Source: Candidatus Wolfebacteria bacterium (GTDB taxonomy: Bacteria; Patescibacteriota; Minisyncoccia; Phycocordibacterales; NVSU01). Taken from it: a DNA stretch of 64,000 bases. Shown here piece by piece: positions 1 through 64,000 of this stretch; position 1 is the stretch's first letter, and every line of letters begins with the position of its first letter. The stretch covers positions 68,476 to 132,475 of the forward strand of contig NVSU01000001.1 in NCBI GenBank assembly GCA_002401345.1, read 5' to 3'. Below the pieces are notes generated by a model. The model was not told where the DNA came from, ran no database searches, and worked only from the letters and a program-made list of their open reading frames with translations. Position numbers and translations under genes: made by a program.

Positions 1-721
1 TCTTTACTGACTCATTATGCATGTAAATATTACGAAGAAGTTCAATTCTTAGCTCTCGATATTCTTTATAGAATTTTTTAGTAATTGTTTCTTCCTCAGT
101 ACGAATATCAGAAAGAAGTTCTTCCGTTTTTGTTTTCCCAGATTTTGAAGTGAAATTTTCTGCATTAAGCAGAAAATAAAACTTTCGAAATTCGTAATAA
201 TCATCTTCAGGATTAACTAAATCATCGAGTGTCCAAATTTCATAATCTAATTGATTATCTTGAAAAAGTCTGAATTCGTAAAAGTTTGACGCAAGAACAA
301 AAGGAGAATGTGAGTATTGTATTTTATATTTAAATGCCTGCTGGATTGGACTCATGTTCCCTACTCTCTGTTGAGGACGATCAAGAGGAACACTGGCACC
401 CTTTAATTCGACAACGGACGAAACCTTGCTAATTTCTTTATCAAAATATCCTAGTACTACATCTGGTAATTGACCCTGCTCAGTAGTAGCTTTGGGTTCT
501 AGTGTATAAGGAGAATTTGGCTTTTCTGAATAACCCAAAACTTTTATGAAAAAATCTTGATTAAATGCCTGCTCTCGTGATGTTTCCTTATCTTGCTTAA
601 GAGTTCCGTGATGATAGTCCTTATCCCACTTTTTAATTATCTCAAGTTTTTCATCAAAATCAGGAATATCAAAATTCTCTAATTTTCTTTTTACTATTCT
701 ATTCTTGAAAATTGGAGCCAC
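1..721 (-). CDS. Type IIL (MmeI-family) restriction-modification enzyme, N-terminal nuclease region; partial, continues beyond window start
   Basis: I translated the minus-strand frame by hand. It is open from a GTG at 721 to the window edge. It shows a PD-(D/E)xK-like motif (PDVVLGYFD...VVELKG). The segment SPFVLASNFYEFRLF matches MmeI PRYVLVCDFQRFRL. The N-terminal ...QAFNQDFFIKVLGY resembles MmeI ...FLIDFFEVFGI. The six-frame track missed it because it has no stop within the window. Confidence 0.5.
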   Translation of the reverse strand, partial: MAPIFKNRIVKRKLENFDIPDFDEKLEIIKKWDKDYHHGTLKQDKETSREQAFNQDFFIKVLGYSEKPNSPYTLEPKATTEQGQLPDVVLGYFDKEISKVSSVVELKGASVPLDRPQQRVGNMSPIQQAFKYKIQYSHSPFVLASNFYEFRLFQDNQLDYEIWTLDDLVNPEDDYYEFRKFYFLLNAENFTSKSGKTKTEELLSDIRTEEETITKKFYKEYRELRIELLRNIYMHNESVK

Positions 722-770
722 AATTTAAACATTATACCACGTTTATATAAGTCATTTGCAAATCACGCAC

Positions 771-918
771 AAAAAAAGTGAGGTCGTTGTCGACCTCACT
801 TATACCTATATTTATCGCTCTGCGACGTCAGCAGCCCTCTTCACAGTGAGCCACAGAAGGTAACATCCACCTTTTCATAACTTTCAGTTTTAATGGTTAC
901 TATTCACTTTATTTGTTC
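771..918 (-). ncRNA. Candidate small RNA (about 145 nt) between the extended -10 promoter and an intrinsic terminator
   Basis: The minus-strand transcript would end in the hairpin GUGAGGUCG-acaa-CGACCUCAC followed by UUUUUUU (778-799 plus the A-run 771-777 on the + strand). The body is relatively GC-rich. No ORF of 60 aa or more. Confidence 0.3.
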
Positions 919-925
919 TATCTTT

Positions 926-934
926 ATTATACCA
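926..934 (-). promoter_or_regulatory. Extended -10 promoter (TGGTATAAT on minus strand) for candidate sRNA
   Basis: Reverse complement of attatacca gives TGGTATAAT. Nearby TTGACA (939-944) is only 7 nt away, so it is not used as the -35. Confidence 0.3.
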
Positions 935-960
935 AAGCTGTCAAGTGCTCTAAAAAATAA

Positions 961-988
961 AACCCTATCCTCCGAGGAGGATAGGGTT
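961..988 (-). terminator. Intrinsic terminator (tandem copy 1 of 2), hairpin AACCCUAUCCUCC-GAGG-AGGAUAGGGUU + U-run on minus strand
   Basis: Inverted repeat with a flanking A-run on + (a U-run on -). It lies downstream of the minus-strand operon 1197..2050. Confidence 0.5.
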
Positions 989-1080
989 AGCGAATGACAA
1001 TTTTGCAACACCGCTTATTGCCATTCTTCACCACCTCTCAAATATTACTATAATTTCTCCACATGGTCAATATTTAAAAA

Positions 1081-1104
1081 CCCTACCTTCCGAAGAAGAT
1101 AGGG
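1081..1104 (-). terminator. Intrinsic terminator (tandem copy 2 of 2), sequence-related to 961..988
   Basis: Hairpin CCCUACCUUC-CGAA-GAAGAUAGGG with an adjacent U-run on minus. About 45 nt, including the flanking GAATG(A/G)CA, is duplicated relative to the copy at 958-1000. Confidence 0.45.
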
Positions 1105-1196
1105 CCGGTGAATGGCAGCTCTCCGAAGAGAAACTTACCATGCGAATCACCTGAAGGAATATTAACAGACTTTCCTAAGTAGGTCAAGATATATTC

Positions 1197-1523
1197 TTAT
1201 TCCTGAGGTTGTATGTTTTTTAGATTTTGTATCATTCGCTTGATCGCTCTGAGTGTCGTGATGATGATGATCCAAAATAATGAGAGTGGAATGAATATTA
1301 TCCAGAATAAAATACGTGCAAACAATGTAGATTGTGTGATGAGATCTGTCCACCCAAATACAAAGAGAAGGCCAAGTACGACAAGTGTGAGGAATGCCAA
1401 TACAATCACATATCCTTTAATCATTCCTAGTGCCTGATCCACTACAAATCCAGAAGGATCAGCGACGCCACTTTTGATGGCTCTTAGTTGTTTCCGTAAT
1501 CTAAAGATTTTAAATATAAACAT
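1197..1523 (-). CDS. Small membrane protein (2 predicted TM helices), hypothetical
   Basis: ORF of 108 aa with a hydrophobic core. Its ATG lies 3 nt after the TAA of the upstream FMN reductase gene (TAATTATG), which suggests translational coupling. Confidence 0.45.
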   Translation of the reverse strand: MFIFKIFRLRKQLRAIKSGVADPSGFVVDQALGMIKGYVIVLAFLTLVVLGLLFVFGWTDLITQSTLFARILFWIIFIPLSLFWIIIITTLRAIKRMIQNLKNIQPQE

Positions 1524-1525
1524 AA

Positions 1526-2050
1526 TTATTTCTTACTTACATGAGCTGCGAGCGCTTCAAAGAAATTTCCAAGCTTCTTTTTATATGCATCGACATCTTT
1601 TATTGCACCACTCTCATCAATGATCTCTCCTACATGAGAAAAGTGAACTGAGTTTTTTATTGGAATCATCTCAAGTGCAATCGCGACAAGTTTTAATTGC
1701 TCTATCATGCGAGATGCGCCAAGTCCCCCTGCTGAAACTCCACATATTCCAAGTGGCTTATTTCCATACTCAGTATAGATACTATCCAAAAGAAGTTTTA
1801 ACTCTCCTGGAAAACTAAAATTATATTCAGGTGCAACAATGACAAATCCGTCAGCTTTTCCTGCTATTGCACTCCATTTTTCTTTTAATTCAGCTGATCC
1901 CATTGTGCCTGCAAATGGAAACTCTTTTACATCAACAATCTGGGTGTCGAACCCATACTCTTGTGCATACTCATGAACAAAACGCGCAACGTGTTCACTC
2001 TTGCGACCCTCTCGTGCAGTTCCAAGAATAATTGGTATAAATAATTTTTT
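1526..2050 (-). CDS. NAD(P)H-dependent FMN reductase-like flavoprotein (flavodoxin-like fold)
   Basis: Family-typical N-terminus MKKLFIPIILGTAREGRKSEH, FVIVAPEYNFSFPGELK, ICGVSAGG. The real start is probably MKKLF (2050); the ORF extension to 2086 runs into the promoter. Confidence 0.7.
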   Translation of the reverse strand, partial: KKLFIPIILGTAREGRKSEHVARFVHEYAQEYGFDTQIVDVKEFPFAGTMGSAELKEKWSAIAGKADGFVIVAPEYNFSFPGELKLLLDSIYTEYGNKPLGICGVSAGGLGASRMIEQLKLVAIALEMIPIKNSVHFSHVGEIIDESGAIKDVDAYKKKLGNFFEALAAHVSKK

Positions 2051-2059
2051 CATCCTCAA

Positions 2060-2143
2060 CAGTATACCCTGTCTACCGATACGCAAGCAAGAAGTGTTGG
2101 AATTATAAAAAGCCTCTTATGGTATAAGAGGCTTTTTATAATT
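2060..2143 (-). promoter_or_regulatory. Promoter module (TTGCTT-18-TATACT; ATG 7 nt after the -10, apparently leaderless) plus upstream hairpin aaaaagcctcttat..ataagaggcttttt; duplicated at 2711..2795
   Basis: About 85 nt is roughly 80% identical to 2711-2795. The core TCGGTAGA(C/A)A(G/A)GGTATACTG is conserved. A perfect hairpin sits at 2106-2143. Confidence 0.45.
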
Positions 2144-2152
2144 TAATTCTCC

Positions 2153-2710
2153 TTACTTTAAAAAAGATTTGTATTCATAATCTTTTAATAGGAGGGTTTC
2201 TATTTCTCCAGAGCAGTCATCAAGTTTTTCACTATTTTCACCAACGTAATGACAAATTGTCTTTACTGGAACTAATCCAAGTCCTTCAAAAATTCCACCT
2301 TCAGTTTTACTATAAAAACAAGTTGAGAGCACGTACGCACCCGCAGATTCTCCTGCTATTATTTTGCCTTCCATTAGTTTAAATAAAGTAGGATATTCTT
2401 TTAGTGTATCGAGTAATTTTAGCGTTTACCCACCATGCAGATACACAATATCAGCTTCTACTATTTGTTTTTCAAATGAGTCTTGGTTTGCAGTATTAAA
2501 TGAAAGATTTCTATTGTCTATATTATTCCTATTAAACTGTGTTTTATCTTTCTGACTTGTTTGTTCATATTCTCTCTCATCTTTTGCAAAATTAACCAAT
2601 AGAATTTGTGGATTTTCAGGAGCATCACTTAATATTTCTCTGAAAAAGGAATCATTTTCAGCATTTAACTTTGATGCATAGCCACCATGTAATATAAACT
2701 TTGTCTGCAT
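2153..2710 (-). pseudogene. Peptidase E / S51 family (Type 1 glutamine amidotransferase-like) gene interrupted by one in-frame TAA
   Basis: ORFs 2426..2710 and 2153..2374 are in the same frame. Joined they read ADIVYLHGG*TLKLL...KIIAGESAGA, matching E. coli PepE IIIVGGGNTFQLL...ALYIGWSAGA. The stop falls at the conserved Asn. Confidence 0.55.
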
Positions 2711-2795
2711 ATAGAGCAGTATACCTTTTCTACCGATAGACAGGCAAGAAATGTTAGAAATATAAAAAGCCTCTTATATATAAGAGGCTTTTGTT
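2711..2795 (-). promoter_or_regulatory. Second copy of the duplicated leaderless promoter + hairpin module (TTGCCT-18-TATACT, ATG 7 nt downstream)
   Basis: See 2060..2143. The hairpin aaaagcctcttatatataagaggctttt is at about 2765-2795. Confidence 0.45.
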
Positions 2796-2798
2796 AAT

Positions 2799-3176
2799 TT
2801 ATTCAACGTATTCTACTGTCGCAGATCCCGTAGCTGTTTCCCAAAGGCGAACCTTGGACACAGGAAGATCTGTCTTGTAGAGGCGGTCAAAGATATCATT
2901 AGCAATATTCTCAACGGTCGTTGGATAATCAACCGCTTTATTGATATTGTGATGATCAAAAGGATCGATCACTTTTTTCACAATTTTTGACATTTCATCA
3001 AAATCAATGATCATACCTTCATCAGGACTTCCATCAGCTTGTTTGGGTGTTCCAGTCACGGTCACTTCCAATTTGTATGAATGTCCATGTTCATTTTTAC
3101 ACTTTCCTTCGTGATTAACTAATTGATGCGCCGCTTCGAATGTATAAAATTTTGTGACACTTACTTTCTTTGGCAT
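2799..3176 (-). CDS. queD: 6-carboxy-5,6,7,8-tetrahydropterin synthase (QueD / PTPS family)
   Basis: 125 aa with the CxxxHGH zinc motif (CKNEHGHSY) and an EAAHQL N-terminal motif. Confidence 0.85.
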   Translation of the reverse strand: MPKKVSVTKFYTFEAAHQLVNHEGKCKNEHGHSYKLEVTVTGTPKQADGSPDEGMIIDFDEMSKIVKKVIDPFDHHNINKAVDYPTTVENIANDIFDRLYKTDLPVSKVRLWETATGSATVEYVE

Positions 3177-3359
3177 ACGTATTATATTTTAAAAATCTGT
3201 AGTTATCTTTCTGGCATCACATTACCATGAAACTCATCAATTGACAATGCCTCTCTCCTTCTGTATCCTACGTATAGAACTCCCGATTCTGGTTCATATA
3301 CGTATGAATCGAGGATCCTCGATCCGCTAAAGCGAGATCGGGATAAAATAATATGTTCT

Positions 3360-3983
3360 ATGAAAACAATAGGAGCAATTTTTATTCTTATAGTTAATTT
3401 TCTACCGCTCGTGAGCACAGCTCAAAGGGCGGATTCATTGGTAAAGTATTTGAAAATGAGTAGAGGTGAACAAGAGAAACGTATGGGTGTATTTCAGCAC
3501 TACGAGTCATTTGTCCCTCTCATTATAGATACCGTTAAAGGCTGTGGTACTCATAAACAAGAGACTACTAAGATTGATGACTCAACGGTATATGAATTGA
3601 ATATATGGTTGATCCCACTTAATCCAACACTCACCATTCGTTATGAAACAGAATTTGGTGGAGATGGAAATGAAAGTCTGACAGAATCTGTGTATATAGA
3701 TAAGAAGAATGTCTTTGAAGAAAAAATATTCACACAGCATCTTGAGTTTTCGATTACAGGAAATGAAATCAAACTTATGATTGTGATCAATGAAGATCCA
3801 CATTCTGAGTATGGATATACAGCTGTTAATGTACATATCAACGAATCCAATACTCTAGCTGTAAATTTTGACTATGGAGTGAGTAGACGTGTAGATACAG
3901 GTGAGTTCATTACTGAAGTCAAAATCAACATAGAAGCTATATTAGAAGAATTGTCAGTGTATTTTACAACACTCGAAAAGTAA
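3360..3983 (+). CDS. Secreted hypothetical protein (N-terminal signal peptide)
   Basis: 207 aa. The N-terminus is hydrophobic (ILIVNFLPLVSTAQ). It is followed by a perfect hairpin terminator at 3986-4013. Confidence 0.5.
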   Translation: MKTIGAIFILIVNFLPLVSTAQRADSLVKYLKMSRGEQEKRMGVFQHYESFVPLIIDTVKGCGTHKQETTKIDDSTVYELNIWLIPLNPTLTIRYETEFGGDGNESLTESVYIDKKNVFEEKIFTQHLEFSITGNEIKLMIVINEDPHSEYGYTAVNVHINESNTLAVNFDYGVSRRVDTGEFITEVKINIEAILEELSVYFTTLEK

Positions 3984-3985
3984 AA

Positions 3986-4013
3986 GTCCTCATGTAACAT
4001 GAGGACTTTTTTT
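3986..4013 (+). terminator. Intrinsic terminator (AGTCCTCATGT-aa-CATGAGGACT + T-run)
   Basis: Perfect inverted repeat followed by TTTTTTT. Confidence 0.7.
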
Positions 4014-4185
4014 ATTTGTCCTTTTTATTGCCTTATTTTACTTAGGTACTAGACGTAATGTGGAAAACTGGACAGGTGCCACTTTAAAGACATGTTACTA
4101 TACATCACGATGAATAAAACAAGATATAAAAGAAAAGGGGTCGATCAAATTTCTTTTTTCCGTTTTATACTTTCTCATTTTAAAA

Positions 4186-4213
4186 AGAGCTCCCAATAGG
4201 GAGCTCTTTTTTT
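4186..4213 (+). terminator. Leader terminator/attenuator-like hairpin (GAGCTCCC-aata-GGGAGCTC + T7), 40 nt upstream of the 4253 gene
   Basis: Perfect 8-bp stem plus a U-run. No + strand ORF lies upstream of it in 4014-4185. Confidence 0.5.
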
Positions 4214-4252
4214 ATGTGTCATCATCATTACTAATTAATTTTAAAAAATAAT

Positions 4253-5095
4253 ATGATAAAAAATTATATTGGAGAAAAAGATACTATTGCATTTAGCAAG
4301 ACTATAAATAAAATGCGTTCATTTTGTCTTGATAAAGGTTTTACAGAAGTACATACTCAAGATCGATTAAGCATCCTCGCTGCATGTGAAGATCCCGATA
4401 CCGTCGCAACGTACACGTATGCAGGCGAAACATGGCCACTCCCTCAAACAGGTCAGATGTGGCTCGAATATGAATTACTTACAAAGCCGGAATTGCCCGG
4501 CGTTTTTTGTGTCAGTACAAGCTATCGTAACGAACAAAATCCAGTTCCCGGAAGACATAAAATAATATTCCCTATGTTTGAATTCGAAATAAAAGGATCA
4601 ATTAAAGATTTGGAAAAGTTTGAAATTGAATTATTAGAATATTTGGGATTTGGTAATGAAAAAAGTTTCACATACAAGACATACGATGAGCTCAAGGCTC
4701 ACTATTCGACAGATGAATTAACTCACGACAATGAAGCACATATGAAAAAAGATTTTGGACCCGTAGTATTTTGTAAAGAATTCCCCACATACACCTCCCC
4801 CTTCTGGAACATGAAAAGAAAGAATCCCGAGTACTCACACAAAATAGACGTGATTCTCGACGGAAAAGAAACGATAGGAAGTGCGGAGAGAAGTACTAAT
4901 GCTCAAGAAATGAGAGAAGAATTTCACACAATAAGTGATGGGAAATACGCAGAGAAACTATATGATCTCTTTGGAAAAGAAAGAGTTAATAAGGAACTCG
5001 AAGAATTCCTTTCATTTGAGTTCTTCCCCCGAGTTGGAGGAGGAATTGGAGTAACACGAATGATTGATGCGATCAATAGCCTAGAAAAGAAGTAG
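4253..5095 (+). CDS. Class II aminoacyl-tRNA synthetase-like catalytic-core protein (archaeal-type AsnA / AsnRS paralog; EpmA-like alternative)
   Basis: Motif 2-like STSYRNEQNPVPGRH. Motif 3 GGGIGVTRMIDA. 280 aa with no anticodon-binding domain. Confidence 0.55.
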   Translation: MIKNYIGEKDTIAFSKTINKMRSFCLDKGFTEVHTQDRLSILAACEDPDTVATYTYAGETWPLPQTGQMWLEYELLTKPELPGVFCVSTSYRNEQNPVPGRHKIIFPMFEFEIKGSIKDLEKFEIELLEYLGFGNEKSFTYKTYDELKAHYSTDELTHDNEAHMKKDFGPVVFCKEFPTYTSPFWNMKRKNPEYSHKIDVILDGKETIGSAERSTNAQEMREEFHTISDGKYAEKLYDLFGKERVNKELEEFLSFEFFPRVGGGIGVTRMIDAINSLEKK

Positions 5096-5098
5096 AGA

Positions 5099-5845
5099 CT
5101 ATTGCGACTGAACCTCCGGAGCCATCTCTGGTCGATCCATGGGAACTGCAGAATGTTCTGGTGTCTTAGGTGACTCAGGTGCTGCAGGTTGCTCGGGTTG
5201 TGCGGGAGGTTTCTGATCGGTTGATGATGGTGCTTCGAACTGCTCTAGTCTTTTTTTATACATTGATGTGAATGCAACCATTGTTGTTGGAATAGTTGCA
5301 AACAGTCCAATACCCAATGCAAGTGTTCCTACTATATTTATTCCAAGTAATGAAAGATTAAATACAAATAGTTTCCATACATGTCCCTTTGTTATTGCAG
5401 CACTTCTCTTAAATGCTTCAATAGACCCGAGTTTTTTATCTACGACAAATTGTCCAAAATATTGAAATCGGGTTGCCCAAATAATTCCTGGCACAATCAA
5501 AAGTACGAGTCCGACAAATACAACAAGCGAATATAAAATGGATGCTACAAAGTAATTAATGAGGTGTCGATAGTGTTTGAACAAGTCAGAATATTTACTA
5601 GGATAACCAAATGCGAAATTCAATAATATTCTTGTAATACCGATAGCAACCAAAATCAGTACGATCTGCACCACAATATTTACAATAGTAAAAATAATAG
5701 ACCCTCCTCCCACGAACACATTCACTACACTTGGAATAAATGAGATGATCCAGTAGATAAATAGAATACCTACAAAAAACCAAAAATTCTTCTTCATTGT
5801 ATTCCATCCAAATCGAAGTGCCTCTTTATTTAAAAATGTTTTCAT
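5099..5845 (-). CDS. Polytopic membrane protein with a Pro-rich C-terminal tail, hypothetical
   Basis: 248 aa, multiple hydrophobic helices. The C-terminus is PPAQPEQPAAPESPKTPEH. Confidence 0.45.
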   Translation of the reverse strand: MKTFLNKEALRFGWNTMKKNFWFFVGILFIYWIISFIPSVVNVFVGGGSIIFTIVNIVVQIVLILVAIGITRILLNFAFGYPSKYSDLFKHYRHLINYFVASILYSLVVFVGLVLLIVPGIIWATRFQYFGQFVVDKKLGSIEAFKRSAAITKGHVWKLFVFNLSLLGINIVGTLALGIGLFATIPTTMVAFTSMYKKRLEQFEAPSSTDQKPPAQPEQPAAPESPKTPEHSAVPMDRPEMAPEVQSQ

Positions 5846-5976
5846 CTTGTTAAAGATAAGATATGTTTACATTTCTATGTAATGCATACCTATCATTATT
5901 ATTGCTAATTATCCCTTTTTCCCGTCTTCACAATACGGTAACCTGTAACGGGATTTATGTATTAATTATAGCAAGA

Positions 5977-5999
5977 AAAGACAAAAAACAACTGTGAGT
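5977..5999 (-). terminator. Intrinsic terminator for ptrB (CAACTCACAGTTG + U-run on minus)
   Basis: Minus-strand hairpin followed by UUUUUUGUCUUUU. Confidence 0.5.
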
Positions 6000-6018
6000 T
6001 GACCACGGGTTCCTTTTT

Positions 6019-8067
6019 TTATTTCTGCAGCATATCAACGATAAATGCATAGATAAATGCGGCTTCTTTTAAATATTCATACCTACCTGATGATCCGCCG
6101 TGGCCGGCCCCCATATTTGTCTTTAATAAGAGCGTATTATTATCTGTTTTCATATCACGTAATTTGGCCACCCATTTTGCAGGCTCCCAATATTGCACAC
6201 GAGGATCATTAAGCCCTCCAAGTACCAACATGTGTGGATAGTCTTTAGCTTCTATATTGTCATACGGAGAATATGACAATATATATTCATAATTTTTCTT
6301 TTCATTTGGATCACCCCATTCTTCATATTCTGCAATAGTAAGCGGAAGTGTCGGATCCATCATTGTATTTATCACATCGACAAATGGCACATCGGCTACC
6401 ACTGCATTAAATAGATCGGGTCTCATATTACTCACCGCGCCCATGAGCAGTCCCCCTGCACTTCCTCCCCAAATTGCGAGTGACTCTGGTGCAGTATAGT
6501 CTTCTTTAATCAAATGCTCTGCACATGCGATGAAATCAGTGAATGTATTTTTCTTGTTTAAATATTTACCCTGTTCATACCAGTGCTCTCCCAGTTCACT
6601 TCCTCCTCGAATGTGGGCTATGACATATACAAAACCTCTATCCAGAAGACTAATAATATTAGAAGAAAAATATGGATTACTTGAAATCCCATAGGAGCCA
6701 TATCCAGTGAGCAACAGAGGATTCGCTTCATTCTTTTTGTACAGATCTTTTTTATAGACCACTGACATAGGTATTTCTTCATTGTCGGGTGCGCGAGCAA
6801 CAATTCGTTTTGCAATGTAGTCATCTTTGTTAAATCCACCGAGCACTTCTTTTTGTTTTTTAAGCTCTTGTGTTCGTGCTTCCATATCATACTCAAAGAC
6901 AGAACTCGGAGTAGTTAATGATGAATATGAATAACGCAGCGTATTAGTATTAAAATCAGGATTACTTGATACTCCTACTGTATATACTTCTTCTGGAAAT
7001 GGTATGAAGTGATGTGTGTCATCTAGTACATTAATTATATTAATCTTCTCCAAACCTTTTTCGCGCTGTGATATTACAAGGTACTCTTTAAATAAATCTA
7101 TATCTGTAATGCTTATATTGTCATCATGAGCAATCACTTCTTTCCAATTTTCCTTTGTGGGTGTCTCAACTGATGTTTTCATCACCTTAAAATTTAACGC
7201 GTTCTTATTCGTTCGTATATAAAAAGTATCGCCATGATGGTGAACGTAATATTCTATTCCCTTTTCCCGAGGTTGAATGATCTCAAACTGACTCGTCGGC
7301 TCATCGGCATCCATAGCGCGTACTTCCGAAGTAACTTTACTTCCAGATAAAATCATAATATATTTTTCTGTTCGAGTTTTATATAAGTTAACGAAAAACT
7401 TTCCATCGGGTTCATGAAACATCATTGTATCTTCCTTTGTGTCGGTCCCAAGGGTATGTCGATACACTTTATGCGGTCGTTTGGTTTCATCCAATACCGA
7501 ATAGAAGAATGTCTGACTATCATTGATCCATTCAAAAGAATGATATGTGTGTGTTATCTGGTCACTCAAAAGCTCTCCTGTGTCTAGATTCTTTATAAAA
7601 ATCGTATATTCTTCTGATCCATTGGTATCGACCGAATATGCGAGCAGTGAGTGATCGGGACTCACATCAAATACACCCAATTGAAAATATTCATATCCTT
7701 CGGCAAGAATGTTTTGATCTAACAGTATTTCTTCGGCTGAGTCGAGTGATTCTTTTTTTCGAGCATATATTGGATATTGTTTCCCTTCTTCTGTTCTCGT
7801 ATAGTAATAATAGTTATCAATTTTCACTGGAACTGACATGTCAGTTTCCTTGATTCTTCCTTTCATTTCCTTGTAGAGTTGTGCCTGTGCATCTTCTGTA
7901 TCTTTCATTATCTCTTTAGTGTATGTATTTTCATCTTTAAGATACGTAATGACTTCAGGGTTTGTTTTTTCTCGCAGCCAAAAATACTCATCGATTCGTG
8001 TATCACCATGATACACCGTCTCATGAGGAATTTTCTTTGCTTTTGGAGGTTGTGGTTTATTGTTCAT
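6019..8067 (-). CDS. ptrB: Oligopeptidase B / prolyl oligopeptidase family S9A
   Basis: 682 aa. Beta-propeller N-half, GGSAGGLLMGAV serine motif, and YFWLREKTNPEVITYLKDEN N-terminal signature. Confidence 0.85.
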   Translation of the reverse strand: MNNKPQPPKAKKIPHETVYHGDTRIDEYFWLREKTNPEVITYLKDENTYTKEIMKDTEDAQAQLYKEMKGRIKETDMSVPVKIDNYYYYTRTEEGKQYPIYARKKESLDSAEEILLDQNILAEGYEYFQLGVFDVSPDHSLLAYSVDTNGSEEYTIFIKNLDTGELLSDQITHTYHSFEWINDSQTFFYSVLDETKRPHKVYRHTLGTDTKEDTMMFHEPDGKFFVNLYKTRTEKYIMILSGSKVTSEVRAMDADEPTSQFEIIQPREKGIEYYVHHHGDTFYIRTNKNALNFKVMKTSVETPTKENWKEVIAHDDNISITDIDLFKEYLVISQREKGLEKINIINVLDDTHHFIPFPEEVYTVGVSSNPDFNTNTLRYSYSSLTTPSSVFEYDMEARTQELKKQKEVLGGFNKDDYIAKRIVARAPDNEEIPMSVVYKKDLYKKNEANPLLLTGYGSYGISSNPYFSSNIISLLDRGFVYVIAHIRGGSELGEHWYEQGKYLNKKNTFTDFIACAEHLIKEDYTAPESLAIWGGSAGGLLMGAVSNMRPDLFNAVVADVPFVDVINTMMDPTLPLTIAEYEEWGDPNEKKNYEYILSYSPYDNIEAKDYPHMLVLGGLNDPRVQYWEPAKWVAKLRDMKTDNNTLLLKTNMGAGHGGSSGRYEYLKEAAFIYAFIVDMLQK

Positions 8068-8100
8068 AGATGCAGTATATCAGGAAGTTGAGTGAATTAA

Positions 8101-8130
8101 AAAAAGACACCTTTTTAGGTGTCTTTTAAA
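8101..8130 (-). terminator. Bidirectional intrinsic terminator (AAGACACC-ttttta-GGTGTCTT)
   Basis: Hairpin flanked by an A-run and a T-run. Confidence 0.6.
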
Positions 8131-8140
8131 TCTATGATTT

Positions 8141-8695
8141 TTATACTGGCTCAACCTTCTTACTGTAATTGAGTAACAAAGTATCCATTTCAATAAGCTT
8201 GTCTTCGAGTATTACAACATCCAAGCAGTGATTCATAAAACGTATCGCTACCTGAAATGTTTCATGATCTTTTTTCGCTAGACATTCTTTAATGACGTCA
8301 TATTTCGCCTCTAGGTGTCTTTGCTTACTTCGCTCTATGGCGAAATATCTAAAGATAACTTCATTCCTAAGCTTCCCGACTGCTTTAATCATATGCTCAT
8401 CGTGGGTGCGCTCAAGATCGAATTTTTTACACTCCTGATGCAAGACATGTGCTTCTTCGAGCTTTTTTGAAAGCTCTAGAAAAAGTTCCTGTTTCACATC
8501 ATCATATATCTCATGCTCGCCACTCATTAGATCAAGTACAATTCCAACATATACACGAAAGCCTTCAAAATCATTAATCAATTTATCAAGGTTTGACTTT
8601 TTCCTTTCAGGAATATGCTCAAATATTTCGATAATCTTATCAGTTATAGCTTTTGCACGCGTCATAATACGCTCCTCTATTACCAGTGTTTTCAT
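8141..8695 (-). CDS. Hypothetical protein, possibly a hemerythrin-like metal-binding domain
   Basis: 184 aa, helical. Several His/Glu motifs (EHEIY, HVLHQEC, THDEHM, HETFQVAIRFMNHCLD). Weak call. Confidence 0.3.
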   Translation of the reverse strand: MKTLVIEERIMTRAKAITDKIIEIFEHIPERKKSNLDKLINDFEGFRVYVGIVLDLMSGEHEIYDDVKQELFLELSKKLEEAHVLHQECKKFDLERTHDEHMIKAVGKLRNEVIFRYFAIERSKQRHLEAKYDVIKECLAKKDHETFQVAIRFMNHCLDVVILEDKLIEMDTLLLNYSKKVEPV

Positions 8696-8760
8696 AGAAC
8701 AAAAATTTAAATTATATATTTCTAGAGATCATAATACATAAAAATTCGTACTTTGGCAAC

Positions 8761-8800
8761 CATACTAAAACACCCCGCAGGTGCGGGGTGTTTTAGTATG
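8761..8800 (-). terminator. Intrinsic terminator downstream of cspA, 18-bp perfect palindrome
   Basis: CATACTAAAACACCCCGC-aggt-GCGGGGTGTTTTAGTATG. Confidence 0.7.
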
Positions 8801-8811
8801 TAAGAATGCGA

Positions 8812-9012
8812 TTACGCTTTCTTTACATTGACTGCTTGAAGTCCTCGATCAGTTTCCTCTGTGTCAAAAGTCACAGCGTCACCTTCTCGTAGATCATTGT
8901 ATTCAGTGTCTACAAGACTTGATGCATGAAAGAAAAGATCTTTGTCATTTCCTTCTTGCTCAATAAATCCAAAACCTTTATCAGTCAAACGTTTGATAGT
9001 TCCTGTTTCCAT
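8812..9012 (-). CDS. cspA: Cold-shock protein (CspA family, S1-like cold-shock domain)
   Basis: 66 aa. RNP1-like GFGFI, FFHASSL, GDAVTFD. A long 5' UTR of about 200 nt (9013-9222) is typical of csp mRNAs. Confidence 0.9.
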   Translation of the reverse strand: METGTIKRLTDKGFGFIEQEGNDKDLFFHASSLVDTEYNDLREGDAVTFDTEETDRGLQAVNVKKA

Positions 9013-9222
9013 GTGATGAAATTAAAATTACGATTAATAAAAACAATGCATATATGAAATAATCGAACCTTTTACCTCATCACTTTGTTCTATGACTTCG
9101 ATACTACCACCATTAAAGAAATTCAGCAAGCCACCTACACCTTTCCTGTAGATTTTATGCTATTCACAACACTGAAAGCATATTAATAGAACACACGTGC
9201 GGGTATTTTTTTTGTATGTATA

Positions 9223-9603
9223 TTACATGTTTAATGCTTCTTTGACCTTTTTAACTACATCCTTTATTTTCCAATCACTTTTGACCAAGTAATACATTGG
9301 TTCTCCTTCTACCATTCCCATGATAAGTTTTTCATCTGTTGCACTTAAATTTGTCAAAATAATGATCGGAACTGTTTTACCCCACTCATCTTCACGAAGT
9401 TTTTTCATTGTTGTCATCCCGTCCATCTTTGGCATCACAAGATCAAGTAGGATGATATCGGGATGTTCCCTTAGTGAAACCTCTAGACCTTCATCTCCAT
9501 TTTTTGCTTTCAGGACTTCAAAATTCTCTGCACTGAATTTATCACCCAATACTTCCAGCATATCTAATTCATCTTCAATAATTAATATTTTTTTCATATT
9601 CAT
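9223..9603 (-). CDS. Single-domain response regulator (CheY-like receiver)
   Basis: 126 aa. IIEDE, phospho-acceptor in DIILLDLVMPKMDG, conserved T/K positions. Confidence 0.8.
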   Translation of the reverse strand: MNMKKILIIEDELDMLEVLGDKFSAENFEVLKAKNGDEGLEVSLREHPDIILLDLVMPKMDGMTTMKKLREDEWGKTVPIIILTNLSATDEKLIMGMVEGEPMYYLVKSDWKIKDVVKKVKEALNM

Positions 9604-9709
9604 TTTTTAATCTCTAATGTTTATTTATAAATTTTTCGACCTCTTATAATTACGACCGCAGAGTACATGGATGTGTGCGTACACATTATCCGCGCGATGT
9701 GATCATGCT

Positions 9710-11233
9710 CTACCCTACTCCTCTGGGTTCTTTTTCTTTTTCCATAATGTCGATTGGTAGGCTTACGTAAAACTTTGTTCCATATCTTTCCTTTTTTCCA
9801 GCAACAACTCTGGTAAACATGAGTGAGTCAAACCAAATTTTGCCTTTCAATTGCCTCACTATTGATTTCACAATATAGAGCCCTAACCCAGTTCCGTCTG
9901 TGTCGTATTCTTTTACGTTGTCAGCCCTAAACAATTTTGTAAATATCATTGATTCCTGATTTTCAGGAATACCATATCCTGTATCGGAAACTGTAATGAG
10001 AATGTGTGAGTTGCTTTTTTCTATTGTCAGGAGTATTTCCCCATCTGCGGGCGTATATTTGATTGAATTGGAGAGCAGGTTCTGAAATATAATCCTTATA
10101 AACTTGAGGTCTGTATGTATATGTGGTAAATCCTTATCGTAATTTGTTTTTATTTTTATTTTTTTATTTCTAATTTGGGGAATAAATTCACTTATTAAAT
10201 CTTCTGACGCTTTTTGAATATCAATAGATTTTAAATCCATTGCCAATGTTCCAAGTTCTATTCTGGAAACATTTAATAATGCATCAACCAATGCCACCAT
10301 TCGTTTATTGTTTCGATATATCTTTTCTAAATAGTTTTTCTGTCCACTATCTATCTTCCCAATATCCCCCTCTAATAACATTTCGGCATACCAATTAATG
10401 GTGGAAAGTGGAGTACGTAGTTGATGCGATGCAAGTGACACGAATTCAGTTTTTGCCCGATCAATCTCTCTTTCTTTTGTGACATCACGAAATGCAATAA
10501 CACAACCAATAATTTTACCCTTTTTATTTTTTATTGGTGCAACCTTTCCCGCAACAGGGACTTTTGAGCCATCTTTTTTGATTAAGACGGTATGATTTGA
10601 TATTTCTATAATTTTAGAAGCTATCATGGCTTCTTTAACAAAATCATCACTTATTTTTTCATTTTCCTCAAAAACAAATTTCAAGGTATCCTTATATCTT
10701 TTACCTAGTACAGACTTGGTGCTAAGGCCTGATATCAAGGTCGCAGCTTTGTTAAAGAGTATTATCTTAAACTCAGGATCAATCACAAATACACCATCAC
10801 CTATGCTTTCAATAATAGTTTCAATTTTGTCTTTCTCTTCTTTAAGATCTTTCGTCTGGTCTTTTACCTTCTGTTCAACTTTCTCTTTTTCTTCATTCAA
10901 GTCTTCGAGAATATTGAGAGTTGCATGTTGTGAATCTTTTAGATTTTCATTAAGAAGATCAATCTTTATTATTTTCTGATGAAGTTCATCAGTTCTATTT
11001 TTTACTTTTTCTTCTAATTCTTTTTCTGATGTCGCTAACTCTCGCACTAATTCATTAATATCATCTTTCATCAAATCCAATGTCACTAATAACTCAGTAA
11101 ATTCATCCTCTTTTTCAGGAATATCTATATCAAATGAAAAATCTCCTAAGGCCATTTTATGAAAAATGGGACTTAATGCACTCAAGCGATTTTTTATATA
11201 CATATTTTCTTTTTTCAATTTTGTCTCAGTCAT
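9710..11233 (-). CDS. Sensor histidine kinase with coiled-coil and PAS domain
   Basis: 507 aa. H-box SHQLRTPLSTINWYAEML. HATPase_c GTGLGLYIVKSIV. A PAS-like segment lies upstream. Confidence 0.85.
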   Translation of the reverse strand: MTETKLKKENMYIKNRLSALSPIFHKMALGDFSFDIDIPEKEDEFTELLVTLDLMKDDINELVRELATSEKELEEKVKNRTDELHQKIIKIDLLNENLKDSQHATLNILEDLNEEKEKVEQKVKDQTKDLKEEKDKIETIIESIGDGVFVIDPEFKIILFNKAATLISGLSTKSVLGKRYKDTLKFVFEENEKISDDFVKEAMIASKIIEISNHTVLIKKDGSKVPVAGKVAPIKNKKGKIIGCVIAFRDVTKEREIDRAKTEFVSLASHQLRTPLSTINWYAEMLLEGDIGKIDSGQKNYLEKIYRNNKRMVALVDALLNVSRIELGTLAMDLKSIDIQKASEDLISEFIPQIRNKKIKIKTNYDKDLPHIHTDLKFIRIIFQNLLSNSIKYTPADGEILLTIEKSNSHILITVSDTGYGIPENQESMIFTKLFRADNVKEYDTDGTGLGLYIVKSIVRQLKGKIWFDSLMFTRVVAGKKERYGTKFYVSLPIDIMEKEKEPRGVG

Positions 11234-11253
11234 AGTAGATATAACAACTCACC

Positions 11254-11661
11254 TTACGATTGTGTAAACCATTGCAATGCTTCTTCTTCATTTGGAAAAT
11301 GTCTTATAGTATCTAGTCCACTCGCATTTATAATAAAGGTCGCTACAGTTTTAATAAGTGTACTTGCTCCAAAGATAGCAATTTTCCCAAACTTCTTGTC
11401 CTTACTGTTCTCTACAAGTTTTTTTCTCGCACCTGCAGTTGGTTTTCCTGCTTTTCTTAAGTCATAGAGGAGATTTACTTTGCCGGACACACGATTTGCA
11501 AGTTCCAATATTTCTTCATATTGCTTCATTATGATTGACTCGGTCTGAGGTATATTAAAAATTTTTACCCTAATAATATTATCGGTTATACTTAACGAAT
11601 AAGGATCAATTGCATTTCCATTGGAGGAATCTTTTTTTTCAGAGATTTTATCGCGAACCAT
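11254..11661 (-). CDS. Hypothetical protein, possibly STAS/SpoIIAA-like
   Basis: 135 aa. No strong motif. Placement in the signalling cluster is the main reason for this guess. Confidence 0.25.
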   Translation of the reverse strand: MVRDKISEKKDSSNGNAIDPYSLSITDNIIRVKIFNIPQTESIIMKQYEEILELANRVSGKVNLLYDLRKAGKPTAGARKKLVENSKDKKFGKIAIFGASTLIKTVATFIINASGLDTIRHFPNEEEALQWFTQS

Positions 11662-12202
11662 ATATATTATTTTTATGTGTCAATCGCTTTTTTAACTCCT
11701 CAATCTCTTTTTTCAACTCAACCATTTTTAATTCGCGACCAATAGCTAATTTATTAAATCGTTCTAACTCTAAAGTATATTTCTTCAGTTTCTCTTCTAT
11801 CTCCTTTTGCTCGGTAATATCTCTTACTGTTGCCTGTAGTGAGTATTTGTCATCCATTTTAATCCTAGAAAGTAATACGGTTGCAGAAAATTCTTCTCCC
11901 GTGATCTTCTTATGTTGCCATTCAAAAAAATTAGAGCCCTCTTCCATAGCTTTTTTTATCATTTTTTTAGCTTTTACAGATGATCGTTGACCATCAGGTT
12001 GATACTCTGGAGATACTTTCCATGGTTCAAACGATATAAATTCAGTCTCATCTTTTGCCCCAAACATCTTAATCGCTGCATTATTACCAGAAGTGAACGT
12101 CCAAATAGGTGGAGCGAGCATCATTATGGCATCTCTCGATGAGTCAAAAAGAGTTTTGTATTTTATTTCAGTTTGATTTTTCTTGTCCATACGCATACGC
12201 AT
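11648..12202 (-). CDS. PAS domain protein with C-terminal coiled-coil
   Basis: YKTLFDSSRDAIMML ... ATVRDITEQKEIEEKLKK is PAS S-box-like. Confidence 0.55.
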   Translation of the reverse strand: MRMRMDKKNQTEIKYKTLFDSSRDAIMMLAPPIWTFTSGNNAAIKMFGAKDETEFISFEPWKVSPEYQPDGQRSSVKAKKMIKKAMEEGSNFFEWQHKKITGEEFSATVLLSRIKMDDKYSLQATVRDITEQKEIEEKLKKYTLELERFNKLAIGRELKMVELKKEIEELKKRLTHKNNIYGSR

Positions 12203-12229
12203 TTATTGCGGGAGTTACATTTTTATTTT

Positions 12230-12625
12230 TTAGTCAGCTATTGATGTATGTATGATGTGCTCAACCTTACTCATAAGATCGTTGGAAGAAAAGGGTTTTT
12301 CTAAAAGATCTTTCACCAATGAGAGTTCCTCAAATGTATTCAAGGAATTATGAAAGCTTTCAGAATATAGAGGAAGTACAGACATCAACAATACTGGAAT
12401 ATTTTTTAACTTTTCATCATGCATCATATTCTCCATCACCTCCATACCACTCGCTCCTGGTATCAACACCGCGAGTACCACAAGATCATAGTGATCATCC
12501 TTCATTTTATTCAGCGCCTCCTCACCGTCATATGCAACATCCGCCACATCACCCATACCAGCCATAAATGTGTTTTTAGTGAGTTCTATTATTTCTTTAT
12601 CATCATCAACAATTAAAACTTTCAT
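12230..12625 (-). CDS. Receiver-domain protein lacking the phospho-acceptor Asp (pseudo-receiver)
   Basis: VLIVDDDKEI is present. The expected DLVLLDxxMPGMDG position reads DLVVLAVLIPGASG (Asp to Ala). T/S and K positions are retained. Confidence 0.55.
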   Translation of the reverse strand: MKVLIVDDDKEIIELTKNTFMAGMGDVADVAYDGEEALNKMKDDHYDLVVLAVLIPGASGMEVMENMMHDEKLKNIPVLLMSVLPLYSESFHNSLNTFEELSLVKDLLEKPFSSNDLMSKVEHIIHTSIAD

Positions 12626-12652
12626 AAGGATTACTACATTACTAATAATGGA

Positions 12653-13609
12653 CTATTCTTTTTCGTCGTGTTTAGAAAAATATTTCCTTACCACTACCAA
12701 ATTTTTATCGATGGGCCGTGCGCGTGCTTTAGTTTCTTCATCAGTTTTTCTTAAATCAAAGCTTACCTTCTCGCCTAGTTCATTTTCATATCGAAGGACA
12801 AGCAGGGCAATAATCTTGGCCGGATTTTTAGTAATCTTGAGTACTTCTCCAGTATTATCATCGATAGTAAGACCATCAATATCAGAAGCTAAGTCTATTG
12901 CAGTATCCCCTACTCGATGCCTCATCTGCATGATTGTATCGCTAATCATTTCGTAAAATAATCTGTCATCCTTTAAGATATGTGAATAATCATGTGGCAC
13001 AAATCTACTCGATCGATATTTTTTTAAAATTAACCTGCTCACCACAGCAAATGCGAGACCAATCGCAAGTGTAATAATTCCTATAATAATTAACTGACTT
13101 ACAAAAATACCACCAAATTTTTTTTCTACATCAAATTGAAAAGAAGATGTCGCGGGAACCTCTTGTCCTTCATGTGCAATACTACTCGCTGCCACATAAC
13201 TCCCAGAAGAAAAGTCTTTTGGAATCTGAATAAATTTTACAAAACTTGCAGTCGTCTCAACTGCAACTGTTTCGGTTTCTTGTATTACCGCAATATTTCT
13301 TGCATCAAAAATTTGATACGTAATGGTGACATCAACTCGACGTCCGCTTCCAAAATTTATTAATTTAACAGAGATTGGCAAAAAATCCCCAGGGGCCACA
13401 CGCGATATTAAATTTCCGGTGTCAGTTTTTACTTGCGCTGCAGTATGAACACTCGCGACCAAAGGATTAATAGATATGTCGGAGCTTTGTGTATCAACAA
13501 AGCCGGGAGTTCTCTCGTAATAGGTATCGGCAAAAGGGGTAAATCCAATCACTGCCACTAATAGGATAAGGCACACATATAAGACTGTTGTGATAAATTT
13601 TCGTTTCAT
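12653..13609 (-). CDS. Bitopic membrane protein (N-terminal TM, extracytoplasmic beta-rich domain, second TM, cytoplasmic domain), hypothetical
   Basis: 318 aa with two clear hydrophobic segments. Confidence 0.4.
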   Translation of the reverse strand: MKRKFITTVLYVCLILLVAVIGFTPFADTYYERTPGFVDTQSSDISINPLVASVHTAAQVKTDTGNLISRVAPGDFLPISVKLINFGSGRRVDVTITYQIFDARNIAVIQETETVAVETTASFVKFIQIPKDFSSGSYVAASSIAHEGQEVPATSSFQFDVEKKFGGIFVSQLIIIGIITLAIGLAFAVVSRLILKKYRSSRFVPHDYSHILKDDRLFYEMISDTIMQMRHRVGDTAIDLASDIDGLTIDDNTGEVLKITKNPAKIIALLVLRYENELGEKVSFDLRKTDEETKARARPIDKNLVVVRKYFSKHDEKE

Positions 13610-13616
13610 AATTATG

Positions 13617-14000
13617 TTATCGCTTTTTTCTTCTCCTATAATAAAAAGAGTAGAGAACTATAATAATAAATATGACTGAAATCGCGACGATCGGTACTGA
13701 TACCGCTCGACGGTTTAATTGCTGAGACACTTTTCTAATCTCAATGTCGAATAATGGACGAGCATCGAATTCTCCAACAGCAAACTGCCCTTCTATACAC
13801 CCAGAAGAAGTTGGTATACAAGGAAGGCTGTATCTATCTTCAATGAGTGCATAATACTCAACTGGGGTAGGAGCATATGCGACATTAAGGGTGAATGCAA
13901 AAATAAGAAGAAAAAGAATAGAAAGCGCAGGAAAACGATGATCTTTCATAACATGTTTTATCAGTTTAAATATCTTCATATATGTGTAGTACGCTCCCAT
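13617..14000 (-). CDS. Small membrane protein, hypothetical
   Basis: 127 aa with two hydrophobic segments and an RRRKKR tail. Confidence 0.35.
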   Translation of the reverse strand: MGAYYTYMKIFKLIKHVMKDHRFPALSILFLLIFAFTLNVAYAPTPVEYYALIEDRYSLPCIPTSSGCIEGQFAVGEFDARPLFDIEIRKVSQQLNRRAVSVPIVAISVIFIIIVLYSFYYRRRKKR

Positions 14001-14030
14001 ATGTACTATAGGATGCGTATTATTTACTTT

Positions 14031-15050
14031 TTATCTTTTATTGCGTAGGTACAATCCATAGACAAGAGCTATAAGAATAAGACCTAAAATTATAAATACT
14101 GGTATTACATTTCTTTTGTCCTGAGAATCAGATTCTGTTGGCTCAATTTGAATATCAAATAAAGCTTCTGGTAGTTCATCTACGGCATCAATGATTATTT
14201 CCTCTGTTTCAGTTTGTTCGATACTACATTCTTCGTTTAATTTTGATTGTGTTGCTTCTCCAACAAAACCTGTTCCACGAGAGAATCCTGACGGATCGAG
14301 AATTTCCTCAAAGTATTTTTCTTGAAACAACGTAACCGCTTCCTTTGTTGAAGTACCAAAATTACCATCAATAGATCCAGAATAATGACCAGAAGATTGC
14401 AAACATATTTGAAGATATGCGACATCAGCATTATGATCATTAAATTCTAAATCTGTTTCAAAGCGGTATCCGATTGGTATCTGTGTAGCAATTTCCCTTG
14501 AAGGACTTTCTGTTATCGCAACATTTATCAGGTGTGTTTGAAGTGCCTCTGGTGATAGGCTGGATGTAACCACAACAGGTATTGATGATGTTCCTGAGAG
14601 AATATTTTTATTCCTTGCACTCAAGGACAAAGAATTATCACTCACTTTAATAAGGTCACTTCCCTCATTTTTTGATGAAAACGTTATCGTCCCAAATAGC
14701 GGAGCTAAAGGTGTTCCCCCTGGATATCCTGCAGTTTTTATCAATCTACCATTTACGTTATCTACTAGATCAAAACCCGACTGAGAAAGTGGTATCCAAT
14801 TTGGTCCAAAAGAAAAAAATTGTATACGCACAAGATCAGCTGGATACAATATTTCCACCTTGGTAGTATAATTTTTCACCCCTGCGGAATTTAAAATTAC
14901 ATCAACGGTAAAAGTCTCCTCTTGATGAACCTCAATGCTGGATGGAGAAAAAGAAAGTGCAGCTGCTGCTATATAATGAACTGGCACCAATCCCAAAATA
15001 AAAATGAACGAAAGTAAAATTTTAAAATATCTCATATTTTTTAAACCCAA
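14031..15050 (-). CDS. Secreted cell-surface protein with a cohesin-like domain, a peptidoglycan-binding-like domain and a C-terminal TM anchor
   Basis: Signal peptide. LSFSPSSIEVHQEETFTVDVILNS...ILYPADLVRI...APLFGTITFSSKNEGSDLIKVS resembles a cohesin beta-sandwich. DVAYLQICLQSSGHYSGSIDGNFGTSTKEAVTLFQEKY is PG_binding_1-like. Hydrophobic C-terminus. Confidence 0.5.
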   Translation of the reverse strand: MGLKNMRYFKILLSFIFILGLVPVHYIAAAALSFSPSSIEVHQEETFTVDVILNSAGVKNYTTKVEILYPADLVRIQFFSFGPNWIPLSQSGFDLVDNVNGRLIKTAGYPGGTPLAPLFGTITFSSKNEGSDLIKVSDNSLSLSARNKNILSGTSSIPVVVTSSLSPEALQTHLINVAITESPSREIATQIPIGYRFETDLEFNDHNADVAYLQICLQSSGHYSGSIDGNFGTSTKEAVTLFQEKYFEEILDPSGFSRGTGFVGEATQSKLNEECSIEQTETEEIIIDAVDELPEALFDIQIEPTESDSQDKRNVIPVFIILGLILIALVYGLYLRNKR

Positions 15051-15641
15051 TTAATCATTAATAAGTTAAAATCCAAAATAGAGACAATACTATCACAATC
15101 AAAATCAGCTACATTGTCTACATCAGTGTTTCCCCAATTCACCATCAACGTATTAAAATCTAATATATCAATGGAATCATCGTCATTGGTATCGACATCC
15201 CGACATGTAGATATACTCACACTGGTCCCATAGATAATTGAATCAGAGGCGACTAATGATGATGTTCCTTGTGAATTAAAAAACTTCACATATACTTCTT
15301 TTTCTCCATCACTTTCGGAGAGAGTCCATATCTTTGTTGTTGCATAGACTTCTTGCACAATACCTTGAAATTCACTTGTGTTGGAAATTGACATTTTTTT
15401 AGCAGTTGACCCTCCATTGAGTGTAAGTGTCACTTCGCGAGAAGAAGTGACTGCCTCATTGTCATTAATAACAACAGTAACACCTCCAGTCGGAGCGATA
15501 AATGTATCAAGAAATACACCTCCTCCACCTCCATATGCGAATGCAGATTTAATCCCAAGGAATACTACTCCTTGGGTAAATAAAATGAGTGCTGTCACTA
15601 CAAGTGATAGAAAAAAATATACGTTATTATTCTTTGATCTC
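15041..15641 (-). CDS. Dockerin-domain-containing secreted protein
   Basis: The C-terminus carries two 20-aa Ca-binding dockerin repeats: DTNDDDSIDILDFNTLMVNW and DFDCDSIVSILDFNLLMINW. These fit the dockerin pattern D1-x-N/D3-x-D5-x-x-I/V8-x-x-x-D12-x-x-x-L16. Overlaps the cohesin-like gene by 10 nt. The ORF extension to 15700 is encoded by the repeat element, so the start is more likely MRSKNN at 15641. Confidence 0.6.
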
Positions 15642-15842
15642 ATATAATACAAACACAAAAAAAGCGCCGCACTGTTAATCACAATTACGACGCTTTTCAT
15701 ATTTTGTTAGTTTAATTGTATCAATTCACAGTTTAATTGAAAGATAGAAATGTGGATAACTTTCAACGTACTTTCTACACGACCCAATTAAACTACTGTG
15801 ATAAAATTAGTAGGCGTCATAATTGTGAGTTACTTCAATATT

Positions 15843-17375
15843 ATGACGTTTTTACATGTATTTAAAAAAAATTGCATTATTTCAATTCTTGTACTCTTGC
15901 TGTTGAGCTGGGGGATATTCTTAAGATTCCACAATCTGGGACAGTCATCATATTGGATGGATGAAGGATATTCAGTAAATGCGGCACTCTCCACAGCAGA
16001 GAAAGGATATCCATTTCTTGATTCAGGGATGACCTACGATACACATCTGCCGAGCACGTACGCAATTGCCGGATCAGTAAAATTGTTTGGTGAATCAAAC
16101 ACTTCGACACGCCTTCCATCGGTTATTTTTAATATACTATTCCTTGCTACTATATTTTTATTCACCAAAAAGTTTTTTGGGATAAAAACTGCACTTCTTA
16201 CAACTTTATTTTTGACGTTTTCATATTGGGAAATCGGATGGGCTCGACAAGCAAGAAATTATGCGCTCTTTCAGCTCTCATTCTGGCTTTCTCTTTATTT
16301 CTTCTGGCAACTGCTCTATAACACACGAGTAATAAAGTATGTGGTACCGTGGATTATATTTTCATTTCTCACTTTCTTTACACATCGTCTAGGCCTTTTT
16401 CTTTTGCCTATCTATCTTATTTCTTTTGTAGTAGTGCAATGGGATCATCTCAAGAAAAACTGGTTACATTATTTATTCGGTGCACGCTCAATATATGTAT
16501 ATATATTTACCCTTTTAATATTCATTATCTTTGGAGGAGGAGTATGGAATACAATAAAAGAATCTCTCTCACTAAAAATATTTTATTTACCACAGTATCT
16601 AGCATTTATAAAAAATAATTTCCTGCTTGTGATAATTCTCGCGCTTTCTTCTCTCGCATTATATTTCAAAAACAAATTAATTCGTCAAAAAATATCCCTT
16701 CTTCTGATTGTCTATATAGTTCCATTAGTGATTATTTCTTTTTTTATCCTTCTCTCGGGTCATCGTTACCTTTTCCCTGTTTTACCTGCGCTTTATATTT
16801 TAAGTGCACTTACATTTGTATATATATGGGAAAAATACAGAAATATTTTTATACGAATCGGAATCTCTGTGGCAGTAGTGCTTATGATACTTTTTTCAAA
16901 GGAGTTCCAGTTTATGCCACGCACATTCTTTCCCCTTGAATCAAATCGTACACCTATCGAATTGGGACAAAAAAACAAGGCGTCGCAAAATTATTATATT
17001 TATACTCCCCAGCCTGACTGGAATAACGCATATTCCTTTATCAAAGAACGCAACACACAGGACGATATTATAATCTCAGTTCAACCAGTCTTTAATAAAT
17101 TATACTTAAATGATGCAGGGTACTGGATAGCATATTCACTCAGTGACAAATCTACACCTCCAATGTCCGATTTCTATGTAGGAGCTCACACTATACAAAA
17201 TCTTACAGAGCTCACACAACTCACTCGCAATGAACATGGGTTTATTATTTTAGACTTTCTTTCAATGGACAACAGAATTGAGCAACACATTCTTGAATAT
17301 ATACATGAACATATGGAACTTGTATACAAAAAGGAAACAAACTACTGGTCGCGAATATGGATATATCGTTTTTGA
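15843..17375 (+). CDS. GT39/GT83-type polytopic membrane glycosyltransferase (PMT / ArnT-like, polyprenol-phosphate-sugar dependent)
   Basis: 525-aa ORF. YWMDEGYSVNAALSTAEKGYPFL...SYWEIGWARQARNYALFQL. More than 10 TM segments. The annotated start was moved to the ATG at 15843 because 15798-15842 overlaps the repeat element. Confidence 0.65.
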   Translation: MTFLHVFKKNCIISILVLLLLSWGIFLRFHNLGQSSYWMDEGYSVNAALSTAEKGYPFLDSGMTYDTHLPSTYAIAGSVKLFGESNTSTRLPSVIFNILFLATIFLFTKKFFGIKTALLTTLFLTFSYWEIGWARQARNYALFQLSFWLSLYFFWQLLYNTRVIKYVVPWIIFSFLTFFTHRLGLFLLPIYLISFVVVQWDHLKKNWLHYLFGARSIYVYIFTLLIFIIFGGGVWNTIKESLSLKIFYLPQYLAFIKNNFLLVIILALSSLALYFKNKLIRQKISLLLIVYIVPLVIISFFILLSGHRYLFPVLPALYILSALTFVYIWEKYRNIFIRIGISVAVVLMILFSKEFQFMPRTFFPLESNRTPIELGQKNKASQNYYIYTPQPDWNNAYSFIKERNTQDDIIISVQPVFNKLYLNDAGYWIAYSLSDKSTPPMSDFYVGAHTIQNLTELTQLTRNEHGFIILDFLSMDNRIEQHILEYIHEHMELVYKKETNYWSRIWIYRF

Positions 17376-17418
17376 TTCTTTATCTTGCAGATGATACAAT
17401 TTACAGTGCGTCGTAATA

Positions 17419-19368
17419 GTGATTTATTTTACTATTATGGTGCTTTTTTTGTGCCCATTTTACCTCATGGTGAACAAAAATATTCCTACAACTAAAAAAT
17501 CTTCAAAGAGACTATTAAGAAAAAGAAAACGCGTATTCCTTCATCGCTTTGGCGCTATTTTAATTATAGTAATCCCGATCATAGTGATTTCTTTTTTAGG
17601 AATACAGCTTTACCAAGCGTCTGCATACAATGCATTCTATACAACAGACCTTAATCCCGAGACATTCAAAAATGATAGTTTGCCTCTTTATATTAACGAA
17701 GATCTAAATAAAGAAATATTTGGACAAGGTGGGGTGATAGATAATGAATATTATTTCGAAATAATCGGTTCACCTTTCGAATTCATCTGGCAACCAGAAG
17801 AATTTCCAATAAAAAAGGATGTACAAGTCAGCGCTACATTCAAAGGAAATACTTTTTTGGAACTTGGTATTCCCTGTATAGCATGCAACCAAGAAAACTA
17901 CAGATGGGAACCTTTTTATGATCCTCTTAAAAATCCTCCGGCAATAACTACATTATTTGAAAAGAATACAGAAAATAACTATACGAAGAATAGTATTACA
18001 GAAATAAAAAACGAGCTCGTCGGATCGCAGGTTTTTTATGTATATCTAGAAGACAAGATTGATCTTTCTATTACCAAGATTTCATTAAATCCACACAGTG
18101 CTGAAAAAAATATCCTGGTCACTCTAACTAATCTTGAAGGAACCATAGTATGGGAGGAGGAGCTCCCGCATGTTACGCATGAAGAAACATCATTCCGCTT
18201 TGAGGCAGCGCTTGAAGAAAAAGGTATCTATAAACTCTCTATAGTAAATTCTTTAGATGATTTCATTATCACTAACCTTTCTATTAATACACATGCCATT
18301 GCTTCAGCTGATACTATTCATTCAAAGATTACTATAGACACATCTATAGATGAATGGATCACTATCTCAAAACAAATAGAGGGGGAATTTAAAGACAAAA
18401 ACGCTATTAATTTTGTACTTAGAAATCAAATTTTAGAAGAAAAAAAGAAAAAAGAAGACATAATAAGAGAAAGGGGCTTTACGATAGCACAAGAGTTCAA
18501 AGATTTTTTGATTTGGAAAAAAGATAATGCACCAGTGCTTCATTTTGTAGTTCCAGACGAAGAGAGCACACTTCGCGAATTCCTTGCGCTCTCTATTCCT
18601 GAAAAAAGAGTGGTCGAGGAAAATAAAGATCTTGGAATTGTGCGGGACGCACCAGAGGGATTTGCGACAACACCGACAACCGTCAACACCGACTTGCGTG
18701 GTAATCACTCTTTTTATCTTTACCTCTCTGATTCATTTAGTTCCGACATATCAATAAAAGAACTCAATTGGTATGATGGCGCTGATGATATTACGATAAC
18801 GCTCAGTACAAAAAATGAAGGGAGGAAATTATGTCAAAGAACATTTTTTGACGACGGAAATGTCTCAACAGACAAACAAGAACATACAACAACTATTCCC
18901 TTTGAATGTAATAATCTTACTCCCGGAATATATCTTTTATCTTTCGAAGAGTCCTCATCAAAGAAAGATTATGTGATAAACAAACTCACAGTTAACACAA
19001 ATAAAATAATAGTTAAAAACGGTATTCTTAATTTACAACCACTACCACTCTACACTAATGTAACCACCGAAAAAAATATTAAATTCTACTACTGGCATGA
19101 GAACCTAGATCAAGAGATCACATTCACTTCAAAAGGAAAACAATTATCACTTTCATTAACAAAAGAAGATAAGGGTCGAGGAGTTTTTTATCCTTTGACA
19201 GCTGGATTATGGGAAATATATGCCTCTAAAGGTAATGCTGTTATTTCAAATGCTGATTTCGCTTTTTCACCTGAACATTGGTTTATCGTTGAACCGGATT
19301 ATATTGTTACAAAAAAAATAGATGACTCCACAATACTACTTAAAAATATAGCGATCACAGTACTATGA
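17419..19368 (+). CDS. Large membrane-anchored extracytoplasmic protein, hypothetical
   Basis: 649 aa with an N-terminal TM. 4-nt overlap with the next gene. The start may be the internal M at MVNKN. Confidence 0.45.
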   Translation: MIYFTIMVLFLCPFYLMVNKNIPTTKKSSKRLLRKRKRVFLHRFGAILIIVIPIIVISFLGIQLYQASAYNAFYTTDLNPETFKNDSLPLYINEDLNKEIFGQGGVIDNEYYFEIIGSPFEFIWQPEEFPIKKDVQVSATFKGNTFLELGIPCIACNQENYRWEPFYDPLKNPPAITTLFEKNTENNYTKNSITEIKNELVGSQVFYVYLEDKIDLSITKISLNPHSAEKNILVTLTNLEGTIVWEEELPHVTHEETSFRFEAALEEKGIYKLSIVNSLDDFIITNLSINTHAIASADTIHSKITIDTSIDEWITISKQIEGEFKDKNAINFVLRNQILEEKKKKEDIIRERGFTIAQEFKDFLIWKKDNAPVLHFVVPDEESTLREFLALSIPEKRVVEENKDLGIVRDAPEGFATTPTTVNTDLRGNHSFYLYLSDSFSSDISIKELNWYDGADDITITLSTKNEGRKLCQRTFFDDGNVSTDKQEHTTTIPFECNNLTPGIYLLSFEESSSKKDYVINKLTVNTNKIIVKNGILNLQPLPLYTNVTTEKNIKFYYWHENLDQEITFTSKGKQLSLSLTKEDKGRGVFYPLTAGLWEIYASKGNAVISNADFAFSPEHWFIVEPDYIVTKKIDDSTILLKNIAITVL

Positions 19369-21158
19369 TCCGTGAAATGCTTAAAAATAAATGGGGTCCT
19401 ACCCTTTTGGTGTATGTGGCAATCTATCTGATTGTCATTTTTTTAGATGTACGACTTGGTGGCTTTTTGAGCTTTTATTTTAATCCTGTAATTTTTCATT
19501 ATCTTTCACTTATCATTATTATTTCTCTTTTTTATGGTGTCACAAATGAATGGAAAAAAAATACACAGATAGCAAAAAGCCTAAAACATTTCGATGACGT
19601 GGATCAAAAAGAAAACAATCGACTATACGTTATACTATTGCTTATTATTTTTGCCCTGGGAACATTCCTAAGACTCTATCACCTAGGGGAACTTTCTCCT
19701 GCAGGAGATGAATATAGACACCTTCTTGCAATGAAACGTTTTTTAACTGATGGTATATTTGGCTACACTACCTCATCTATCACAACTCTTATTATCACGG
19801 GCGTAAAAAAAATTACCACAAGTGATTCACTATTTTTGCTTCGATTACCGTTTGCGCTTCTCGGATCACTTTCAATTTTACTTTTTTATGCGATCGGGAA
19901 AAAAATAGCAACTAGGCAAGTTGGTTTAATTGCAGCGTATCTTTTCGCATTTCTACCGCTTGCAGTAGGTCTTTCGAACTACATACGTGGGTATGAAATA
20001 GCGCTTTTTGTCTCCCTTGTTGCGATATATTTTCTATTTTCGCCTTATATAAAAAATCTATACTTCAAAATAGTTCTCTTTATTCTTAGTTTAAAGCTTA
20101 TTGCGTACTTAAATTCTGATCAACGTTTTGATGCAATGGTTATGTTCTTTGCTATCTTTGCACTCTTCTATGGAGGTCTCATGTTTATAGACGAGATTAT
20201 AAAAAATAAGCGATGGAATAACATCATCAAAATTACCGCCCCTTTTATTGCATTTGTTGCGGGAATTTCTATCATGCCACTTTTCTTTGAGTTTAGTTTT
20301 TCGAGGACAGTAGAATGGGGGTATCTTTTTTTAATTAATCATAGCTATTCCGATGTAACATGGTATTTTGAGATTATTCCGTTTATTGTGATAATATTTT
20401 TTATTATTAGTGCATTCTTTGCAAAAATTAAAAAGAAAAATGTCATCTATGCACTCTCTTTTACATTGATTTTTATCATCGCCATATTCATGTTTTATTT
20501 TGACGGACCAAAGCGATTTCAAGTACGCTATCTGTATCCCCTCTTTCCGTATTTCATCCTCCTTCTCTCCATTGGTATTTCCTCCGCATATTATATATTC
20601 AAAAGAATATTTAAGGTGGGAATAATAGAATACAGTATTGTCTCTGTCATTGTATTTATTACTATCTTTAGCCCTGTGAAAGCTTTTTATTTCACATTCA
20701 CGGAAACGAACGGAGAACACAGCAAACTAAATCAACTAACCTATTTACCAGACAAAGAACTTATAACATTTGTGAACGCTCACAATATCGATGTATCTAA
20801 AATCATAACCACGACACCGTGGGTTTTTGACTTTTATTATGACCAACCATTTTTAATGACAGGAGAACTTAATCAGTATGTGCACTTTCCCAAAGAATGG
20901 AATTATGAATTTGTGAACAGAACAAAGCTCTATAGCATTAGTGGTTTTCGATCTGAAGAAGAAATCAAAACAATAAATGAAATTATTGATACACGTGATA
21001 TAGAATATCTTATTTTCCATAGTCTGCCACAGCACTCAGATTACAGATATAGCTACGAGTACCCCCTTGAAACTATACGTGACACAGAGTTGGTAACTAT
21101 TATTGGAGAAAATAGTTCATATGGATATTACATATATAAAATCAATAAAGAATCATGA
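19365..21158 (+). CDS. Second GT39/ArnT-like polytopic membrane glycosyltransferase
   Basis: 597 aa. LRLYHLGELSPAGDEYRHLL with many TM helices. An extracytoplasmic C-terminal domain. Confidence 0.6.
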   Translation: MIREMLKNKWGPTLLVYVAIYLIVIFLDVRLGGFLSFYFNPVIFHYLSLIIIISLFYGVTNEWKKNTQIAKSLKHFDDVDQKENNRLYVILLLIIFALGTFLRLYHLGELSPAGDEYRHLLAMKRFLTDGIFGYTTSSITTLIITGVKKITTSDSLFLLRLPFALLGSLSILLFYAIGKKIATRQVGLIAAYLFAFLPLAVGLSNYIRGYEIALFVSLVAIYFLFSPYIKNLYFKIVLFILSLKLIAYLNSDQRFDAMVMFFAIFALFYGGLMFIDEIIKNKRWNNIIKITAPFIAFVAGISIMPLFFEFSFSRTVEWGYLFLINHSYSDVTWYFEIIPFIVIIFFIISAFFAKIKKKNVIYALSFTLIFIIAIFMFYFDGPKRFQVRYLYPLFPYFILLLSIGISSAYYIFKRIFKVGIIEYSIVSVIVFITIFSPVKAFYFTFTETNGEHSKLNQLTYLPDKELITFVNAHNIDVSKIITTTPWVFDFYYDQPFLMTGELNQYVHFPKEWNYEFVNRTKLYSISGFRSEEEIKTINEIIDTRDIEYLIFHSLPQHSDYRYSYEYPLETIRDTELVTIIGENSSYGYYIYKINKES

Positions 21159-22396
21159 ACTTCCTTCGAATAAAAATAAAAGAATATCTGGATAAAAATA
21201 AGTTCATGTCTTCTCTCTTTATTCATGGTATATGGATGACAATACGACAAGTGATTGTGCTAGGAAGTGGTCTTGCGCTCTCTATTGCTTTTGCACGACT
21301 TGCTACACAGGAAGTATTCGGACAGTATCAGCTCATCCTTTCAATACTCTCAGTTGTGTCAATTGTTTCCATACCTGGACTCAATATGTCTATATTAGGA
21401 TCAACGGCCCGTGGATTCGAAGGCAGCTTCACGCGCGCGGTGCGCACAAGCTTTCTCTGGAGTCTCATCGGTATTCCTGTGTTACTTGCTGTTGGTGGAT
21501 ACTATTATATATATGAAAATCCTACAGTAGGACTTGCATTTATGGCACTCTCTTTATTCTTTCCATTTCTCTACGCACCGAATACATGGGATTCATTCCT
21601 TCAGGGGAAAGAGCGTTTCGATGTTGCATCACGCTACTCATCAATTCAGGCACTCATAAATGCAGCCACAATAATAGCAATATTATTTTTATTTAAAGAT
21701 AATCTACTTCTTATTGTAGTGGCATATGCACTGACGCTCGCTTTCTTTAATATAGTCTGGTACAAAAAAAGTCTTCGGTATGTAGAAAATAAAAATGAAG
21801 ACAAGGAAACAATTCCCTATGGATGGTTTGTCACAAAAATACAAATTCTCTCACTGATTGCAGGTAATCTCGACAAGGTACTTATAGGAATATTTATAGG
21901 GCCTGTACAATTGGCGGTGTATGCAATTGGAATAAATTTTTCAAAAAAAATTCTTTATTTCGTAAAAAGCCTTCTCGGTGTTGCAACACCAACCATATCC
22001 AAGAAAAATACTGTGAGCATGAAACTCTACAGTAAGATTTTTATTCTTGCGACTATTTTTGCAGGAGCACTCTTTCTATTTATGCCGGTATTAATCCCAT
22101 TTCTTTTCTCGAACAAGTATGTTGATTCTATTTTGCTCTCACAACTCGTTGTAGCCTTTTTACCATTTTACATACTAAACATACTCTATAAAAACCATTT
22201 TCTCCTCTATTTAAAAAATAAACGTATCCTTTTCTATGAATCCATCATATTTCCTATCACAAAAATTCTTCTCATGATTCCACTCATCTATTTCTTCGGA
22301 ATTATCGGTCTTGCGTTCCTCATTGGATTCCAAAATATTCTTAATATGGCGGTGCTTTATCTTCTACACAAAAAAAACAAACAAGTGGTGAAATAA
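21155..22396 (+). CDS. Polysaccharide/oligosaccharide flippase (Wzx-like, MOP superfamily)
   Basis: 413 aa with about 12 TM helices. It sits in a glycan locus with a 4-nt overlap to the upstream gene. Confidence 0.5.
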   Translation: MNFLRIKIKEYLDKNKFMSSLFIHGIWMTIRQVIVLGSGLALSIAFARLATQEVFGQYQLILSILSVVSIVSIPGLNMSILGSTARGFEGSFTRAVRTSFLWSLIGIPVLLAVGGYYYIYENPTVGLAFMALSLFFPFLYAPNTWDSFLQGKERFDVASRYSSIQALINAATIIAILFLFKDNLLLIVVAYALTLAFFNIVWYKKSLRYVENKNEDKETIPYGWFVTKIQILSLIAGNLDKVLIGIFIGPVQLAVYAIGINFSKKILYFVKSLLGVATPTISKKNTVSMKLYSKIFILATIFAGALFLFMPVLIPFLFSNKYVDSILLSQLVVAFLPFYILNILYKNHFLLYLKNKRILFYESIIFPITKILLMIPLIYFFGIIGLAFLIGFQNILNMAVLYLLHKKNKQVVK

Positions 22397-22398
22397 TG

Positions 22399-22435
22399 AG
22401 CTCATAAGCTGAAAAAGTTTCAGCTTATGAGCTCA
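22399..22435. terminator. Bidirectional terminator, 17-bp perfect palindrome between convergent genes
   Basis: GAGCTCATAAGCTGAAA-aag-TTTCAGCTTATGAGCTC. Confidence 0.7.
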
Positions 22436-23047
22436 TTATTTCCTCACTTTAAGGATTATGTCCATACCGTAGCAAGAAAATGTATTTGAAAGATGTGCTT
22501 CGTAGAATTCTTGAGTACGTACATGAAGGTTTACAATTTTACCAAGAATATATTTTTTGAATACCATAGGAATGAAAAATGTGCCACTAAAATAAAGCCA
22601 TTGAGAGACAACCTCAAAATCTAGATCAGTGTAGAATGATGGCACCTGTCGCGTGAGCTTGTCTTGATTTTTTGAGTAATAATAAAATGTATAATATCCA
22701 AAAAATCGCTTATGAGTCGGATCAGAATAATAATACGGATTTGAAAAATGTGGGACAAATATATATATCATACCTCCGGGCTTCAATACACGGTGCATCT
22801 CTCTCATAAGTAAATCAAAATTATCAACGTGCTCAAAAAAGCTCTTGCTGTGTATTTCATCAACAGAATTATCAGGAGCAAACGATAATCCTTTCTCGAG
22901 GTCTGCAACAATATCAATCCCAGACAGTGGAAGCATATCGACAGTAATACGATCGGTACGAGAGGTAGGCCCGCTTCCCAAATCGAGAATAATCTTTTCA
23001 CCCTTTTCAATCTTATCCTTTATAATGTGATGTATTTGATTAGCCAT
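22436..23047 (-). CDS. Class I SAM-dependent methyltransferase
   Basis: LDLGSGPTS motif I. VLKPGGMIYIFVP. Confidence 0.7.
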   Translation of the reverse strand: MANQIHHIIKDKIEKGEKIILDLGSGPTSRTDRITVDMLPLSGIDIVADLEKGLSFAPDNSVDEIHSKSFFEHVDNFDLLMREMHRVLKPGGMIYIFVPHFSNPYYYSDPTHKRFFGYYTFYYYSKNQDKLTRQVPSFYTDLDFEVVSQWLYFSGTFFIPMVFKKYILGKIVNLHVRTQEFYEAHLSNTFSCYGMDIILKVRK

Positions 23048-23059
23048 AAATTTTATACA

Positions 23060-23091
23060 ACATTCTCACATTCTCAAGAATGTGAGAATGT
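23060..23091. promoter_or_regulatory. Operator-like perfect palindrome ACATTCTCACATTCT-caag-AGAATGTGAGAATGT, about 10 bp upstream of the methyltransferase start
   Basis: 14-bp perfect arms. The same motif recurs at 43348-43403 and, degenerate, at 30428-30465. Confidence 0.5.
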
Positions 23092-23092
23092 C

Positions 23093-23908
23093 TTAAGATT
23101 GTTGTTTATTAATAATATCCTTACATACAGAAATCCATTCACTCTTTTCTTTTCTTCCTTTTTTCCTCAGTAAGTAACCTCCCAAAAGAGGAATTTTGTA
23201 CAAATATTTTCTTTTTGTATGTATATACTTGTTTGCCCCAAGCGTTGACCCCCTACCAAAATGTGATGAGAAAATATGTTCATATCCTTTCAAATAATGC
23301 TCTGCGACACCAATACTATTTCTAAACGGACCATCTTTATATGTGCGCGTATTTCGAGCTCCTAATATAATCCCTTTAAATCCTGCTGCAAGATATTTTT
23401 CTCTCAATTCTGCGCCTGTATCCTCATGTAGCGATATATCACGTGGACGTAAATCAATATTTAAATCATTAAACGTCTTTGTTTCAAATAAAATGGCATA
23501 CATGAGTGGAAAATCTTTTGGCTTGTCTCCATCTGATTCTGTTCCCGCAACTTTTACCTTATCGTCGAATGTACTTATTAATATAGTGTCCCAGTCTTTT
23601 ATAAGCCATGTTGCATCTGCATCAAGTATTGAAAAATACAGAGTATCCACTTGTGTTGCTAAATAATTGAGCGCCGTACCATGCGCCATACTCCCGCGTA
23701 ACCCTGTGCTATTGCGTTCAAGTGACACATTCTCATACTCACTAATAATACGTTGCAATTTCTCATAATCTTTTGACTTAGAATCGTTATCCACAATAAA
23801 AACTTGATAAGGATTACGTGTAAGTTTCTTCAATCCGTACAAAGTATTTTCAATAAACTCAGCAGAATTAAAGTTCACTATTAAAATTGTTATGAGAGGA
23901 TTCTTCAT
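23093..23908 (-). CDS. Glycosyltransferase family 2
   Basis: ILIVNFNSAEFIENTL...VFIVDNDS (GT-A fold, DxD). Confidence 0.75.
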   Translation of the reverse strand: MKNPLITILIVNFNSAEFIENTLYGLKKLTRNPYQVFIVDNDSKSKDYEKLQRIISEYENVSLERNSTGLRGSMAHGTALNYLATQVDTLYFSILDADATWLIKDWDTILISTFDDKVKVAGTESDGDKPKDFPLMYAILFETKTFNDLNIDLRPRDISLHEDTGAELREKYLAAGFKGIILGARNTRTYKDGPFRNSIGVAEHYLKGYEHIFSSHFGRGSTLGANKYIHTKRKYLYKIPLLGGYLLRKKGRKEKSEWISVCKDIINKQQS

Positions 23909-24696
23909 GATATTTTTTTAATAATAATTTCCTGGTCCGGGTAAATGAATAATGTATGCTTGATAAAATTAAAGAAGAAACTCATAATATTCGTTTTCCT
24001 TTCAAGTGGTCTATATACGCGCATCCATTCTATATTCTTTTGCCTATTTAATATTTTATTAATACTCTTCTCTGTCACGAAATTTATCGTTTTTAAAAAC
24101 TTCCATGGTCTTCCTATTAGAATTAAATAAAAATATCCCAGTGGCTTCGGTAGGAATGTTGGAAATGGAATCTTATAATGCCCTTCATATGGATAGTTAT
24201 AATTTGGTGTATTGATATATATGTGGCCGCCTGGTTTTGTAATACGTATCATTTCTTGTATACATTTTTCTTCATCTTCCACATGCTCAATAACAGTAAA
24301 GCAATTCACGACATCAAATTGGTCATTTCCAAATGAAAGTTCCTCACCATATTCTTTTTTAAAATTATCAGAATTTATACCTGCCACAGTACATTTATCT
24401 TGGATAATTTCAAATTCTTCTTCATCGGGCTCGATGCCATATACGTCGCATCCGTACTCGCGAGATAATGTTATTGCAAGTCCTCCTGTCCCTGCACCAA
24501 AAATAAAATGCTTTTGAGTGGCTGTGAATTTCTTATTTAGAAGGGACTGCACTCTCTCGATCCTTTTCACTTCTTTATCCTCTTCATGTATTCTCTTTTC
24601 AACTCGCACTTCCCAATCAGGTAACCCACACAAATCTCTGTAATAGACCGTGTAATAATTTTTGATTTTCTTTTGTAATGCGCGTGAATACCTCAT
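23905..24696 (-). CDS. Class I SAM-dependent methyltransferase
   Basis: FIFGAGTGGLAI, ITKPGGHIYINTPN. Confidence 0.7.
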   Translation of the reverse strand: MRYSRALQKKIKNYYTVYYRDLCGLPDWEVRVEKRIHEEDKEVKRIERVQSLLNKKFTATQKHFIFGAGTGGLAITLSREYGCDVYGIEPDEEEFEIIQDKCTVAGINSDNFKKEYGEELSFGNDQFDVVNCFTVIEHVEDEEKCIQEMIRITKPGGHIYINTPNYNYPYEGHYKIPFPTFLPKPLGYFYLILIGRPWKFLKTINFVTEKSINKILNRQKNIEWMRVYRPLERKTNIMSFFFNFIKHTLFIYPDQEIIIKKIS

Positions 24697-25463
24697 TATA
24701 TTTTTTCTTTAATTTTTTGAATGAGCCACTCTCTACCGTAGAGTTTTAATTCCCGATCATGAAAATTGAAAAATCCTTTTGTATCATCTATAAACTCTAT
24801 TCCGTCCATTGATTCATTACTATCTATCATATAATTCTTAGAAATTATTTTTTTAATATTTGTATTCTTAAGCGCATTATATGTTTTTCTACTCCACACA
24901 TTGCCTGGTGGAACAAAAATATGTATAGACTTCTCGAAAAAATCTTCCAAAATATTCTGGGATCTCTGTATGTGCTCATCATGCATTTGCTGTGGAAGCC
25001 AATGCCAAAATTCTCTGTGAAATGTTTTATTAGATGACCAAAAACGAGGAGTGTGTTTACCAACCACACAATGCGTAAGTCCATGATTTGCAATTGTTAT
25101 TTTTCCTTTGAGAAATGCATCTTTGAGAAATTGTGCTTGTTTTGGAAATTTATCCGGAAATTCTACATATGTTCCATCATGCTCAACCCAGCATGCGGTT
25201 ACTGAAATAATTGGTGTGATATTGTAGTACTCAAATATGTCCAAGAAATCACTCCATTCCTCTTTGCTTACTTCGTTATATTTGGCCCATCCACGGAATG
25301 GCCATACTCTTTTAAAGAACCCTATATTTGCAATTGGAAAGTAGAAATACGGTACGCCAAGAAAGCGAAATATTTTTTTACCATATTGATTAAAATGCTT
25401 TGTTGAAGCGCCAATATCGTCTATACGAAATACAATTTCTTTTTTCATATTATTTGTGTGCAA
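24696..25463 (-). CDS. Putative polysaccharide deacetylase-like protein (DUF2334-type)
   Basis: RIDDIG near the N-terminus and an NHGLTH motif. Confidence 0.4.
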   Translation of the reverse strand: MHTNNMKKEIVFRIDDIGASTKHFNQYGKKIFRFLGVPYFYFPIANIGFFKRVWPFRGWAKYNEVSKEEWSDFLDIFEYYNITPIISVTACWVEHDGTYVEFPDKFPKQAQFLKDAFLKGKITIANHGLTHCVVGKHTPRFWSSNKTFHREFWHWLPQQMHDEHIQRSQNILEDFFEKSIHIFVPPGNVWSRKTYNALKNTNIKKIISKNYMIDSNESMDGIEFIDDTKGFFNFHDRELKLYGREWLIQKIKEKI

Positions 25464-26055
25464 TTATTAATAATCCTGAATAATAATCGGGATGTGTGCG
25501 TCTTTGTAAAAAAAGAACAAGAAACAAATACAAAGGATAGAGCACATATCGAGCTGGTACAAATCGTATGTGTTTTATTTTTCCTCGTACAATGTCGAGT
25601 ACAACTGAATATGCATTACCTATATGAAGGACATTTACATTTGAAAAACTACCAAAAAGCTCTCTGACATAACGTTTCGTAAATCTCATTCTGTCTCCAT
25701 GATCTTTATACACAAATGGAATTGAGGTGACGATACTGCCACCACTCTTAAGTACCCGATACATTTCAGAGAGTGCGCGGCGTGGTGATTTAATATATTC
25801 AAGAACCTCAATGCACATAATTGAATCGAAATACTCATTAGGAAATCGAAGATTATTTATATCACCTTTTATAATGTCATTTTCACTATCGGCAATACTA
25901 TCAATTGCAATTGGCTTGTTCTGTAATAAGTGATCGTATCGTCTGTTTTTTGACCCAACATCAAGTACAGTACCCGAAAGTTTTGGCAACCACTCATTCA
26001 AATGGTTCTCAAGTTCTATTCTATGTGCTGATTTTTTTATATATTTTGTAATCAT
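25450..26055 (-). CDS. Class I SAM-dependent methyltransferase
   Basis: VLDVGSKNRRY, VLKSGGSIVTSIPF. Confidence 0.7.
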   Translation of the reverse strand: MITKYIKKSAHRIELENHLNEWLPKLSGTVLDVGSKNRRYDHLLQNKPIAIDSIADSENDIIKGDINNLRFPNEYFDSIMCIEVLEYIKSPRRALSEMYRVLKSGGSIVTSIPFVYKDHGDRMRFTKRYVRELFGSFSNVNVLHIGNAYSVVLDIVRGKIKHIRFVPARYVLYPLYLFLVLFLQRRTHPDYYSGLLIIAHK

Positions 26056-27131
26056 GGTGTATGCTCCTTAAATCCTAATTCTTTATCGACATCTAACATC
26101 TGAGCGATAATTGAAATTCCCCACAAAAACAGACATGTTCCGTGGATATCTGGCTCATCAAACCCACGTGTGATACGCGCTTCATAATAGAAACGATTCG
26201 CCTTGTGATGACTAAATGAAAATCCACCGCGCTTTGGAAAATAGTATTGTCGATATATGTCCAAACGTCGTCGGGCAGCCTCTTGTATTTCTCGATTCCT
26301 ATATGACCCTCTGAGCATTTTATTTGCGTAATTAAGCACATAAATAATATTAAAGTTGTCACATGCCTGTCGGTTATTGTCCGCTTCTAAACATAAATCA
26401 ATTAATTTATCAGGATAGTGAAAATACATCCTTTCTGCTGCTTTTAGTCCTGTGAGTATTTTCATTGCCGCATTTACTTTCTGCACATGCGTGGGAGCTC
26501 CCTTATACCACGATCCATCTTCTCTATTTTGGATCTTATGTACCCATGCGACCGCAAAGTCAATTAACGCCTCTTTATTTTTAAGGTCGCTATGTTTTAA
26601 AAAGAATAAAAGATGAGAAAAATGACTTCCTGCTCCCCATGGTTTTGTCCAATCTAATATTTTAAGATATTCATCTATTTCTTCTTCTGTGTGGGGAATA
26701 TTTTTATATGAAATGGTCGGCGTAACTTCAAGTATGTTGAGTGCGGAAAGTGCTTGGCGTGTTTCCGCACGAATTGTCTGTGTATGAAAAAAATTGTTGA
26801 AATCACGATGCTTTACTACGCCTGCTTTTTCTCGAAGCCATGCTTTTTTCTTTATAAGCGGATCATATATACTGCCATCATCAATCTGAAAGCTTTTTAT
26901 AAAATCTGCCATATTTTTTTTCTCTTCTTCAGAAAGTGTGTCTAATATTCCAAGCATATAATAATTTTTAACTGCAAACACAGTATTGCCAAGTCCCCAG
27001 TATTTTTCCTCTCCATACAAATCACCAGTCAGAGAATATCTGAAAAATCCGGAGACAGAAGTTCCCTTCATTGTTTCTAAAAAACGAGGGATATCTTTTT
27101 TTAATGTAAACAACCATTCAGTATTGTTCAT
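26052..27131 (-). CDS. Hypothetical protein with prenyltransferase/squalene-oxidase-type repeats (alpha/alpha-toroid-like)
   Basis: Repeated QxDDGS/EDGSWY motifs. The true start is MNNTEWLF at 27131; the ORF extension to 27449 overlaps the upstream SDR gene. Confidence 0.3.
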   Translation of the reverse strand: MNNTEWLFTLKKDIPRFLETMKGTSVSGFFRYSLTGDLYGEEKYWGLGNTVFAVKNYYMLGILDTLSEEEKKNMADFIKSFQIDDGSIYDPLIKKKAWLREKAGVVKHRDFNNFFHTQTIRAETRQALSALNILEVTPTISYKNIPHTEEEIDEYLKILDWTKPWGAGSHFSHLLFFLKHSDLKNKEALIDFAVAWVHKIQNREDGSWYKGAPTHVQKVNAAMKILTGLKAAERMYFHYPDKLIDLCLEADNNRQACDNFNIIYVLNYANKMLRGSYRNREIQEAARRRLDIYRQYYFPKRGGFSFSHHKANRFYYEARITRGFDEPDIHGTCLFLWGISIIAQMLDVDKELGFKEHTP

Positions 27132-27132
27132 A

Positions 27133-27870
27133 TTATTCGCTCGAAAGACGTGCAAGTACGCCACCATCAACAATAAATTCTTGTCCTGTAATAAATGCAG
27201 ATTTTTTATTATCTGCCAAAAAATAAATGAGTTCTGCAATATCATTTGGAACACCGATTCTACCAACTGGATGTTTTGCAGCAAGATTTTCATTAGTAAT
27301 CTTATTTCTTTTAAGTCCATCCTTAAGCATATCTGTATCAATAGCGCCTGGAAGAATTGTATTGACCCGAATTCCATCGTTAGCAAATTCAAGTGCCATT
27401 GCGCGAGTGAGAGTAGAAAGCGCTCCCTTTGAGGCAGCATATGCAGCAATATTAAGAGAAGTAGCAGTAGAGTGAACTGAGCTTATGTTCACTATAGAAG
27501 CCTTATTTTTCTTTAGTGCTGGGTGGAAAAATTTGGCAATCAAAAAGGCAGCGCGAGTATTAACATCAAACGTTTTATTCCATTCTTCCACAGTGGTATC
27601 GAGAATATTTTTTGAAATCTGAATTGCCGCATTATTAACAACACACCCAAGACGTATCTCTTCTTCTTGTATTTTTATACTTAGTCTTTCGATTTCATCT
27701 GGATCAGATAGATCAATATTATAAAATTCATCGATAAAATTTTTTTTGCCGTTTGATTTTTTATAATCAATCCCGATCACATACCATCCTCGTTCCTTAA
27801 ACAATTCGGCAATGGCACTTCCTATACCCCCCAATACACCCGTAATAAGTATCGTTTTTTTATGTATCAT
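27133..27870 (-). CDS. Short-chain dehydrogenase/reductase (SDR family oxidoreductase)
   Basis: TGVLGGIGSAIA Rossmann motif. YxxxK in YAASKGAL. Confidence 0.8.
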   Translation of the reverse strand: MIHKKTILITGVLGGIGSAIAELFKERGWYVIGIDYKKSNGKKNFIDEFYNIDLSDPDEIERLSIKIQEEEIRLGCVVNNAAIQISKNILDTTVEEWNKTFDVNTRAAFLIAKFFHPALKKNKASIVNISSVHSTATSLNIAAYAASKGALSTLTRAMALEFANDGIRVNTILPGAIDTDMLKDGLKRNKITNENLAAKHPVGRIGVPNDIAELIYFLADNKKSAFITGQEFIVDGGVLARLSSE

Positions 27871-28820
27871 ATTCCTAATCCTTTTAATAAATGAGTAATT
27901 GAATTTTCATGAACCAAGTTCCAATAATGCGGACTACTATTGGTATTATGTGGTGACAGAAGAATATTTTTCATCGATCGAAGCGGGCTTTTTTTGGGAA
28001 GTGGTTCATATTCAAATACATCCAATGCAGCACCTCGTATCTTTTTTTTCTTTAGGGCATCTATAAGATCATTTTCTTTTACAAGTGGCCCACGGGCTGT
28101 ATTAATGAGCACTGCATCATTTTTCATCTGCAAAAATTCTTTTTTTGAAATAATATAGCGACTTGTTTCATTTAAATCAGAGTGAAGACTTATGTAGTCG
28201 GATTGTGTAAGGAGTTTCTCTATATGTGTTGGAATAATATTATATTTTTTTATAACTTCCTTAGAAATTGGAAGCACGTCATATACCAAAACATCCATTC
28301 CAAATGCTTGTGCACGTTGTGCAACTGCACGGCCCACATTTCCGAGACCTATAATGCCAAGAGTTTTTTCCCTCAGAGATGCACCCTGTACTTTCTTCCA
28401 TGTTCCTTTTTTCATCTCACTATCGAGCACCGGTATATTACGCGCAAATGAAAGTATGTATCCGAGCACACTATCTGCAACAGGTTCTGAAAATGCATTT
28501 GCCGTATTGCATACGCGAATTCCAATTTTCTCAGCATATTGCTTATCAATGGAATCAACTCCTGTGCCCCATTTCACAATTACTTTAAGTTTTTCTGCCT
28601 TTTCAAGTACTCGCTGTGTTATTTCGTCATCTCCACAAATAATGCCATCATACAGTCCAATGATATCTATGAGCTCTTTTTCACTAAGACGCTCATGAAC
28701 CTTTGGAAGATCAATGGAAATATTCCTCTCTTTAAAAACTGGTCGCAACTTATTAATTTCTGTCTGCATATATGGAGCAGATATAAGTACACGATATTTT
28801 TTTACTTTCTTTGTTTTCAT
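27867..28820 (-). CDS. D-isomer-specific 2-hydroxyacid dehydrogenase (phosphoglycerate dehydrogenase-like)
   Basis: GIIGLGNVGRAVAQRA NAD motif and a catalytic-domain layout. Confidence 0.8.
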   Translation of the reverse strand: MKTKKVKKYRVLISAPYMQTEINKLRPVFKERNISIDLPKVHERLSEKELIDIIGLYDGIICGDDEITQRVLEKAEKLKVIVKWGTGVDSIDKQYAEKIGIRVCNTANAFSEPVADSVLGYILSFARNIPVLDSEMKKGTWKKVQGASLREKTLGIIGLGNVGRAVAQRAQAFGMDVLVYDVLPISKEVIKKYNIIPTHIEKLLTQSDYISLHSDLNETSRYIISKKEFLQMKNDAVLINTARGPLVKENDLIDALKKKKIRGAALDVFEYEPLPKKSPLRSMKNILLSPHNTNSSPHYWNLVHENSITHLLKGLGI

Positions 28821-30415
28821 GTTTTTATAAATGGTCGATAATGATAAAAATATTTCTTCACTTCATTTGTAAGTGAATTCTTGAACGTATATCCTTTATA
28901 TGTGCCCCAATACTGCATATATCGAAATGAAGGTATTTCCCAGATGTGCTTCAACTTTCTTTCAAATACTAGAGCTCGACAATAATCCAATGCTGTATTG
29001 AATGTAAATAACAATAAAAAATCAAGGAAAGAAAAATTCGTTTCAGGGAAAATTCTTTTTAATGCAATTGCTTCACGTTTATATCGAATAAACACCCTCT
29101 CCCAGCTCTCTTCATGAATATGAAAAATACCAGCACTGATTGTGTAATAAATAGTATGTCCGCGCTTTTGCATTTTTTCTGCCCATGCAAGATCTTCTAG
29201 GCCTGTAAGCTCCTCATCGTACGGAAGTTCTTCCCAAAGCGATCGCCTGATAGCAGTATTCGCATTATTACAAAATGGAATATCTGTTTGCATGCAAGAT
29301 GATTCGGGAAACATCTTTTTTAAAAGCTGATGTTCTGAGAATTTTGTGACATGGTTGCCACGCTGTTTTCCATATACTGCAGCAATACGCGCATCTTCAA
29401 AAGGCTCGATTATCTCATCGAGCCATGAATCATTCATGGGGTAACAATGTGCCGAGAGAAGCACCACATACTCACCTCCTGCTACTTCAATTCCCTTGTT
29501 AAGCGAATAGCCAAATGAAAAATCTTCTGGCTTTATATGCACAATCTTTACTGGGTACTCTTGAACAATGCCAAGTGTCTTATCAGTAGATCCTGAATCA
29601 ACAATAATAACTTCAAAGTGCCTATTGGTGTTTTGTGAAAAGACACACTCCAGCACTCCACCTATATGGTGTCCTTCGTTAAAAGTACGAATTATAATCG
29701 ACACAATAGGATATTGTGAGGTGCATAAAGGATTCTTAGGTGAAAAAGAAATATGTTTTAATGATTCCGCAATAATAAACTCATCCTCCGTATCAATGTC
29801 GATAGATTCCCGCTTGTCCACTTCAAATAAGAATGGGGTTATACCGATTCTTTTTTTGTCATTATTGTAAAACGACTCTTTGCTGAATATAAAAATATTT
29901 GAATTTTCTTCATACAAAGGAGATAGGTCTTGTGTGCGTATTAGTTCTTGGGGATTATGATTAAGTGCACCACCATGTTCATCATATATTCGCGACTGTA
30001 GTCTTGTCACAGAGAAAAGTGAGTCATGTATATCACTTGAGCTAAAAAACTTCTCTATTGCCTCATCTATTGTTTTTGTTGTTAATAATGGATTAGTGGA
30101 ATGTGTCTGTAAAAAATATTCATCATCTGATTTGGACACATCGTATGCAATGATAGTATTCATTGAAACAAAGTCCCCACAAAGTTCATTGGGGCGATTA
30201 ATAATTTTCACCTTTTTAAATAATTTCGGCGCGTCAGTACTAATAACATCACTATCTGTATTAATACGTATTTCTTTTATGTAGCTACTTTTTGAAAGTG
30301 TCTCAAGAATATGATGATAGAGTGGTCTACCCGAAAAATTCCGAATATTTTTATTCGGCACGCGCTCGCTATGCGCTTTCATTGGGAGCAGGGCTGTAAT
30401 TGATATTTTTTTCAT
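28817..30415 (-). CDS. Bifunctional protein: N-terminal acylneuraminate/CMP-sugar cytidylyltransferase-like domain fused to a C-terminal GT2 glycosyltransferase domain
   Basis: ITALLPMKAHSERVPNKNIRNFSGRPL (CMP-NeuAc/Kdo synthetase family). Later VSIIIRTFNEGHHI...VIIVDSGSTDKT (GT2). The true start is MKKISI at 30415; the ORF extension runs through the repeat element. Confidence 0.6.
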   Translation of the reverse strand: MKKISITALLPMKAHSERVPNKNIRNFSGRPLYHHILETLSKSSYIKEIRINTDSDVISTDAPKLFKKVKIINRPNELCGDFVSMNTIIAYDVSKSDDEYFLQTHSTNPLLTTKTIDEAIEKFFSSSDIHDSLFSVTRLQSRIYDEHGGALNHNPQELIRTQDLSPLYEENSNIFIFSKESFYNNDKKRIGITPFLFEVDKRESIDIDTEDEFIIAESLKHISFSPKNPLCTSQYPIVSIIIRTFNEGHHIGGVLECVFSQNTNRHFEVIIVDSGSTDKTLGIVQEYPVKIVHIKPEDFSFGYSLNKGIEVAGGEYVVLLSAHCYPMNDSWLDEIIEPFEDARIAAVYGKQRGNHVTKFSEHQLLKKMFPESSCMQTDIPFCNNANTAIRRSLWEELPYDEELTGLEDLAWAEKMQKRGHTIYYTISAGIFHIHEESWERVFIRYKREAIALKRIFPETNFSFLDFLLLFTFNTALDYCRALVFERKLKHIWEIPSFRYMQYWGTYKGYTFKNSLTNEVKKYFYHYRPFIKT

Positions 30416-30427
30416 AAAAATTCCACA

Positions 30428-30465
30428 TTTCACTATTCTTAAAAACGTTAGAATAGTGTGAATTT
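30428..30465. promoter_or_regulatory. Degenerate copy of the TTCT..AGAA operator-like palindrome (ATTTCACTATTCT-taaaaacgt-TAGAATAGTGTGAAT)
   Basis: Inverted repeat related to the 23060/43348 palindrome, in the promoter region of the cytidylyltransferase-GT2 gene. Confidence 0.35.
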
Positions 30466-30480
30466 CTGCTCTTTTGGCAA

Positions 30481-30521
30481 CAAAAAAAGCCGCAATTGCA
30501 AAAAAATCACAATTACGACGC
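30481..30521 (-). ncRNA. Conserved leader hairpin+U-tract element (family copy d)
   Basis: On the minus strand: GUCGUAAUUG-ugauuuuuuug-CAAUUGCGGC-UUUUUUU, with two G-U pairs. The same pairs would be C-A mismatches on the + strand. Confidence 0.4.
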
Positions 30522-30691
30522 ATGTACATTCTATCAATTCAAACTCATAAATGCAAAATTTAGTCTAATAACTCATAAAAAATGGTATTTTTAGAAAATC
30601 CTCGCATAGTAAAAAATATTGATCCTGTTATGTAAAATAACCAGAGGATGGGCTCCTGCTTTGTGCACAAATTCACTTTATGTATCATTAC

Positions 30692-31762
30692 TTAATTCTC
30701 ATAGTTCTTTACGTTCAGAAAATCCCTAAGCAGGGACCATTTCTTTTGGATTTTCCAGCCTAAAACTAATGCTTTGATTTTATAGTAATTTATTTGCGCG
30801 TTGAAAGTAATTTGCTTTGTATTATATTCATTTTTTTGAATATCATCATATATTGTTCGAGCAAATTCATAATACTTGTTCGAGACTTTTTTTATTTTAA
30901 ACTGAGGAAGCGCATTTTGATACTCCTTATAACTATTAGCAATTTTCTCTATTTTATCTAAGACATCGTTGGTTCCTTCAAAAAATTCTCCACCACTTCC
31001 AATCAATTCCGGGTTACTGCTTGAATTGGGCACTACAGCTGGCAACCCACATGAGAGTGCCTCTATAAGCGAATTAGAACATGCCTCAATTCGACTTCCA
31101 AAAATAAATATATCGCTTTCTTTCAGTAACCCCACGAGATCTTCCGAGGACACCGGGGGAATATGTTTAATGTTCTTGAGATGAATAGGAGAATTTCCTA
31201 TAAATGTCATTTCATATTTTGAAAAATCTAGATACTCATCTAAATACTGAAAAATATCGAAGCCCTTGCCCCAGTTATCAGACCAGCTCGAGGCCACGAG
31301 TTTTATTTTTCCGTAGTGTGAAAATGCTCTTTTATTTTTCCTGTTAAATATCTTCTTACTAGATGCATTCAAAAGTACCGTGTTATATGCTGATGTGATA
31401 TTCCACTGGTTCCTGCATTGCTCCATGCACCACTTAGATTGAAAAATTATTCCGTCTACAAAGGACTCATTGAACAGCTTTATAATTCTATCAATTACTG
31501 TGTCATCCTTTCGATACATTGCAATTGGTCCTGTGAGTCGATGAAGAATGATCTTCTCTGGATATTTCTTTTTAAGGTCACGTACCTGGTCAAAAAAAAA
31601 TTCTGATCCAAATGGATAGCTATTAAACAACACTACATCTGCATCTTCCGAATTTTCAGCGTATCTATCTCGCTTTTTGAATTCATCCTTAAGTGCCTTT
31701 AGAAACTGATTAGCACCTCCCCATGAACCCTCCTTAAATTTGTACATAATATGTAGTTTCAT
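30692..31762 (-). CDS. Glycosyltransferase family 1 (GT4-like)
   Basis: C-terminal EAxxxGLPxV-like SLIEALSCGLPAVV...GGEFF. Confidence 0.7.
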   Translation of the reverse strand: MKLHIMYKFKEGSWGGANQFLKALKDEFKKRDRYAENSEDADVVLFNSYPFGSEFFFDQVRDLKKKYPEKIILHRLTGPIAMYRKDDTVIDRIIKLFNESFVDGIIFQSKWCMEQCRNQWNITSAYNTVLLNASSKKIFNRKNKRAFSHYGKIKLVASSWSDNWGKGFDIFQYLDEYLDFSKYEMTFIGNSPIHLKNIKHIPPVSSEDLVGLLKESDIFIFGSRIEACSNSLIEALSCGLPAVVPNSSSNPELIGSGGEFFEGTNDVLDKIEKIANSYKEYQNALPQFKIKKVSNKYYEFARTIYDDIQKNEYNTKQITFNAQINYYKIKALVLGWKIQKKWSLLRDFLNVKNYEN

Positions 31763-32640
31763 CGTTTTCTCACCATTGCTGGTGTTATTTTTGATGTTGC
31801 ATATTTCAACGCACTATCAAAATCAATGTATGGATAGATTTGAAGTATAGTTTCCTTCTTTTCCAATCTAAAACAGCCAATATTTTTTTCGTCAGCAATT
31901 TTCTTAGCAATAGATGCACATATGAGTGTCATTTCTTTTTCCGGAAACTCCAACGTGGTTCCATTAATAGTCTGATACATTCGCTTCTTATCATAAAAAT
32001 GTCCAGTAGATTGCATGTGATCAACACCGGAAAAAAATAGCGTCCTAATTCCTAGAAACCCACACAAAGGTAGAAATGAATTCTCAACGTTACCTCCACC
32101 AAGCACACGAATCGGCTCTATCCCATATGACATATATGATGAATCGATAGTATCTACATTCATAGGAGCCTCAATTTCCCTATACAGTACACATGTTGCC
32201 TCCGGGTGTTTTTTCAAGAATTTTTTTACTATAGCAGAACTAAAGTGCACCGATGAATCCGAATCATTAGCAGGAACAAGTATAAATGTTTCAGAAAAAT
32301 CGAGTGGTGTCTGTACTTCTTCTTTTAGTACAACCTTTAATGTCGGACCATAGTGAACGAACCACAAATTTGGCATAAATCCATATTTTCTAAAAAAATG
32401 TACGGGGCCATTGTGAACACTCAAAAGATTATATTCTTTGAGTCTCGAAACATCTTTGAGGTTTGCAACACTTCCACCATTACCAAACATAAATACTTTT
32501 GAGTTTTTAAAATATGGAATGAGTTCTGAAATAAAAAACAATTTACCCTCTTTACGCATTTTACTCAATCCCCTTTGACTAAAGAGGTTCAGTTTTTCAA
32601 GTATTTTATTTAGCAAATACATAATTGTACACTGAATCAC
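31759..32640 (-). CDS. Hypothetical protein, possibly a Maf/DUF115 (motility-accessory-factor-like) glycosyltransferase
   Basis: FMFGNGGSVANL resembles the DUF115 GNGPS motif. Weak call. Confidence 0.3.
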   Translation of the reverse strand: MIQCTIMYLLNKILEKLNLFSQRGLSKMRKEGKLFFISELIPYFKNSKVFMFGNGGSVANLKDVSRLKEYNLLSVHNGPVHFFRKYGFMPNLWFVHYGPTLKVVLKEEVQTPLDFSETFILVPANDSDSSVHFSSAIVKKFLKKHPEATCVLYREIEAPMNVDTIDSSYMSYGIEPIRVLGGGNVENSFLPLCGFLGIRTLFFSGVDHMQSTGHFYDKKRMYQTINGTTLEFPEKEMTLICASIAKKIADEKNIGCFRLEKKETILQIYPYIDFDSALKYATSKITPAMVRKR

Positions 32641-33355
32641 TTTTTACAAATTTAGATGGATTGGAAGTTTTGGAAATTACAGAAAACCCAATAGATCTAA
32701 GAAAATTAATACACTCCACATCATGAGGAAATTTTTCATTTAACTCTGCCATAAGTGAACAACATTTATTATTCCTAAGTATTTCTTGAGCACCTTTTAT
32801 TATTGCTGCTTCATGACCATCTACATCTAACTTAATATGAGTTGGTATATTGATGTTAAAATCCTTCACAAACTCATCAATGCTATATCCTAAGACAAAT
32901 TGTGTATGCGTTGGCGTAAATGTATTTCCAACAAAATCAACAGCCTCACCGAATGTATGAAGGGATGATCCGAATTCTAAATCTTGATAATTGAATGTAT
33001 TTATATTTTTTTTCGATGTTATTGCAACATTGAGAGCCACCGTATTGTGTTGGCTGTGATTTAATAAAATATTTTTATTAAGTTGATGAAAATTAGGCCA
33101 GTTCGGTTCATATGCATATACCATTCCTTTATCTCCAACCAACTTTGACATAATAAGAGTGTAGGCTCCGACATTAGCACCAATATCAAAAACTGTATCT
33201 CCTGGCTTTATATATTCTTCCATCCACCTCACTGTCTCTGGCTCTTTTTTACATGAAAAAGCCCTACTTTCACGTTCTATGTGTGAATCACCATGGAGTA
33301 AAATCTTCTGTGGTATATAGTCTAACTGAATAATATTTTCTTCTTTTTTTTTCAT
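32606..33355 (-). CDS. FkbM-family methyltransferase
   Basis: VFDIGANVGAYT...YAYEPN. ATGA start/stop overlap with the upstream gene. Confidence 0.65.
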   Translation of the reverse strand: MKKKEENIIQLDYIPQKILLHGDSHIERESRAFSCKKEPETVRWMEEYIKPGDTVFDIGANVGAYTLIMSKLVGDKGMVYAYEPNWPNFHQLNKNILLNHSQHNTVALNVAITSKKNINTFNYQDLEFGSSLHTFGEAVDFVGNTFTPTHTQFVLGYSIDEFVKDFNINIPTHIKLDVDGHEAAIIKGAQEILRNNKCCSLMAELNEKFPHDVECINFLRSIGFSVISKTSNPSKFVKSDSVYNYVFAK

Positions 33356-34155
33356 GACCCATAACAACAATAAATAGCAAAATTATGTTTTGATGGAATA
33401 GATTTAATACAATATTCATAGAGATCTTTACTGGTTACACTTTTCCAAGGTTCAACGCGTCCTCTGTGTGCTCCACGATGATTGGAGCACAATTCAATGC
33501 TGTAATTTTCATCTTCAAGAAAATTACACAATTCATCTATATTATCCTTCTCCACATTAAGGAGATAAAAGGGGTGTATTTCAATCAGTAAGTGTGGTTT
33601 AAATTTTTTTATGCTCTCACGCATGCCTTTTAATATCTTTAACTCAGCACCCTCCACATCAATCTTTACCACATCGACAGTTTCAATATTTTCTTTTTTT
33701 ATAAAAGAATCAATCGTAATTACACCCTTGCTTTCATGATCCGATAAAAAAGTCTCTATAAAATTCACCTTATTATCAAAGATGATTCTATTGTTTTTTT
33801 TAAAGACTCTTCCTCGACACTCACTGCCATCAAATGCGTAAATATTCTGTGGAGAGTCATTTAATTGCGAGGCAAAAAAAGAAAAATAACCTTCGGCACC
33901 TCCAATGTCAAAAATAATATCATCTGACTTTATTATCTCTATCGCTTTGTCCATCATAAGTGGTTCATAGCAACCATAGTGTTTAATTGATTCATGGAAA
34001 TCTCCCTGCATACCCAACATGTCAAAAGAATGCCCTTTATAGGAAATATGCATGGGAGAATATGCCTTTGAGAAAACTTCATCTTTAAAATAATAAAGAG
34101 AATCAAGCAATCCGAATCTTTTTAATATATTTTTTGTATTTTGCCCTATTTTCAT
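33352..34155 (-). CDS. FkbM-family methyltransferase
   Basis: IIFDIGGAEGYFS...VDVVKIDVEGAEL. Confidence 0.65.
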   Translation of the reverse strand: MKIGQNTKNILKRFGLLDSLYYFKDEVFSKAYSPMHISYKGHSFDMLGMQGDFHESIKHYGCYEPLMMDKAIEIIKSDDIIFDIGGAEGYFSFFASQLNDSPQNIYAFDGSECRGRVFKKNNRIIFDNKVNFIETFLSDHESKGVITIDSFIKKENIETVDVVKIDVEGAELKILKGMRESIKKFKPHLLIEIHPFYLLNVEKDNIDELCNFLEDENYSIELCSNHRGAHRGRVEPWKSVTSKDLYEYCIKSIPSKHNFAIYCCYGS

Positions 34156-34168
34156 ATGTATGCATGTA

Positions 34169-35140
34169 TTAAGAGATTTTTAATTTTCTAGATACCAGAA
34201 AGAGCAGTCGATCAAATGCATTTCTTATAAAGTGAAATATGTACAGAACCGAGTTTTCCTGTAGTGTCCTTTTATTCATATATGCCGGAATCCTTATGTT
34301 AAAGAAATCAGCACGATAGTTTGTGTGTAGCGTTTTATTCATATATTCTATCGCCTCTTTGTATTGTGTTAAAAAATAAATATACATCTCCCATGAATCT
34401 TTTTTTGTCCTGTATCTGGAGAAGTTCATTCCCTTAATCAGCACATCTTGCCATACTCCCTTGTAATGAATAATGTGTGTATCAAAACTGATTGAAGTGG
34501 AATTGGTTTCATTGAGCATACGACACGGAATACCTTTAAAGCATGTATCGTTACCGAGGAGAAAAATGTTATATTGATCATTTTCTTTTTGATACTTCAA
34601 CATATTAAACAAGGACATCTGGTCGGCTGCACCATATGGAAGTGATGTATTATTTGCCTGCGCAAATAATATTTCATCATTTATAATTTCCATCGTTTTT
34701 TGCTTCCAAGAAGTAAAAAAGTTGATCCCTTTATTACTTCCGTCTGACAAGAGTACTCCTGTGTTAAGTGGATAATGTTCATCCTTATATGTAAATCCGA
34801 TATTGAAATATAGCTCATCAAAGAAATGTGTTATATCTTTTGTAATCAAGATATCCACATCAAGAAAACAAAGATTTTCTCCGGCATATTGTTTAGCAGC
34901 ATGTTCCCAAAGAATGGTTTTACTTGCTATTCGTTTTGCCTTATTTTTACCAAAATTATAATTTGTTTTTATAAAATCAAATTCAGAAAAGATTTTTTTT
35001 ATTGGATTAATTTTTTCTTCATCAATACTCTCCCACAGCACGGCCACTTGTGCGGTGGGAGCATTTTTCTTGATTGAATACAAAAGCGCAAGCAAAAAGC
35101 CTGTGTAGTTATTTCCAAATGTAGCTATAATGAATCGCAT
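34169..35140 (-). CDS. Putative nucleotide-diphospho-sugar (GT-A fold) glycosyltransferase
   Basis: DxD-like FLDVDIL and its position in the glycan cluster. Weak call. Confidence 0.35.
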   Translation of the reverse strand: MRFIIATFGNNYTGFLLALLYSIKKNAPTAQVAVLWESIDEEKINPIKKIFSEFDFIKTNYNFGKNKAKRIASKTILWEHAAKQYAGENLCFLDVDILITKDITHFFDELYFNIGFTYKDEHYPLNTGVLLSDGSNKGINFFTSWKQKTMEIINDEILFAQANNTSLPYGAADQMSLFNMLKYQKENDQYNIFLLGNDTCFKGIPCRMLNETNSTSISFDTHIIHYKGVWQDVLIKGMNFSRYRTKKDSWEMYIYFLTQYKEAIEYMNKTLHTNYRADFFNIRIPAYMNKRTLQENSVLYIFHFIRNAFDRLLFLVSRKLKIS

Positions 35141-35147
35141 ATAAAAT

Positions 35148-35266
35148 TAAAAAGCGCCGTAATTGTGACCCCTAAAATTCCTAGAGGTGACGATCTTCAC
35201 ACACTTACTCCACCAACAAATGGGAAGAAATAGTCAAGAAAATCTATCACAATTACGACGCTTTAT
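35148..35266 (-). repeat. MITE-like copy of the leader-element family: 15-bp arms GCGCCGTAATTGTGA / TCACAATTACGACGC flanking about 80 bp
   Basis: The arms are inverted repeats of each other with one difference. That difference is a G-U pair on the minus-strand RNA but a C-A mismatch on the +. Confidence 0.45.
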
Positions 35267-35391
35267 ATAAAATTTTCATTACTATTATACCAAGTAATGT
35301 ATGTGCAACAAACTAATCATATACATGTCACTTATTTTTAGTCTCACAAAAGTAGTGGAATAAAAGACTAAACTATATGTATATGAATATA

Positions 35392-36510
35392 TTATTGTAT
35401 TATTTTGCTAAATTCTTGATTAAAAAAGTCTAATGAATGATGTGTGTGTACCATACTAAAACTTTTTTGTCCCATTTCTGACAAATAATTACGATCTTTT
35501 ATTATTAATTCGATTTTTTGCGCTAAATCTTTATAATTTTTATTTTTAAATATATATCCATTCTCCCCCTCTTTTATATAGCATTTCGTTCCGCAGTCAT
35601 CACTACAGATTACAGGCAGCTGTGCTGCCATTGCCTCCACAAGAGAATATGCAGCTGGTTCATCATAGCTCGGCAATATAAATAGATCATTTTTTTTGTA
35701 TTCATCTAAACTCTCCTTATAATCAAGATTAAATTTTATCTGCACAAACTCATTCAAATACTCTGCCCTTATAAAATCATATACACCCCTCAAGTACGCC
35801 GCATCAGCCCGTTCACCAACAAGCGTCAATTCTATATTGTACTTATTTTTTAGTCGACTTATGGCCCTAAGGAGTGTTATGTGATCTTTTCTTGGAACAA
35901 ATTTGCCAATAGATAAAATACGTATCGTATTTTCAGAGACATAAGACTTTTTAAAATCTTTAGTGTCTATAACAAATGGAATATGAGATACATTTCTCAC
36001 ACCTGAATTTTTTAGTATGTGTTCTCCTTCTTTTGTGGGAGAAACGAAATATACCACACCTAAATAAGAAAGTAGTTTTAAATAACGCCTGAATAAGGAT
36101 TCTGAATTAAACAAAGTATTCTTTCGCAGTTGAATTAACATGATAACTTTTTTCTTAAATTTCTTCGCGTAATAAAGGGATAGTAATTCAGATAGACTCT
36201 GAAAGTCTTTTAAAAGAATAACATCAGGGTTTATTTCTTTTATATGATATGTGAGTTTTCTAATATTGGGAATGGAAAATTTTAATTCCCAAAAACTTTT
36301 TAAGTGTGTCTTCTTGAAAAGATTGATAATTCTATTTAAAAACACAGTGCACCACGAATAACCTATTATTTTCGGTTCAACCACGTCATGACATTCGGAA
36401 TTTCCCTTATAAAAGGAGATTAAAGAAACTTCATGCCCTGCACTCTGAAGTGCCCTTACTCGATAATACAAATTTGTGTGGAACCGTGGAGTTATGATGA
36501 GAATTTTCAT
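35392..36510 (-). CDS. Glycosyltransferase family 1 (GT4)
   Basis: FILPSYDEPAAYSLVEAMAAQLPVICSD. Confidence 0.7.
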   Translation of the reverse strand: MKILIITPRFHTNLYYRVRALQSAGHEVSLISFYKGNSECHDVVEPKIIGYSWCTVFLNRIINLFKKTHLKSFWELKFSIPNIRKLTYHIKEINPDVILLKDFQSLSELLSLYYAKKFKKKVIMLIQLRKNTLFNSESLFRRYLKLLSYLGVVYFVSPTKEGEHILKNSGVRNVSHIPFVIDTKDFKKSYVSENTIRILSIGKFVPRKDHITLLRAISRLKNKYNIELTLVGERADAAYLRGVYDFIRAEYLNEFVQIKFNLDYKESLDEYKKNDLFILPSYDEPAAYSLVEAMAAQLPVICSDDCGTKCYIKEGENGYIFKNKNYKDLAQKIELIIKDRNYLSEMGQKSFSMVHTHHSLDFFNQEFSKIIQ

Positions 36511-36512
36511 GA

Positions 36513-37610
36513 CTAGTAGGTAATATTTTTAATAACTTCCTCAAATTTTTCAATGTTCTTTTTTATGTCGTGATTTTCTTTTGCATAGACGTAAGCATTA
36601 TCAGAATAATACGAATAAAGCCTGAAATCATTCATTAGAATATCTACATATGTATTTAATTTATTCATGTCTCCATTGGCACAAAATCCACATTCATACA
36701 CATCCAGAAAATTGTCTGGATTTGAGTTCAGAGACACAATTGGTGTATTATATTTTGCAGCTTGAATAAATGTATTTGGAAAACCCTCAAAGTCTGAGGT
36801 ATTTACTATAATGAGCGACTTTTTAAAATAGGTATCAATTTCATTAAATGGAACGTGTGGAATAAATTGTATATTTTTTATTTTACGTGATCTTTTTACA
36901 AGATTTTCATACCGAACACTGTCATCGGCTAACTGGCAAATAATAACAAACTTTTTATCAGGGTTCTTCTCAGCTACATATAAAAATGCTTCGGGATTTT
37001 TTATTTCATGACATCTACCAACCCAAAGTACATATTTTTTTTCGAAATTATGCTTATTATCAATGTGATAACTTGATTTTATTATTATAGAGTCTCGATT
37101 AAAATATTTCTTCAATTTTCTCTTTTGAAAATCTGATTGACATATTATCGAATGTGCTTTTTTTAATCCAAAGGCATATAAAAAACCTTCTGTAGTACCT
37201 AATATAGATTTATATCCACCATCAACATCTATATCACTGGCACACATATATATAAATTTCTTTCCAAAGATAGTTGCATACAGAGACACAATACCTATTC
37301 CGGCATTAGCGGAACGACAAACCACTACATCTGGGTTTATTTTATGGAGATTAATTATTAACTTAATAGCATCAAAAATCTTTGCCATAAAATTTTTAGA
37401 CGGGGTAATTCCCCTATACACTGAAATATTCTCGTATGTTTCCTTTTTATTTTGATTATAATCCCCCACAAGAAAAGATATGTTAAAATTTTGCCTTCTG
37501 GATAACTCACGCCCAATCAAATACATTTGAACCTCCGATCCACCAAATAGTTTCTTGCAATTTGTATTAAAAATCGGATATACGGCTGTTTGTACAAAAC
37601 AAATATTCAT
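36513..37610 (-). CDS. Glycosyltransferase family 1 (GT4-like)
   Basis: C-terminal SDFEGFPNTFIQAAKYNTPIVS. Confidence 0.6.
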   Translation of the reverse strand: MNICFVQTAVYPIFNTNCKKLFGGSEVQMYLIGRELSRRQNFNISFLVGDYNQNKKETYENISVYRGITPSKNFMAKIFDAIKLIINLHKINPDVVVCRSANAGIGIVSLYATIFGKKFIYMCASDIDVDGGYKSILGTTEGFLYAFGLKKAHSIICQSDFQKRKLKKYFNRDSIIIKSSYHIDNKHNFEKKYVLWVGRCHEIKNPEAFLYVAEKNPDKKFVIICQLADDSVRYENLVKRSRKIKNIQFIPHVPFNEIDTYFKKSLIIVNTSDFEGFPNTFIQAAKYNTPIVSLNSNPDNFLDVYECGFCANGDMNKLNTYVDILMNDFRLYSYYSDNAYVYAKENHDIKKNIEKFEEVIKNITY

Positions 37611-37747
37611 CCTGTAGTGAAAAATGACATCACTCCTTCAGAAGCATATACGTCATTATTTTTTAATTGCTTATAATTTCGACTTGTATGGTACATATTA
37701 AAGTTTAGTTTTTCCTTAGTGTCATTTTCTACTACGGGATTTATACA

Positions 37748-38458
37748 CTATTCCTTTTTTATTATTAATAAATAATTGGATGGAAAAACTTTTTTATTTC
37801 TAGAAATTCTATCAAGGAACAGTAATATATATTGAATAATGAAGTTTAATCCATATACTACCCATTTTAGTATGGGTATATTCCAAAATAGCCCCATTGA
37901 AAAAATTGCACCTACACTTCCCAAAAAACCAAAAAAACCTCCAACTTCTTTTAATACCAAAATTTCAAAATTATTTTCATCAGAAAACTTTTTTAAAGAA
38001 TATCTTGTATATCTAAAATAATCATACGGTTCATTGTGTATATACATTAAAAAGGGAACAGAAATTATAGCAATGCCACCTTTTTTCAAAATTCTATTTA
38101 TTTCATGAAATGACTCCAAGGGATCTGGTATATGTTCAAATACCTGAGAAGAAAAAACTATATCAAATCTCTCATTTTCTAGATTCGTACGTGACGTTGT
38201 TCCTATGTAATCTAAATCTTTATGTGTTTTTTTAAAATCCAAACTAAAATAATTATCCGTATAGTTTTTAAGAAAATTCTTATAAAAAAGCCTGCCCGCG
38301 CCTAAATCTAAGACTACCGAATCTTTTTTAATATATTTAGAAAAATATTTCTTATATTCTCTAATTAATTCGATGTGATGAGACACTGAATTAAAATAGA
38401 TCTGTGATCCACCATATGTATTTGAAAATTTATTCCAATTTTTTTTTATATATTTCAT
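37748..38458 (-). CDS. Class I SAM-dependent methyltransferase with a C-terminal TM segment
   Basis: VLDLGAGRLFY, ILKKGGIAIISVPF. Confidence 0.65.
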   Translation of the reverse strand: MKYIKKNWNKFSNTYGGSQIYFNSVSHHIELIREYKKYFSKYIKKDSVVLDLGAGRLFYKNFLKNYTDNYFSLDFKKTHKDLDYIGTTSRTNLENERFDIVFSSQVFEHIPDPLESFHEINRILKKGGIAIISVPFLMYIHNEPYDYFRYTRYSLKKFSDENNFEILVLKEVGGFFGFLGSVGAIFSMGLFWNIPILKWVVYGLNFIIQYILLFLDRISRNKKVFPSNYLLIIKKE

Positions 38459-38484
38459 ATCAATACAAACTACTACACTTTCTA

Positions 38485-39252
38485 CTACATGTAACTATTC
38501 TTTGTAAACACAAACTCATTACAACCTGTCATACCCTGAGTTTTTATAAATCTTTCTAATGTGAAACCATTATTTTCAAAAAAACTAACAATTTCTTTCT
38601 CGCTCGCATATTCATATGGATACCCACCTATCCAATCTATGACATCATAATAAAAATTCATTCCCCTTCTCTTTTTAAGAGGATTTTTAAATGTCGATAA
38701 GAATTTTGCAATGTAGATGATCACATAAAAAAAATAAATCATTATTTTTTTAAAAAATTTAGGCGACAGGTTGTATAGACGTTTTATTAACTTCCACAAT
38801 GGAGATGTCCAGTGTTTGTTATAAATAGCAATAACAAAGGTTCCATCATTTGTAACTAATTTCATGACGTTTTTTATTGCGCCGTACATGTTTCCTGTGT
38901 GATGAAGCACTCCCCATGAATACACAATGTCAAATGTTCCAAATTGAGTATATCCTTCCTCCAAAATTGATTGTCTATAAAACTCAATATCCTTTACTCC
39001 AATTTTTTGAGCATTCGCTCGTGCTGCATCAACACTCTCAGGTGATATATCAAATCCAATTACTTTTTTTGCGCCCAGATCTTTTGCTGCAAGAGAAAAA
39101 AGTCCACTACCAGAGCCGACATCCAAAAATGTCTTATTTCGAATATTTGTTTCTCCAATCAACTCTCTCAGTGAGTCTTTTGCATCTACAAATCTCTTCG
39201 AATCTAACGCATTCTCTGAAAATTTTTGCCAATTTTTACCAAAGTTAAACAT
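38485..39252 (-). CDS. Class I SAM-dependent methyltransferase
   Basis: FLDVGSGSGLFSLAA, FDIVYSWGVLHH, TNDGTFVIAIY. Confidence 0.7.
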   Translation of the reverse strand: MFNFGKNWQKFSENALDSKRFVDAKDSLRELIGETNIRNKTFLDVGSGSGLFSLAAKDLGAKKVIGFDISPESVDAARANAQKIGVKDIEFYRQSILEEGYTQFGTFDIVYSWGVLHHTGNMYGAIKNVMKLVTNDGTFVIAIYNKHWTSPLWKLIKRLYNLSPKFFKKIMIYFFYVIIYIAKFLSTFKNPLKKRRGMNFYYDVIDWIGGYPYEYASEKEIVSFFENNGFTLERFIKTQGMTGCNEFVFTKNSYM

Positions 39253-39261
39253 GATAGATAT

Positions 39262-41133
39262 TTAATTAAAATATTTCTTATACCAAAGATTAAGTGCCAT
39301 TAATGTCCAGAGTTTTTTTGAATTGTCTTTACCTCGAATATGGTCACTCAGTAACTTTTCGATTTTATCTTTCTTTATTATCTGTAATACGAGACCACTA
39401 GTATCTAATACCTTCTCTTTTACATAGTCCCTCAATTCATTTCTAAACCAATACACAATGGGTATGCCGAATCCTTGTTTTTTTCTATATAAAATAGATT
39501 TTGGCAAGTATTTCTGCAACATTTTCTTAAAGATTTTCTTACCCTCATTTATATCAGTTTTATGTGTCCATGGAATCTGTGCGACAGTACTCACAAAATC
39601 AAAATCGAGCATCGGAGCTCTAACTTCAAGTGAATTTTTCATGCTCGCCATATCAACCTTGACATTAATGTCATCGGGAATATAGCTGTTAAAATCAAGA
39701 TACAATATCTTATTAACATCATTTATTTTTTTGTTATGTAGGATTTTTTGAAACGTATTCTTACTCAAAACAAGTTTTTTCTTAAAGTCCTCTCTATAAC
39801 ATTCTTCTTTAGTACGTTCATCAAAATATGTCGTGTAATTAAAATGTCGCGTCGCACTGTCTTTATTTACTGTTCTTATAAAGATAGAGAGTTTGTCGAG
39901 GAAGTCTACCGACAATACTTTACTGGCATATTCAATAATCCCCAATAAGGGATGGAGTACTTGAATAAACCTTCCATATCTTTGAACAAAGACATGTCGC
40001 CTATGCTTATCATAGCCACCAAAATTTTCATCTCCACCGTCTCCAGAGAGAGCCACTGTTACATGTTCTTTTGTTAATTTCGACAAAATAAACGTCGGCA
40101 ATTGAGAGCTATCAGCATATGGTTCTTCAAACTGATGTATGAGACCTTCAATATGCTCAAGTAAATCTTGCGATTGTACTTTAAATTCTTTATGGTCGGT
40201 ATTATACAGCTTCGCAACCTCTCTCGCATACACACTTTCATCAAATCCCTCTTCATCAAAAGAAATAGAGAATGTTTTAAGTTTCTTGGTATAACGACTT
40301 GCAAATGCGACAATGGCGCTACTGTCCACCCCACCTGAAAGAAATGCTCCTAAGGGTACGTCTGAAATCATCCTTCTTTTTACTGACTCTTTAAGTTTAT
40401 CTTCAATAATTGACATCCACTTCTGCTTAGATACATTGAGTTTTTCAGAATATTCTAAATCAAAATACTGATTTAGAAAAAAGTTATTTGTCTTTAAATT
40501 TAAAATAAAATAATGACCTTGTGGCAGTTTATAGATATTCTTAAAACCGGTTTTAGGCGCAGGTACATACTGAAGAGTAAAATATTCATCAATTGCTTCA
40601 AAATCAATTTCTCTTTTAATGTCATGCTCTAAAATTGCTTTTAATTCTGAACTAAAAATAAATTTATTTTTATCTCTATAATATTTAAGTGGTTTTTGAC
40701 CAAATCTATCACGGGCTCCGAATAATATTTTTCGTTGCACATCGTATATCACAAATGCAAACATTCCATTAAAGTCCTGTACGCAACTAATTCCTTTATC
40801 CAAATACGCTGCAGCTAACACTTCTGTATCAGTACTTGAGGTAAATGTATATCCCTTCTTCTCTAATTCTTTGCGCATTTCTTTGAAATTATAGAGTTCT
40901 CCATTATATGTGACTACGACTCTCTTACCTTTATGCACATAAATCATAGGCTGATGGCCTTTTTGAGATAAATCGACAATAGACAATCGAACATGCCCAA
41001 GACCAACATTTTCATCTAAAAAAACACCCTGATCATCGGGTCCGCGATAAGAGATTTTTTCATTCATTGCTCTAATCTCCTTGTCGCTTATTTTTTCACT
41101 ATTCAATTTAACAATTCCATTTATTCCACACAT
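39262..41133 (-). CDS. asnB: Asparagine synthase (glutamine-hydrolysing) family amidotransferase
   Basis: MCGINGIV N-terminal nucleophile. SGGVDSS PP-loop. The start is set at MCG (41133) rather than the ORF extension. Confidence 0.85.
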   Translation of the reverse strand: MCGINGIVKLNSEKISDKEIRAMNEKISYRGPDDQGVFLDENVGLGHVRLSIVDLSQKGHQPMIYVHKGKRVVVTYNGELYNFKEMRKELEKKGYTFTSSTDTEVLAAAYLDKGISCVQDFNGMFAFVIYDVQRKILFGARDRFGQKPLKYYRDKNKFIFSSELKAILEHDIKREIDFEAIDEYFTLQYVPAPKTGFKNIYKLPQGHYFILNLKTNNFFLNQYFDLEYSEKLNVSKQKWMSIIEDKLKESVKRRMISDVPLGAFLSGGVDSSAIVAFASRYTKKLKTFSISFDEEGFDESVYAREVAKLYNTDHKEFKVQSQDLLEHIEGLIHQFEEPYADSSQLPTFILSKLTKEHVTVALSGDGGDENFGGYDKHRRHVFVQRYGRFIQVLHPLLGIIEYASKVLSVDFLDKLSIFIRTVNKDSATRHFNYTTYFDERTKEECYREDFKKKLVLSKNTFQKILHNKKINDVNKILYLDFNSYIPDDINVKVDMASMKNSLEVRAPMLDFDFVSTVAQIPWTHKTDINEGKKIFKKMLQKYLPKSILYRKKQGFGIPIVYWFRNELRDYVKEKVLDTSGLVLQIIKKDKIEKLLSDHIRGKDNSKKLWTLMALNLWYKKYFN

Positions 41134-41177
41134 AACAAATTTTGAGCGAAGCAATTACAAAATGGCAATCTAAACAT

Positions 41178-41217
41178 AAAAAAAGTCGCAATTGCAAAAT
41201 AATCACAATTACGACGC
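41178..41217 (-). ncRNA. Conserved leader hairpin+U-tract element (family copy f)
   Basis: Minus strand: GUCGUAAUUG-ugauuauuuug-CAAUUGCGAC-UUUUUUU. 10-bp stem with one G-U pair. Confidence 0.4.
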
Positions 41218-41251
41218 ACCCTCACCTTAGCAAGTATCTATTTGATAAGCA

Positions 41252-41280
41252 AATGCAGAAGGTTAAACCTTCTGCATTAA
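41252..41280 (-). terminator. Intrinsic terminator (ATGCAGAAGG-ttta-ACCTTCTGCAT)
   Basis: Perfect hairpin with a T-run. It lies downstream of 41299..42045. Confidence 0.65.
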
Positions 41281-41298
41281 TTTTATTTATTCTTTATT

Positions 41299-42045
41299 TT
41301 AGCCAAATGCCGCAACAACACGGTCTACTTCTTTTTGTATCTCCGGATCTTCAGGAGCACTACCCCACCAACCAGTATATATCATGACATTTTCCATTTC
41401 CTTTCCTTGGGTATTTTCTCTTCTTACAGTAAATAATGAAATGCGACTAAAGCCTCCAATTCCCCAACTGCTTGGTAGTGGAGAATGTTTCATTAAAAAC
41501 TGCAAATCACCTTTTTTAATCCCAAAAAAATCAGCACCTTCAGAATCAAGGTATGTTTCTATTCCGAAGACCTCAAAACCCATTTCTTCAGCCAGATCGG
41601 AGCGCTTATTTTTGAATTCAGATTCAAAAAATATCTTTTTAGCTAAACCTATTCGGTATTGCTCTATTGATCCGACTTTGTTTTTTAGGTCCTTAATTTC
41701 CTCCTGATTTTCACTCTCTCCTTCTATTTCCAAAGCTATAATTTCATCAGACAATTCTCTTTCTGTTTTAACTTTTTCCAAATATTCTTCATCTATTTTA
41801 GCTTTTGGAAAAACATCTTCTATTGTTTTAATTCCTATTTCTTTTACGAGACCAACCCTCTCATTAAGACCACCGTTCATCTCATCTCTATACCTAGTAA
41901 CTTCTTCTTGGTATTCAGCAATATTGTTTAGAGGATCATGACCAAGATGCCATTTCTTATACCTCTTAGTGATTTCAATAGCTTTTTCCAGAGCTTTTTC
42001 ATAAAGCTTCTCAGGGCTTTGTTCTGATGATGATAAATTTTCCAT
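41299..42045 (-). CDS. Hypothetical acidic protein
   Basis: 248 aa with no recognisable motif. Confidence 0.4.
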   Translation of the reverse strand: MENLSSSEQSPEKLYEKALEKAIEITKRYKKWHLGHDPLNNIAEYQEEVTRYRDEMNGGLNERVGLVKEIGIKTIEDVFPKAKIDEEYLEKVKTERELSDEIIALEIEGESENQEEIKDLKNKVGSIEQYRIGLAKKIFFESEFKNKRSDLAEEMGFEVFGIETYLDSEGADFFGIKKGDLQFLMKHSPLPSSWGIGGFSRISLFTVRRENTQGKEMENVMIYTGWWGSAPEDPEIQKEVDRVVAAFG

Positions 42046-42170
42046 GATATTTATTTTTTAATTAAATTACCAATACTTCCATTCTTATTTCACTCTAACT
42101 TATCATATGCTAAAAAGTCAAGGGCTTCGAATCCATAAAAATCAGATTTCTACAGGAATATTTATCTTAT

Positions 42171-43334
42171 TCATTGAATACATTGAGATTTGTATATACG
42201 CATATAATCACGAGCTGCTCTTTTCCAACTCATCTGCTCAGCTTTTTTTCTACTATTTTTCTTCATTGTATCTAATAGTGTTTTGTCTCTATATAATCTC
42301 TGTAAACTCTCGACAATATCTCTATTCTTTCCTTTTCTTACGATAAAACCATTATTTTCTATCAATTCTTTTGTTCCTCCGACATTAGTTGTCACAATCG
42401 CCAGCCCAGAACTCATCGCTTCTAAAAGTGAGTTGCTCATTCCTTCATTAAGTGACGACAGAACAAATACATCTGCTTGTGTATAGTACTCACTCATCTT
42501 GTCATGTGATATTGCCCCCACAAATCTTACTCTTCTTTCAATACCAGCGCGTCTCACCTCTTCTTCGAGCCTTTCTTTTAAATCACCATCCCCTACAAGC
42601 ACTAATCTGCTTTTCTTATTTTTTTTATTAAAATCAATGAATGCCTGAATTAAATGAGTAATTCCTTTTCTTTTAATGAGTCGAGACGTTGAGAGTATTG
42701 TGAATACACCATGTGTCTGTGTACCCACTTTAAACTCTTGAGTATCAATTCCATTATGAATCACGTCAATGTCTTGCTGAGAGGAAGTGTGCTGTGCGAG
42801 CTCTTTTAATAATTTTGAATTCGCGATCACTGAATTAGAATTTTTCCAAATTTTTCTACTCAACCTCTTGAAAAAAAATGTATCAAGCCAAAAGAATCTT
42901 TTACTATAGAACGGAACATCACTTCCGCGCAGACTTACAATATATGGTAACCCCTCTTCCTGATTCACAGAACTTTTTAATGCGTGATAGGAAAGTTTCA
43001 TCGCAATAAAACCGCATGGGATTCCGAAAAATGCATGAATTAGATCGAATTGTTCGTTTTTTATTAATTTCCTACAAAACCAATAGGCTTTCCAACTGTA
43101 CACAAGTAAATCTTTCAAGCTCTGATAATGTATATTCCCACTTTTATTAACATCCAGGCGATAGATAGTGATGTGTGGCGCAAACATTTCTTTTGCATGT
43201 GCACCAACTGATGATGTTACCAGTGCAACTTCTATATCTTTTCTTTTAGAAAATTCACGCAATAAATAATATGTAGCATTTCCAGCTCCACCACCTAAGG
43301 GGGGAAATTCGTAATTGAGCATTAGTATCTTCAT
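42171..43334 (-). CDS. Glycosyltransferase family 1 (GT4)
   Basis: MKILMLNYEFPPLGGGAGNATYYL. C-terminal SLLEAMSSGLAIVTT. Confidence 0.75.
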   Translation of the reverse strand: MKILMLNYEFPPLGGGAGNATYYLLREFSKRKDIEVALVTSSVGAHAKEMFAPHITIYRLDVNKSGNIHYQSLKDLLVYSWKAYWFCRKLIKNEQFDLIHAFFGIPCGFIAMKLSYHALKSSVNQEEGLPYIVSLRGSDVPFYSKRFFWLDTFFFKRLSRKIWKNSNSVIANSKLLKELAQHTSSQQDIDVIHNGIDTQEFKVGTQTHGVFTILSTSRLIKRKGITHLIQAFIDFNKKNKKSRLVLVGDGDLKERLEEEVRRAGIERRVRFVGAISHDKMSEYYTQADVFVLSSLNEGMSNSLLEAMSSGLAIVTTNVGGTKELIENNGFIVRKGKNRDIVESLQRLYRDKTLLDTMKKNSRKKAEQMSWKRAARDYMRIYKSQCIQ

Positions 43335-43347
43335 AAATATTAATAAT

Positions 43348-43403
43348 CACAACATTCTCATATTCTCAAGAATGTGAGAATGTGAGAATGTTGTGAGAAT
43401 GTT
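43348..43403. promoter_or_regulatory. Operator-like palindrome plus tandem TGAGAATGT half-site repeats, immediately upstream of the GT4 gene start
   Basis: ACATTCTCATATTCT-caag-AATGTGAGAATGTGAGAATGTTGTGAGAATGTT. The same core is at 23060-23091. Confidence 0.5.
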
Positions 43404-43413
43404 TTTTAAAAAC

Positions 43414-43451
43414 AAAAAAAGTCGCAAAGCGAGTTAATCACTTTACGACGC
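43414..43451 (-). ncRNA. Conserved leader hairpin+U-tract element (family copy g) with compensatory substitutions
   Basis: Minus strand: GUCGUAAAG-ugauuaacucg-CUUUGCGAC-UUUUUUU. UAAUUG/CAAUUG are replaced by UAAAG/CUUUG and pairing is preserved. Confidence 0.4.
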
Positions 43452-43599
43452 ATATGTATTCTAGCAACTCAAACCCTGAAATGCAAAACTACGCCAGATT
43501 ACCCCTTAATCATTGACGTCTGTCCCATACCGAGATTGCCTCTGGTACTGGGGTCAATTGTTAAATGATTAAGGAGGAGCAAATAATTGAAAAATAAAA

Positions 43600-43632
43600 A
43601 AACCCGCGTTTTTTACAAAACGCGGGTGTATA
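43600..43632 (-). terminator. Intrinsic terminator (ACCCGCGTTTT-ttac-AAAACGCGGGT)
   Basis: Perfect hairpin. It lies downstream of 43654..44127. Confidence 0.65.
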
Positions 43633-43653
43633 AAAAGTATCTGACACATTTTT

Positions 43654-44127
43654 TTATTTTATAGGCTCAGGAACAGTTTCTTTATAAACTTTTTCAAGCA
43701 CAAGAAGCTGGCTATAAAAATCTATTAGTGTAAGTTTTGGTTTTGAACCGGGGAAAGCTTTACGACACCATTGATCGAAAATATCATCGGGGTCACCGCT
43801 GTCATAATCCCTATTAACAAATACATAGAGATGGTCATACACCGGTTCCACATATGGATTGTCGCGGAACTGAAATGTTGTATGGTCACCATCACTCAAA
43901 AGCAAAAAGGCTTTTACTGAATTACTAATATCAATTTCAAGTAGTCCAGGCACATCATCTTCATACGTATTTACTTGTACAACAACTGATAAACTTTCAA
44001 ACAATTCTTTCCATTTTAATAAATTGTTCCTAAGTTCTTCTCGCATTTTTTGAACCTTTGCAATGTTAAGTGACTTAAACTCTTGAGGTACCTTAGTACT
44101 CTTCAATAAATTGAGGAATTTTTCCAT
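43654..44127 (-). CDS. Hypothetical protein
   Basis: 157 aa with no motif recognised. Confidence 0.4.
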   Translation of the reverse strand: MEKFLNLLKSTKVPQEFKSLNIAKVQKMREELRNNLLKWKELFESLSVVVQVNTYEDDVPGLLEIDISNSVKAFLLLSDGDHTTFQFRDNPYVEPVYDHLYVFVNRDYDSGDPDDIFDQWCRKAFPGSKPKLTLIDFYSQLLVLEKVYKETVPEPIK

Positions 44128-44203
44128 AATTTATAGTTTTTTTAATTTAAAGGAGTTATTCTGATATGCATCTTATCATATATGTCATATTTTGTCAATT
44201 TTT

Positions 44204-45169
44204 TTAGCGACTGAGGTTAGTGGTGTAATATCTTTTATACCAATTTAAAAAATTTTTGATCCCAGTTTCTATGTTAGTTTTTGGTTCAAATCCAAGTTTT
44301 TCCTTAGCTTTTTGTATATCTGCATAACTCTCTGGTACATCCCCAGCTTGCATAGGAAGATAATTTCTCTTTCCTTTCTTTCCCAATTCCTCCTCAATGC
44401 ACTGAATAAAATATTCCAATTCAACCGTAGTGCTGTTTCCAAGATTAAAGATTTCATATGGATATGACTTATCAAGACTTGCAACAACTCCCGACACAAT
44501 ATCATCAATATACGTGAAGTCTCTTTTCATTTTTCCAAAATTGAACACATTTATCGATTCTCCTTTTAGAATTGCATCTGCAAATAAAAATAGTGCCATA
44601 TCCGGCCTTCCCCATGGACCATACACAGTAAAAAATCTCAGCCCTGTGCAATTCATACCATAGAGATGATGATATGTATGAGCAATCAATTCATTTGCCT
44701 TTTTTGTTCCGGCATAGAGTGAAACAGGAGTATCAACTGGATCATCTTCTGAAAAAGGAACTTTTTTATTATTACCATACACAGAACTACTTGAGGCATA
44801 AATAAAATCTTTAACTCCTGCACACTTTGCTACATCAATTACATTAGTAAAGGCAACAATATTTGACTGAATATAGGCATGTGGGTGAGTCAGGCTATAT
44901 CGGACCCCTGCCTGCGCCGCCAAATGACAGACTTTATCTATTTTGCGATCGGCAAATACAGATCGGATAAAATCCAAATCAGACACATCACCGCGCAGTA
45001 ATGTAAAACAATTATATTCCTCAAGTATGGCATTTCGCGCCTCCTTTAATGATGGGTCATAATAATCATTAAAATTATCAATACCTATAACTGTGCTCCC
45101 TCTCTCAAGTAACGCTTTGCTCACATTAAACCCTATAAATCCTGCTGAACCTGTGACTAAAACTATCAT
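44204..45169 (-). CDS. NAD-dependent nucleotide-sugar epimerase/dehydratase (UDP-glucuronate/UDP-GlcNAc 4-epimerase-like)
   Basis: VLVTGSAGFIGFNV Rossmann motif. YASSSSVYG...YAGTKKA catalytic YxxxK. Confidence 0.85.
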   Translation of the reverse strand: MIVLVTGSAGFIGFNVSKALLERGSTVIGIDNFNDYYDPSLKEARNAILEEYNCFTLLRGDVSDLDFIRSVFADRKIDKVCHLAAQAGVRYSLTHPHAYIQSNIVAFTNVIDVAKCAGVKDFIYASSSSVYGNNKKVPFSEDDPVDTPVSLYAGTKKANELIAHTYHHLYGMNCTGLRFFTVYGPWGRPDMALFLFADAILKGESINVFNFGKMKRDFTYIDDIVSGVVASLDKSYPYEIFNLGNSTTVELEYFIQCIEEELGKKGKRNYLPMQAGDVPESYADIQKAKEKLGFEPKTNIETGIKNFLNWYKRYYTTNLSR

Positions 45170-46179
45170 ACTGTTGTATTGCTCATCATTAGTGAATCTT
45201 CTTGTCTATACACATGAACACCAGATGATGATTTATTGTTTTTGATAATATCTTTAATGTCATATACTGTGTCCCGTGTTGAAGAAAAATAACTTTTTGA
45301 AAGAATGTCTGCCAAAAGACCAAATACAAAAAACTGCACTCCTATTAGAAGGCCAAACATAAAAAGTTGAGTGAGAAATGTATTTGATAAATCTACTGCT
45401 CTAAATAACTTGTTATAAAGAGACCATCCACCCGCAGCAAAAGAGATCGCAATCAAAAATAATCCGATTCCACCAAATAAATGCAAAGGACGAGACGCAT
45501 ATTTCTTCCAAAACCATACTGAAACCATATCAAGTATGCCCTTTATGCCTCTCCTCCAGTTATATTTTGTTTTCCCAGCAATTCTTGGACGATGATTGAC
45601 TTTACACTCTCCTATTTTGAAACCTTTTATCTTTAAAAGTGCGGGGATAAAACGATGCATCTCTCCTACAAGATCAACATGATCAAAACACTCTTTTTTG
45701 TAAACCTTTAATGTACATCCACTGTCATGAATTCCATCGTTGATTAAAAACTTCCTTATTGACGCAGCACACCTAGATGCAATTTTTTTACCAAAGGGAT
45801 CTTTACGATTTTTCCGCCACCCAGACACTACATCATAATTACCTTTTTGAAGCACATTCAATAGTTTAGGAATATCACGAGGATCATTCTGTCTGTCACC
45901 ATCCATTGTCACTATAAGTTCCCCTTGTGCTTCTTTTATTCCAGCATCCAATGCCGCTGTCTGTCCAAAATTTTTTCTAAAGCTGATTATTTTAATAGGA
46001 CTCAATGTTTTTATTATCTCTAGAGTACGGTCTGTTGACCCATCATCGATAAAAATAATTTCACAGGATTTGTTCATTTTTTTGAACACCTCTGAAATCT
46101 CTTCAAAAAGAAGGTACGAATTTAGTTCCTCATTATATAGTGGAACTATTACTGATAGATTTATTTTAGGCTTTATCAT
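45166..46179 (-). CDS. GT2 polyprenol-phosphate glycosyltransferase (DPM1/ArnC/GtrB-like) with C-terminal TM helices
   Basis: LSVIVPLYNEE...IIFIDDGSTDRT...TMDGDRQNDP. Two C-terminal TM segments. Confidence 0.8.
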   Translation of the reverse strand: MIKPKINLSVIVPLYNEELNSYLLFEEISEVFKKMNKSCEIIFIDDGSTDRTLEIIKTLSPIKIISFRKNFGQTAALDAGIKEAQGELIVTMDGDRQNDPRDIPKLLNVLQKGNYDVVSGWRKNRKDPFGKKIASRCAASIRKFLINDGIHDSGCTLKVYKKECFDHVDLVGEMHRFIPALLKIKGFKIGECKVNHRPRIAGKTKYNWRRGIKGILDMVSVWFWKKYASRPLHLFGGIGLFLIAISFAAGGWSLYNKLFRAVDLSNTFLTQLFMFGLLIGVQFFVFGLLADILSKSYFSSTRDTVYDIKDIIKNNKSSSGVHVYRQEDSLMMSNTTV

Positions 46180-46193
46180 AAAAATTGGGCAAA

Positions 46194-46230
46194 TAAAAAA
46201 CGCCGCCTGTGGTGATCACAATTACGACGC
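46194..46230 (-). ncRNA. Conserved leader hairpin+U-tract element (family copy h), 20 nt upstream of the GT2 start
   Basis: Minus strand: GCGUCGUAAUUGUGAUCACCACAGGCGGCGUUUUUU. Hairpin with G-U pairs plus a U-run. Confidence 0.35.
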
Positions 46231-46372
46231 TTTTTATATGTAGTTAATCTTTATAGTATACTTCTTGATCTAAATAGCAAATGATGACCTGTTAAAAATA
46301 TGTGAATAATCCAAAATAACCAGCTGCAATATGGCTCTTGGTGAAGATAGTGTACTACTATTGTTTTTAAAT

Positions 46373-48511
46373 CTACTTAAATGCATTACCAACCGATGCG
46401 CTCAATTGAGTGAAATTTACTTGAAGTCGAGCAACAAGCTGTGAGACAAATTCTATTACACCTGCCTTATCATTTCTATTATTTTTTTCTTTTTTATTAT
46501 TTTTTTTGCTTTCCCCTTCTCCATCAGCTTGCGTGTTCTGTTCTTTACCCTCTTCGTTGGAGCTTGGGCGAAGCGAGTCTGATTCGTCATTTTGTATAGT
46601 TTCTTCGAATTCTGAAGAGGATTCTTTTCCTTTTCTTTGTCTTTCTTCTTTCAAATCCTCAATGTTATTTTTAAAATCTTTCAAACTTTTTTTTGTTGTT
46701 CTTGCAAGATCACTCGCCTTTATATACTCCCCCTCGTCAATATTTGTTTGGATCTTATCAAGAAGTGTTATCAATGGCATAAGTATATCTGAAGGAAGTT
46801 CAATGCCCTCTTGAGTTGCCGTAGTAATTATTTCATCCTTTTCACCTTCAAGTTCTTGTAGAAGTTCTTCTGCTTCAGTTTTATGTTTTATATTTTCTTC
46901 TTTTATTTTCTCAATAGTTTGCTTAACATCCTCTAAGCTCTCTTGAGATTTTTGTGCTAAAATTTCTGATTCCTTATACTCTCCGTCTTCAAATGCAGAT
47001 TGAGCTTGCAAGAGAAGCGTGTCAGGTTCAGTATATAATTCCTGAGAAAAATCGACTCCTTCTTGTGTCGCGTCATTAATTATCTTACTTCTCTCTTTTT
47101 CTGATCGAATAATTTGTTCTTCAGACTTTTGCTTCTGTTTCTTCAATTCTTCTGTAATAGTAGAAACTTCATTAAAAGAGTGTTCTGTAAGTCTCGAAAG
47201 GATTTTTGCTGAGTCAAAATCTCCAACTTCAAATGCTGTGTGAGTTTGATTAAGTAAGGTAGTTGAATCGCTAAACACATCATCTGGAAGTTTTATATTA
47301 TTTTTATTTACTTCAGCAAGTATATCTGGCTTTCGTGTTTCTAATTTTTCAATCAACTCCCCTGCTTCTTTCTGTTCATCTACGATATCACCCACTAGCT
47401 CATCAATAGTTTTTTGAGCGCTCACAAGGTTCTCTTTTGCATTTTGTGCAAGTCGCTCAGCCTCTTCGAAATTCTCTGTATCAAAAAAAGATTGTGATCG
47501 TAATAATTCGTCACTGAATTCATCGAGAGTAAATAATGGAAGCTCGATTCCTTTTTTGTTGAACGTATCTACTAATTTTTGTTTTTCATCCCTTGCATCT
47601 TTAATAAGCTTTTGAGCTCTGTGCTCAACTTTCATTTCTTTGGCAATAAGATTTCTATTGCTCTTTAATACTTCTTTAATTTCCTCTATCTCTCTCTCAA
47701 TCTGATCTTCGAGAAGTATAATACTGGAAAGCTCCCTCTCGAGCTCTTCGTCGTCATCGGCTTGAAGTACCAGTGTGATCTGATCCTGAACGGAGCGTTT
47801 CTTATTTTTGAGTGACTGTTTCTCCTCTGTGAGGATTTGTGTAAATAATATCTCCGAGTCTTCAATGGTATCATTTAATTCCTTTGCAAGAGTAGTGACA
47901 TCCTCCCCTTTTTTCTTTTTAGTAGAGACAAGGTCAACCGCATTATTAAGGTTTTGCTTGAGAAATCTTTTTGCAAGTCCTATTTCCTTCTCTCTGTTTG
48001 CTGTACCTTTCTCATTGATAATTTTTTCAATTTCTTTAATTCTCTCACCTGCAAATTCAACTTCAAGTTTAGCCTTGGTCTCAGGACTCGCACTAAATAC
48101 AACTCTTGTTCTCTCACCTAGTATTTTAACGGGATGAAAAATATCTCCTGGTAAACTTTCTCGTGACGTCAACGCACTTCTCACAGGTGTATCAGTCACT
48201 GAAATGAGACCAACACCCAATGAAACTTGTTTGAGAATTTCCTGAGATGGCAAAAAGATTTCCGAAAAAGATGGAATATTCACTCTACCTTCGTTCTGAA
48301 TATTCTCAGTGGATGGAACAAGTCCTGTATGAAGTGGGACTTGATCAATAATTTGTTGAGGTGGTTGAAAAAGATCTGTAAAAAAATTAGCAGAAACAAG
48401 CTGGGGTGCAAAAAAGAATGCCCCCACAAGAAATAGCGGTATTAAAAACCCAGGAACAGAAGTAAATATATTAGATTTTTTCACGGGTAAAATAGTATTA
48501 TTCATATGCAT
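46373..48511 (-). CDS. Secreted, highly charged coiled-coil protein with 4-5 internal repeats of about 55 aa
   Basis: Signal peptide (..LVGAFFFAPQLVSA). Repeats of the form (I/V)(E/D)(L/F)(P/S)xx(I/L)...LLxxxQ(T/S)xF(E/D)xG(D/E)(F/Y)xx(A/S)xxLA... Confidence 0.45.
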   Translation of the reverse strand: MHMNNTILPVKKSNIFTSVPGFLIPLFLVGAFFFAPQLVSANFFTDLFQPPQQIIDQVPLHTGLVPSTENIQNEGRVNIPSFSEIFLPSQEILKQVSLGVGLISVTDTPVRSALTSRESLPGDIFHPVKILGERTRVVFSASPETKAKLEVEFAGERIKEIEKIINEKGTANREKEIGLAKRFLKQNLNNAVDLVSTKKKKGEDVTTLAKELNDTIEDSEILFTQILTEEKQSLKNKKRSVQDQITLVLQADDDEELERELSSIILLEDQIEREIEEIKEVLKSNRNLIAKEMKVEHRAQKLIKDARDEKQKLVDTFNKKGIELPLFTLDEFSDELLRSQSFFDTENFEEAERLAQNAKENLVSAQKTIDELVGDIVDEQKEAGELIEKLETRKPDILAEVNKNNIKLPDDVFSDSTTLLNQTHTAFEVGDFDSAKILSRLTEHSFNEVSTITEELKKQKQKSEEQIIRSEKERSKIINDATQEGVDFSQELYTEPDTLLLQAQSAFEDGEYKESEILAQKSQESLEDVKQTIEKIKEENIKHKTEAEELLQELEGEKDEIITTATQEGIELPSDILMPLITLLDKIQTNIDEGEYIKASDLARTTKKSLKDFKNNIEDLKEERQRKGKESSSEFEETIQNDESDSLRPSSNEEGKEQNTQADGEGESKKNNKKEKNNRNDKAGVIEFVSQLVARLQVNFTQLSASVGNAFK

Positions 48512-48778
48512 TTCTTACACTAATTATAGTATAACAAAGAAAACAATGATTAAATGTGCCCATAGTGGTGCTTTATTTTAGGATATCACACTACTGAATA
48601 AATACACATCATAAAAATTGAAATGCTAAAAAAGCTCATTTTTACATAAAAAAACTGCGATATACGCAGAGCCTCGTGTAGACAATATTAAAACTGTGAA
48701 TTATAAATTACCCCAACTCCCGAGACATCCAATGAATACCAAATAATGTATTTGATCTAAGTCAATAAAATCTAGAAA

Positions 48779-48807
48779 TTGACATAAATAATTAAATATG
48801 CTATAGT
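48779..48807 (+). promoter_or_regulatory. Near-consensus sigma70-type promoter TTGACA-17-TATAGT
   Basis: TTGACAtaaataattaaatatgcTATAGT inside a 650-bp gene-free region. Confidence 0.5.
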
Positions 48808-48840
48808 ATTAATCTATAAGAGGCACAGAATAAAAGCTTT

Positions 48841-48883
48841 AATAGAGCACGGGGTGTGATAATTGCGTCAACCCGTGCTCTAT
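48841..48883 (+). ncRNA. 12-bp stem-loop (AATAGAGCACGG ... CCGTGCTCTATT) about 30 nt downstream of the promoter. It is a candidate sRNA or a structured 5' leader of a small ORF
   Basis: Perfect 12-bp stem with a 19-nt loop. A U-rich stretch follows. The candidate 28-codon ORF (48886..48972) starts directly after it. Confidence 0.35.
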
Positions 48884-48885
48884 TA

Positions 48886-48972
48886 ATGCTTTTATTGTTT
48901 ATAGATAATAAAAAAGCGTCAATTTTGTGCTTAATCACAACAATGACGCTAGTAAAAGTATATCACATATAA
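48886..48972 (+). CDS. Candidate 28-aa hydrophobic small peptide MLLLFIDNKKASILCLITTMTLVKVYHI (speculative)
   Basis: ATG immediately 3' of the stem-loop. One predicted TM helix. No clear SD. Confidence 0.2.
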   Translation: MLLLFIDNKKASILCLITTMTLVKVYHI

Positions 48973-48999
48973 AATAAATGTATAGCAATACAACACGCC

Positions 49000-49058
49000 A
49001 TTTTAAATAAATAAAAAACCAGCATAACTGCTGGTTTTTTATTTATTTAAAATGGGCC
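49000..49058. terminator. 27-bp perfect inverted repeat (CCATTTTAAATAAATAAAAAACCAGCA-taac-TGCTGGTTTTTTATTTATTTAAAATGG), bidirectional terminator-like
   Basis: Perfect long palindrome with A/T runs on both sides. It lies downstream of the NUDIX gene on the minus strand. Confidence 0.5.
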
Positions 49059-49164
49059 CTTCACTGACACTTATACCTTTTATTATGGAGGTGTTTAGTG
49101 ATAGAGAATATATGAATGGGATTAAGGAGAGGTTGGAGTGTATATCTAGTTTTGGTTAATTATT

Positions 49165-49596
49165 TCAATTTTCATAAAACATTTTAATACAACTATCTAA
49201 ATCTCTTATTAAATTAAGTTTGAAAGATTTTTCAGGAGAAGTCCATATATAGTTTTGATGTTCATCTTTACTTAACTTAACATCTGGTTTTTCGCTTATA
49301 GGTAAATGATACATGTAATATGTAAAATCATACTCTGGATAACGAACATATATTTTCTCAAAGAAATTAAAATCAGTTGAATCTTTAATAATCCCTGTTT
49401 CCTCCATCAATTCCCTTTTCATGGCATCAAGTGCTTTTTCTCCTTTGTCTATTTTACCTGCTGGAACCCCCCAACTATTTCCTTGTGATTTATCAGGGTG
49501 CCTATGTAGTAACAGGAACTCACCATCAGATTCAATAAAACAGCTGACTATCTCAAAAATAGGCTTAAATTTTTCAGGTGGCGTTTTATGAATCAT
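49165..49596 (-). CDS. NUDIX hydrolase
   Basis: Nudix box GKIDKGEKALDAMKRELMEETGI. Confidence 0.8.
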   Translation of the reverse strand: MIHKTPPEKFKPIFEIVSCFIESDGEFLLLHRHPDKSQGNSWGVPAGKIDKGEKALDAMKRELMEETGIIKDSTDFNFFEKIYVRYPEYDFTYYMYHLPISEKPDVKLSKDEHQNYIWTSPEKSFKLNLIRDLDSCIKMFYEN

Positions 49597-49599
49597 AAT

Positions 49600-50406
49600 T
49601 TATATCCCGGATGAATTGATGAGTCTGATAAATTCATCTAATGTATCAGATGTCACAGTAGACATAAATTGTGTCATGTGATTATCAAGCCCAGTGTCTT
49701 TCACATAATACTCCTTAGCATAGATGAAATGTTCCTTTGTAAACTCTTCATTCCCTTTCATGCCAAAATAACTTTTCAACTGAGACATTCTCTCAACAAC
49801 CTCTGTAGCACTAAAGAGGTACTCCTTAAGGATTTCTACTAAAACTTCATCATGTTTTTTATTGTGTGCTTTTCTAATTTCTGTAATATCAAACTGCATC
49901 GCATCCTGATCAAAGGCGGATGCAAAATGTTTCATAAAATATTTATTACTGTATACCCTAATTATATGTCCTTTCTCATGAGCCTCAAGAATGCTCTGTG
50001 CAATAATTCTTTTATCAGGATCAATATGTGGCGAAATTATATTTGTCGCAACAGCTTCTCTTGAAACAGGATCTTTAGATTCAGATATATGTAATAAATC
50101 AAAGCCTGGGAAACCATAAACCGGCCTATTTGGATCAAACGATAGAGGAGTATCAATGCTAACCTCTTTAATTTGATGTTTGATCGCTTCTTCTATCTTG
50201 TTTCTTAGCTTATTTATGTCTTCCTTATCTGGATGATTTTCACTTATGTAATAAGCTAAATATAGCTCAACCATTTGATTGAATATATCGAGATTCTCCA
50301 CCCTTTCAAGTAACAGTAAAGTGGGGTGCTCTTGGGAATTTGCCTGTTCTTCGATAGAAGACTTTGGTTTTTCTTCTTTTCCCCCTAATCTAATTTCTTC
50401 CATACA
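49600..50406 (-). CDS. Hypothetical protein with an HExxH motif (possible metallopeptidase-like)
   Basis: ILEAHEKGHIIRV. The start is probably MEEIRL. Confidence 0.35.
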   Translation of the reverse strand, partial: CMEEIRLGGKEEKPKSSIEEQANSQEHPTLLLLERVENLDIFNQMVELYLAYYISENHPDKEDINKLRNKIEEAIKHQIKEVSIDTPLSFDPNRPVYGFPGFDLLHISESKDPVSREAVATNIISPHIDPDKRIIAQSILEAHEKGHIIRVYSNKYFMKHFASAFDQDAMQFDITEIRKAHNKKHDEVLVEILKEYLFSATEVVERMSQLKSYFGMKGNEEFTKEHFIYAKEYYVKDTGLDNHMTQFMSTVTSDTLDEFIRLINSSGI

Positions 50407-50432
50407 CACAGTATACCAGAACCAAAAATACC

Positions 50433-50463
50433 CCACAAACGTGGGGTATTTTTGGTAAATATT
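50433..50463 (-). terminator. Intrinsic terminator (ATACCCCAC-aaac-GTGGGGTAT), downstream of tRNA-His
   Basis: Perfect hairpin with flanking A and T runs. Confidence 0.6.
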
Positions 50464-50540
50464 ATGATGGGCGCACTGCTCAAGACATTAACCTTTCCCA
50501 GCACACGCCAAAAATATATTCATTTCATTTATTATTTTTG

Positions 50541-50612
50541 GGCGCCCAGAGAGAATTGAACTCTCGTCGCCGGTACCACAAACCGGAGCTTTACCACTAA
50601 GCTATGGGCACC
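50541..50612 (-). tRNA. tRNA-His (anticodon GTG) with encoded G-1
   Basis: I folded the cloverleaf by hand. Acceptor GTGCCCA/TGGGCGC. D arm GCTT-AGTGGTA-AAGC. Anticodon loop TTGTGGT. T arm GAGAG-TTCAATT-CTCTC. An extra 5' G pairs with discriminator C. Confidence 0.8.
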
Positions 50613-50674
50613 ATGTCTCATCTTATATAAGACCTATCTGTTATACCAGATTTATGGTACATACGTCTAGTGAT

Positions 50675-51682
50675 TTACATTTTACGTTTTACAAAGCGTC
50701 GTTCCATTATTTGACTAAGTATCAGTCCGAGTGCGAGCAAGCCAAAGTATATTCCAAACAAATTAGATGGCGTAGTAAGGCTATGTAGCACTGCTCCTAA
50801 TATAAATACTGTATACCATGACACTAAAGAAATCGAACCGAGTGCGAATGCTAATTTACGAAATATATTGAGTTCCCTTTCAGTGTGGTCATGTGGTTTC
50901 CCAAAAGAAATTTGTACAAGTTTTGGTGCAATATAAAGATTGAGGAAGATTCCATTTACAATAATAACACCTACTCCAAATGATTTCACAAGGAACTTCA
51001 TAGATGCATTGAATATTTCTATGTTTGTCACATAGATTCCCAAGCCACTGATCACAAGCATTCCTAATGCAAACCAAATTACTTGAGAAACTGTGCTCAT
51101 TATGTCCGCCTCTTTTTCTGAAATTTTATAGTCCTTCAAAAACTTAAAGAATAAAATGTCAGTAACTGTTGCTGCACCAAGTCCAATAGCGGCAGAAAGT
51201 GCATGAACTACAATAATAATAGATCTATAATCTTGGAGAAGTGACACAAATCCATATTCAGATGAAAAGAATGTTGCAATTAGAATTATTGTTGAAATAA
51301 ATGCTGAATATATGCACCACGTACACCAATATCTAAATACAAATGCCTGGATAGCGATCAAATATAGTGAGAACATGAATGCAAGCACAGTGAGTACTAT
51401 CAACGCAAACACCGCTGCTTGTGGAAGAAATCCCGGGAATAACACCACAACTGCATATCCAAGCGCAATAAGTCCATAATAAATCATACCCAAAGACTCA
51501 ATTGGAATCCCTATAAATTTTGAATAATCGCTTCGGACCACCGTATCACAATCAGCACCAAGGGGACACACCAATGGTGTATCTGTTTTTTTCTTATGGT
51601 GAATATAGAATGAAATAAAAAATCCAACCATTGAGAAGAGAATGATTGCAATTTGAAAAAATAATGGAGAAAATATAAACAT
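50675..51682 (-). CDS. Vitamin K epoxide reductase (VKOR) family membrane protein with an extra C-terminal membrane domain
   Basis: Loop cysteine pair CPLGADCD...FIGIP. Active-site CTWC inside a TM helix. Confidence 0.6.
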   Translation of the reverse strand: MFIFSPLFFQIAIILFSMVGFFISFYIHHKKKTDTPLVCPLGADCDTVVRSDYSKFIGIPIESLGMIYYGLIALGYAVVVLFPGFLPQAAVFALIVLTVLAFMFSLYLIAIQAFVFRYWCTWCIYSAFISTIILIATFFSSEYGFVSLLQDYRSIIIVVHALSAAIGLGAATVTDILFFKFLKDYKISEKEADIMSTVSQVIWFALGMLVISGLGIYVTNIEIFNASMKFLVKSFGVGVIIVNGIFLNLYIAPKLVQISFGKPHDHTERELNIFRKLAFALGSISLVSWYTVFILGAVLHSLTTPSNLFGIYFGLLALGLILSQIMERRFVKRKM

Positions 51683-51688
51683 AGGTTT

Positions 51689-52678
51689 TTATAAAATTTG
51701 AATAATTTTTGCTATAAACACAGCATAAAGGAATAACATCGCTACACCTTCCCAGAATCTAATCTTATTATCAAATATAACAAATATAACAGTAAATGTT
51801 GCGACCACGAGGAATGGAATACCTATACTAAATGTAGAATCATGTATAGTCAAGTCTTTAAACAGTGCGGGTAGTCCCCCCACAAGGAGCAGGTTGAATG
51901 TATTGGAGCCAAATACATTTCCAATTGCCATACCATGATTCCCAAGTCTGATTGCCGAAATAGACGTGAGTACCTCAGGAAGAGATGTTCCAAATGCAAC
52001 TACTGTTATGGTGAGTAATGAAGAAGATATTCCGAGTAATTGAGATAATGTCAGCACACTATCAATAAGAAATTTTGCGCCTACTGCAATTGCAATCATA
52101 CTCGCCACTATTATCGCTATATAGACACGTACGTTACTCTTTCTATGCTTTTTTTCTGTACCATTTTCAAATTGCTCTTTAAGCTCTTTCATTTGCTCCT
52201 TCTCTTCTTTTTCTTCTTCATTCCCTTCGGATCCTGATCTAATATTATAAATCATAAAAATAACGAAAAATACAAAGAGTGCAATTCCCTCCGGAAATGA
52301 GATAACCTTATCCATTGCAAAGAATACAAATAGTGCCATCGACATAAAGAAGAATGGCAAATCAACATCAATTAATTTTGTACTTGCTTTTAGAGTCCCT
52401 GCAACTACCGCACCTATTCCAAGGATCAATAGACCATTAGCAATATTAGAACCAATTATGTTATCAGTCACAAATTCAGTCTCCCCGGCACTAATCGCAA
52501 ACAAGGACGATACAAGCTCTGGTAGCGATGTACCAATGGCAATAATAGTTGCACCAATGATGAACGAACTCATTCCAAATATTAGACCAAGTTTTTCACT
52601 GTATTTAGTAAAATAATCAGCTGAGCGTATGAGTACAAATAAACTTGCTATTAATACTCCTATCCATAATACAATCAT
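51689..52678 (-). CDS. Ca2+/Na+ antiporter (CaCA family, YrbG-like)
   Basis: Two alpha-repeats: GTSLPELVSSLFA and GTSLPEVLTSISA...GNVFGSNTFNLL. Confidence 0.8.
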   Translation of the reverse strand: MIVLWIGVLIASLFVLIRSADYFTKYSEKLGLIFGMSSFIIGATIIAIGTSLPELVSSLFAISAGETEFVTDNIIGSNIANGLLILGIGAVVAGTLKASTKLIDVDLPFFFMSMALFVFFAMDKVISFPEGIALFVFFVIFMIYNIRSGSEGNEEEKEEKEQMKELKEQFENGTEKKHRKSNVRVYIAIIVASMIAIAVGAKFLIDSVLTLSQLLGISSSLLTITVVAFGTSLPEVLTSISAIRLGNHGMAIGNVFGSNTFNLLLVGGLPALFKDLTIHDSTFSIGIPFLVVATFTVIFVIFDNKIRFWEGVAMLFLYAVFIAKIIQIL

Positions 52679-52719
52679 ATGTACAGTTTAGCATGTGCAT
52701 TAAAAATCACACATGACAC

Positions 52720-53043
52720 TTAACGAACAGTACTCCCCGGAGAAACTTCAATTTCAGGCTGAAGGAGTACTATTCCCTCGTCTCCTCCTGTTGCAAGGAT
52801 CATTCCATTGCTCATCTCTCCTCGCATTTTCCGGGGCTCTAGATTTAGAAGTACCGGCATTTCTTTTCCTATTAGTATGGATGGATCAGGATACATCTCT
52901 GCAATACCTGCAAGAATCTGCCGCTCCTCGCCACCTATATCAAAGATAAGCTTAAGAAGCTTATCTGCACCAGGAATATTCTCAGCTGATATAACCTTTC
53001 CAATTTTTATTTCTAATTTTGCAAAATCTTCGTATGTAATCAT
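52720..53043 (-). CDS. csaA: tRNA-binding protein (CsaA/Trbp111/EMAP-type OB domain)
   Basis: FAKLEIKIGKVISAE...ILAGIAEMY...SNGMILA. Confidence 0.8.
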   Translation of the reverse strand: MITYEDFAKLEIKIGKVISAENIPGADKLLKLIFDIGGEERQILAGIAEMYPDPSILIGKEMPVLLNLEPRKMRGEMSNGMILATGGDEGIVLLQPEIEVSPGSTVR

Positions 53044-53051
53044 ATTTTTTG

Positions 53052-53135
53052 TGCCCAGGGAGGGAGTCGAACCCTCACGTCCTTACGAACACTGGCCCCT
53101 CAAGCCAGCCAGTCTACCAATTTCTGCACCTGGGC
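53052..53135 (-). tRNA. tRNA-Leu (anticodon GAG), class II with a long variable arm
   Basis: Acceptor GCCCAGG/CCTGGGC. Anticodon stem-loop CTGGC-TTGAGGG-GCCAG. T arm GAGGG-TTCGACT-CCCTC. Confidence 0.8.
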
Positions 53136-53269
53136 ATATTTAAAGTTTCTCATCAACTATACTCAATGCCTTCTTAATTTTCAAGTATTTACGAGAAAGA
53201 CAATTTATTTTTTTAGCCTTACATTTCTTTTTTTTGATATACTACATATAGATAATTAAAACTGATGTA

Positions 53270-53695
53270 ATGTTGAATATGAATAAAAATGTGAAATACA
53301 AATATATAAGGGCGTTTGTGGCAGGATCTGCCTTTCCCATAATGCTGGCTGTGGTATTTGTGTATTTTCTTGGAATGCTGGCGCTTGGCTTTGGAGAAGG
53401 AATCGATAAAATAGAATTCCTGCGCCTTCCTATTATTCTTGGAGTGGTCAATATTCTACACATCGGTCTTCTACAAAAATGGCCTGCAAAAAACCTGAAC
53501 AAAAGATTGTGGCTCGTTGGAATACTACTAGGCATAGCTCTTGTACTGCCAGCAAATTTTATCTCAGATACAACTGAAAAACTCTTTGGTCTACCCGGTC
53601 CACAAATTCTCACTATCATTGCTGCACCAATAGCATATGGGGCAATCTTCCGTTACATTTTAAAATACTTAAACAGAATGGTTGGACTTAATTAA
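53270..53695 (+). CDS. Membrane protein, hypothetical (4 TM)
   Basis: 141 aa, hydrophobic. Confidence 0.4.
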   Translation: MLNMNKNVKYKYIRAFVAGSAFPIMLAVVFVYFLGMLALGFGEGIDKIEFLRLPIILGVVNILHIGLLQKWPAKNLNKRLWLVGILLGIALVLPANFISDTTEKLFGLPGPQILTIIAAPIAYGAIFRYILKYLNRMVGLN

Positions 53696-55268
53696 TGATG
53701 ATTCTTGAATTAATTTGAACATCATCAATAATTTCTACTCTGCCAGAGGGCCAGATTACTTCAATTGATCTAATGTCCGTATCACTACCGAGACCAAAGA
53801 AGAGTTCTGGGGTCTGATCCGTTACAAGACCAGTGCTTGTGATTACTTGTTTCGTAAGCCTCGTTCCATTTATTTTTTCAACAATAACGCGTGCACCAAT
53901 GGACTCAGCGATATCTTGTAGAGACACTGCTACATAGTTATTGTTACCACCCTCATTCAAAAATGCACGAAGAGGACCATCGAAATTCACATAGATAATA
54001 TCTGGATACCCATCTCGATTAAAGTCTGCAATAAGTGGCGATTGTCCAAAATATTTATTTACGACACCAGAGATATTCTCTGTTGAGACAAAGTTACCAT
54101 TACTTCTTTGAACAAAAAATCTACCAGGATTTTTTATTAACTTATGAGGAAACCACTTTACAAAGTTCTCAGCAACCATCAAGTCTTGGAGACCATCAAG
54201 GTTAAAATCTTCAAATATTGCCCCCCATGCAAATTCATCCTTTTGTACCCCTTTCTCTTTTGTTATATCCGTGAATACAAAATTTCCGTCATTTCTAAGT
54301 AATTTCCATTTTAAATCAAGACTTTGATCATCTCGTATGTCACCCATAAGAAACCTTTTAGGAATTGTTTTTCCTGCATTACTAAAAAATAGATCCATGT
54401 CGCCATCATTATCAATATCCCCTACGGCCATTCCCATCCAAAATCCGTACACAGTTGGAGATGATATTTCTTCAAATGTGAGGTTGCGAAGGTTTTTATA
54501 GATCTTCACACTATCTGTGTTTGGAGACAGTACGAGATCGAGCCATCCATCGTTGTCGAGATCAATAAAACTTGAAACAAATGTGTTTTGTTTTAATAAG
54601 AGCCCAGAGCTCGCGGTTATATCTTGAAATGTATTGTCGCCTTTGTTCAATAACATGATATTCAATTTTCCATGATCGATATCATTAAATGTAGCAGCTT
54701 TGAAATTTGGAGGATCAATAAATGTACTTATATAGAGATCAATAAGACCATCTTTGTTTATGTCACCTGATGCAATGGCAATAGGGATCGTATTCTTTTC
54801 AAGCTCAAGCTCAATTTTTGTTTCGGAAAATATCTTATCCCGATTGATGTACATATAGACACCCGAGTCACGGGCTATAAAGAGATCGATATCTCCGTCG
54901 TTATCACTATCAATCGAAAGCGCACCATAGGTACCCTCTTCTATATTTGAAAGCCCTGTACCCTCAATAATGTTTTTGAATTCACCATTCTTGTATGAAA
55001 AAAGTGCATCCGGCTGTCCTACGCTACCGCCTACAAATACCTCTTGTACTCCATCATTGTCTATATCAATGACTGCACCACCTGCAAACCCATGTCCTGG
55101 AAGAGTGTGTTCATGAACAAAATCTATTGGAACTTCTCTAAATGTTGGAATAAATGTTTCTTGTTCCGAATCAAATAAACGCCTTACAGCGACTGTGTTT
55201 AATAAGGGAGAGATAAAGATTAGTACAAGACTAATCAATATAATAATTAAGGTTAATTTTTTCATAAC
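53688..55268 (-). CDS. Secreted FG-GAP / ASPIC-UnbV-like repeat protein
   Basis: Repeated DxDxDGxxD Ca-binding FG-GAP motifs (SIDSDNDGDIDLF, GDINKDGLIDLY, DLDNDGWLDLV, GDIDNDGDMDLF). Signal anchor MKKLTLIIILISLVLIF. Confidence 0.6.
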   Translation of the reverse strand, partial: VMKKLTLIIILISLVLIFISPLLNTVAVRRLFDSEQETFIPTFREVPIDFVHEHTLPGHGFAGGAVIDIDNDGVQEVFVGGSVGQPDALFSYKNGEFKNIIEGTGLSNIEEGTYGALSIDSDNDGDIDLFIARDSGVYMYINRDKIFSETKIELELEKNTIPIAIASGDINKDGLIDLYISTFIDPPNFKAATFNDIDHGKLNIMLLNKGDNTFQDITASSGLLLKQNTFVSSFIDLDNDGWLDLVLSPNTDSVKIYKNLRNLTFEEISSPTVYGFWMGMAVGDIDNDGDMDLFFSNAGKTIPKRFLMGDIRDDQSLDLKWKLLRNDGNFVFTDITKEKGVQKDEFAWGAIFEDFNLDGLQDLMVAENFVKWFPHKLIKNPGRFFVQRSNGNFVSTENISGVVNKYFGQSPLIADFNRDGYPDIIYVNFDGPLRAFLNEGGNNNYVAVSLQDIAESIGARVIVEKINGTRLTKQVITSTGLVTDQTPELFFGLGSDTDIRSIEVIWPSGRVEIIDDVQINSRIIIN

Positions 55269-55386
55269 ATAATTGCGAATGTTAATAGTACCAACAAATG
55301 AGTACAATATGTTAGCTATGTATCACTTCCAGCGTCCAACCGTATACTCTCTAAATTATACATAAAATCTCCCATTTAGGGAGATT

Positions 55387-55983
55387 TTACTTTTTCTTTT
55401 TTCCGCCAGCTGGCGGATTTGCTTTCGTTTTCTTTTTGGTTTTAGTTTTGGTCTTGGTTTTTTTTACTTTCTTCTTTTTCACACTACTGCGCACAGGTTT
55501 TTTGGGTGCCAACTTCTTTTTTAATTTATTTCTTTGATCCTCTGCCACAATATAGCCCACACACTTATCTGTTCCACACCAACATGGATGATCTTCAAAA
55601 CACTCTAGGTCATATCCATAATCATATGAAAGCTCTTCATCTTTCTTAATATCTTTAATGGCATAAATCCAAATTTCTCCTTTTTCAACTTCAACTTCAC
55701 AATTTGGATCACATGAATGATTTATAAGTCGTGCAGTATTCTCGGGAACGTTTCCATCAATTTGATATCTCTTGTTAAGTTCAAATAAGTACACTGCTCC
55801 GCCCTCTTTATGATTCTTTGATTTCTCAAAGGATTCATCATATATATCGTCAGCCTCTTTGTTAGTTACCTTATTACCTATATATTGAATAATTTGAGTC
55901 TCATCTACAATGTCATACGCAGCAAAAAGTCCACGTTTGTGGATTTTTGATTGACTTCTTTTATAGAGTTTCTTAGGAGCCAT
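55387..55983 (-). CDS. SET-domain protein-lysine methyltransferase with a histone-H1-like Lys-rich C-terminal tail
   Basis: RLINHSCDPN, ELSYDYG, post-SET CWCGTDKC. The tail is KKKLAPKKPVRSSVKKKKVKKTKTKTKTKKKTKANPPAGGKKKK. Confidence 0.75.
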   Translation of the reverse strand: MAPKKLYKRSQSKIHKRGLFAAYDIVDETQIIQYIGNKVTNKEADDIYDESFEKSKNHKEGGAVYLFELNKRYQIDGNVPENTARLINHSCDPNCEVEVEKGEIWIYAIKDIKKDEELSYDYGYDLECFEDHPCWCGTDKCVGYIVAEDQRNKLKKKLAPKKPVRSSVKKKKVKKTKTKTKTKKKTKANPPAGGKKKK

Positions 55984-56000
55984 GTGTAATTAAAATATTA

Positions 56001-56582
56001 TTATTTTGATTCTGCTACTGAGTCATCATTCTTTTTCTCTGCGTCAGCAGACACATCCTCAGGTGTCTCTGTATTTTCTTCGGAAGTTTTTTCCTCTCCA
56101 CTATCTGGTGCATTCTCTTCTTTCTTCATTTCCTCTCCACCTTCAACTTTCTCTGTACTCGCCTCAGCTGATGTTTCCTCTGGTGCTGGTTCTGGGTCTG
56201 GTTCTGGTTCTGGGTCTGGAGCAATGAATCGTAATGCCTTCATCTTCCTTCGAATTTCTTTAGCTGCTTTTTCACGTATAAAATACAACTTTGATCGTCG
56301 AGTCTTTGCTCTCTTTATTATTTCTATTTTATCAATCAATACAGAATAAAGTGGAAAGATTTTCTCTACTCCAATACCTTTTGAAACCTTTCGAACAGTA
56401 ATAGTTGCTCCTGGCTCTCGTCCGTGCTTTCGTGCAAGCACAAGTCCTTCAAATGCCTGAAGTCGTGTTTTACCTTTTTCCTGAATTTTAGACCACACTC
56501 GAATAGTATCCCCTGATTTAATATCAAGTTTCCTTCTTTCTTCGATGTTTACTGGGCTAAATTTTATAGCTGTAGTTTGCAT
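56001..56582 (-). CDS. rplS: 50S ribosomal protein L19 with an about 75-aa acidic/Pro-Glu-rich C-terminal extension
   Basis: GDTIRVWSKIQEKGKTRLQAFEGLVLARKHG...TVRKVSKGIGVEKIFPLYS. The tail is PDPEPEPDPEPAPEETSAE... Confidence 0.85.
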   Translation of the reverse strand: MQTTAIKFSPVNIEERRKLDIKSGDTIRVWSKIQEKGKTRLQAFEGLVLARKHGREPGATITVRKVSKGIGVEKIFPLYSVLIDKIEIIKRAKTRRSKLYFIREKAAKEIRRKMKALRFIAPDPEPEPDPEPAPEETSAEASTEKVEGGEEMKKEENAPDSGEEKTSEENTETPEDVSADAEKKNDDSVAESK

Positions 56583-56603
56583 AGTAGAAAAACTTTATCA
56601 CAA

Positions 56604-57347
56604 TTACTTTACTTTCGCAAGAAACTTGTTGAAATCATCAGGAAGAGGTGCCTCGACCGTAATTTTCTCTCCATTGAGCAATATAAACTCAATAGAATAG
56701 GCATGAAGCGCCAGTCGCGACATTCCGAGAATTGGACATGTCCGCTTGGGAGCATAGAGAGAATCACATACTACAGGATGATTAAGATATTTCATATGAA
56801 CCCTAATTTGATGGGTTCGCCCTGTTTTCGGTTTTACTTCAATATATGTAAATGTATCTACATTTACTTTGAAGCGATCAAGTACTTCATATAGTGTAAT
56901 CGCCTCTCGAGCCAGACCGCGTGCACCTCGTTGTGCCGACCACAAACGAAAATCGCTTTTACTTCGGGCAATCGGTTTATCAATCTCTCCTTCGTCATTT
57001 TTTATAGAACCCCATACTATAGTCCTGTATGTTTTTTGTACTGTTCTATTTTGAAATTGATCTTTAAGGTGAAAGAAGGATTTTTGATTCTTTGCAATTA
57101 AAAGTACTCCTGATGTATCTTTATCAAGTCTATGAACTATTCCTGGACGAGGCAACTCCACTTCCTCTTTTGTTTTTGAATCAATGATAGTCATTGGTTC
57201 TCCTACTTCTTTCATTTCTGAATATCTCTCTAATATCCAATCAACTAGTGTCGCATCTTTTGTGCGCCCATCAGAATGAACCATAAGTCCTACTGGCTTA
57301 TATATGGCTACTATATCATTGTCTTCGTATAAGATGTCTATATTCAT
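56604..57347 (-). CDS. RluA-family pseudouridine synthase
   Basis: HRLDKDTSGVLLIAKN catalytic-Asp motif. Confidence 0.85.
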   Translation of the reverse strand: MNIDILYEDNDIVAIYKPVGLMVHSDGRTKDATLVDWILERYSEMKEVGEPMTIIDSKTKEEVELPRPGIVHRLDKDTSGVLLIAKNQKSFFHLKDQFQNRTVQKTYRTIVWGSIKNDEGEIDKPIARSKSDFRLWSAQRGARGLAREAITLYEVLDRFKVNVDTFTYIEVKPKTGRTHQIRVHMKYLNHPVVCDSLYAPKRTCPILGMSRLALHAYSIEFILLNGEKITVEAPLPDDFNKFLAKVK

Positions 57348-57390
57348 AATAAAAAAAACAGATCGCTGAATAAAAACTAGCGATCTGTTA

Positions 57391-57597
57391 CTAAGAGCGA
57401 GCTACCCAATATTTTTCTCCAGCAGTTTCATAAGTAAACATAAGTCTCCCTCCCTCCCTTTTCTCTGCCTCGACTGAGTCATATTTAACAAGTCGCATTC
57501 CTGATCCATCAGGGATCTCAATTACGTCTTTAGACCCCATCTGCTTCTGTATCTCATCAATGGCCTTCTTAAGTGTTGGTGATATCTTGAGTGTCAT
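57391..57597 (-). CDS. Small hypothetical protein (68 aa)
   Basis: ORF only. Confidence 0.3.
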   Translation of the reverse strand: MTLKISPTLKKAIDEIQKQMGSKDVIEIPDGSGMRLVKYDSVEAEKREGGRLMFTYETAGEKYWVARS

Positions 57598-57638
57598 AAT
57601 ATATATAATTAAAACTACGATCTGTGATTAATAGTAGC

Positions 57639-58328
57639 CTACTTTTTATTTTTTGTCAAAAAATGTTTGACTGAATTCTTGAGCTCCATTAATTTCTCAA
57701 GATCATTGGGGCCATTTTCATATTGTTTGTCTTCTCGTATTTCATCAGTTAAATAATCACTTCTATATACAGAATTACCAAAATCAATTATCACCGGTCT
57801 TCCCGTTTTGTTATCAATCATAATATTTCTATCTGCCACGTCTCGATGATATATCCCAATGCGCTCACTGTGCATTGCATCAAAAAATTTCTCAAGTGCG
57901 GCAAAAAAGCTGTCGAAATTAAATGTATCTGGGAGCTCTTTTTTGCCAGTTAAAATTTCTTGAAAATCAGGACCATCAATTCTTTCCATGGATAAAATTT
58001 TTCTATATAGGGGAGGTTTATTCTTTTGCGGTATTTTTGCATCAAAGCTAAATGCTGGCTTAGGAACAATGACCTCATTACTTAGTTCTGTAAGTTTGGA
58101 TAAGAATTTCGCTTCCTCATGAACGTCATTAAGTGCATCTCGAACAATTACTTTGTGGGCCAAATTATTTTCTTTATCCTCATACACAAATGCAGATTGT
58201 CCAAATCCAATCTCAAATTCTTTTTTGATTATTTGTTCAGCGGACCTTTCTATTTGATCCAGCTCTTCCGGTGATATCTCTTTTTCTAGACCACTTTGAA
58301 ATTTTGTAATTCTAAATTTTTCGAACAT
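57639..58328 (-). CDS. Minimal eukaryotic-like protein kinase-fold protein (RD-kinase-like; RIO/Bud32/LPS-kinase size)
   Basis: Gly-loop GFGQSAFVY. Lys in LAHKVIV. Catalytic loop HRDVADRNIMID. DFG in IIDFGNS. Only 229 aa. Confidence 0.5.
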   Translation of the reverse strand: MFEKFRITKFQSGLEKEISPEELDQIERSAEQIIKKEFEIGFGQSAFVYEDKENNLAHKVIVRDALNDVHEEAKFLSKLTELSNEVIVPKPAFSFDAKIPQKNKPPLYRKILSMERIDGPDFQEILTGKKELPDTFNFDSFFAALEKFFDAMHSERIGIYHRDVADRNIMIDNKTGRPVIIDFGNSVYRSDYLTDEIREDKQYENGPNDLEKLMELKNSVKHFLTKNKK

Positions 58329-58347
58329 GTGTTATTTATTATATATG

Positions 58348-58567
58348 AAAAAGAAAAACCCTGCTGTTACATAGGGTTTTTCTTTTAGTTGTGGTCTTTG
58401 TTGGTTAAGGTCAGGACTCATTTTCAGGAGAACCCCGATTCGGATTTCTAAGGAAATTTCGCCCAACGGGAATTCTGGACCCCCAAGCAGAATTTCCGTT
58501 GGGCGTAAAACCCACCCGGCACTGATCTCTGAGTGGTTGAAATTTAAATTTCTAGACCTGTACTAAT
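58348..58567 (-). ncRNA. GC-rich structured intergenic region ending in a terminator hairpin, 20-30 nt upstream of the kinase-like gene (riboswitch-like leader or ncRNA)
   Basis: 17-bp stem GCCCAACGGGAATTCTG...CAGAATTTCCGTTGGGC (58462-58508). Terminator AACCCTGCTGTTACATAGGGTT + T-run (58352-58378). Local GC is much higher than the flanks. Confidence 0.35.
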
Positions 58568-59314
58568 CTAGATTATTCCCCAAAAATGGTTTATGAAAAT
58601 GGCGCTTATAATATTGCCGAGTATAACAACTACTAACGCAACTACTCCATACCAAAAGAATTTGCTTGAAAAACTTTCTTTGGGGCTTAGAATCTTTCCT
58701 GCAGACCCACTGTTTTCACCAATGTTTCCATGGAAATTTTCTATACTACCAATATTAAACTTTGATTCTATATTTTGTGCTTTTTCTTTCTCTTCCAGAG
58801 TGAATTCCGCCCCCTCTCCTTGAACATCTTGTTTTTCTAATTTTATAGCCCAATCTAGAAGATTGTTTCTGACTACATTCAATATTCCAACAAGAGCTGA
58901 TCTATCAATAAATAATGAAACTTTTGTTTTGACAGGTGAGTCTTTTAATATTTCATTTGCTGATGAAGCAGAGTATGGCATTTCATAACTATCTGACTTA
59001 TTAGAAATAAGCTCCTCAATCTCACTAATAGACTGATTAGCTCGTCTAGATGATATTGTTCTTTCTATGTCAGATTTTTTAAAAAGCACTGGAACCCACC
59101 CCTGGTAAGGATTCCATGCTTTGACCTGACCTGGCATATTTCTATAATCTGGATATGCACTACTGTCCTTATAGCCATTAAGTTCCAATTCAATCCAACT
59201 GAGAAAATCCACTTGATCTAATTTACTCGCCAAAACTTTAACCTCCATAAGTAAACTAGAAACGGAGAGACTATGGTCTTGGATTTTTTTAATGAATTCT
59301 TGAACTTTTGTCAT
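58568..59314 (-). CDS. Membrane-anchored hypothetical protein with an N-terminal domain reminiscent of abortive-infection AbiTii-type proteins
   Basis: LLMEVKVLASKLDQVDFLSWIELELNGY resembles my recollection of the AbiTii N-terminal helix. C-terminal TM. Low-confidence family call. Confidence 0.3.
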   Translation of the reverse strand: MTKVQEFIKKIQDHSLSVSSLLMEVKVLASKLDQVDFLSWIELELNGYKDSSAYPDYRNMPGQVKAWNPYQGWVPVLFKKSDIERTISSRRANQSISEIEELISNKSDSYEMPYSASSANEILKDSPVKTKVSLFIDRSALVGILNVVRNNLLDWAIKLEKQDVQGEGAEFTLEEKEKAQNIESKFNIGSIENFHGNIGENSGSAGKILSPKESFSSKFFWYGVVALVVVILGNIISAIFINHFWGII

Positions 59315-59602
59315 ATTTATGGTGCATCAAATTAAAGAGCTTTATTTAGAAACATCTTTTCTTTTCCGCATAAATTAATAGAAGCATAATACACTGTTTC
59401 CCAAATTAGATAAAGAAAAAAGTGAACCACTTTTTACTCTATGTTTAATTTTGGCTCGAACCCGTAATAAATTTCATTAAATCCTATAAACTAACGGGGA
59501 TTTCCTCTTTAGTTTAAAATTATGAGGAGTTCTTCAATTTGTTCAAAAAAGTTGGTTCGAACTCCTATAAGTTTCTAAAAAGCGCTGCAGTATATAAAAA
59601 AA

Positions 59603-59634
59603 CCCTCCCTATTGGGGGGAGGGAGGGTTTTCTC
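59603..59634 (-). terminator. Intrinsic terminator downstream of the tRNA-Arg/tRNA-Val pair (CCCTCCC-tattgggg-GGAGGGAGGG)
   Basis: G/C hairpin with a flanking A-run (a U-run on the minus strand). Confidence 0.6.
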
Positions 59635-59641
59635 ATTAATG

Positions 59642-59715
59642 TGGGCGATAAGGGACTCGAACCCCTGACCTACCCGGTGTAAACGGGTTGCTCTAGCCAA
59701 CTGAGCTAATCGCCC
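59642..59715 (-). tRNA. tRNA-Val (anticodon TAC)
   Basis: Acceptor GGGCGAT/ATCGCCC. D arm GCTC-AGTTGGCTA-GAGC. Anticodon loop TTTACAC. T arm TCAGG-GGTTCGAGT-CCCTT. Confidence 0.8.
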
Positions 59716-59732
59716 ATATAAATTTTTACTAA

Positions 59733-59804
59733 TCCAACAATGTCTCCCCGGAGGGAATCGAACCCCCATCGAGGGCTTAGAAAACCCTTGTTCTATCCGT
59801 TGAA
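59733..59804 (-). tRNA. tRNA-Arg (anticodon TCT)
   Basis: Acceptor CTCCCTG/CGGGGAG. D arm GTTC-AACGGATA-GAAC. Anticodon stem-loop AGGGT-TTTCTAA-GCCCT. T arm GGGGG-TTCGATT-CCCTC. Confidence 0.75.
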
Positions 59805-59877
59805 CTACAGGGAGTTATATTACATAGAACATCAAAACTATATCAGCATTAGCCTTTTAGATCAAGACATATCCGTA

Positions 59878-60966
59878 TTATTCTAGTCCTCCAAGCGCGA
59901 GACCAATAGCTGTCGCATATGCAAGTGCATCTTTTCGATTCATCTGTGGTATACGTTCATCAAATGAAAGTAGGTGGTCCCATATCTTTGCCGGCTCAAC
60001 ATCGCGCCTCAAGGATACTGTAAGATACTCTGCTAATCCCGGAATTCCTGCATGCGGCCCACTTAACATAATTTTATTGATAGCAGTGCGAGTTTTTTCT
60101 GAATCATTTTTTTCAAGAGACCATGAGAGTACATGCTCATTAATTTCATCACGCAATAAACTAATGTGACCTAATAAAATACCGGGCATGTCTTCGTACA
60201 TATCATTTTTCCCTACTCCTTGTTTATTTTTTATATATTCCGCCCGTTCACTGTCAACAGAAAGTTTCTCTTTAATAGTGTTCACCAATGCAGTTCCTCC
60301 AAAATCAAACGTCGATGAATATAGAGGAATGCGATTCTTTACAATAGACAATGTACTTTCATGATCTCCAATATCAACAAGCATGTGTGTTCCATCGTCT
60401 TGAGGTGAAATCACAGCTCTACTAAGTGCCTCTGTGTTAGCTTCAAATGTGAGAGGTGTAAACCCAGACTGTCGCAGTACATCCAAATATCCTTGGATCA
60501 CTATCTTAGGCATTAAATATACTTGTACATCATAGCCGTCATTGTCTGTAGTAAGGATTGAAAAATCAAATAGAAATTTATCAGCATTTGGAATAGAGCT
60601 ACGCAATTGTGCTTGAATAGTTTTATTTAAATTTTTTTGATGCACTCTTTTAATATGAGCTGTAAATAATGTAACGTGCCCTGAGGGAATGGACACTCGA
60701 ACATATCTAGTTTTTATCCGTGTTCGTATTGAAGTTAAAATTTTTCTCAGTGATTCGCTGTTTAGAATTTTCCCAGAAGAAATAACACCATTCGGTATCT
60801 TATACTTGCCATACGACACAGGATATACGAACGTGTCTCGCTTTTTTACTTCAGCATATCGAATATAGTGATCAGAAATATCTAAACCTATATAACGAGT
60901 GCCAAAAATGCGTGAGAGCCACGATCTTTTATAAAATGTATGCTTCATATATGTAGTATACGACAC
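59878..60966 (-). CDS. pilM: Type IV pilus assembly ATPase-fold protein PilM (actin-like)
   Basis: IGLDISDHYIRYAEV...LVDIGDHESTLSIV...GGTALVN; FtsA/PilM-like. Confidence 0.65.
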   Translation of the reverse strand: MSYTTYMKHTFYKRSWLSRIFGTRYIGLDISDHYIRYAEVKKRDTFVYPVSYGKYKIPNGVISSGKILNSESLRKILTSIRTRIKTRYVRVSIPSGHVTLFTAHIKRVHQKNLNKTIQAQLRSSIPNADKFLFDFSILTTDNDGYDVQVYLMPKIVIQGYLDVLRQSGFTPLTFEANTEALSRAVISPQDDGTHMLVDIGDHESTLSIVKNRIPLYSSTFDFGGTALVNTIKEKLSVDSERAEYIKNKQGVGKNDMYEDMPGILLGHISLLRDEINEHVLSWSLEKNDSEKTRTAINKIMLSGPHAGIPGLAEYLTVSLRRDVEPAKIWDHLLSFDERIPQMNRKDALAYATAIGLALGGLE

Positions 60967-60999
60967 TACGCATGTGATAGAAACCTTCTACAGCAATTT

Positions 61000-61590
61000 C
61001 TATACAAGCAAATATATAATAACTCCAATAATAATTACGACAGCAATGGATACAACATTGAAATATTTATATAGTACACTTGCAATTCTTTTTCCATATA
61101 ACTTAACAAAATACGCAATTGCAAAGAATCTAATAGCCCTTCCCAAAATAGAGGCTATGATAAATATAAAAATATCAATCTTAAAAAGACCAGCGGAAAT
61201 TGTGAATACCTTGTATGGAATTGGAGTAAATGCAGCTAAAAATATTGTGAAAAATGCATTATTTGAGAAAAATGAAGCTACTGTTGCCAGATGTGATTCG
61301 AGATTATAAAAAGAAACAATCGATCCACCTACCGCTTCAAAAAACAAAAATCCTATTAAATATCCAAACAATCCTCCTGCTACAGAAAATACGGTGGTAA
61401 TAGTTGCGTAATAAATCCACTTCGCTTGTTGTTTGAGCAGAAGAATTGCAATCATTATTGCATCTGGGGGGATAGGAAAAAAAGATGATTCTGCAAAAGA
61501 AAATAATGCTAACCAAAACGTGCTGAATGGTCCCTTTGCGTGAGCAAGAGCCCATTCTTTGATTCCTTTTTTATTAACTGTCTTCTTCAT
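61000..61590 (-). CDS. DedA/YqaA-family (VTT-domain) membrane protein
   Basis: FSFAESSFFPIPPDAIMIAI and multiple TM helices. Confidence 0.75.
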   Translation of the reverse strand: MKKTVNKKGIKEWALAHAKGPFSTFWLALFSFAESSFFPIPPDAIMIAILLLKQQAKWIYYATITTVFSVAGGLFGYLIGFLFFEAVGGSIVSFYNLESHLATVASFFSNNAFFTIFLAAFTPIPYKVFTISAGLFKIDIFIFIIASILGRAIRFFAIAYFVKLYGKRIASVLYKYFNVVSIAVVIIIGVIIYLLV

Positions 61591-61595
61591 GTGTG

Positions 61596-61997
61596 TTATG
61601 TAGTTCTTTTTGCCTCTATGGTTTTTCGATCTAAATATCGCTGCAAAATAAGTGCTGCAGCACTGGCATCAACTTCCTTTTTTCCTGATTGAAATCGACG
61701 AGCCTCAAAAGAAGTTAAAAATTCTTTTTCTAGCTCCACAGGTAGTCCAAATTCTTTTTCTAGTATTTCTTTAAATGTAGAAATTTCCTTCATTATGATA
61801 TTGGGGTCACCTGAATCATTTAAAGATTCACCTATTACAATAGTGCTGATATCCTCTTCTTTAATTATCTCTCGGAATGCATCTATTATCGAATCATTAT
61901 TAGGAAGGATAGAATGAGGAAATGCCAAACTTCCATTTTCATCTGAATGTGCAATACCTATTTTTTTTGAACCATAATCAACTCCCAAATATCTCAT
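61596..61997 (-). CDS. ruvX: Putative pre-16S rRNA nuclease / Holliday-junction resolvase-like YqgF (RuvX)
   Basis: MRYLGVDYGSKKIGIA...IVIGESLN. Confidence 0.85.
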   Translation of the reverse strand: MRYLGVDYGSKKIGIAHSDENGSLAFPHSILPNNDSIIDAFREIIKEEDISTIVIGESLNDSGDPNIIMKEISTFKEILEKEFGLPVELEKEFLTSFEARRFQSGKKEVDASAAALILQRYLDRKTIEAKRTT

Positions 61998-62095
61998 GAC
62001 TATAGCTTATCACACTTATGAATTCGCTAATATAGCTTTTATTTTCCTTGTTTTGTGAGTTGTTTGAGGTCACGTAGTGTGATAGTATTTGAGCT

Positions 62096-62425
62096 ATGGA
62101 ACTGTTTTTTCAGAATAATATATGGATAATTATTCTCCTTATACTTTGGGTTCTTCCTTGGAAAGGATATGCCCTATGGACTGCTGCTCGAAAATCACAC
62201 ACAGGATGGTTTATTGCGATTCTTATCATAAATACATTTGCTGTGCTAGACATTTTCTATATATTTTTTATTGCAAAGGAAGGAAAGAATATATTCGCAA
62301 AAAAGAAACGGTCTGTAAAAGAAGAGAATCCGCCAGCCCGCTTCGACGAAGCTCCAGCGAGGCGAGCTGATGGAAAAGAATTATCATCAGACAATAGTGA
62401 ACATACGCATTCAAGTTCACAATAA
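62096..62425 (+). CDS. Small membrane protein, hypothetical
   Basis: 109 aa with two TM helices and a charged tail. Confidence 0.4.
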   Translation: MELFFQNNIWIIILLILWVLPWKGYALWTAARKSHTGWFIAILIINTFAVLDIFYIFFIAKEGKNIFAKKKRSVKEENPPARFDEAPARRADGKELSSDNSEHTHSSSQ

Positions 62426-62448
62426 CTAAAAAGAATTCTTTGTTATTG

Positions 62449-62535
62449 CGGAGGGGTGACAGAGAGGTCGAATGTACCGGTCTTGAAAACCGGAGTCCCT
62501 TTACGGGGACCGTGGGTTCGAATCCCACCCCCTCC
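62449..62535 (+). tRNA. tRNA-Ser (anticodon TGA), class II
   Basis: Acceptor GGAGGGG/CCCCTCC. Discriminator G. D arm ACA-GAGAGGTCGAA-TGT. Anticodon stem-loop CCGGT-CTTGAAA-ACCGG. Long variable arm. T arm GTGGG-TTCGAAT-CCCAC. Confidence 0.8.
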
Positions 62536-62569
62536 GCAATGACTGAGAATTCTATTAATCAATAGTACT

Positions 62570-63037
62570 ATGAATAATAATAGACAAATTATCTCCTGGA
62601 GTGCTCATGAATATGAACACCGAGAGAAAAGACCCGATTGGTTTTGGGCACTCGGTGTCATTGCGGTCTCAGGAACAGTCGCCTCAATAATTTTTGGAAA
62701 TTTCCTGTTCGCAATTTTTATTGTTCTTGGAACAATTCTTCTTGGATACTACAGTATAAAAAAACCCGACCTCCTTGAATTTCAAATAAATGAAAAAGGT
62801 ATTCAAATTGAAGATATGTTGTATCCATACACTACAATAAAGTCTTTTTGGATAGACAGCGATGAAACAAAACACAACCTTCTTATTCATGTAGACAGAC
62901 TATTCATGCCTATAGTAACATTGCCACTTGCTGACATTCCTGAGAATGAGCTCCATGAAGTATTGAGTATAGTGATACCTGAAAAAGAATTGAGAGAACC
63001 ACTCCCTCATAAAATAATGCAGTATTTAGGATTCTAA
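62570..63037 (+). CDS. Membrane protein, hypothetical
   Basis: 155 aa with two TM helices. Confidence 0.4.
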   Translation: MNNNRQIISWSAHEYEHREKRPDWFWALGVIAVSGTVASIIFGNFLFAIFIVLGTILLGYYSIKKPDLLEFQINEKGIQIEDMLYPYTTIKSFWIDSDETKHNLLIHVDRLFMPIVTLPLADIPENELHEVLSIVIPEKELREPLPHKIMQYLGF

Positions 63038-63173
63038 CTCTCAATAGAATCTCAAGAATATTGTACTACTGCTCTCGTCGTCCTCGATATGACATCAAAA
63101 TTTATATTTTGGTCATATCGGGATTCAACGTCCCGTAGAAGGAGAACAAGTTCCCAACGGGGCACAGTAGAAC

Positions 63174-63245
63174 GCTTCCATAGTTTAACGGATAAAATTC
63201 ATCCTTGCGGAGGATGTGCTCCAGGTTCGATTCCTGGTGGAAGCA
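63174..63245 (+). tRNA. tRNA-Arg (anticodon GCG, unusual for bacteria)
   Basis: Acceptor GCTTCCA/TGGAAGC. D arm GTTT-AACGGATA-AAAT. Anticodon stem-loop CATCC-TTGCGGA-GGATG. T arm CCAGG-TTCGATT-CCTGG. Discriminator A. Confidence 0.7.
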
Positions 63246-63447
63246 CACGAACAAAGTGAGTATGGTTTCGAAAGGAATCGAACAGGAAGGGGGTCGGGCG
63301 TAGATTTTGTTATGAGGAACGAATTACAAAATAAAGTGCAGAGCTAAAATCTAGTTTCCCTACGAAGGAAGGAATGGGAAAACCGTGGGTTTCCCAGAAG
63401 TGAGATAGCCAGCCTCGACTGGACGTAAAGTCTAGGCGGGCGAAGCG

Positions 63448-63465
63448 TCCTGGTGGAAGCACACG
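63448..63465 (+). repeat. 18-nt direct repeat of the tRNA-Arg(GCG) 3' end (TCCTGGTGGAAGCACACG; first copy 63232-63249)
   Basis: Exact 18/18 match 216 nt downstream of the tRNA. The segment between is GC-rich. Confidence 0.5.
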
Positions 63466-63515
63466 TAGTTAGATTTTTACTCGCCACAGTGTTAGTGGCG
63501 GACCTACTAAGCCTA

Positions 63516-63545
63516 AAATAAAAAAACTCCCAGATGGGAGTTTTT
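63516..63545 (-). terminator. Bidirectional intrinsic terminator (AACTCCCA-gat-GGGAGTT)
   Basis: Perfect hairpin with A and T runs on either side. Confidence 0.65.
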
Positions 63546-63562
63546 TATTTTATATAACTTTA

Positions 63563-63826
63563 TTATTCAGATTGTGCCCATTCTTTGAGTTTATCGTAGT
63601 CAACCTCTCCGCAAATAAACTGCTTGGATTTCGTGTTGAAGAAAAAAGGTACTCCTCCGCACAACTCTTTATCATACTCTTCCATTTTCTTTTGATTCTC
63701 CTTATCATGCCACACCTCAAATGCATCCACACTAATATCCAACTCTTTTTCAAGTTGCTCAATAAGGTCGTGCATCCTCACACAATGTGGGCACTCTTTC
63801 CCATAAAATTCTAATAGGTGATTCAT
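63563..63826 (-). CDS. Glutaredoxin-like / thioredoxin-fold small protein (CPHC active site)
   Basis: YGKECPHCVRMHDLIEQL. Confidence 0.7.
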   Translation of the reverse strand: MNHLLEFYGKECPHCVRMHDLIEQLEKELDISVDAFEVWHDKENQKKMEEYDKELCGGVPFFFNTKSKQFICGEVDYDKLKEWAQSE

Positions 63827-63846
63827 AACTATAAAATTTATTTAGT

Positions 63847-64000
63847 AATTCGAGATAATCGAGACTTTTTTCGAGATGCAGTATTTGGTTTTATTATTCC
63901 TCTCTTTGCTGCCTTGTCGATTGCTTTATATGCATCCGGTAAAAGTTTTTTTGCTTCACTTACTTTTTTTTCTTTTAAAAGATTTTCTATACCTTTGATC
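63847..64000 (-). CDS. rpsT: 30S ribosomal protein S20, C-terminal part (partial, continues beyond window end)
   Basis: The hand-translated minus frame gives ...LLPDAYKAIDKAAKRGIIKPNTASRKKSRLSRITK*, S20-like. Stop at 63847-63849. Not in the ORF track because there is no start within the window. Confidence 0.65.

Follow-up and report, generated by a model that had tools for sequence, protein, structure and literature searches.

A gene-free gap between two minus-strand genes

What is the role of a long gap between genes of an uncultivated Candidatus Wolfebacteria bacterium (CPR/Parcubacteria), in which no sizeable reading frame is found and in which promoter-like sites and stable palindromes accumulate? 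The gap maps to positions 48512-49164 of a 64-kb stretch of DNA, which we refer to as the window and from whose first letter all coordinates are counted. In agreement with a preliminary description of this DNA, which had reported the region to be devoid of ORFs of 60 aa or more, we found no such ORF between these two positions. On a crude ORF map this is the biggest truly non-coding gap of the window; the other large 'gaps' on that map are accounted for by a cold-shock gene, by coding sequence or by tRNAs.

The gap is bordered by the genes of a NUDIX hydrolase and of a DUF5667-domain protein, the N-terminus of which resembles a signal or membrane anchor. Beyond the DUF5667 gene lie glycosyltransferase and epimerase genes belonging to a cell-surface glycan cluster (GT2, epimerase, GT4 and others), and all the neighbouring genes are carried on the minus strand. 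NCBI COB64_00605 and the flanking NUDIX protein have identical sequences, and the DNA of this region is present in an ENA contig (122 kb) and in two JGI contigs, with 100% identity to the window over up to 12.4 kb; samples containing the organism are SAMN07571238 / ERZ23499216 and JGI 3300029925 and 3300029807. As these three independently assembled contigs are fully identical, the gap is not an assembly artefact; all the copies found were 100% identical, that is, with zero micro-diversity. Table 1 reports the features mapped in the gap and around it.

Two simple explanations were rejected. A recent pseudogene does not fit, since six-frame translation of the gap shows no long stop-free stretch, nor does a replication origin, the DnaA-box cluster being absent and the GC skew monotonic.

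Table 1. Positions of the features mapped in the gap and in its surroundings, numbered along the window
Feature	Position	Strand	Description
DUF5667-domain protein gene	46373-48511	-	712 aa; borders the gap; ATG at 48511
DUF5667 promoter	48523..48536	-	extended -10 TGtTATACT (48536..48528), overlapping TATAAT; 11 nt before the ATG at 48511
T4	48645..48669	-	hairpin CTGCG-TATAT-CGCAG (48655-48669), then U7; z -1.2, not significant alone
Stretch upstream of P+	48670-48778		~110 bp, possibly regulatory; weak rod fold with the promoter region, z ~-3 on both strands
P+	48779-48807	+	TTGACA-17-TGcTATAGT; predicted start ~48814
HP1	48829-48856 / 48869-48896 (arms)	both	28 bp, 2 mismatches, 12-nt loop, perfect 15-bp core
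Extended -10-like TGtGATAAT	48855..48863	+	within the HP1 loop
28-codon ORF	48886-48972	+	MLLLFIDNKKASILCLITTMTLVKVYHI; AUG paired in the 3' arm of HP1
HP2	48915-48950	U-tract only on -	7 bp + 5 bp around a 3x3 internal loop; z -4.3/-4.5
P-	48957..48984	-	TATACA-16-TGaTATACT; -10 at 48965..48957; predicted start A48950, first base of HP2
T1	48998-49024 / 49029-49055	both	perfect 27-bp inverted repeat, 4-nt loop; z -10.9
NUDIX 3' UTR	49056-49164	-	unusually long (107 nt), C/U-rich
NUDIX hydrolase gene	49165-49596	-	borders the gap
Terminator examples elsewhere in the window	3982-4010, 8761-8800, 22383-22449, 50421-50456, 59594-59636		A-tract/stem/U-tract

The plus-strand promoter element matches those of tRNA genes

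A near-consensus promoter, TTGACA-17-TATAGT, had been noticed previously on the plus strand, and our analysis confirms it and adds a TG extension to it (P+). Taken as a generic consensus match, such an element is not above chance: the window has 2 matches of at least 11/12 where 3.6 would be expected, the other one being located antisense within a gene, and generic sigma-70 consensus matches are enriched neither in the region nor in the window. A narrower pattern, TTGA-N19-TATAGT, is found at three sites in the 64 kb against 0.29 expected, a count of 3 that was reached in 0/100 shuffles. The other two sites lie upstream of tRNA-Leu and of a tRNA-Arg/Val pair, and P+ shares both the -10 hexamer and the spacing with the promoters of these tRNA genes. 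Specifically, the tRNAs start 20 and 22 nt past the -10 hexamer, and the first paired base of the hairpin HP1 is found 21 nt past that of P+; no AUG is found near the predicted start of the plus-strand RNA. This match to the tRNA promoter type, an argument that is partly post hoc, provides the strongest new evidence at the locus.

A second recurrent element, found on the minus strand of the gap, is represented by the extended -10 sequence TGnTATACT. The window has 6 such sites where 2.4 would be expected (2/100 shuffles reach 6), mostly at gene 5' ends. At 8082..8074 and at 50418..50410 it is placed exactly 6 nt upstream of an ATG, which implies leaderless mRNAs for these two genes, and two further sites precede gene starts by 11 and 26 nt. 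The putative promoter P- has the same geometry as the leaderless-gene promoters, but with the first base of the hairpin HP2 in place of the ATG. With 0.55 extended -10 sites per kb on each strand, our rough calculation, made post hoc, gives a chance of ~0.003 for one of them to fall in register with HP2.

Leaders of mRNAs in this genome are short or absent, and a clear Shine-Dalgarno sequence precedes 0/59 long ORFs examined in the window. These observations suggest a promoter grammar for the organism, with TTGAnn-17-TATAGT for stable RNAs, TGnTATACT 6 nt before a leaderless ATG and no Shine-Dalgarno, which may be used as a guide in annotating similar genomes.

Four hairpins, all U-tailed on the minus strand

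Downstream of P+, a perfect 12-bp stem with a 19-nt loop had been described at 48841-48883. The stem-loop is indeed present, but it was understated, being the core of the 28-bp hairpin HP1, which can be further extended by the pairing of CUAUAA with UUAUAG (48814-48819 / 48899-48904) to encompass 48814-48904. HP1 folds with -40.2 kcal/mol, and its z scores against shuffled sequence are -8.2 on the plus strand and -8.7 on the minus strand. Its layout (AAUAAAA, a GC-closed stem, UUUUAUU) reads as A-tract, stem and U-tract in both directions, which makes HP1 a probable bidirectional terminator. As a terminator it is atypical, with an AU-rich lower stem and a U-U mismatch beside the U-tract; because of the AU-rich lower stem its efficiency is uncertain, and any ratio of short to long transcripts is a guess.

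The leader-element-like palindrome previously placed at 48911-48949, within the 28-codon ORF, was also found (z ~-4.4), with its limits corrected to those of HP2. Read on the minus strand, this hairpin is followed by UUUUUAUUAU, in the arrangement of an intrinsic terminator. Similarly, the 27-bp perfect inverted repeat that had been assigned to 49000-49058 is real (z ~-11) and only its coordinates were off, by 2-3 nt. This repeat, T1, has the core A6-CCAGCA-uaac-TGCTGG-T6 and, as judged from its sequence, is an ordinary bidirectional intrinsic terminator of a type common at gene ends in the window. Past the NUDIX stop codon it is the first terminator, at a distance of 107 nt, and it would also stop a plus-strand RNA reading through HP1. 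The fourth hairpin, T4, probably shields the DUF5667 promoter from transcription that reads in from upstream.

A GC stem-loop followed by a U-tract was found for T1 and HP1 on both strands and for HP2 and T4 on the minus strand, the strand on which all four hairpins have U-rich tails. Throughout the window, many genes and tRNAs end in inverted repeats with an A-tract/stem/U-tract layout and arms of 14-32 nt, and T1 and HP1, with the A-tract, GC-closed stem-loop and U-tract of bidirectional Rho-independent terminators, resemble about ten others. Compared with usual terminators of this kind, however, HP1 begins just 15 nt after a strong promoter and combines a 28-bp stem with an AU-rich, mismatched base, and T1 lies at a distance from the NUDIX stop codon instead of directly after it.

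The predicted plus-strand transcript as a whole (48814-49046) folds with -80 kcal/mol against -38 ± 3.7 kcal/mol for shuffles (z -11.5). Covariance-model searches of the gap gave zero Rfam 15 matches at the gathering threshold. The matches below threshold (E<=10) were Thr_leader (33 bits vs 55), STnc370 (34 vs 54) and OrzO-P (20 vs 60), the footprints of which coincide with HP1 and T1, and no match to 6S, SRP, tmRNA, RNase P or 5S RNA appeared in the gap even at E<=10. A 6S-like rod on the minus strand (48828-48645, z -3.3) was considered and discarded: it has neither a central bubble nor a promoter, and the plus-strand fold is equally significant.

A candidate small-RNA locus with a putative antisense partner

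The reading that we favour, tentatively and with slightly less than even confidence, is that the island forms a small non-coding RNA locus complete in itself, set between the NUDIX terminator and the DUF5667 promoter. P+, with its tRNA-gene-type sequence, would start a plus-strand RNA at ~48814, with a 15-nt single-stranded 5' end followed by HP1. Most of these transcripts would stop at HP1, after ~85 nt, so that the abundant form would be an 85-nt hairpin RNA, and those reading through would stop at T1, after ~230 nt. On the opposite strand, P- would start an RNA at the first base of HP2 (48950), ending at ~48909 and hence ~42 nt long. The sequence of this predicted minus-strand RNA is perfectly complementary to nt 96-137 of the read-through plus-strand RNA, and the 6-nt loops of the two hairpins, CUUAAU and AUUAAG, are complementary to each other. 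Pairing of sense and antisense RNA would begin at these loops and would give a duplex cleavable by RNase III. The sequence elements, their statistics and their recurrence at genuine gene starts are direct observations; what we infer is the firing of both promoters, the ends of the transcripts and a partnership of the two RNAs as sense and antisense.

The predicted architecture recalls CopA/CopT, RNA-IN/RNA-OUT and Sok/hok, which are cis-encoded antisense RNA pairs relying on hairpin-loop recognition. In common with them, the locus has predicted convergent promoters, a short U-tailed hairpin RNA complementary to a longer transcript and complementary 6-nt loops. Unlike them, it has no plasmid, transposase or established toxin context; moreover, in contrast to CopA/CopT-type pairs, the overlap between the two RNAs requires the plus-strand RNA to read through HP1. 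An RNA of ~42 nt made solely of a terminator hairpin is unusual, and this counts against our reading.

A standalone sRNA gene had been offered in the preliminary description as an alternative to a toxin-antitoxin module, and this alternative gains support from the tRNA-type promoter, the structured RNA, the terminators and the absence of a typical mRNA start. As in stand-alone trans-acting sRNA genes, an orphan promoter and a terminator of its own enclose a structured RNA with no credible ORF; the locus differs from such genes in having no family match and in being hosted by a CPR bacterium. When 59 gene starts of the window were screened as possible targets, none scored above shuffled controls. 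On these elements, the sRNA alternative appears better supported than a type I toxin-antitoxin system.

No relative of the locus emerged from the searches that we carried out. Homologues of the NUDIX protein and of VKOR showed at most 54% identity, and 0/5 of the homologue loci examined were syntenic or had a comparable gap. The search with the DUF5667 protein matched only the protein itself, its candidates being saturated by low complexity, and a scan of genome contigs with the neighbouring GT2 protein returned only 53-65% matches from many phyla, with the source MAG not among them. When metagenomes were scanned for the HP1 stem (AGAGCACGGG-N8-22-CCCGTGCTCT), the 40 lowest-GC among the matches listed were unrelated hairpins in unrelated contexts. 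In viral contigs, the first of two scanned patterns had a single match, attributable to chance, and the second had zero; BLAST of the gap against phages and plasmids gave nothing, nor did its comparison with 1.57 Mb of fetched loci by blastn and nhmmer, and no repeats of the gap sequence were found within the window. The locus is most likely a lineage-specific orphan small-RNA or antisense locus, specifying the plus-strand RNA, possibly paired with an antisense RNA.

Our searches of the literature on CPR/Patescibacteria turned up nothing on sRNAs, on type I toxin-antitoxin systems or on signals for translation initiation. If true, an sRNA/antisense locus with a tRNA-type promoter would offer a useful entry point to RNA regulation in these bacteria; as a single-genome prediction its value is modest at present.

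A rival reading: terminators and regulatory DNA without an RNA gene

The most serious competitor of the small-RNA reading assumes that the gap holds no RNA gene. Tandem terminators 3' of the NUDIX gene would be followed by regulatory or insulating DNA ahead of the DUF5667 gene, whose secreted product is probably highly expressed in this explanation, and the promoter-like sites would be inactive or weak. It agrees well with the orientation of T1, HP2, HP1 and T4, all U-tailed on the strand of the neighbouring genes, with the general occurrence of long bidirectional terminators in the genome and with the behaviour of generic promoter matches, which are not enriched and of which the one other at the 11/12 level is antisense inside a gene. 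It has more difficulty with the number of hairpins, since the other terminators of the window are single and only a few nt from the gene end, so that four of them over 400 bp would be unique. The promoter types also speak against it, P+ being of the tRNA type and P- of the leaderless-gene type in exact register with HP2, and a streamlined genome seldom retains 500 bp without function. On balance, we consider an island with no RNA gene unlikely.

The 28-codon ORF and the type I toxin-antitoxin reading

The preliminary description had proposed a type I toxin-antitoxin module, centred on a 28-aa ORF (48886-48972) said to encode a single TM helix. In this scheme the plus-strand RNA would encode a 28-aa membrane peptide, with its AUG locked in HP1, and the ~42-nt minus-strand RNA, directed against codons 10-22, would be the antitoxin; the AUG could be freed if RNase III cleaved the RNA, or if the extended -10 in the HP1 loop served as the promoter. 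The RNA architecture lends the scheme some support. The translation start is sequestered, A48886 and G48888 pairing with T48839 and C48837 inside HP1, so that the AUG at 48886 is enclosed within the 28-bp stem. A candidate convergent antisense promoter (48965..48957) and a terminator are predicted opposite codons 10-22 of the ORF, and the complementary hairpin loops include YUNR-type motifs, as read from the sequence. In addition, the peptide is moderately hydrophobic (GRAVY 1.21, with a best 17-aa window of 1.55). As for TGtGATAAT in the HP1 loop, it would, if functional, start a transcript at ~48870 lacking the 5' arm of HP1 and carrying a ~16-nt leader before the AUG at 48886; this is speculative, and such a leader would be compatible with the short leaders of this genome.

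It is the toxin that fails to stand out: none of the tests applied sets it apart from chance. The ORF does exist, but it is not beyond chance: in simulated sequence of the same size and composition, the mean number of ATG ORFs of at least 28 codons is 2.0, and the probability of at least one is 0.88. The TM helix was overstated: no uncharged run in the peptide exceeds 13 residues, rather few for spanning a membrane, and the hydropathy places the ORF only in the top 8-13% of the spurious ORFs, as represented by the 106 ATG ORFs of the window that have 25-32 codons. In codon usage the ORF scores -0.02, intermediate between real coding chunks (0.13 ± 0.10) and spurious frames (-0.14 ± 0.11) and slightly nearer the latter. 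Zero matches to Pfam or NCBIfam families, toxin families included, were obtained for the 28-codon ORF, and no match with E <= 0.001 was found for its 38-aa GTG-extended form among 1.84 billion representative proteins. No second copy of the ORF or of the locus is present in the 64-kb window. The absence of a Shine-Dalgarno before the ORF is uninformative, because none of the 59 long ORFs has a clear one.

Two further points concern the module as a whole. Direct repeats like those of par/Fst, searched for between the plus-strand RNA region (48814-48998) and the DNA on the far side of T1 or in the left portion of the island, were absent, none scoring above shuffled controls; and, if HP1 terminates transcription, most plus-strand transcripts would stop short of the ORF. 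The frame itself is composed of the 3' arm of HP1, a spacer, the whole of HP2 and the minus-strand promoter, and an ORF stitched together from parts of these elements fits a fortuitous frame, which it probably is.

The comparison with par/Fst-RNAII of pAD1, Ibs/Sib and TisB/IstR, which are type I toxin-antitoxin systems, leads in the same two directions. The locus resembles them in having a small hydrophobic ORF of toxin size, a start codon in a stable 5' structure and a predicted antisense RNA. It differs from them in that its ORF is chance-like and less hydrophobic than typical toxins, and in the lack of a family match, of paralogues within the 64-kb window and of par-type direct repeats. 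We regard the toxin-antitoxin reading as improbable. A nested version, in which the tRNA-type promoter would drive a self-terminating hairpin RNA, the HP1-loop promoter would give an mRNA for the membrane peptide that, being devoid of the 5' arm, avoids termination and has its AUG exposed, and the 42-nt antisense RNA would restrain the latter, seems to us quite improbable.

Two improbable readings: a regulated leader and a mobile element

A further possibility is a long regulated 5' leader of the glycan cluster, transcribed from 48965 through HP2, HP1 and T4 under processive antitermination. A minus-strand promoter followed by three successive minus-strand terminators ahead of a glycosyltransferase cluster would suit such a leader, as would the rod fold of 48828-48670 on that strand (z -3.3). 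The DUF5667 gene, however, has its own promoter right before the ATG, the searches for known antitermination RNAs (EAR and similar) were negative, no NusG paralogue is found among the 13 genes around the gap, and the plus-strand fold of 48828-48670 is equally significant, all of which makes this leader very improbable.

The remnant of a mobile or invertible element, either a palindromic MITE-like insertion or a flippable promoter between inverted repeats, is hardly credible: it could draw on a weak inverted repeat (48776-48796 / 49151-49171, 81%) and on GCCTCGTGTAGA (48671-48682) and TCTATAAGAGGC (48813-48824), which pair at 10/12 positions, flank P+ and form the outer stem of the rod fold, but no other copy was found in the window, in phage or plasmid collections or in the 1.57 Mb of fetched loci, the orientation is the same in all assemblies, no recombinase lies among the 13 genes around the gap, and inverted repeats of such quality are expected in AT-rich DNA. 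The invertible promoter in particular was rejected on account of the imperfect flanking repeat, of just 10/12, and of the constant orientation across assemblies. A TIGR-type guide array (PMC12045711) was likewise discarded, the gap containing neither tandem nor direct repeats.

Finally, an extended -10-like sequence, TGaAATAAT, is located at 49167..49159 on the minus strand, and could make the NUDIX 3' UTR a separate RNA of ~145 nt.

Promoter architecture and translation initiation

Across the 59 long ORFs of the whole window, essentially no Shine-Dalgarno (SD) sequence was detected upstream of the start codons, while -10-like hexamers proved to be overrepresented 0-20 nt from the ATG. Translation in this organism therefore seems to start without the help of an SD sequence or on leaderless mRNAs. 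An extended -10 element, TGnTATACT, recurs at gene 5' ends (8074-8082, 50410-50418, 48528-48536 and 53235-53243), and at two of these sites (8074-8082 and 50410-50418) exactly 6 nt separate it from the ATG downstream, a spacing that implies leaderless mRNAs. The promoter type common to tRNA-Leu and the tRNA-Arg/Val pair (see table) is found 20-22 nt upstream of the mature tRNA 5' end.

The 278-aa ORF at 49600-50436 (minus strand), adjoining the NUDIX hydrolase gene, probably starts at ATG 50403 (267 aa), as also given by the public gene call. An HEKGH (HExxH) motif in its hypothetical product, for which there was no Pfam match, hints at a metallopeptidase that is not annotated as such. The seeming gap at 27450-27866 in the crude ORF map, where gene boundaries are provisional, reads on the minus strand as a short-chain dehydrogenase N-terminus, overlapped by a long TTG-started ORF.

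Other structured and non-coding elements

Besides the gene-free gap at 48512-49164, a second orphan structured element was observed on the minus strand at 58329-58628, in the gap after gene 58568-59314. Its fold has a z of -4.05, and TGtTATACT at 58628..58620, inside the upstream gene, is a possible promoter; no Rfam match was found for this element.

Features of the window outside the gene-free gap
Feature	Position	Strand	Remarks
Inverted repeat, 32-nt arms, 94%	22383-22449		overlaps ends of two convergent genes
Promoter TTGAnn-17-TATAGT	53156-53184 and 59837-59865	-	common to tRNA-Leu and the tRNA-Arg/Val pair
Hairpin, 17-18 bp, GC-richer	within 58329-58628	-	CGCCCAACGGaAAUUCUG...CAGAAUUcCCGUUGGGCG
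Terminator	58386-58349	-	end point of the 58329-58628 element

The NUDIX 3' UTR (49056-49164, minus strand) is unusually long (107 nt) and rich in C/U (CUCCAACCUCUCCUUAAUCCC, ACACCUCCAUAAU). Since an extended -10-like TGaAATAAT overlaps the NUDIX stop codon, this stretch could represent a separate 3'-UTR-derived RNA.

A non-coding stretch of about 275 nt (59315-59590, minus strand) separates the tRNA-Val terminator from the gene that comes next; neither ARAGORN nor Rfam returned a match for this stretch, which contains two GGUUCGA-like motifs and the terminator-like AAAAAGUGGUUCACUUUUUU. Finally, the terminators at 2101-2143 and 2758-2799, two separate sites, have an identical stem sequence, AAAAAGCCTCTTATA.

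What the first reader, a model, noticed from the sequence alone, without database searches (positions are those of the whole stretch)
55387..56582. Bacterial SET-domain lysine methyltransferase carrying a histone-H1-like poly-Lys tail, adjacent to an L19 with a long acidic Pro/Glu tail
The SET protein has all canonical motifs (NHSCDPN, ELSYDY, post-SET CxCx4C) plus a 45-aa KKK/TK-repeat tail. Such tails are typical of nucleoid or histone-like proteins such as chlamydial Hc1. In Chlamydia a SET protein methylates Hc1-type proteins. Here catalytic and basic-tail modules are fused. The co-directional neighbour rplS encodes L19 with an unusual ~75-aa acidic extension (PDPEPEPDPEPAPEE...), which is opposite in charge. 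This suggests a possible electrostatic interaction or substrate relationship, such as ribosomal or nucleoid protein methylation.
Basis: partly seen in the sequence, partly recalled or inferred. Interest (0 to 1): 0.55.

Follow-up and report, generated by a model that had tools for sequence, protein, structure and literature searches.

The report
Small bacterial SET methyltransferase, poly-lysine tail
This is a real but fairly ordinary member of a widespread family of small prokaryotic SET-domain lysine methyltransferases that nearly all carry a basic C-terminal extension, and its position next to an acid-tailed ribosomal protein L19 looks like local gene order rather than a functional partnership.

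Summary
A 198-aa SET-domain protein (55387-55983, minus strand) has all catalytic motifs, a CxCx4C post-SET motif and a 48-aa tail with 23 Lys. It lies 17 nt downstream of an rplS gene whose L19 carries a 78-aa acidic extension. The organism is a Candidatus Wolfebacteria bacterium (Patescibacteria/CPR).

The proposed link between the two tails is not supported.
- A basic stretch after post-SET is a family trait. It occurs in 120/120 nearest homologs and in most of about 170 more distant loci, spanning CPR, DPANN archaea, Verrucomicrobiota, Omnitrophota and SAR11. The window's clade is simply the most extreme (+19 to +23).
- An acidic L19 tail is a Patescibacteria-wide trait (120/120 nearest L19s). 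Three long-tailed L19 genes examined elsewhere had no SET neighbour.
- rplS lies next to SET only in the two closest relatives (70-78% identity). It is absent from 178 other scanned loci and from the ten further contigs looked up individually.
- Archaeal family members have no bL19 at all.

Best model: an active stand-alone lysine methyltransferase with a KMT2/SET1-like core. Its basic post-SET extension probably tethers it to nucleic acid, as in NSD enzymes, and may be automethylated, as in chlamydial NUE. The substrate is unknown. I rate it a new member of a known kind, of low to moderate interest.

The parts
55387..55983 (-). SET-domain protein-lysine methyltransferase gene (198 aa plus stop)
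   Evidence: ORF. Pfam SET 82.9 bits. It is identical to an NCBI 'SET domain-containing protein-lysine N-methyltransferase [Candidatus Wolfebacteria bacterium]' record (P0001).
55615..55935 (-). SET catalytic core (residues 17-123), with NHSCDPN at 88-94 and ELSYDY at 117-122
   Evidence: Pfam envelope, motif positions and invariant columns. The AF2 model has pLDDT of mostly 88-97 here, and Foldseek matches MLL1/MLL3/MLL4.
55561..55584 (-). Post-SET zinc motif CWCGTDKC (residues 134-141)
   Evidence: C134, C136 and C141 are invariant in 30 sequences, and the CxCx4C motif is present in 120/120 homologs.
55510..55542 (-). Conserved basic helix directly after post-SET (residues 148-158, EDQRNKLKKKL). 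This is the family-wide 'WPKLKRKL'-type segment.
   Evidence: Predicted as helix H148-158 by AF2, with block pLDDT of about 69-80. The segment is conserved in the family alignment and consensus.
55390..55509 (-). Disordered poly-Lys / Thr-Lys low-complexity tail (residues 159-198)
   Evidence: pLDDT 55-57 with no secondary structure. 17 K/R in the best 30-residue window. A period-6/12 DNA tandem repeat lies at 55423-55461. The four clade members have comparable tails of 40-57 aa and net +19 to +23, with only the proximal part alignable.
55362..55390 (-). Terminator-like hairpin just after (and overlapping) the SET stop codon
   Evidence: 12-bp stem, loop of 5, followed by a T-rich run; sequence shown.
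55984..56000 (-). 17-nt rplS-SET intergenic spacer without a hairpin
   Evidence: The relatives L081 and L083 instead have 27- and 57-nt spacers containing terminator-like hairpins.
56238..56582 (-). rplS, globular bL19 domain (residues 1-115)
   Evidence: Pfam Ribosomal_L19 106.5 bits; TIGR01024 98.9 bits against a 90.7 cut-off.
56001..56237 (-). rplS, acidic Pro/Glu-rich C-terminal extension (residues 116-193 plus stop)
   Evidence: 78 aa with 27 D/E, 8 K/R and 9 P. A period-6/18 DNA repeat lies at 56179-56219. An acidic extension is present in 120/120 nearest Patescibacteria L19s.
56604..57347 (-). RluA/RluD-family pseudouridine synthase. It is the conserved upstream partner of rplS in Patescibacteria (context, not part of the SET unit).
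   Evidence: TIGR00005 213 bits. The same PseudoU_synth_2-rplS pair occurs in L085, L087/L088 and L089 without SET.

Best explanation
The gene encodes an active, stand-alone SET-domain protein-lysine methyltransferase. It has a KMT2/SET1-like catalytic core followed by a zinc post-SET motif.

It belongs to a large prokaryotic family found in CPR bacteria, DPANN archaea, Verrucomicrobiota, Omnitrophota, SAR11 and others. Members almost always continue past post-SET into a short basic helix and a variable Lys/Arg-rich disordered tail. In this Wolfebacteria lineage the tail has grown to about 48 residues (net +23 measured from post-SET) through low-complexity, slippage-type expansion.

The most likely role of the extension (inferred, not shown) is a polyanion tether that concentrates the small enzyme on DNA or RNA. 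There it would methylate lysines of abundant nucleic-acid-bound proteins, such as nucleoid-associated or possibly ribosomal proteins. This is how the basic post-SET extension of NSD enzymes is thought to work. The tail lysines may also be automethylated and tune activity, as shown for the C-terminal KK of chlamydial NUE.

The position downstream of rplS is lineage-specific gene order. The ancestral unit is rluD-rplS, and the acidic L19 tail is an independent, phylum-wide Patescibacteria trait.
For: Shown:
- SET identity and an intact active site.
- A confident AF2 SET fold, then helix 148-158, then a low-confidence coil.
- A basic post-SET stretch in 120/120 nearest homologs, median 26.5 aa and net +7. 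It is also present in most named genomes across phyla and in 71 further loci, median net +4.
- Long K-rich tails recur sporadically in unrelated clades: Verrucomicrobiota L013, L020, L029 and L032; Omnitrophota L017; Woesearchaeota P0058; also P0048 and P0076 (taxon not named).
- The tail is partly a DNA tandem repeat.
- The gene's composition matches its host, so it is not a recent import.
- The L19 acidic tail is general in Patescibacteria, and the rluD-rplS pair is conserved without SET.

Precedents from papers:
- The basic post-SET extension of NSD2 is required for nucleosome methylation and is expected to contact DNA phosphates (PMC8593083).
- NUE automethylates K209/K210 in its C-terminal KHRKKR patch, and removing that patch lowers activity (PMC2904774).
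- Archaeal Go1-SET methylates the DNA-binding protein MC1-alpha, and cpnSET binds and methylates Hc1 (PMC3980110).
Against: - No substrate, nucleic-acid binding or activity was tested or is testable here.
- No conserved gene neighbour points to a substrate across the family.
- Clade-local neighbours point in different directions: exonuclease III (DNA) and SpoU (RNA) in Verrucomicrobiota, and rplS/rluD (ribosome) in this lineage.
- Some Akkermansiaceae members have near-neutral extensions, so a strong positive charge is not obligatory.
- The window contains no HU or histone-like gene.
- Homology of the extension to NUE's basic patch could not be checked, because the NUE sequence was not retrievable with these tools.
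Confidence: 0.6

Rival explanations
1. One reading: the poly-Lys tail of SET docks electrostatically on the acidic tail of the neighbouring L19. This would make SET a ribosome-associated enzyme that methylates L19 or other ribosomal proteins.
For: - The genes are co-directional, 17 nt apart, with no hairpin between them in the window.
- The rplS-SET pair is kept in the two closest relatives even though the upstream flank differs.
- An rRNA pseudouridine synthase lies upstream.
- The clade with this adjacency also has the most highly charged SET tails in the family.
- A SET-SpoU RNA-methylase fusion exists elsewhere (P0103).
- From my own knowledge: eukaryotic SET enzymes Rkm1-4 methylate ribosomal proteins.
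Against: - rplS is near SET in 0/80 named genomes and 0/98 further loci.
- It is not beside three other long-tailed SETs, nor beside clade member L084.
- Acidic L19 tails are phylum-wide (120/120) and occur without a SET neighbour (3/3).
- In L081 and L083 a terminator-like hairpin separates rplS from SET.
- Close homologs with K-rich tails live in DPANN archaea, which lack bL19.
- The SpoU link is confined to one Verrucomicrobiota neighbourhood.
Confidence: 0.08
2. The Lys-rich tail is mainly an intramolecular substrate or regulator: an automethylation site or pseudo-substrate that switches enzyme activity, rather than a nucleic-acid tether.
For: - NUE automethylates K209/K210 in its C-terminal basic patch, and mutants lose activity toward histones (PMC2904774).
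- The tail is disordered and long enough to reach the active site.
- Lys is strongly preferred over Arg in this tail (23 K against 2 R).
Against: - Many family members use Arg-rich versions, such as 'RWRIRKKL' and 'RRRLKKR'. Arg cannot be a SET substrate, which suggests that charge rather than methylatable lysine is what is conserved.
- The K preference here may simply reflect the genome's 35% GC.
- This model does not exclude the tether model.
Confidence: 0.15
3. The long poly-K part is a functionally neutral low-complexity expansion in an AT-rich genome. Only the short conserved basic helix matters.
For: - The tail is partly a period-6/12 DNA repeat.
- Its length and sequence vary freely among relatives, and only the first 15 or so residues align.
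- AAA/AAG-rich tracts are favoured at 35% GC.
- Most family members manage with tails of about 25 aa.
Against: - All four clade members retain tails of 40-57 aa with net +19 to +23 despite 61-78% identity in the core.
- No acidic residues have accumulated in residues 151-198.
- Similar long K-rich tails evolved repeatedly in other phyla.
- Such stretches are rare in this window: 3 of 73 ORFs.
Confidence: 0.12
4. A secreted effector of an episymbiotic CPR cell that methylates host chromatin or nucleoid proteins, by analogy with NUE, RomA/LegAS4 and BaSET.
For: - Characterised bacterial SET proteins are mostly host-directed effectors (PMC3980110).
- In NUE the C-terminal basic patch contributes to nuclear accumulation (PMC2904774).
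- From my own knowledge: CPR and DPANN organisms are often episymbionts.
Against: - The protein begins about 10 residues before the SET core and has no N-terminal extension that could act as a signal.
- The same family is present in free-living SAR11 and Verrucomicrobiota.
- No secretion genes lie nearby.
- The NCBIfam T4SS effector model AnkI/LegAS4 scores only 26.8 bits against a 550 cut-off.
Confidence: 0.05

Closest known systems
Chlamydial SET proteins NUE (C. trachomatis CT737) and cpnSET (C. pneumoniae)
   Same: - Small stand-alone bacterial SET proteins with a basic patch at the extreme C-terminus.
- In NUE that patch (KHRKKR, K209/K210) is automethylated and is needed for full activity.
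- cpnSET was reported to bind and methylate the Lys-rich nucleoid proteins Hc1 and Hc2 (PMC2904774, PMC3980110).
   Different: - NUE is a type III-secreted effector that acts on host histones, and it did not methylate Hc1.
- The window protein has no N-terminal secretion region, and its tail is about 48 aa rather than 6.
- Sequence-level orthology could not be tested here.
Methanosarcina mazei Go1-SET
   Same: A minimal archaeal SET enzyme acting on an endogenous DNA-binding chromatin protein, MC1-alpha (PMC3980110). The window's family includes many archaeal members, among them MAGs labelled Methanosarcinales at 64% identity.
   Different: I could not retrieve the Go1-SET sequence, so family membership and the presence of a basic extension are untested. 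CPR bacteria are not known to have MC1.
Eukaryotic KMT2/SET1 (MLL1-4, yeast Set1) SET domains
   Same: The best sequence and structure matches: E about 1e-20, 34-38% identity, with the same SET plus CxCx4C post-SET layout and a Tyr at the F/Y-switch position (Y120).
   Different: - KMT2 proteins end a few residues after post-SET and need the WRAD/COMPASS partners and N-SET/WIN elements.
- The window protein is only the core plus a basic tail.
- It shares the catalytic fold but is not a KMT2 family member.
NSD1/2/3 'basic post-SET extension'
   Same: A Lys/Arg-rich disordered stretch directly after post-SET. It is required for activity on DNA-wrapped substrate and is thought to bind DNA phosphates (PMC8593083). 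The HMMER alignment to NSD2 runs into the query tail, covering residues 18-184.
   Different: NSD proteins are large multidomain eukaryotic enzymes with an AWS domain and an autoinhibitory loop. The similarity in the extension is compositional and positional, and homology has not been demonstrated.
Histone H1-like bacterial nucleoid proteins (Hc1, Hc2, AlgP-type AKKA/KK repeats)
   Same: Lys-rich, low-complexity, disordered composition. Family member P0076 has a 127-aa AKKA/PKK-type tail.
   Different: No detectable homology: there are no Pfam hits for any tail. Here the basic region is an appendage of an enzyme, not a stand-alone architectural protein.

Membership tests
SET-domain protein lysine methyltransferases (Pfam PF00856) | Match to the SET profile above the curated threshold | tested here: met
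   82.9 bits against a cut-off of 22.4, covering profile positions 2-105 of 105.
SET-domain protein lysine methyltransferases (Pfam PF00856) | NHxCxPN and ELxF/YDY active-site motifs, including the catalytic Tyr | tested here: met
   NHSCDPN at 88-94 and ELSYDY at 117-122. N88, H89, C91, P93, E117 and Y122 are invariant in 30 homologs.
SET-domain protein lysine methyltransferases (Pfam PF00856) | SET beta-fold resembling solved SET structures | tested here: met
   In the AF2 model the core pLDDT is mostly 88-97. Foldseek probability is 1.0 to MLL1/MLL3/MLL4/SET1, with TM (target-normalised) of 0.57-0.71. This is a predicted structure, not an experimental one.
SET-domain protein lysine methyltransferases (Pfam PF00856) | SAM-dependent lysine methyltransferase activity | not testable with these tools
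   This needs a biochemical assay.
Post-SET-containing SET enzymes | A CxCx4C cluster that, with the Cys of NHxC, forms the zinc site | tested here: met
   CWCGTDKC at 134-141 plus C91. The motif is present in 120/120 homologs.
KMT2/SET1 (COMPASS) H3K4 methyltransferases | N-SET/WIN elements and multidomain context for WRAD complex assembly | tested here: not met
   The protein starts about 10 residues before the SET core and has no other domain. It therefore has a KMT2-like core only and is not a family member.
Chlamydial NUE/cpnSET-type bacterial SET proteins | Small stand-alone SET protein with a C-terminal basic Lys patch | tested here: met
   198 aa with a basic helix and a poly-K tail. 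The NUE patch is described in PMC2904774.
Chlamydial NUE/cpnSET-type bacterial SET proteins | Sequence orthology to CT737/cpnSET, and a type III secretion signal | not tested
   The NUE and cpnSET sequences were not obtainable with the available tools. No N-terminal extension is present in the window protein.
Histone H1-like / Hc1 nucleoid proteins | Detectable homology to the Hc1, HC2 or linker-histone families | tested here: not met
   The window tail and three other family tails gave no such Pfam hit at E up to 1.
NSD-type basic post-SET extension (functional analogy) | A Lys/Arg-rich disordered segment immediately after post-SET | tested here: met
   Residues 148-198. This is conserved across the family.
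NSD-type basic post-SET extension (functional analogy) | The extension binds DNA and is required for activity on DNA-bound substrate | not testable with these tools
   This needs EMSA and activity assays with and without the tail.
Bacterial ribosomal protein bL19 (the neighbouring gene) | Match to the equivalog model above threshold | tested here: met
   TIGR01024 98.9 bits against a 90.7 cut-off; Pfam 106.5 bits.

The most novel reading that the evidence does not exclude
In this Wolfebacteria lineage the SET enzyme has been recruited to the ribosome. Its unusually long poly-Lys tail would dock on the acidic C-terminal extension of bL19 (or on nearby rRNA). From there the enzyme would methylate lysines of L19 or neighbouring ribosomal proteins, giving a CPR-specific, genetically linked writer-substrate module on an already unusual ribosome.
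Probability: 0.06. Interest if true: 0.6.

Novelty: new member of a known kind. Interest (0 to 1): 0.25.

Why it matters
Prokaryotic SET-domain proteins are known, but they have mostly been studied as host-directed effectors. Their endogenous substrates remain largely unknown.

The useful outcome here is at the family level. A basic extension directly after post-SET appears to be the normal architecture of a widespread small SET family. That family spans CPR bacteria, DPANN archaea, Verrucomicrobiota and SAR11, and members are 55-64% identical across the two domains.

This reframes NUE's C-terminal 'NLS'/automethylation patch as a likely ancestral feature rather than a host-targeting adaptation. 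It also suggests a testable tether mechanism that parallels NSD enzymes.

Separately, the phylum-wide acidic extension of bL19 in Patescibacteria is a small, apparently undescribed ribosomal peculiarity. Neither point changes current understanding in a major way.

Tried and rejected
1. Conserved-neighbour search over 84 loci by all-against-all clustering. No family recurred in more than 10 loci, and those reflected clade-internal synteny.

2. Exonuclease III next to SET looked promising at first (3/3 look-ups). It proved confined to Verrucomicrobiota/Opitutales: 9 of 95 loci. The SET-SpoU fusion (P0103) comes from that same neighbourhood type, so it is not independent evidence for an RNA link.

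3. Phage or viral vector idea. There was no hit in 50,697 phage records and only 21 weak loci (most 43-50% identical) among 2.9 million IMG/VR contigs.

4. Recent horizontal transfer into this genome. Rejected, because GC and GC3 match the neighbouring genes.

5. Metagenome scan for more members of the window's clade. It returned nothing above 65% identity, so the depth of the rplS-SET adjacency rests on only four clade loci.

6. Literature searches for SET domains in CPR/DPANN and for bL19 extensions in Patescibacteria found nothing specific.

7. Pfam scan of the tails for Hc1 or H1 homology found nothing.

8. I could not retrieve the NUE, cpnSET or Go1-SET sequences, so I could not test orthology or align the C-terminal patches.
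Full report
**What is there**

On the minus strand, 55387-55983 encodes a 198-aa protein and 56001-56582 encodes a 193-aa protein.

The first protein is a SET-domain protein:
- Pfam SET scores 82.9 bits against a cut-off of 22.4, covering residues 17-123.
- NHSCDPN is at 88-94, ELSYDY at 117-122, and the post-SET motif CWCGTDKC at 134-141.
- Residues 151-198 hold 23 Lys, 2 Arg and no acidic residue.

The second protein is ribosomal protein bL19:
- Pfam scores 106.5 bits, and TIGR01024 scores 98.9 bits against a 90.7 cut-off.
- It carries a 78-aa C-terminal extension with 27 D/E, 8 K/R and 9 Pro.

The genes are co-directional and 17 nt apart, with no hairpin between them. A terminator-like hairpin follows SET at 55362-55390. 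Upstream on the same strand lies an RluA/RluD-family pseudouridine synthase (TIGR00005, 213 bits).

The SET protein is identical to an NCBI record from a Candidatus Wolfebacteria bacterium, which is a member of the Patescibacteria/CPR.

**Is the SET domain intact?**

Yes. The closest solved structures by sequence are KMT2D, KMT2C, yeast SET1 and MLL1, at E about 1e-20. An AlphaFold2 model built on a 30-sequence alignment has mean pLDDT 79, with most of the core at 88-97. Its best Foldseek matches are the same MLL/SET1 domains, at probability 1.0 and 34-38% identity.

In the family alignment H15, G18, Y65, N88, H89, C91, P93, E117, Y122, C134, C136 and C141 are invariant. The model then shows a short helix at 148-158 and a low-confidence coil (pLDDT 55-57) out to residue 198.

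**The basic tail is a family trait**

The large protein collection holds 3116 homologs at E below 1e-5. The 120 best are 54-78% identical and mostly 150-205 aa long.
- All 120 have the CxCx4C motif.
- All 120 continue into a basic segment with a recognisable consensus, roughly GYIV-x-E-[DE]-x-W-P-K-L-K-[KR]-x-L-A-K-K-K.
- The median post-Cys tail is 26.5 aa with net charge +7. The window's is 57 aa and +23.

A scan of one genome per species found at least 590 loci. The best 80 come from Verrucomicrobiota (including Akkermansia and Haloferula), Opitutales, Omnitrophota, SAR11/Pelagibacteraceae/HIMB59, Woesearchaeota, Pacearchaeota and MAGs labelled Methanosarcinales.

The basic segment is present in nearly all of them, although a few Akkermansiaceae are close to neutral. 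In 71 further metagenome and viral loci the median tail is 25 aa with net +4, and none reaches +12.

Long K-rich tails appear sporadically in unrelated clades:
- Verrucomicrobiota L013, L020, L029 and L032.
- Omnitrophota L017.
- Woesearchaeota P0058, plus P0048 (taxon not named).
- P0076, with a 127-aa AKKA/PKK-type tail.

The window's own clade (the window, L081/L082, L083 and L084, at 61-78% identity) uniformly keeps tails of 40-57 aa with net +19 to +23.

Equally, the 'fusion' is not special: it is the standard architecture, here at its extreme. The distal part is partly a period-6/12 DNA tandem repeat, which is consistent with growth by slippage. The tails match no Pfam family, so the resemblance to H1 or Hc1 is compositional rather than homologous.

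**The L19 acidic tail is a phylum trait**

All 120 nearest L19 homologs are 129-208 aa, against roughly 115 aa for a typical bacterial L19 (my own knowledge). Every one that carries a source name is from Patescibacteria.

Every one of the 120 has an acidic extension after the globular domain. The median length is 43.5 aa, the median net charge is -10, and none is net positive. The sequence is not conserved beyond its composition.

**Are the two linked?**

Evidence for a link:
- The two closest SET relatives (P0003 at 70% and P0002 at 78% identity) also have a long acidic-tailed L19 (193 and 179 aa) directly upstream.
- In L081 the upstream flank differs from the window's, so the pair has stayed together through at least one rearrangement.

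Evidence against a link:
- In both relatives a terminator-like hairpin lies between rplS and SET.
- The fourth clade member, L084, has an unrelated 73-aa ORF upstream.
- rplS is within 4 kb of SET in 0/80 named genomes and within 3 kb in 0/98 metagenome and viral loci.
- Three other long-tailed SETs (P0048, P0076, P0009) have no rplS neighbour, and neither do P0064, P0014 or P0026.
- Three long acidic-tailed L19 genes from other Patescibacteria have the same upstream pseudouridine synthase as the window but no SET downstream. This makes rluD-rplS the conserved pair and SET a lineage-specific addition.
- Highly similar SET proteins with K-rich tails are found in DPANN archaea (for example P0058, named Woesearchaeota). 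bL19 is a bacteria-specific ribosomal protein (established nomenclature).

Both tails are therefore independently explained, and the adjacency has only shallow phylogenetic depth. An interaction is not excluded, but nothing beyond proximity supports it.

**Other context clues**

An all-against-all neighbour clustering found no partner conserved across the family.

In Verrucomicrobiota/Opitutales, SET often sits beside an exodeoxyribonuclease III gene (9 of 95 loci). A SpoU RNA methylase lies nearby in that clade, and one homolog (P0103) is a SET-SpoU fusion. These arrangements are clade-local and point in different directions (DNA and RNA).

The SET gene's GC (0.343) and GC3 (0.276) match its neighbours, so it is not a recent import. 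Even so, 55-64% identity between bacterial and archaeal members implies old horizontal spread. Phage records lack the family, and only 21 IMG/VR contigs carry relatives.

**How it most likely works**

Shown:
- An intact SET/post-SET catalytic unit.
- A conserved basic helix.
- A disordered polycationic tail.

Inferred:
- The extension anchors the small enzyme on a polyanion (DNA or RNA), so that it acts on abundant nucleic-acid-bound proteins.

Two published precedents make this the best-supported model.
- The 'basic post-SET extension' of NSD enzymes is required for nucleosome methylation and is expected to contact DNA phosphates (PMC8593083, citing Allali-Hassani 2014).
- In chlamydial NUE the C-terminal KHRKKR patch contains the automethylated K209/K210, and its removal lowers activity (PMC2904774).

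Known endogenous substrates of prokaryotic SET enzymes are DNA-binding chromatin proteins: MC1-alpha for Go1-SET and, more contentiously, Hc1 for cpnSET (PMC3980110).

Many family members use Arg-rich versions of the segment. This suggests that charge, rather than methylatable lysine, is the conserved property, which favours tethering over pure autoregulation.

By analogy with the MLL1 F/Y switch (my own knowledge), Tyr120 would predict mono- or di-methylation rather than tri-methylation. The substrate remains unknown.

**Comparison and novelty**

The protein is a member of the SET-domain methyltransferase superfamily. All sequence and fold criteria are met; activity is untested.
- Its catalytic core is most like KMT2/SET1, but it lacks every accessory element of that family and is not a member.
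- It works most like the small bacterial and archaeal SET proteins (NUE/cpnSET, Go1-SET), although I could not test orthology.
- Its tail is analogous to the NSD basic extension.

It is already annotated in NCBI as a SET-domain protein-lysine N-methyltransferase. I rate it a new member of a known kind, with interest 0.25.

The modest new points are the family-wide basic post-SET extension and the phylum-wide acidic bL19 extension. Neither turned up in my literature searches.

Noticed in passing
window 56001-56237; P0121-P0240: An acidic, Glu/Pro/Lys-rich C-terminal extension of bL19 (15-92 aa, median 43.5, median net charge -10) is present in all 120 nearest L19 homologs; every one that carries a source name is from Patescibacteria. 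I found no description of it in the searched literature.
   Followed up: partly
window 56604-57347 with 56001-56582; L085, L087, L088, L089: An RluA/RluD-type pseudouridine synthase (247 aa) immediately upstream of rplS is a conserved gene pair in several Patescibacteria. This differs from the classical rpsP-rimM-trmD-rplS arrangement (which I cite from my own knowledge).
   Followed up: partly
L005, L010, L034, L044, L059, L090-L093: In Verrucomicrobiota/Opitutales the SET gene lies next to an exodeoxyribonuclease III (Exo_endo_phos) gene, on either side. A SpoU RNA methylase is nearby in L018 and L090.
   Followed up: partly
P0103 (345 aa): A natural fusion of this SET family with a SpoU-type RNA 2'-O-methylase domain (Pfam SET 87 bits plus SpoU_methylase 117 bits).
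   Followed up: partly
window 58568-59314 (-): An AbiTii-family (abortive-infection-type) protein (Pfam 147 bits), just upstream of two tRNA genes (Val, Arg).
   Followed up: no
window 57639-58328 (-) and 57391-57597 (-): A minimal 229-aa protein-kinase-like / Bud32-like ORF (Pkinase 35 bits, weak) is followed by a 68-aa ORF with no family match. Both lie directly upstream of the rluD-rplS-SET run.
   Followed up: no
L095-L115 (IMG/VR contigs): About 20 contigs classified as viral encode relatives of the SET protein at 43-50% identity. Whether these are real viruses or host fragments was not checked.
   Followed up: no
L010 (Opitutaceae), SET ORF of 416 aa: In this locus the SET reading frame continues for about 218 residues past post-SET into what looks like an additional globular domain. 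It could be a fusion or a missed stop or frameshift.
   Followed up: no
window 46373-48511 (-): A 712-aa ORF with net charge -44 and a strongly acidic stretch (14 D/E in 30 residues). It is the only other ORF in the window with an extreme charge cluster.
   Followed up: no
window about 22400-46200: A long minus-strand run of ORFs that looks like a glycosyltransferase / cell-envelope polysaccharide cluster. This is judged from the ORF list and N-terminal sequences only, with no family search.
   Followed up: no

Follow-up and report, generated by a model that had tools for sequence, protein, structure and literature searches.

The locus investigated in this study is part of a stretch of 64,000 nucleotides of a Candidatus Wolfebacteria bacterium, which we refer to as the window, and it is centred on a gene for tRNA-Arg(GCG) on the forward strand (63174-63245). 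This gene, which is recognized by ARAGORN and by the Rfam model RF00005 with a score of 60.1 bits, is complete and uninterrupted as encoded. It is preceded by an ORF with a weak match to DUF5673 (62570-63037) and followed by a bidirectional intrinsic terminator (63521-63546), which likely defines the 3' end of a transcript containing the tRNA and the insert described below, and also that of a convergent thioredoxin-like gene. Between the tRNA and the terminator, the 3' end of the tRNA gene is repeated. The 18-mer TCCTGGTGGAAGCACACG is found exactly twice in the window, at 63232-63249 and at 63448-63465, both on the forward strand, which confirms the exact repeat reported in the preliminary description of the region. 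The first copy comprises nucleotide 7 of the T-loop, the 3' strand of the T-stem, the 3' strand of the acceptor stem, the discriminator base and a CACG trailer.

The repeat is sharply delimited, with the copies being preceded by T and G and followed by A and T, respectively. Once the 18-mer is masked, no similarity above that of shuffled sequences is detected beyond it, and no further copy is present in the window, even if three mismatches are tolerated, while none of 100 shuffles contained two matches to the 18-mer. None of the remaining five tRNA genes in the window shows a comparable duplication of its 3' end. We also did not find another copy of the insert in the window, nor did we find terminal inverted repeats or a MITE. 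The 198 nucleotides enclosed by the two copies contain short overlapping ORFs but no credible coding region. As described previously, they are richer in GC than their surroundings (47.0% compared to 34.7% for the window), a value that is reached by only 0.8% of all 198-nt windows and that equals the GC content of the tRNA itself (47%), with 48% found for the insert of 216 nucleotides. The enclosed segment also shows a strong purine bias, with 65% purines on the strand of the tRNA. A gross misassembly appears unlikely, because the 600 nucleotides surrounding the site (63000-63600) are identical in two other assemblies (ENA and JGI) and a third (Logan) matches over the 311 nucleotides that it covers, although all of them derive from the same environment. 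Both Logan contigs break at 63290-63316, which hints at a branching of the assembly graph.

The comparison with related genomes, which had been proposed in the preliminary description, revealed the empty site and thus established that something was inserted. The ORF upstream of the tRNA shows 100% identity with COB64_00715, a gene from the MAG of a Candidatus Wolfebacteria bacterium, and its nearest other homologues share at most 57% of their residues, so that no close relative has been sampled. Distant relatives nevertheless retain the order of tRNA-Ser(TGA), a DUF5673-like ORF and tRNA-Arg(GCG). At four distinct related loci from other lineages, represented by six contigs, the tRNA is directly followed by a terminator or by the next gene. 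This gene starts 22 nucleotides downstream in one contig (L097) and is convergent and located at a distance of 16 nucleotides in three (L004, L005 and L099), and a terminator-like hairpin follows the tRNA in the remaining two (L002 and L003). In a further relative (L007), the tRNA gene is inverted. A second copy of their own tRNA 3' end was not found in any of the compared relatives. Since synteny is maintained and no equivalent sequence follows the tRNA in these organisms, the 216 nucleotides constitute a lineage-specific insertion.

As a consequence of the 18-nt repeat, the 216-nt insert can be drawn in 19 different registers. Only one of them, extending from 63232 to 63447 on the forward strand, combines a U preceding the insert (63231) with a G at its end (63447), and this register places the insert between nucleotides 6 and 7 of the T-loop (UUCGAU|U). 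Its borders thus conform to the rule for group I introns, where the 5' exon ends with a U that is paired to a G in P1 and the intron terminates with the omega-G. If read as a candidate degenerate group I-like intron, nucleotides 1-59 of the tRNA (63174-63231, forward strand) would form the 5' exon and the second copy of the repeat would contain the 3' exon (tRNA nucleotides 60-73) followed by the CACG trailer, with the first copy constituting the initial 18 nucleotides of the insert.

The sequence of the insert, all of it on the forward strand, contains several elements that would be expected in such an intron. At 63273-63283, AGGAAUCGAAC, which was identified in a repeat search and by blastn, forms a perfect Watson-Crick complement of 11 nucleotides to positions 63225-63235 of the tRNA (GUUCGAUUCCU), a target that covers the T-loop and the start of the 3' strand of the T-stem and therefore includes the exon junction. 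The complement is found 37 nucleotides downstream of this junction sequence, and the resulting helix has a predicted energy of -15.1 kcal/mol. It overlaps with a hairpin found in the minimum free energy (MFE) fold (UGGUUUC-GAAA-GGAAUCG, 63263-63280, -4.5 kcal/mol), which carries a GNRA tetraloop and competes with the T-loop complement for positions 63273-80. A few nucleotides downstream, the list of possible pairs contains a candidate internal guide sequence (GGGG|GUCGGGC, 63289-63299), from which AGGAAUCGAAC differs only by A/G changes opposite U. Its GUCGGGC part pairs with GUUCGAU of the 5' exon in a P1 helix of 7 base pairs with the wobble pair G63293.U63231 at the splice site, and its GGGG part pairs with UCCU, for which either the 3' exon (giving P10) or the 5' end of the insert itself could be the source. 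The guide would thus interact contiguously with both exons, as is characteristic for group I introns. Its location, at a distance of 57 nucleotides to the 5' splice site, is atypical, and in a competing helix of greater strength the partner of U63231 is A63277 and not G63293.

The guide is followed after a single nucleotide by the 5' strand of a putative P3-like helix (UAGAU, 63301-05, paired to AUCUA, 63349-53), a weak element detected in the repeat search, which encloses a single hairpin and the 5' strand of P7. This AU-rich hairpin (ATTTTGTTAT / ATTACAAAAT, 63304-63332), which was found in the repeat search and the MFE fold and which contains a loop of 9 nucleotides, resides at the place of P4-P5-P6. 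It is succeeded by a segment resembling J6/7 and the 5' strand of P7 ('R'-like, AAGUGCAGAG-CUA, 63334-63346), which was recognized in the alignment with known introns and by a descriptor, and the 3' strand of P3 begins two nucleotides further downstream. Whereas the known introns read [CU]AGAGACUA at the 5' strand of P7, the insert is one base shorter and lacks an A. The opposite strand is found after a P8-like hairpin (UGGGAAAACC / GGGUUUCCCA, 63375-63396, repeat search and MFE fold, -7.4 kcal/mol) in a region resembling J8/7 and the 3' strand of P7 ('S'-like, GAAGUGAGA-UAG-CC, 63397-63410), which emerged from the known introns, the descriptor and the list of pairs. Its sequence GUGAGAUAG-CC at 63400-10 is one base (U) short of the invariant UAGUCC, and the missing U on this strand compensates for the missing A on the other, so that one A:U pair of P7 is removed. 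The pairs of the resulting helix (with positions shortened to their last two digits) are G41:C10, G43:C09, C44:G08, U45:A07 and A46:U06, with A42 bulged and with J8/7 reading ...GUGAGA. The bulge, the G-C pair expected to bind the guanosine and a J8/7-like strand are thus all found in the insert, in a P7 with one base pair less than in any intron used for comparison. Further downstream, the MFE fold contains a P9-like hairpin (GCCU-C-GACU / AGUC-U-AGGC, 63412-63437, -11.7 kcal/mol) with a loop of 8 nucleotides, which is followed by a tail of 10 nucleotides ending with G63447, the candidate omega-G.

The hairpins assigned to P8 and P9 occupy the right places for a group I intron, and P3 and P8 are in the right order for the P3/P7 pseudoknot, but with about 21 extra nucleotides between them. 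A further deviation concerns the P4-P5-P6 domain, which is absent but present in every intron used for comparison. While the smallest intron used for comparison, from a member of the Patescibacteria, accommodates P4, P5 and P6 in about 58 nucleotides between P3 and P7, there is only one hairpin of 8-10 base pairs in about 26 nucleotides at the equivalent place of the insert, where we did not find an alternative pairing for P4. Several other assignments were considered and discarded. The perfect helix of 11 base pairs would not be suitable as P1 since it lacks the G.U wobble, a P3 formed by 63285-89 and 63355-59 does not recover a P4-P6 domain, and AAUCGAACAGGAAG, if assigned to J3/4 and P4, is left without a 3' partner. 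Similarly, a second tRNA or its remnant on the minus strand (63260-83) was rejected, as the arms of its T-stem are not complementary.

A point against a genuine group I intron is the weakness of P3 and P7, which are short and AU-rich and contribute about 0 kcal/mol each. The nested structure of the model amounts to approximately -37.5 kcal/mol, far from the -79.5 kcal/mol of the MFE structure, and the insert alone is not more stable than shuffles. The pairing of AGGAAUCGAAC dominates the MFE structure of the 377-nt transcript. Taken together, such energy calculations are neither evidence for the pseudoknotted model nor sufficient to dismiss it.

The frequency at which the described motifs would emerge by chance was estimated from shuffled and unrelated sequences. 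A descriptor of P7, which was built from known introns of Patescibacteria, Anabaena and tmRNA genes, takes the form [CU]AGAG+X ... A.A+revcomp(X)+CC, where 17 variants are allowed for X, and matches the insert once. Upon shuffling of the insert with its dinucleotide composition preserved, it was matched by 16 of 200,000 sequences, and it did not match at all in a background of 1.22 Mb, consisting of 126 kb of the window and 1.09 Mb of unrelated loci. In a second test, the upstream part of the insert was shuffled with the downstream part held fixed, and the guide was required to contain a G.U pair at position -1 and to be located within 3 nucleotides of P3. A 7-nt guide with the wobble pair at the splice site and an adjoining P3 of 5 base pairs was found in 3603 of 200,000 shuffles, a number that decreased to 145 upon inclusion of a contiguous P10 of 4 base pairs. 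Both the descriptor and the guide test were designed after the motifs had been seen, and the significance of these counts is thus overstated. Still, even if discounted by two or three orders of magnitude, the combination is unlikely to have arisen by chance, especially if the U/G boundary and the coincidence with a known subsite in the T-loop are taken into account.

In contrast to these motifs, all searches based on models of known RNA families were negative. Besides the tRNA, an Rfam scan of 1.7 kb and of 261 nucleotides covering the region, which the preliminary description had suggested as a means to identify the segment, did not return any family including RF00028 at E<=10, where the E-value was multiplied by the 4227 families and could thus conceal a very weak match. 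RF00028 readily detects the introns in the T-loop of phage tmRNA genes that served as controls, with 86.5 bits for L102 and 66 bits for L124. There was also no signal in ARAGORN or Rfam for tmRNA, RNase P RNA, SRP RNA, 6S RNA, riboswitches or small ribozymes, which for the first two agrees with the initial failure to obtain a convincing match. A profile HMM constructed from six tRNA introns of Patescibacteria (nhmmer) did not find a match in the window, and the insert scored at or below 0 bits with R1, a covariance model that represents the 3' domain in six small introns. When 12 known introns were aligned colinearly to the insert with cheap gaps, the scores did not clearly exceed the background, with 11 of 300 shuffles reaching the best score and 80 of 300 the mean score. 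The introns used for comparison were taken from PMC13011429 (Table S3) and from the tmRNA genes of phages.

No homologue of the insert, and hence no covariation in support of its helices, was found in any of the collections searched. A scan of metagenomes with a pattern containing two anchors gave 19 chance matches, mostly in a single phage antirepressor gene. The 18-mer was matched 3 times in viral contigs and 17 times in a collection of species-representative genomes that does not include the source genome, which is about the number expected by chance, and all matches were single and located in unrelated taxa and contexts, in GC-rich coding DNA. From three fragments of the insert that were compared to viral contigs, two had no match, and the 45 matches of the third nearly all concern the ribosome-binding site in one unrelated phage family.

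On balance, we think it probable that the insert is a degenerate element derived from a group I intron, which has become dispensable owing to the duplication of its 3' exon. Such an origin would account for the retained features, which include a guide directed towards two exons, a P3-like helix, a P7 with a bulged A and a G-C pair, a J8/7-like strand, P8 and P9 and the terminal G. We do not classify the insert as a group I intron, because two defining features that we tested, the detection by RF00028 and the presence of a P4-P5-P6 domain, were not found. With the first 18 nucleotides of the insert being an exact copy of the 3' exon and the four bases of its trailer, the tRNA is already encoded in full ahead of the ribozyme-like part. 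The element probably originated from an intron at position 7 of the T-loop, of the kind found in tmRNA genes, whose P4-P6 scaffold would have been lost and which would have become dispensable with the appearance of a second 3' exon upstream of it. Presumably, the whole unit is transcribed from the promoter of the tRNA to the terminator at 63521-46, and the first 72 nucleotides would fold as a tRNA before the competing strands downstream are made. The tRNA could then be matured by ordinary processing of its ends and without splicing, leaving the downstream RNA as a dispensable by-product, and residual splicing, if any, would give exactly the same tRNA. The duplication itself could have resulted from illegitimate recombination involving one allele with the intron and one without it. 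At the junction CACG|AAC, the sequence CGAAC is generated, which is again complementary to the T-loop and which, as a speculation, would fit a crossover inside an original guide located close to the 5' end of the intron.

Among known systems, the introns in tmRNA genes share the location of the insert. Insertions of group I introns into the T-loop of tmRNA were reported for 343 genes (Williams 2020, bioRxiv 10.1101/2020.01.27.920355), and in a collection of 883 unique intron-containing tmRNA gene sequences, all introns are of group I and located in the T-loop, with most of them at position 7, a site that was known before (PMC11915505). The insert shares with them the subsite between nucleotides 6 and 7 ('position 7') with U at position -1 and a terminal G, a guide that is complementary to the T-loop (GUCGGGC in the insert and GUCGC in the position-7 phage intron L124), the type of P7 and J8/7 (GUGCAGAG(A)CUA ... 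GAGAUAG(U)CC), and a P9 hairpin followed by a short tail with the omega-G. It differs from these introns in its host, which is a tRNA, in P4-P6 and P2/P7.1, which are absent or reduced, and in the 57 nucleotides including the copy of the 3' exon that separate its 5' splice site from the guide. Moreover, the upstream copy of the gene is intact without splicing, and the insert is not matched by RF00028, with which tmRNA introns score between 66 and 86 bits.

Group I introns are also found in about 40% of complete Patescibacteria genomes, where some escape detection by RF00028, and those residing in tRNA genes were described only in the anticodon loop (PMC13011429). Our literature search did not reveal any group I intron in the T-loop of a tRNA gene. 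[quoted passage not shown] In contrast to the insert in the T-loop, these introns are located in the anticodon loop, at positions between 32/33 and 38/39 with none found at 37/38. They contain a full core with P3-P9 and P4-P6 and no duplication of an exon, and models derived from them do not detect the insert. Laboratory deletions of P4-P6, generated by Ikawa et al. in 2000, reportedly retain weak activity under special conditions. These engineered ribozymes (Ikawa et al. 2000, cited in PMC6257700) share with the insert a domain of the P3-P7 type that lacks the scaffold, but whereas they were obtained by deletion in the laboratory, the insert is natural and only a candidate for such an RNA. 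In group I introns, the catalytic centre resides in the P3-P7 domain and P4-P6 serves as a scaffold, with P5-P4-P6 being universally conserved (PMC6257700).

A feature that does not fit an intron is the repeat itself, since an exact copy of 18 nucleotides of the 3' exon that reaches four nucleotides past the end of the tRNA is not predicted by ordinary intron biology. An exact repeat of 16-20 base pairs extending from the T-arm to a few bases past the end of the tRNA is the classic footprint of islands that target tRNA genes. The insert could thus be the scar of a tyrosine recombinase-mediated insertion at the 3' end of tRNA-Arg with the 18-bp copies as attL and attR, or a miniature integrative element, which either was reduced to 198 base pairs by internal deletion or has always been a tiny non-autonomous element that is mobilised in trans. 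The trailing bases included in the repeat, its exact sequence and sharp boundaries, the complete tRNA on the left, the empty site in relatives and a composition unlike that of the host would all be shared with an integrase island. The cargo of 198 base pairs, the complementarity to the T-loop within it and the lack of an integration machinery would not. The preliminary description had named an att-site remnant as one of two possibilities and proposed to look for integrase genes, but integrases, recombinases and transposases are absent among the 49 ORFs of at least 170 residues in the window and also from the following 10 kb, which encode S20, RuvA, an HhH-GPD glycosylase, PolA and similar core genes. 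Likewise, a counterpart of attP was not found, with the matches of the 18-mer in viral contigs and genomes and those of the fragments of the insert in viral contigs not exceeding the chance level. An internal deletion that removes all but 198 base pairs and keeps both repeats is in itself unlikely, and a recombination event would leave the 11-nt complement of the T-loop, the G.U-rich guide next to P3, the pair of P7 and J8/7 motifs and the U/G boundary unexplained. This idea has thus gained no positive support beyond the repeat, which is all that speaks for it, and the insert has little resemblance to a scar that an integrated mobile element would leave. Because the duplication is predicted by this explanation alone, we consider it unlikely but assign it an appreciable residual weight.

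Quite unlikely, in our view, is the possibility that the insert is an active minimal ribozyme of the group I type, which would function without P4-P6 and might be scaffolded by the body of the tRNA or by a protein. Such an RNA would represent the first group I-type intron in the T-loop of a tRNA and, by carrying its own spare 3' exon, would give rise to the same tRNA by either splicing or processing of the ends, as expected for an 'optional intron' or for a captured intermediate of intron gain or loss.

As second possibility, the preliminary description had considered a small structured RNA that is co-transcribed with the tRNA, which is a nearer fit than the att scar, although the RNA resembles a degenerate group I intron rather than tmRNA, RNase P RNA or an sRNA. 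A structured 3' trailer that is unrelated to such introns and that pairs with the T-arm, for example to modulate folding or processing of the tRNA, with the second tRNA 3' end acting as a signal for processing or stability, appears very doubtful to us. It would be in line with the perfect antisense match of 11 nucleotides to the T-loop region, which dominates a fold of 377 nucleotides that is more stable than that of shuffles (z = -4.6), with several stable hairpins including one with a GNRA loop and the terminator at the end, and with a composition resembling that of RNA genes. However, the insert on its own folds no better than shuffles (z = -0.82) and does not match any Rfam family. In the absence of homologues in the collections searched and of the insert in relatives, conservation as usual mark of function is missing, and the pair of group I-like motifs and the boundary bases are again not accounted for. 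Finally, a neutral event in which filler or foreign DNA was inserted through illegitimate recombination or a replication error, which duplicated 18 base pairs and contains the motifs by coincidence, would agree with its single occurrence without homologues, the negative outcome of all model-based searches and the streamlined relatives that lack it, but is highly improbable in light of the joint rarity of the P7 pair, the arrangement of guide, P3 and P10 and the 11-nt complement of the T-loop, and of a boundary that coincides with a known subsite of T-loop introns.

Collectively, our results point towards a degenerate group I-derived element as the origin of the insert, with evidence that concerns one locus without homologues. 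A group I-like element in the T-loop of a tRNA, a natural core lacking P4-P6 and an intron that carries a copy of its own 3' exon are not described in the literature searched. Our study also illustrates that a direct repeat of a tRNA 3' end is by itself no proof of the activity of an integrase. If the proposed origin is correct, the invasion of the T-loop by group I introns, which has so far been documented only for tmRNA genes, would extend to ordinary tRNA genes, where it would be missed by standard tRNA finders and intron models because the upstream copy of the tRNA has an intact appearance and RF00028 does not recognize a core that is reduced to this extent. The locus would then provide a rare snapshot of an intron in an essential RNA gene that has been neutralised and is decaying, with the duplicated exon making splicing unnecessary and the scaffold domain being lost thereafter. 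If the RNA were still active, it would serve as a natural experiment on the minimal part of the group I fold that is sufficient.

Group I introns that split a tmRNA gene within its T-loop are present in about 30 viral contigs from IMG/VR (L101-L133), as exemplified by L102 (6866-7092) and L124 (6677-6919), and some of these contigs also carry many tRNA genes. The intron mostly resides between nucleotides 2 and 3 of the T-loop and in one case, L124, between nucleotides 6 and 7. Both viral tmRNA introns tested (n=2) are recognized by RF00028 with scores of 66-86 bits, and ARAGORN made no call for the intron-split tmRNA genes of these contigs.

In related loci, a tRNA-rich neighbourhood equivalent to that of the 216-nt insert following tRNA-Arg(GCG) contains small open reading frames with domains of the homing-endonuclease type, either HNH (168 aa) or GIY-YIG (82 aa), which are located between tRNA-Ser(TGA) and a DUF5673-like gene (L004 2363-2869, L007 2485-2733, and also L005 and L099), whereas the window has no open reading frame in this interval. 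In one relative, L007, the tRNA-Arg(GCG) gene (3473-3545) is inverted with respect to the conserved upstream gene, so that the junction at this tRNA has been rearranged more than once. About 55 nt 5' of tRNA-Arg(GCG) in the window, at the expected place of a promoter, a perfect 9-bp inverted repeat (63085-63120; CGATATGAC ... GTCATATCG) encloses an AT-rich spacer of 18 nt.

Two Logan contigs of the same run (SRR5988120), L010 and L136, terminate within the insert and overlap each other by only 27 nt (63290-63316), with the break coinciding exactly with the start of the candidate guide sequence. Unlike these contigs, two other assemblies read through the site. The pattern points to an assembly graph that branches here, owing either to variation within the population or to a second copy that has 63290-63316 in common.

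The stretch comprising the candidate P7 5' strand and the 3' strand of P3 (63336-63353, GUGCAGAGCUAAAAUCUA) could pair at 14 of 18 positions with 63470-63487 (UAGAUUUUUACUCGCCAC), the flank immediately 3' of the second repeat copy, which might constitute an alternative conformation or a coincidence; UAGAUUUU is found twice, at 63301 and at 63470.

On the minus strand of L018 (~470-720), a metagenome contig matched by chance, a unit of about 55 nt (GCAGRGCTAAAATAGAGAG...CCTGYGGCAAAYCCRCAGG...) recurs in tandem in a pattern reminiscent of a repeat array, which is unconnected with the insert. Elsewhere in the window, genes of the glycosyltransferase, methyltransferase, epimerase, asparagine-synthase and polysaccharide-export types follow one another over about 25 kb (~21155-46179), almost all of them in minus orientation, and form a large surface-glycan cluster. 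At 57639-59314, a gene of the AbiTii family (248 aa) and a small one resembling protein kinases adjoin the tRNA-Val/tRNA-Arg(TCT) pair and may constitute an abortive-infection module in this Wolfebacteria genome.
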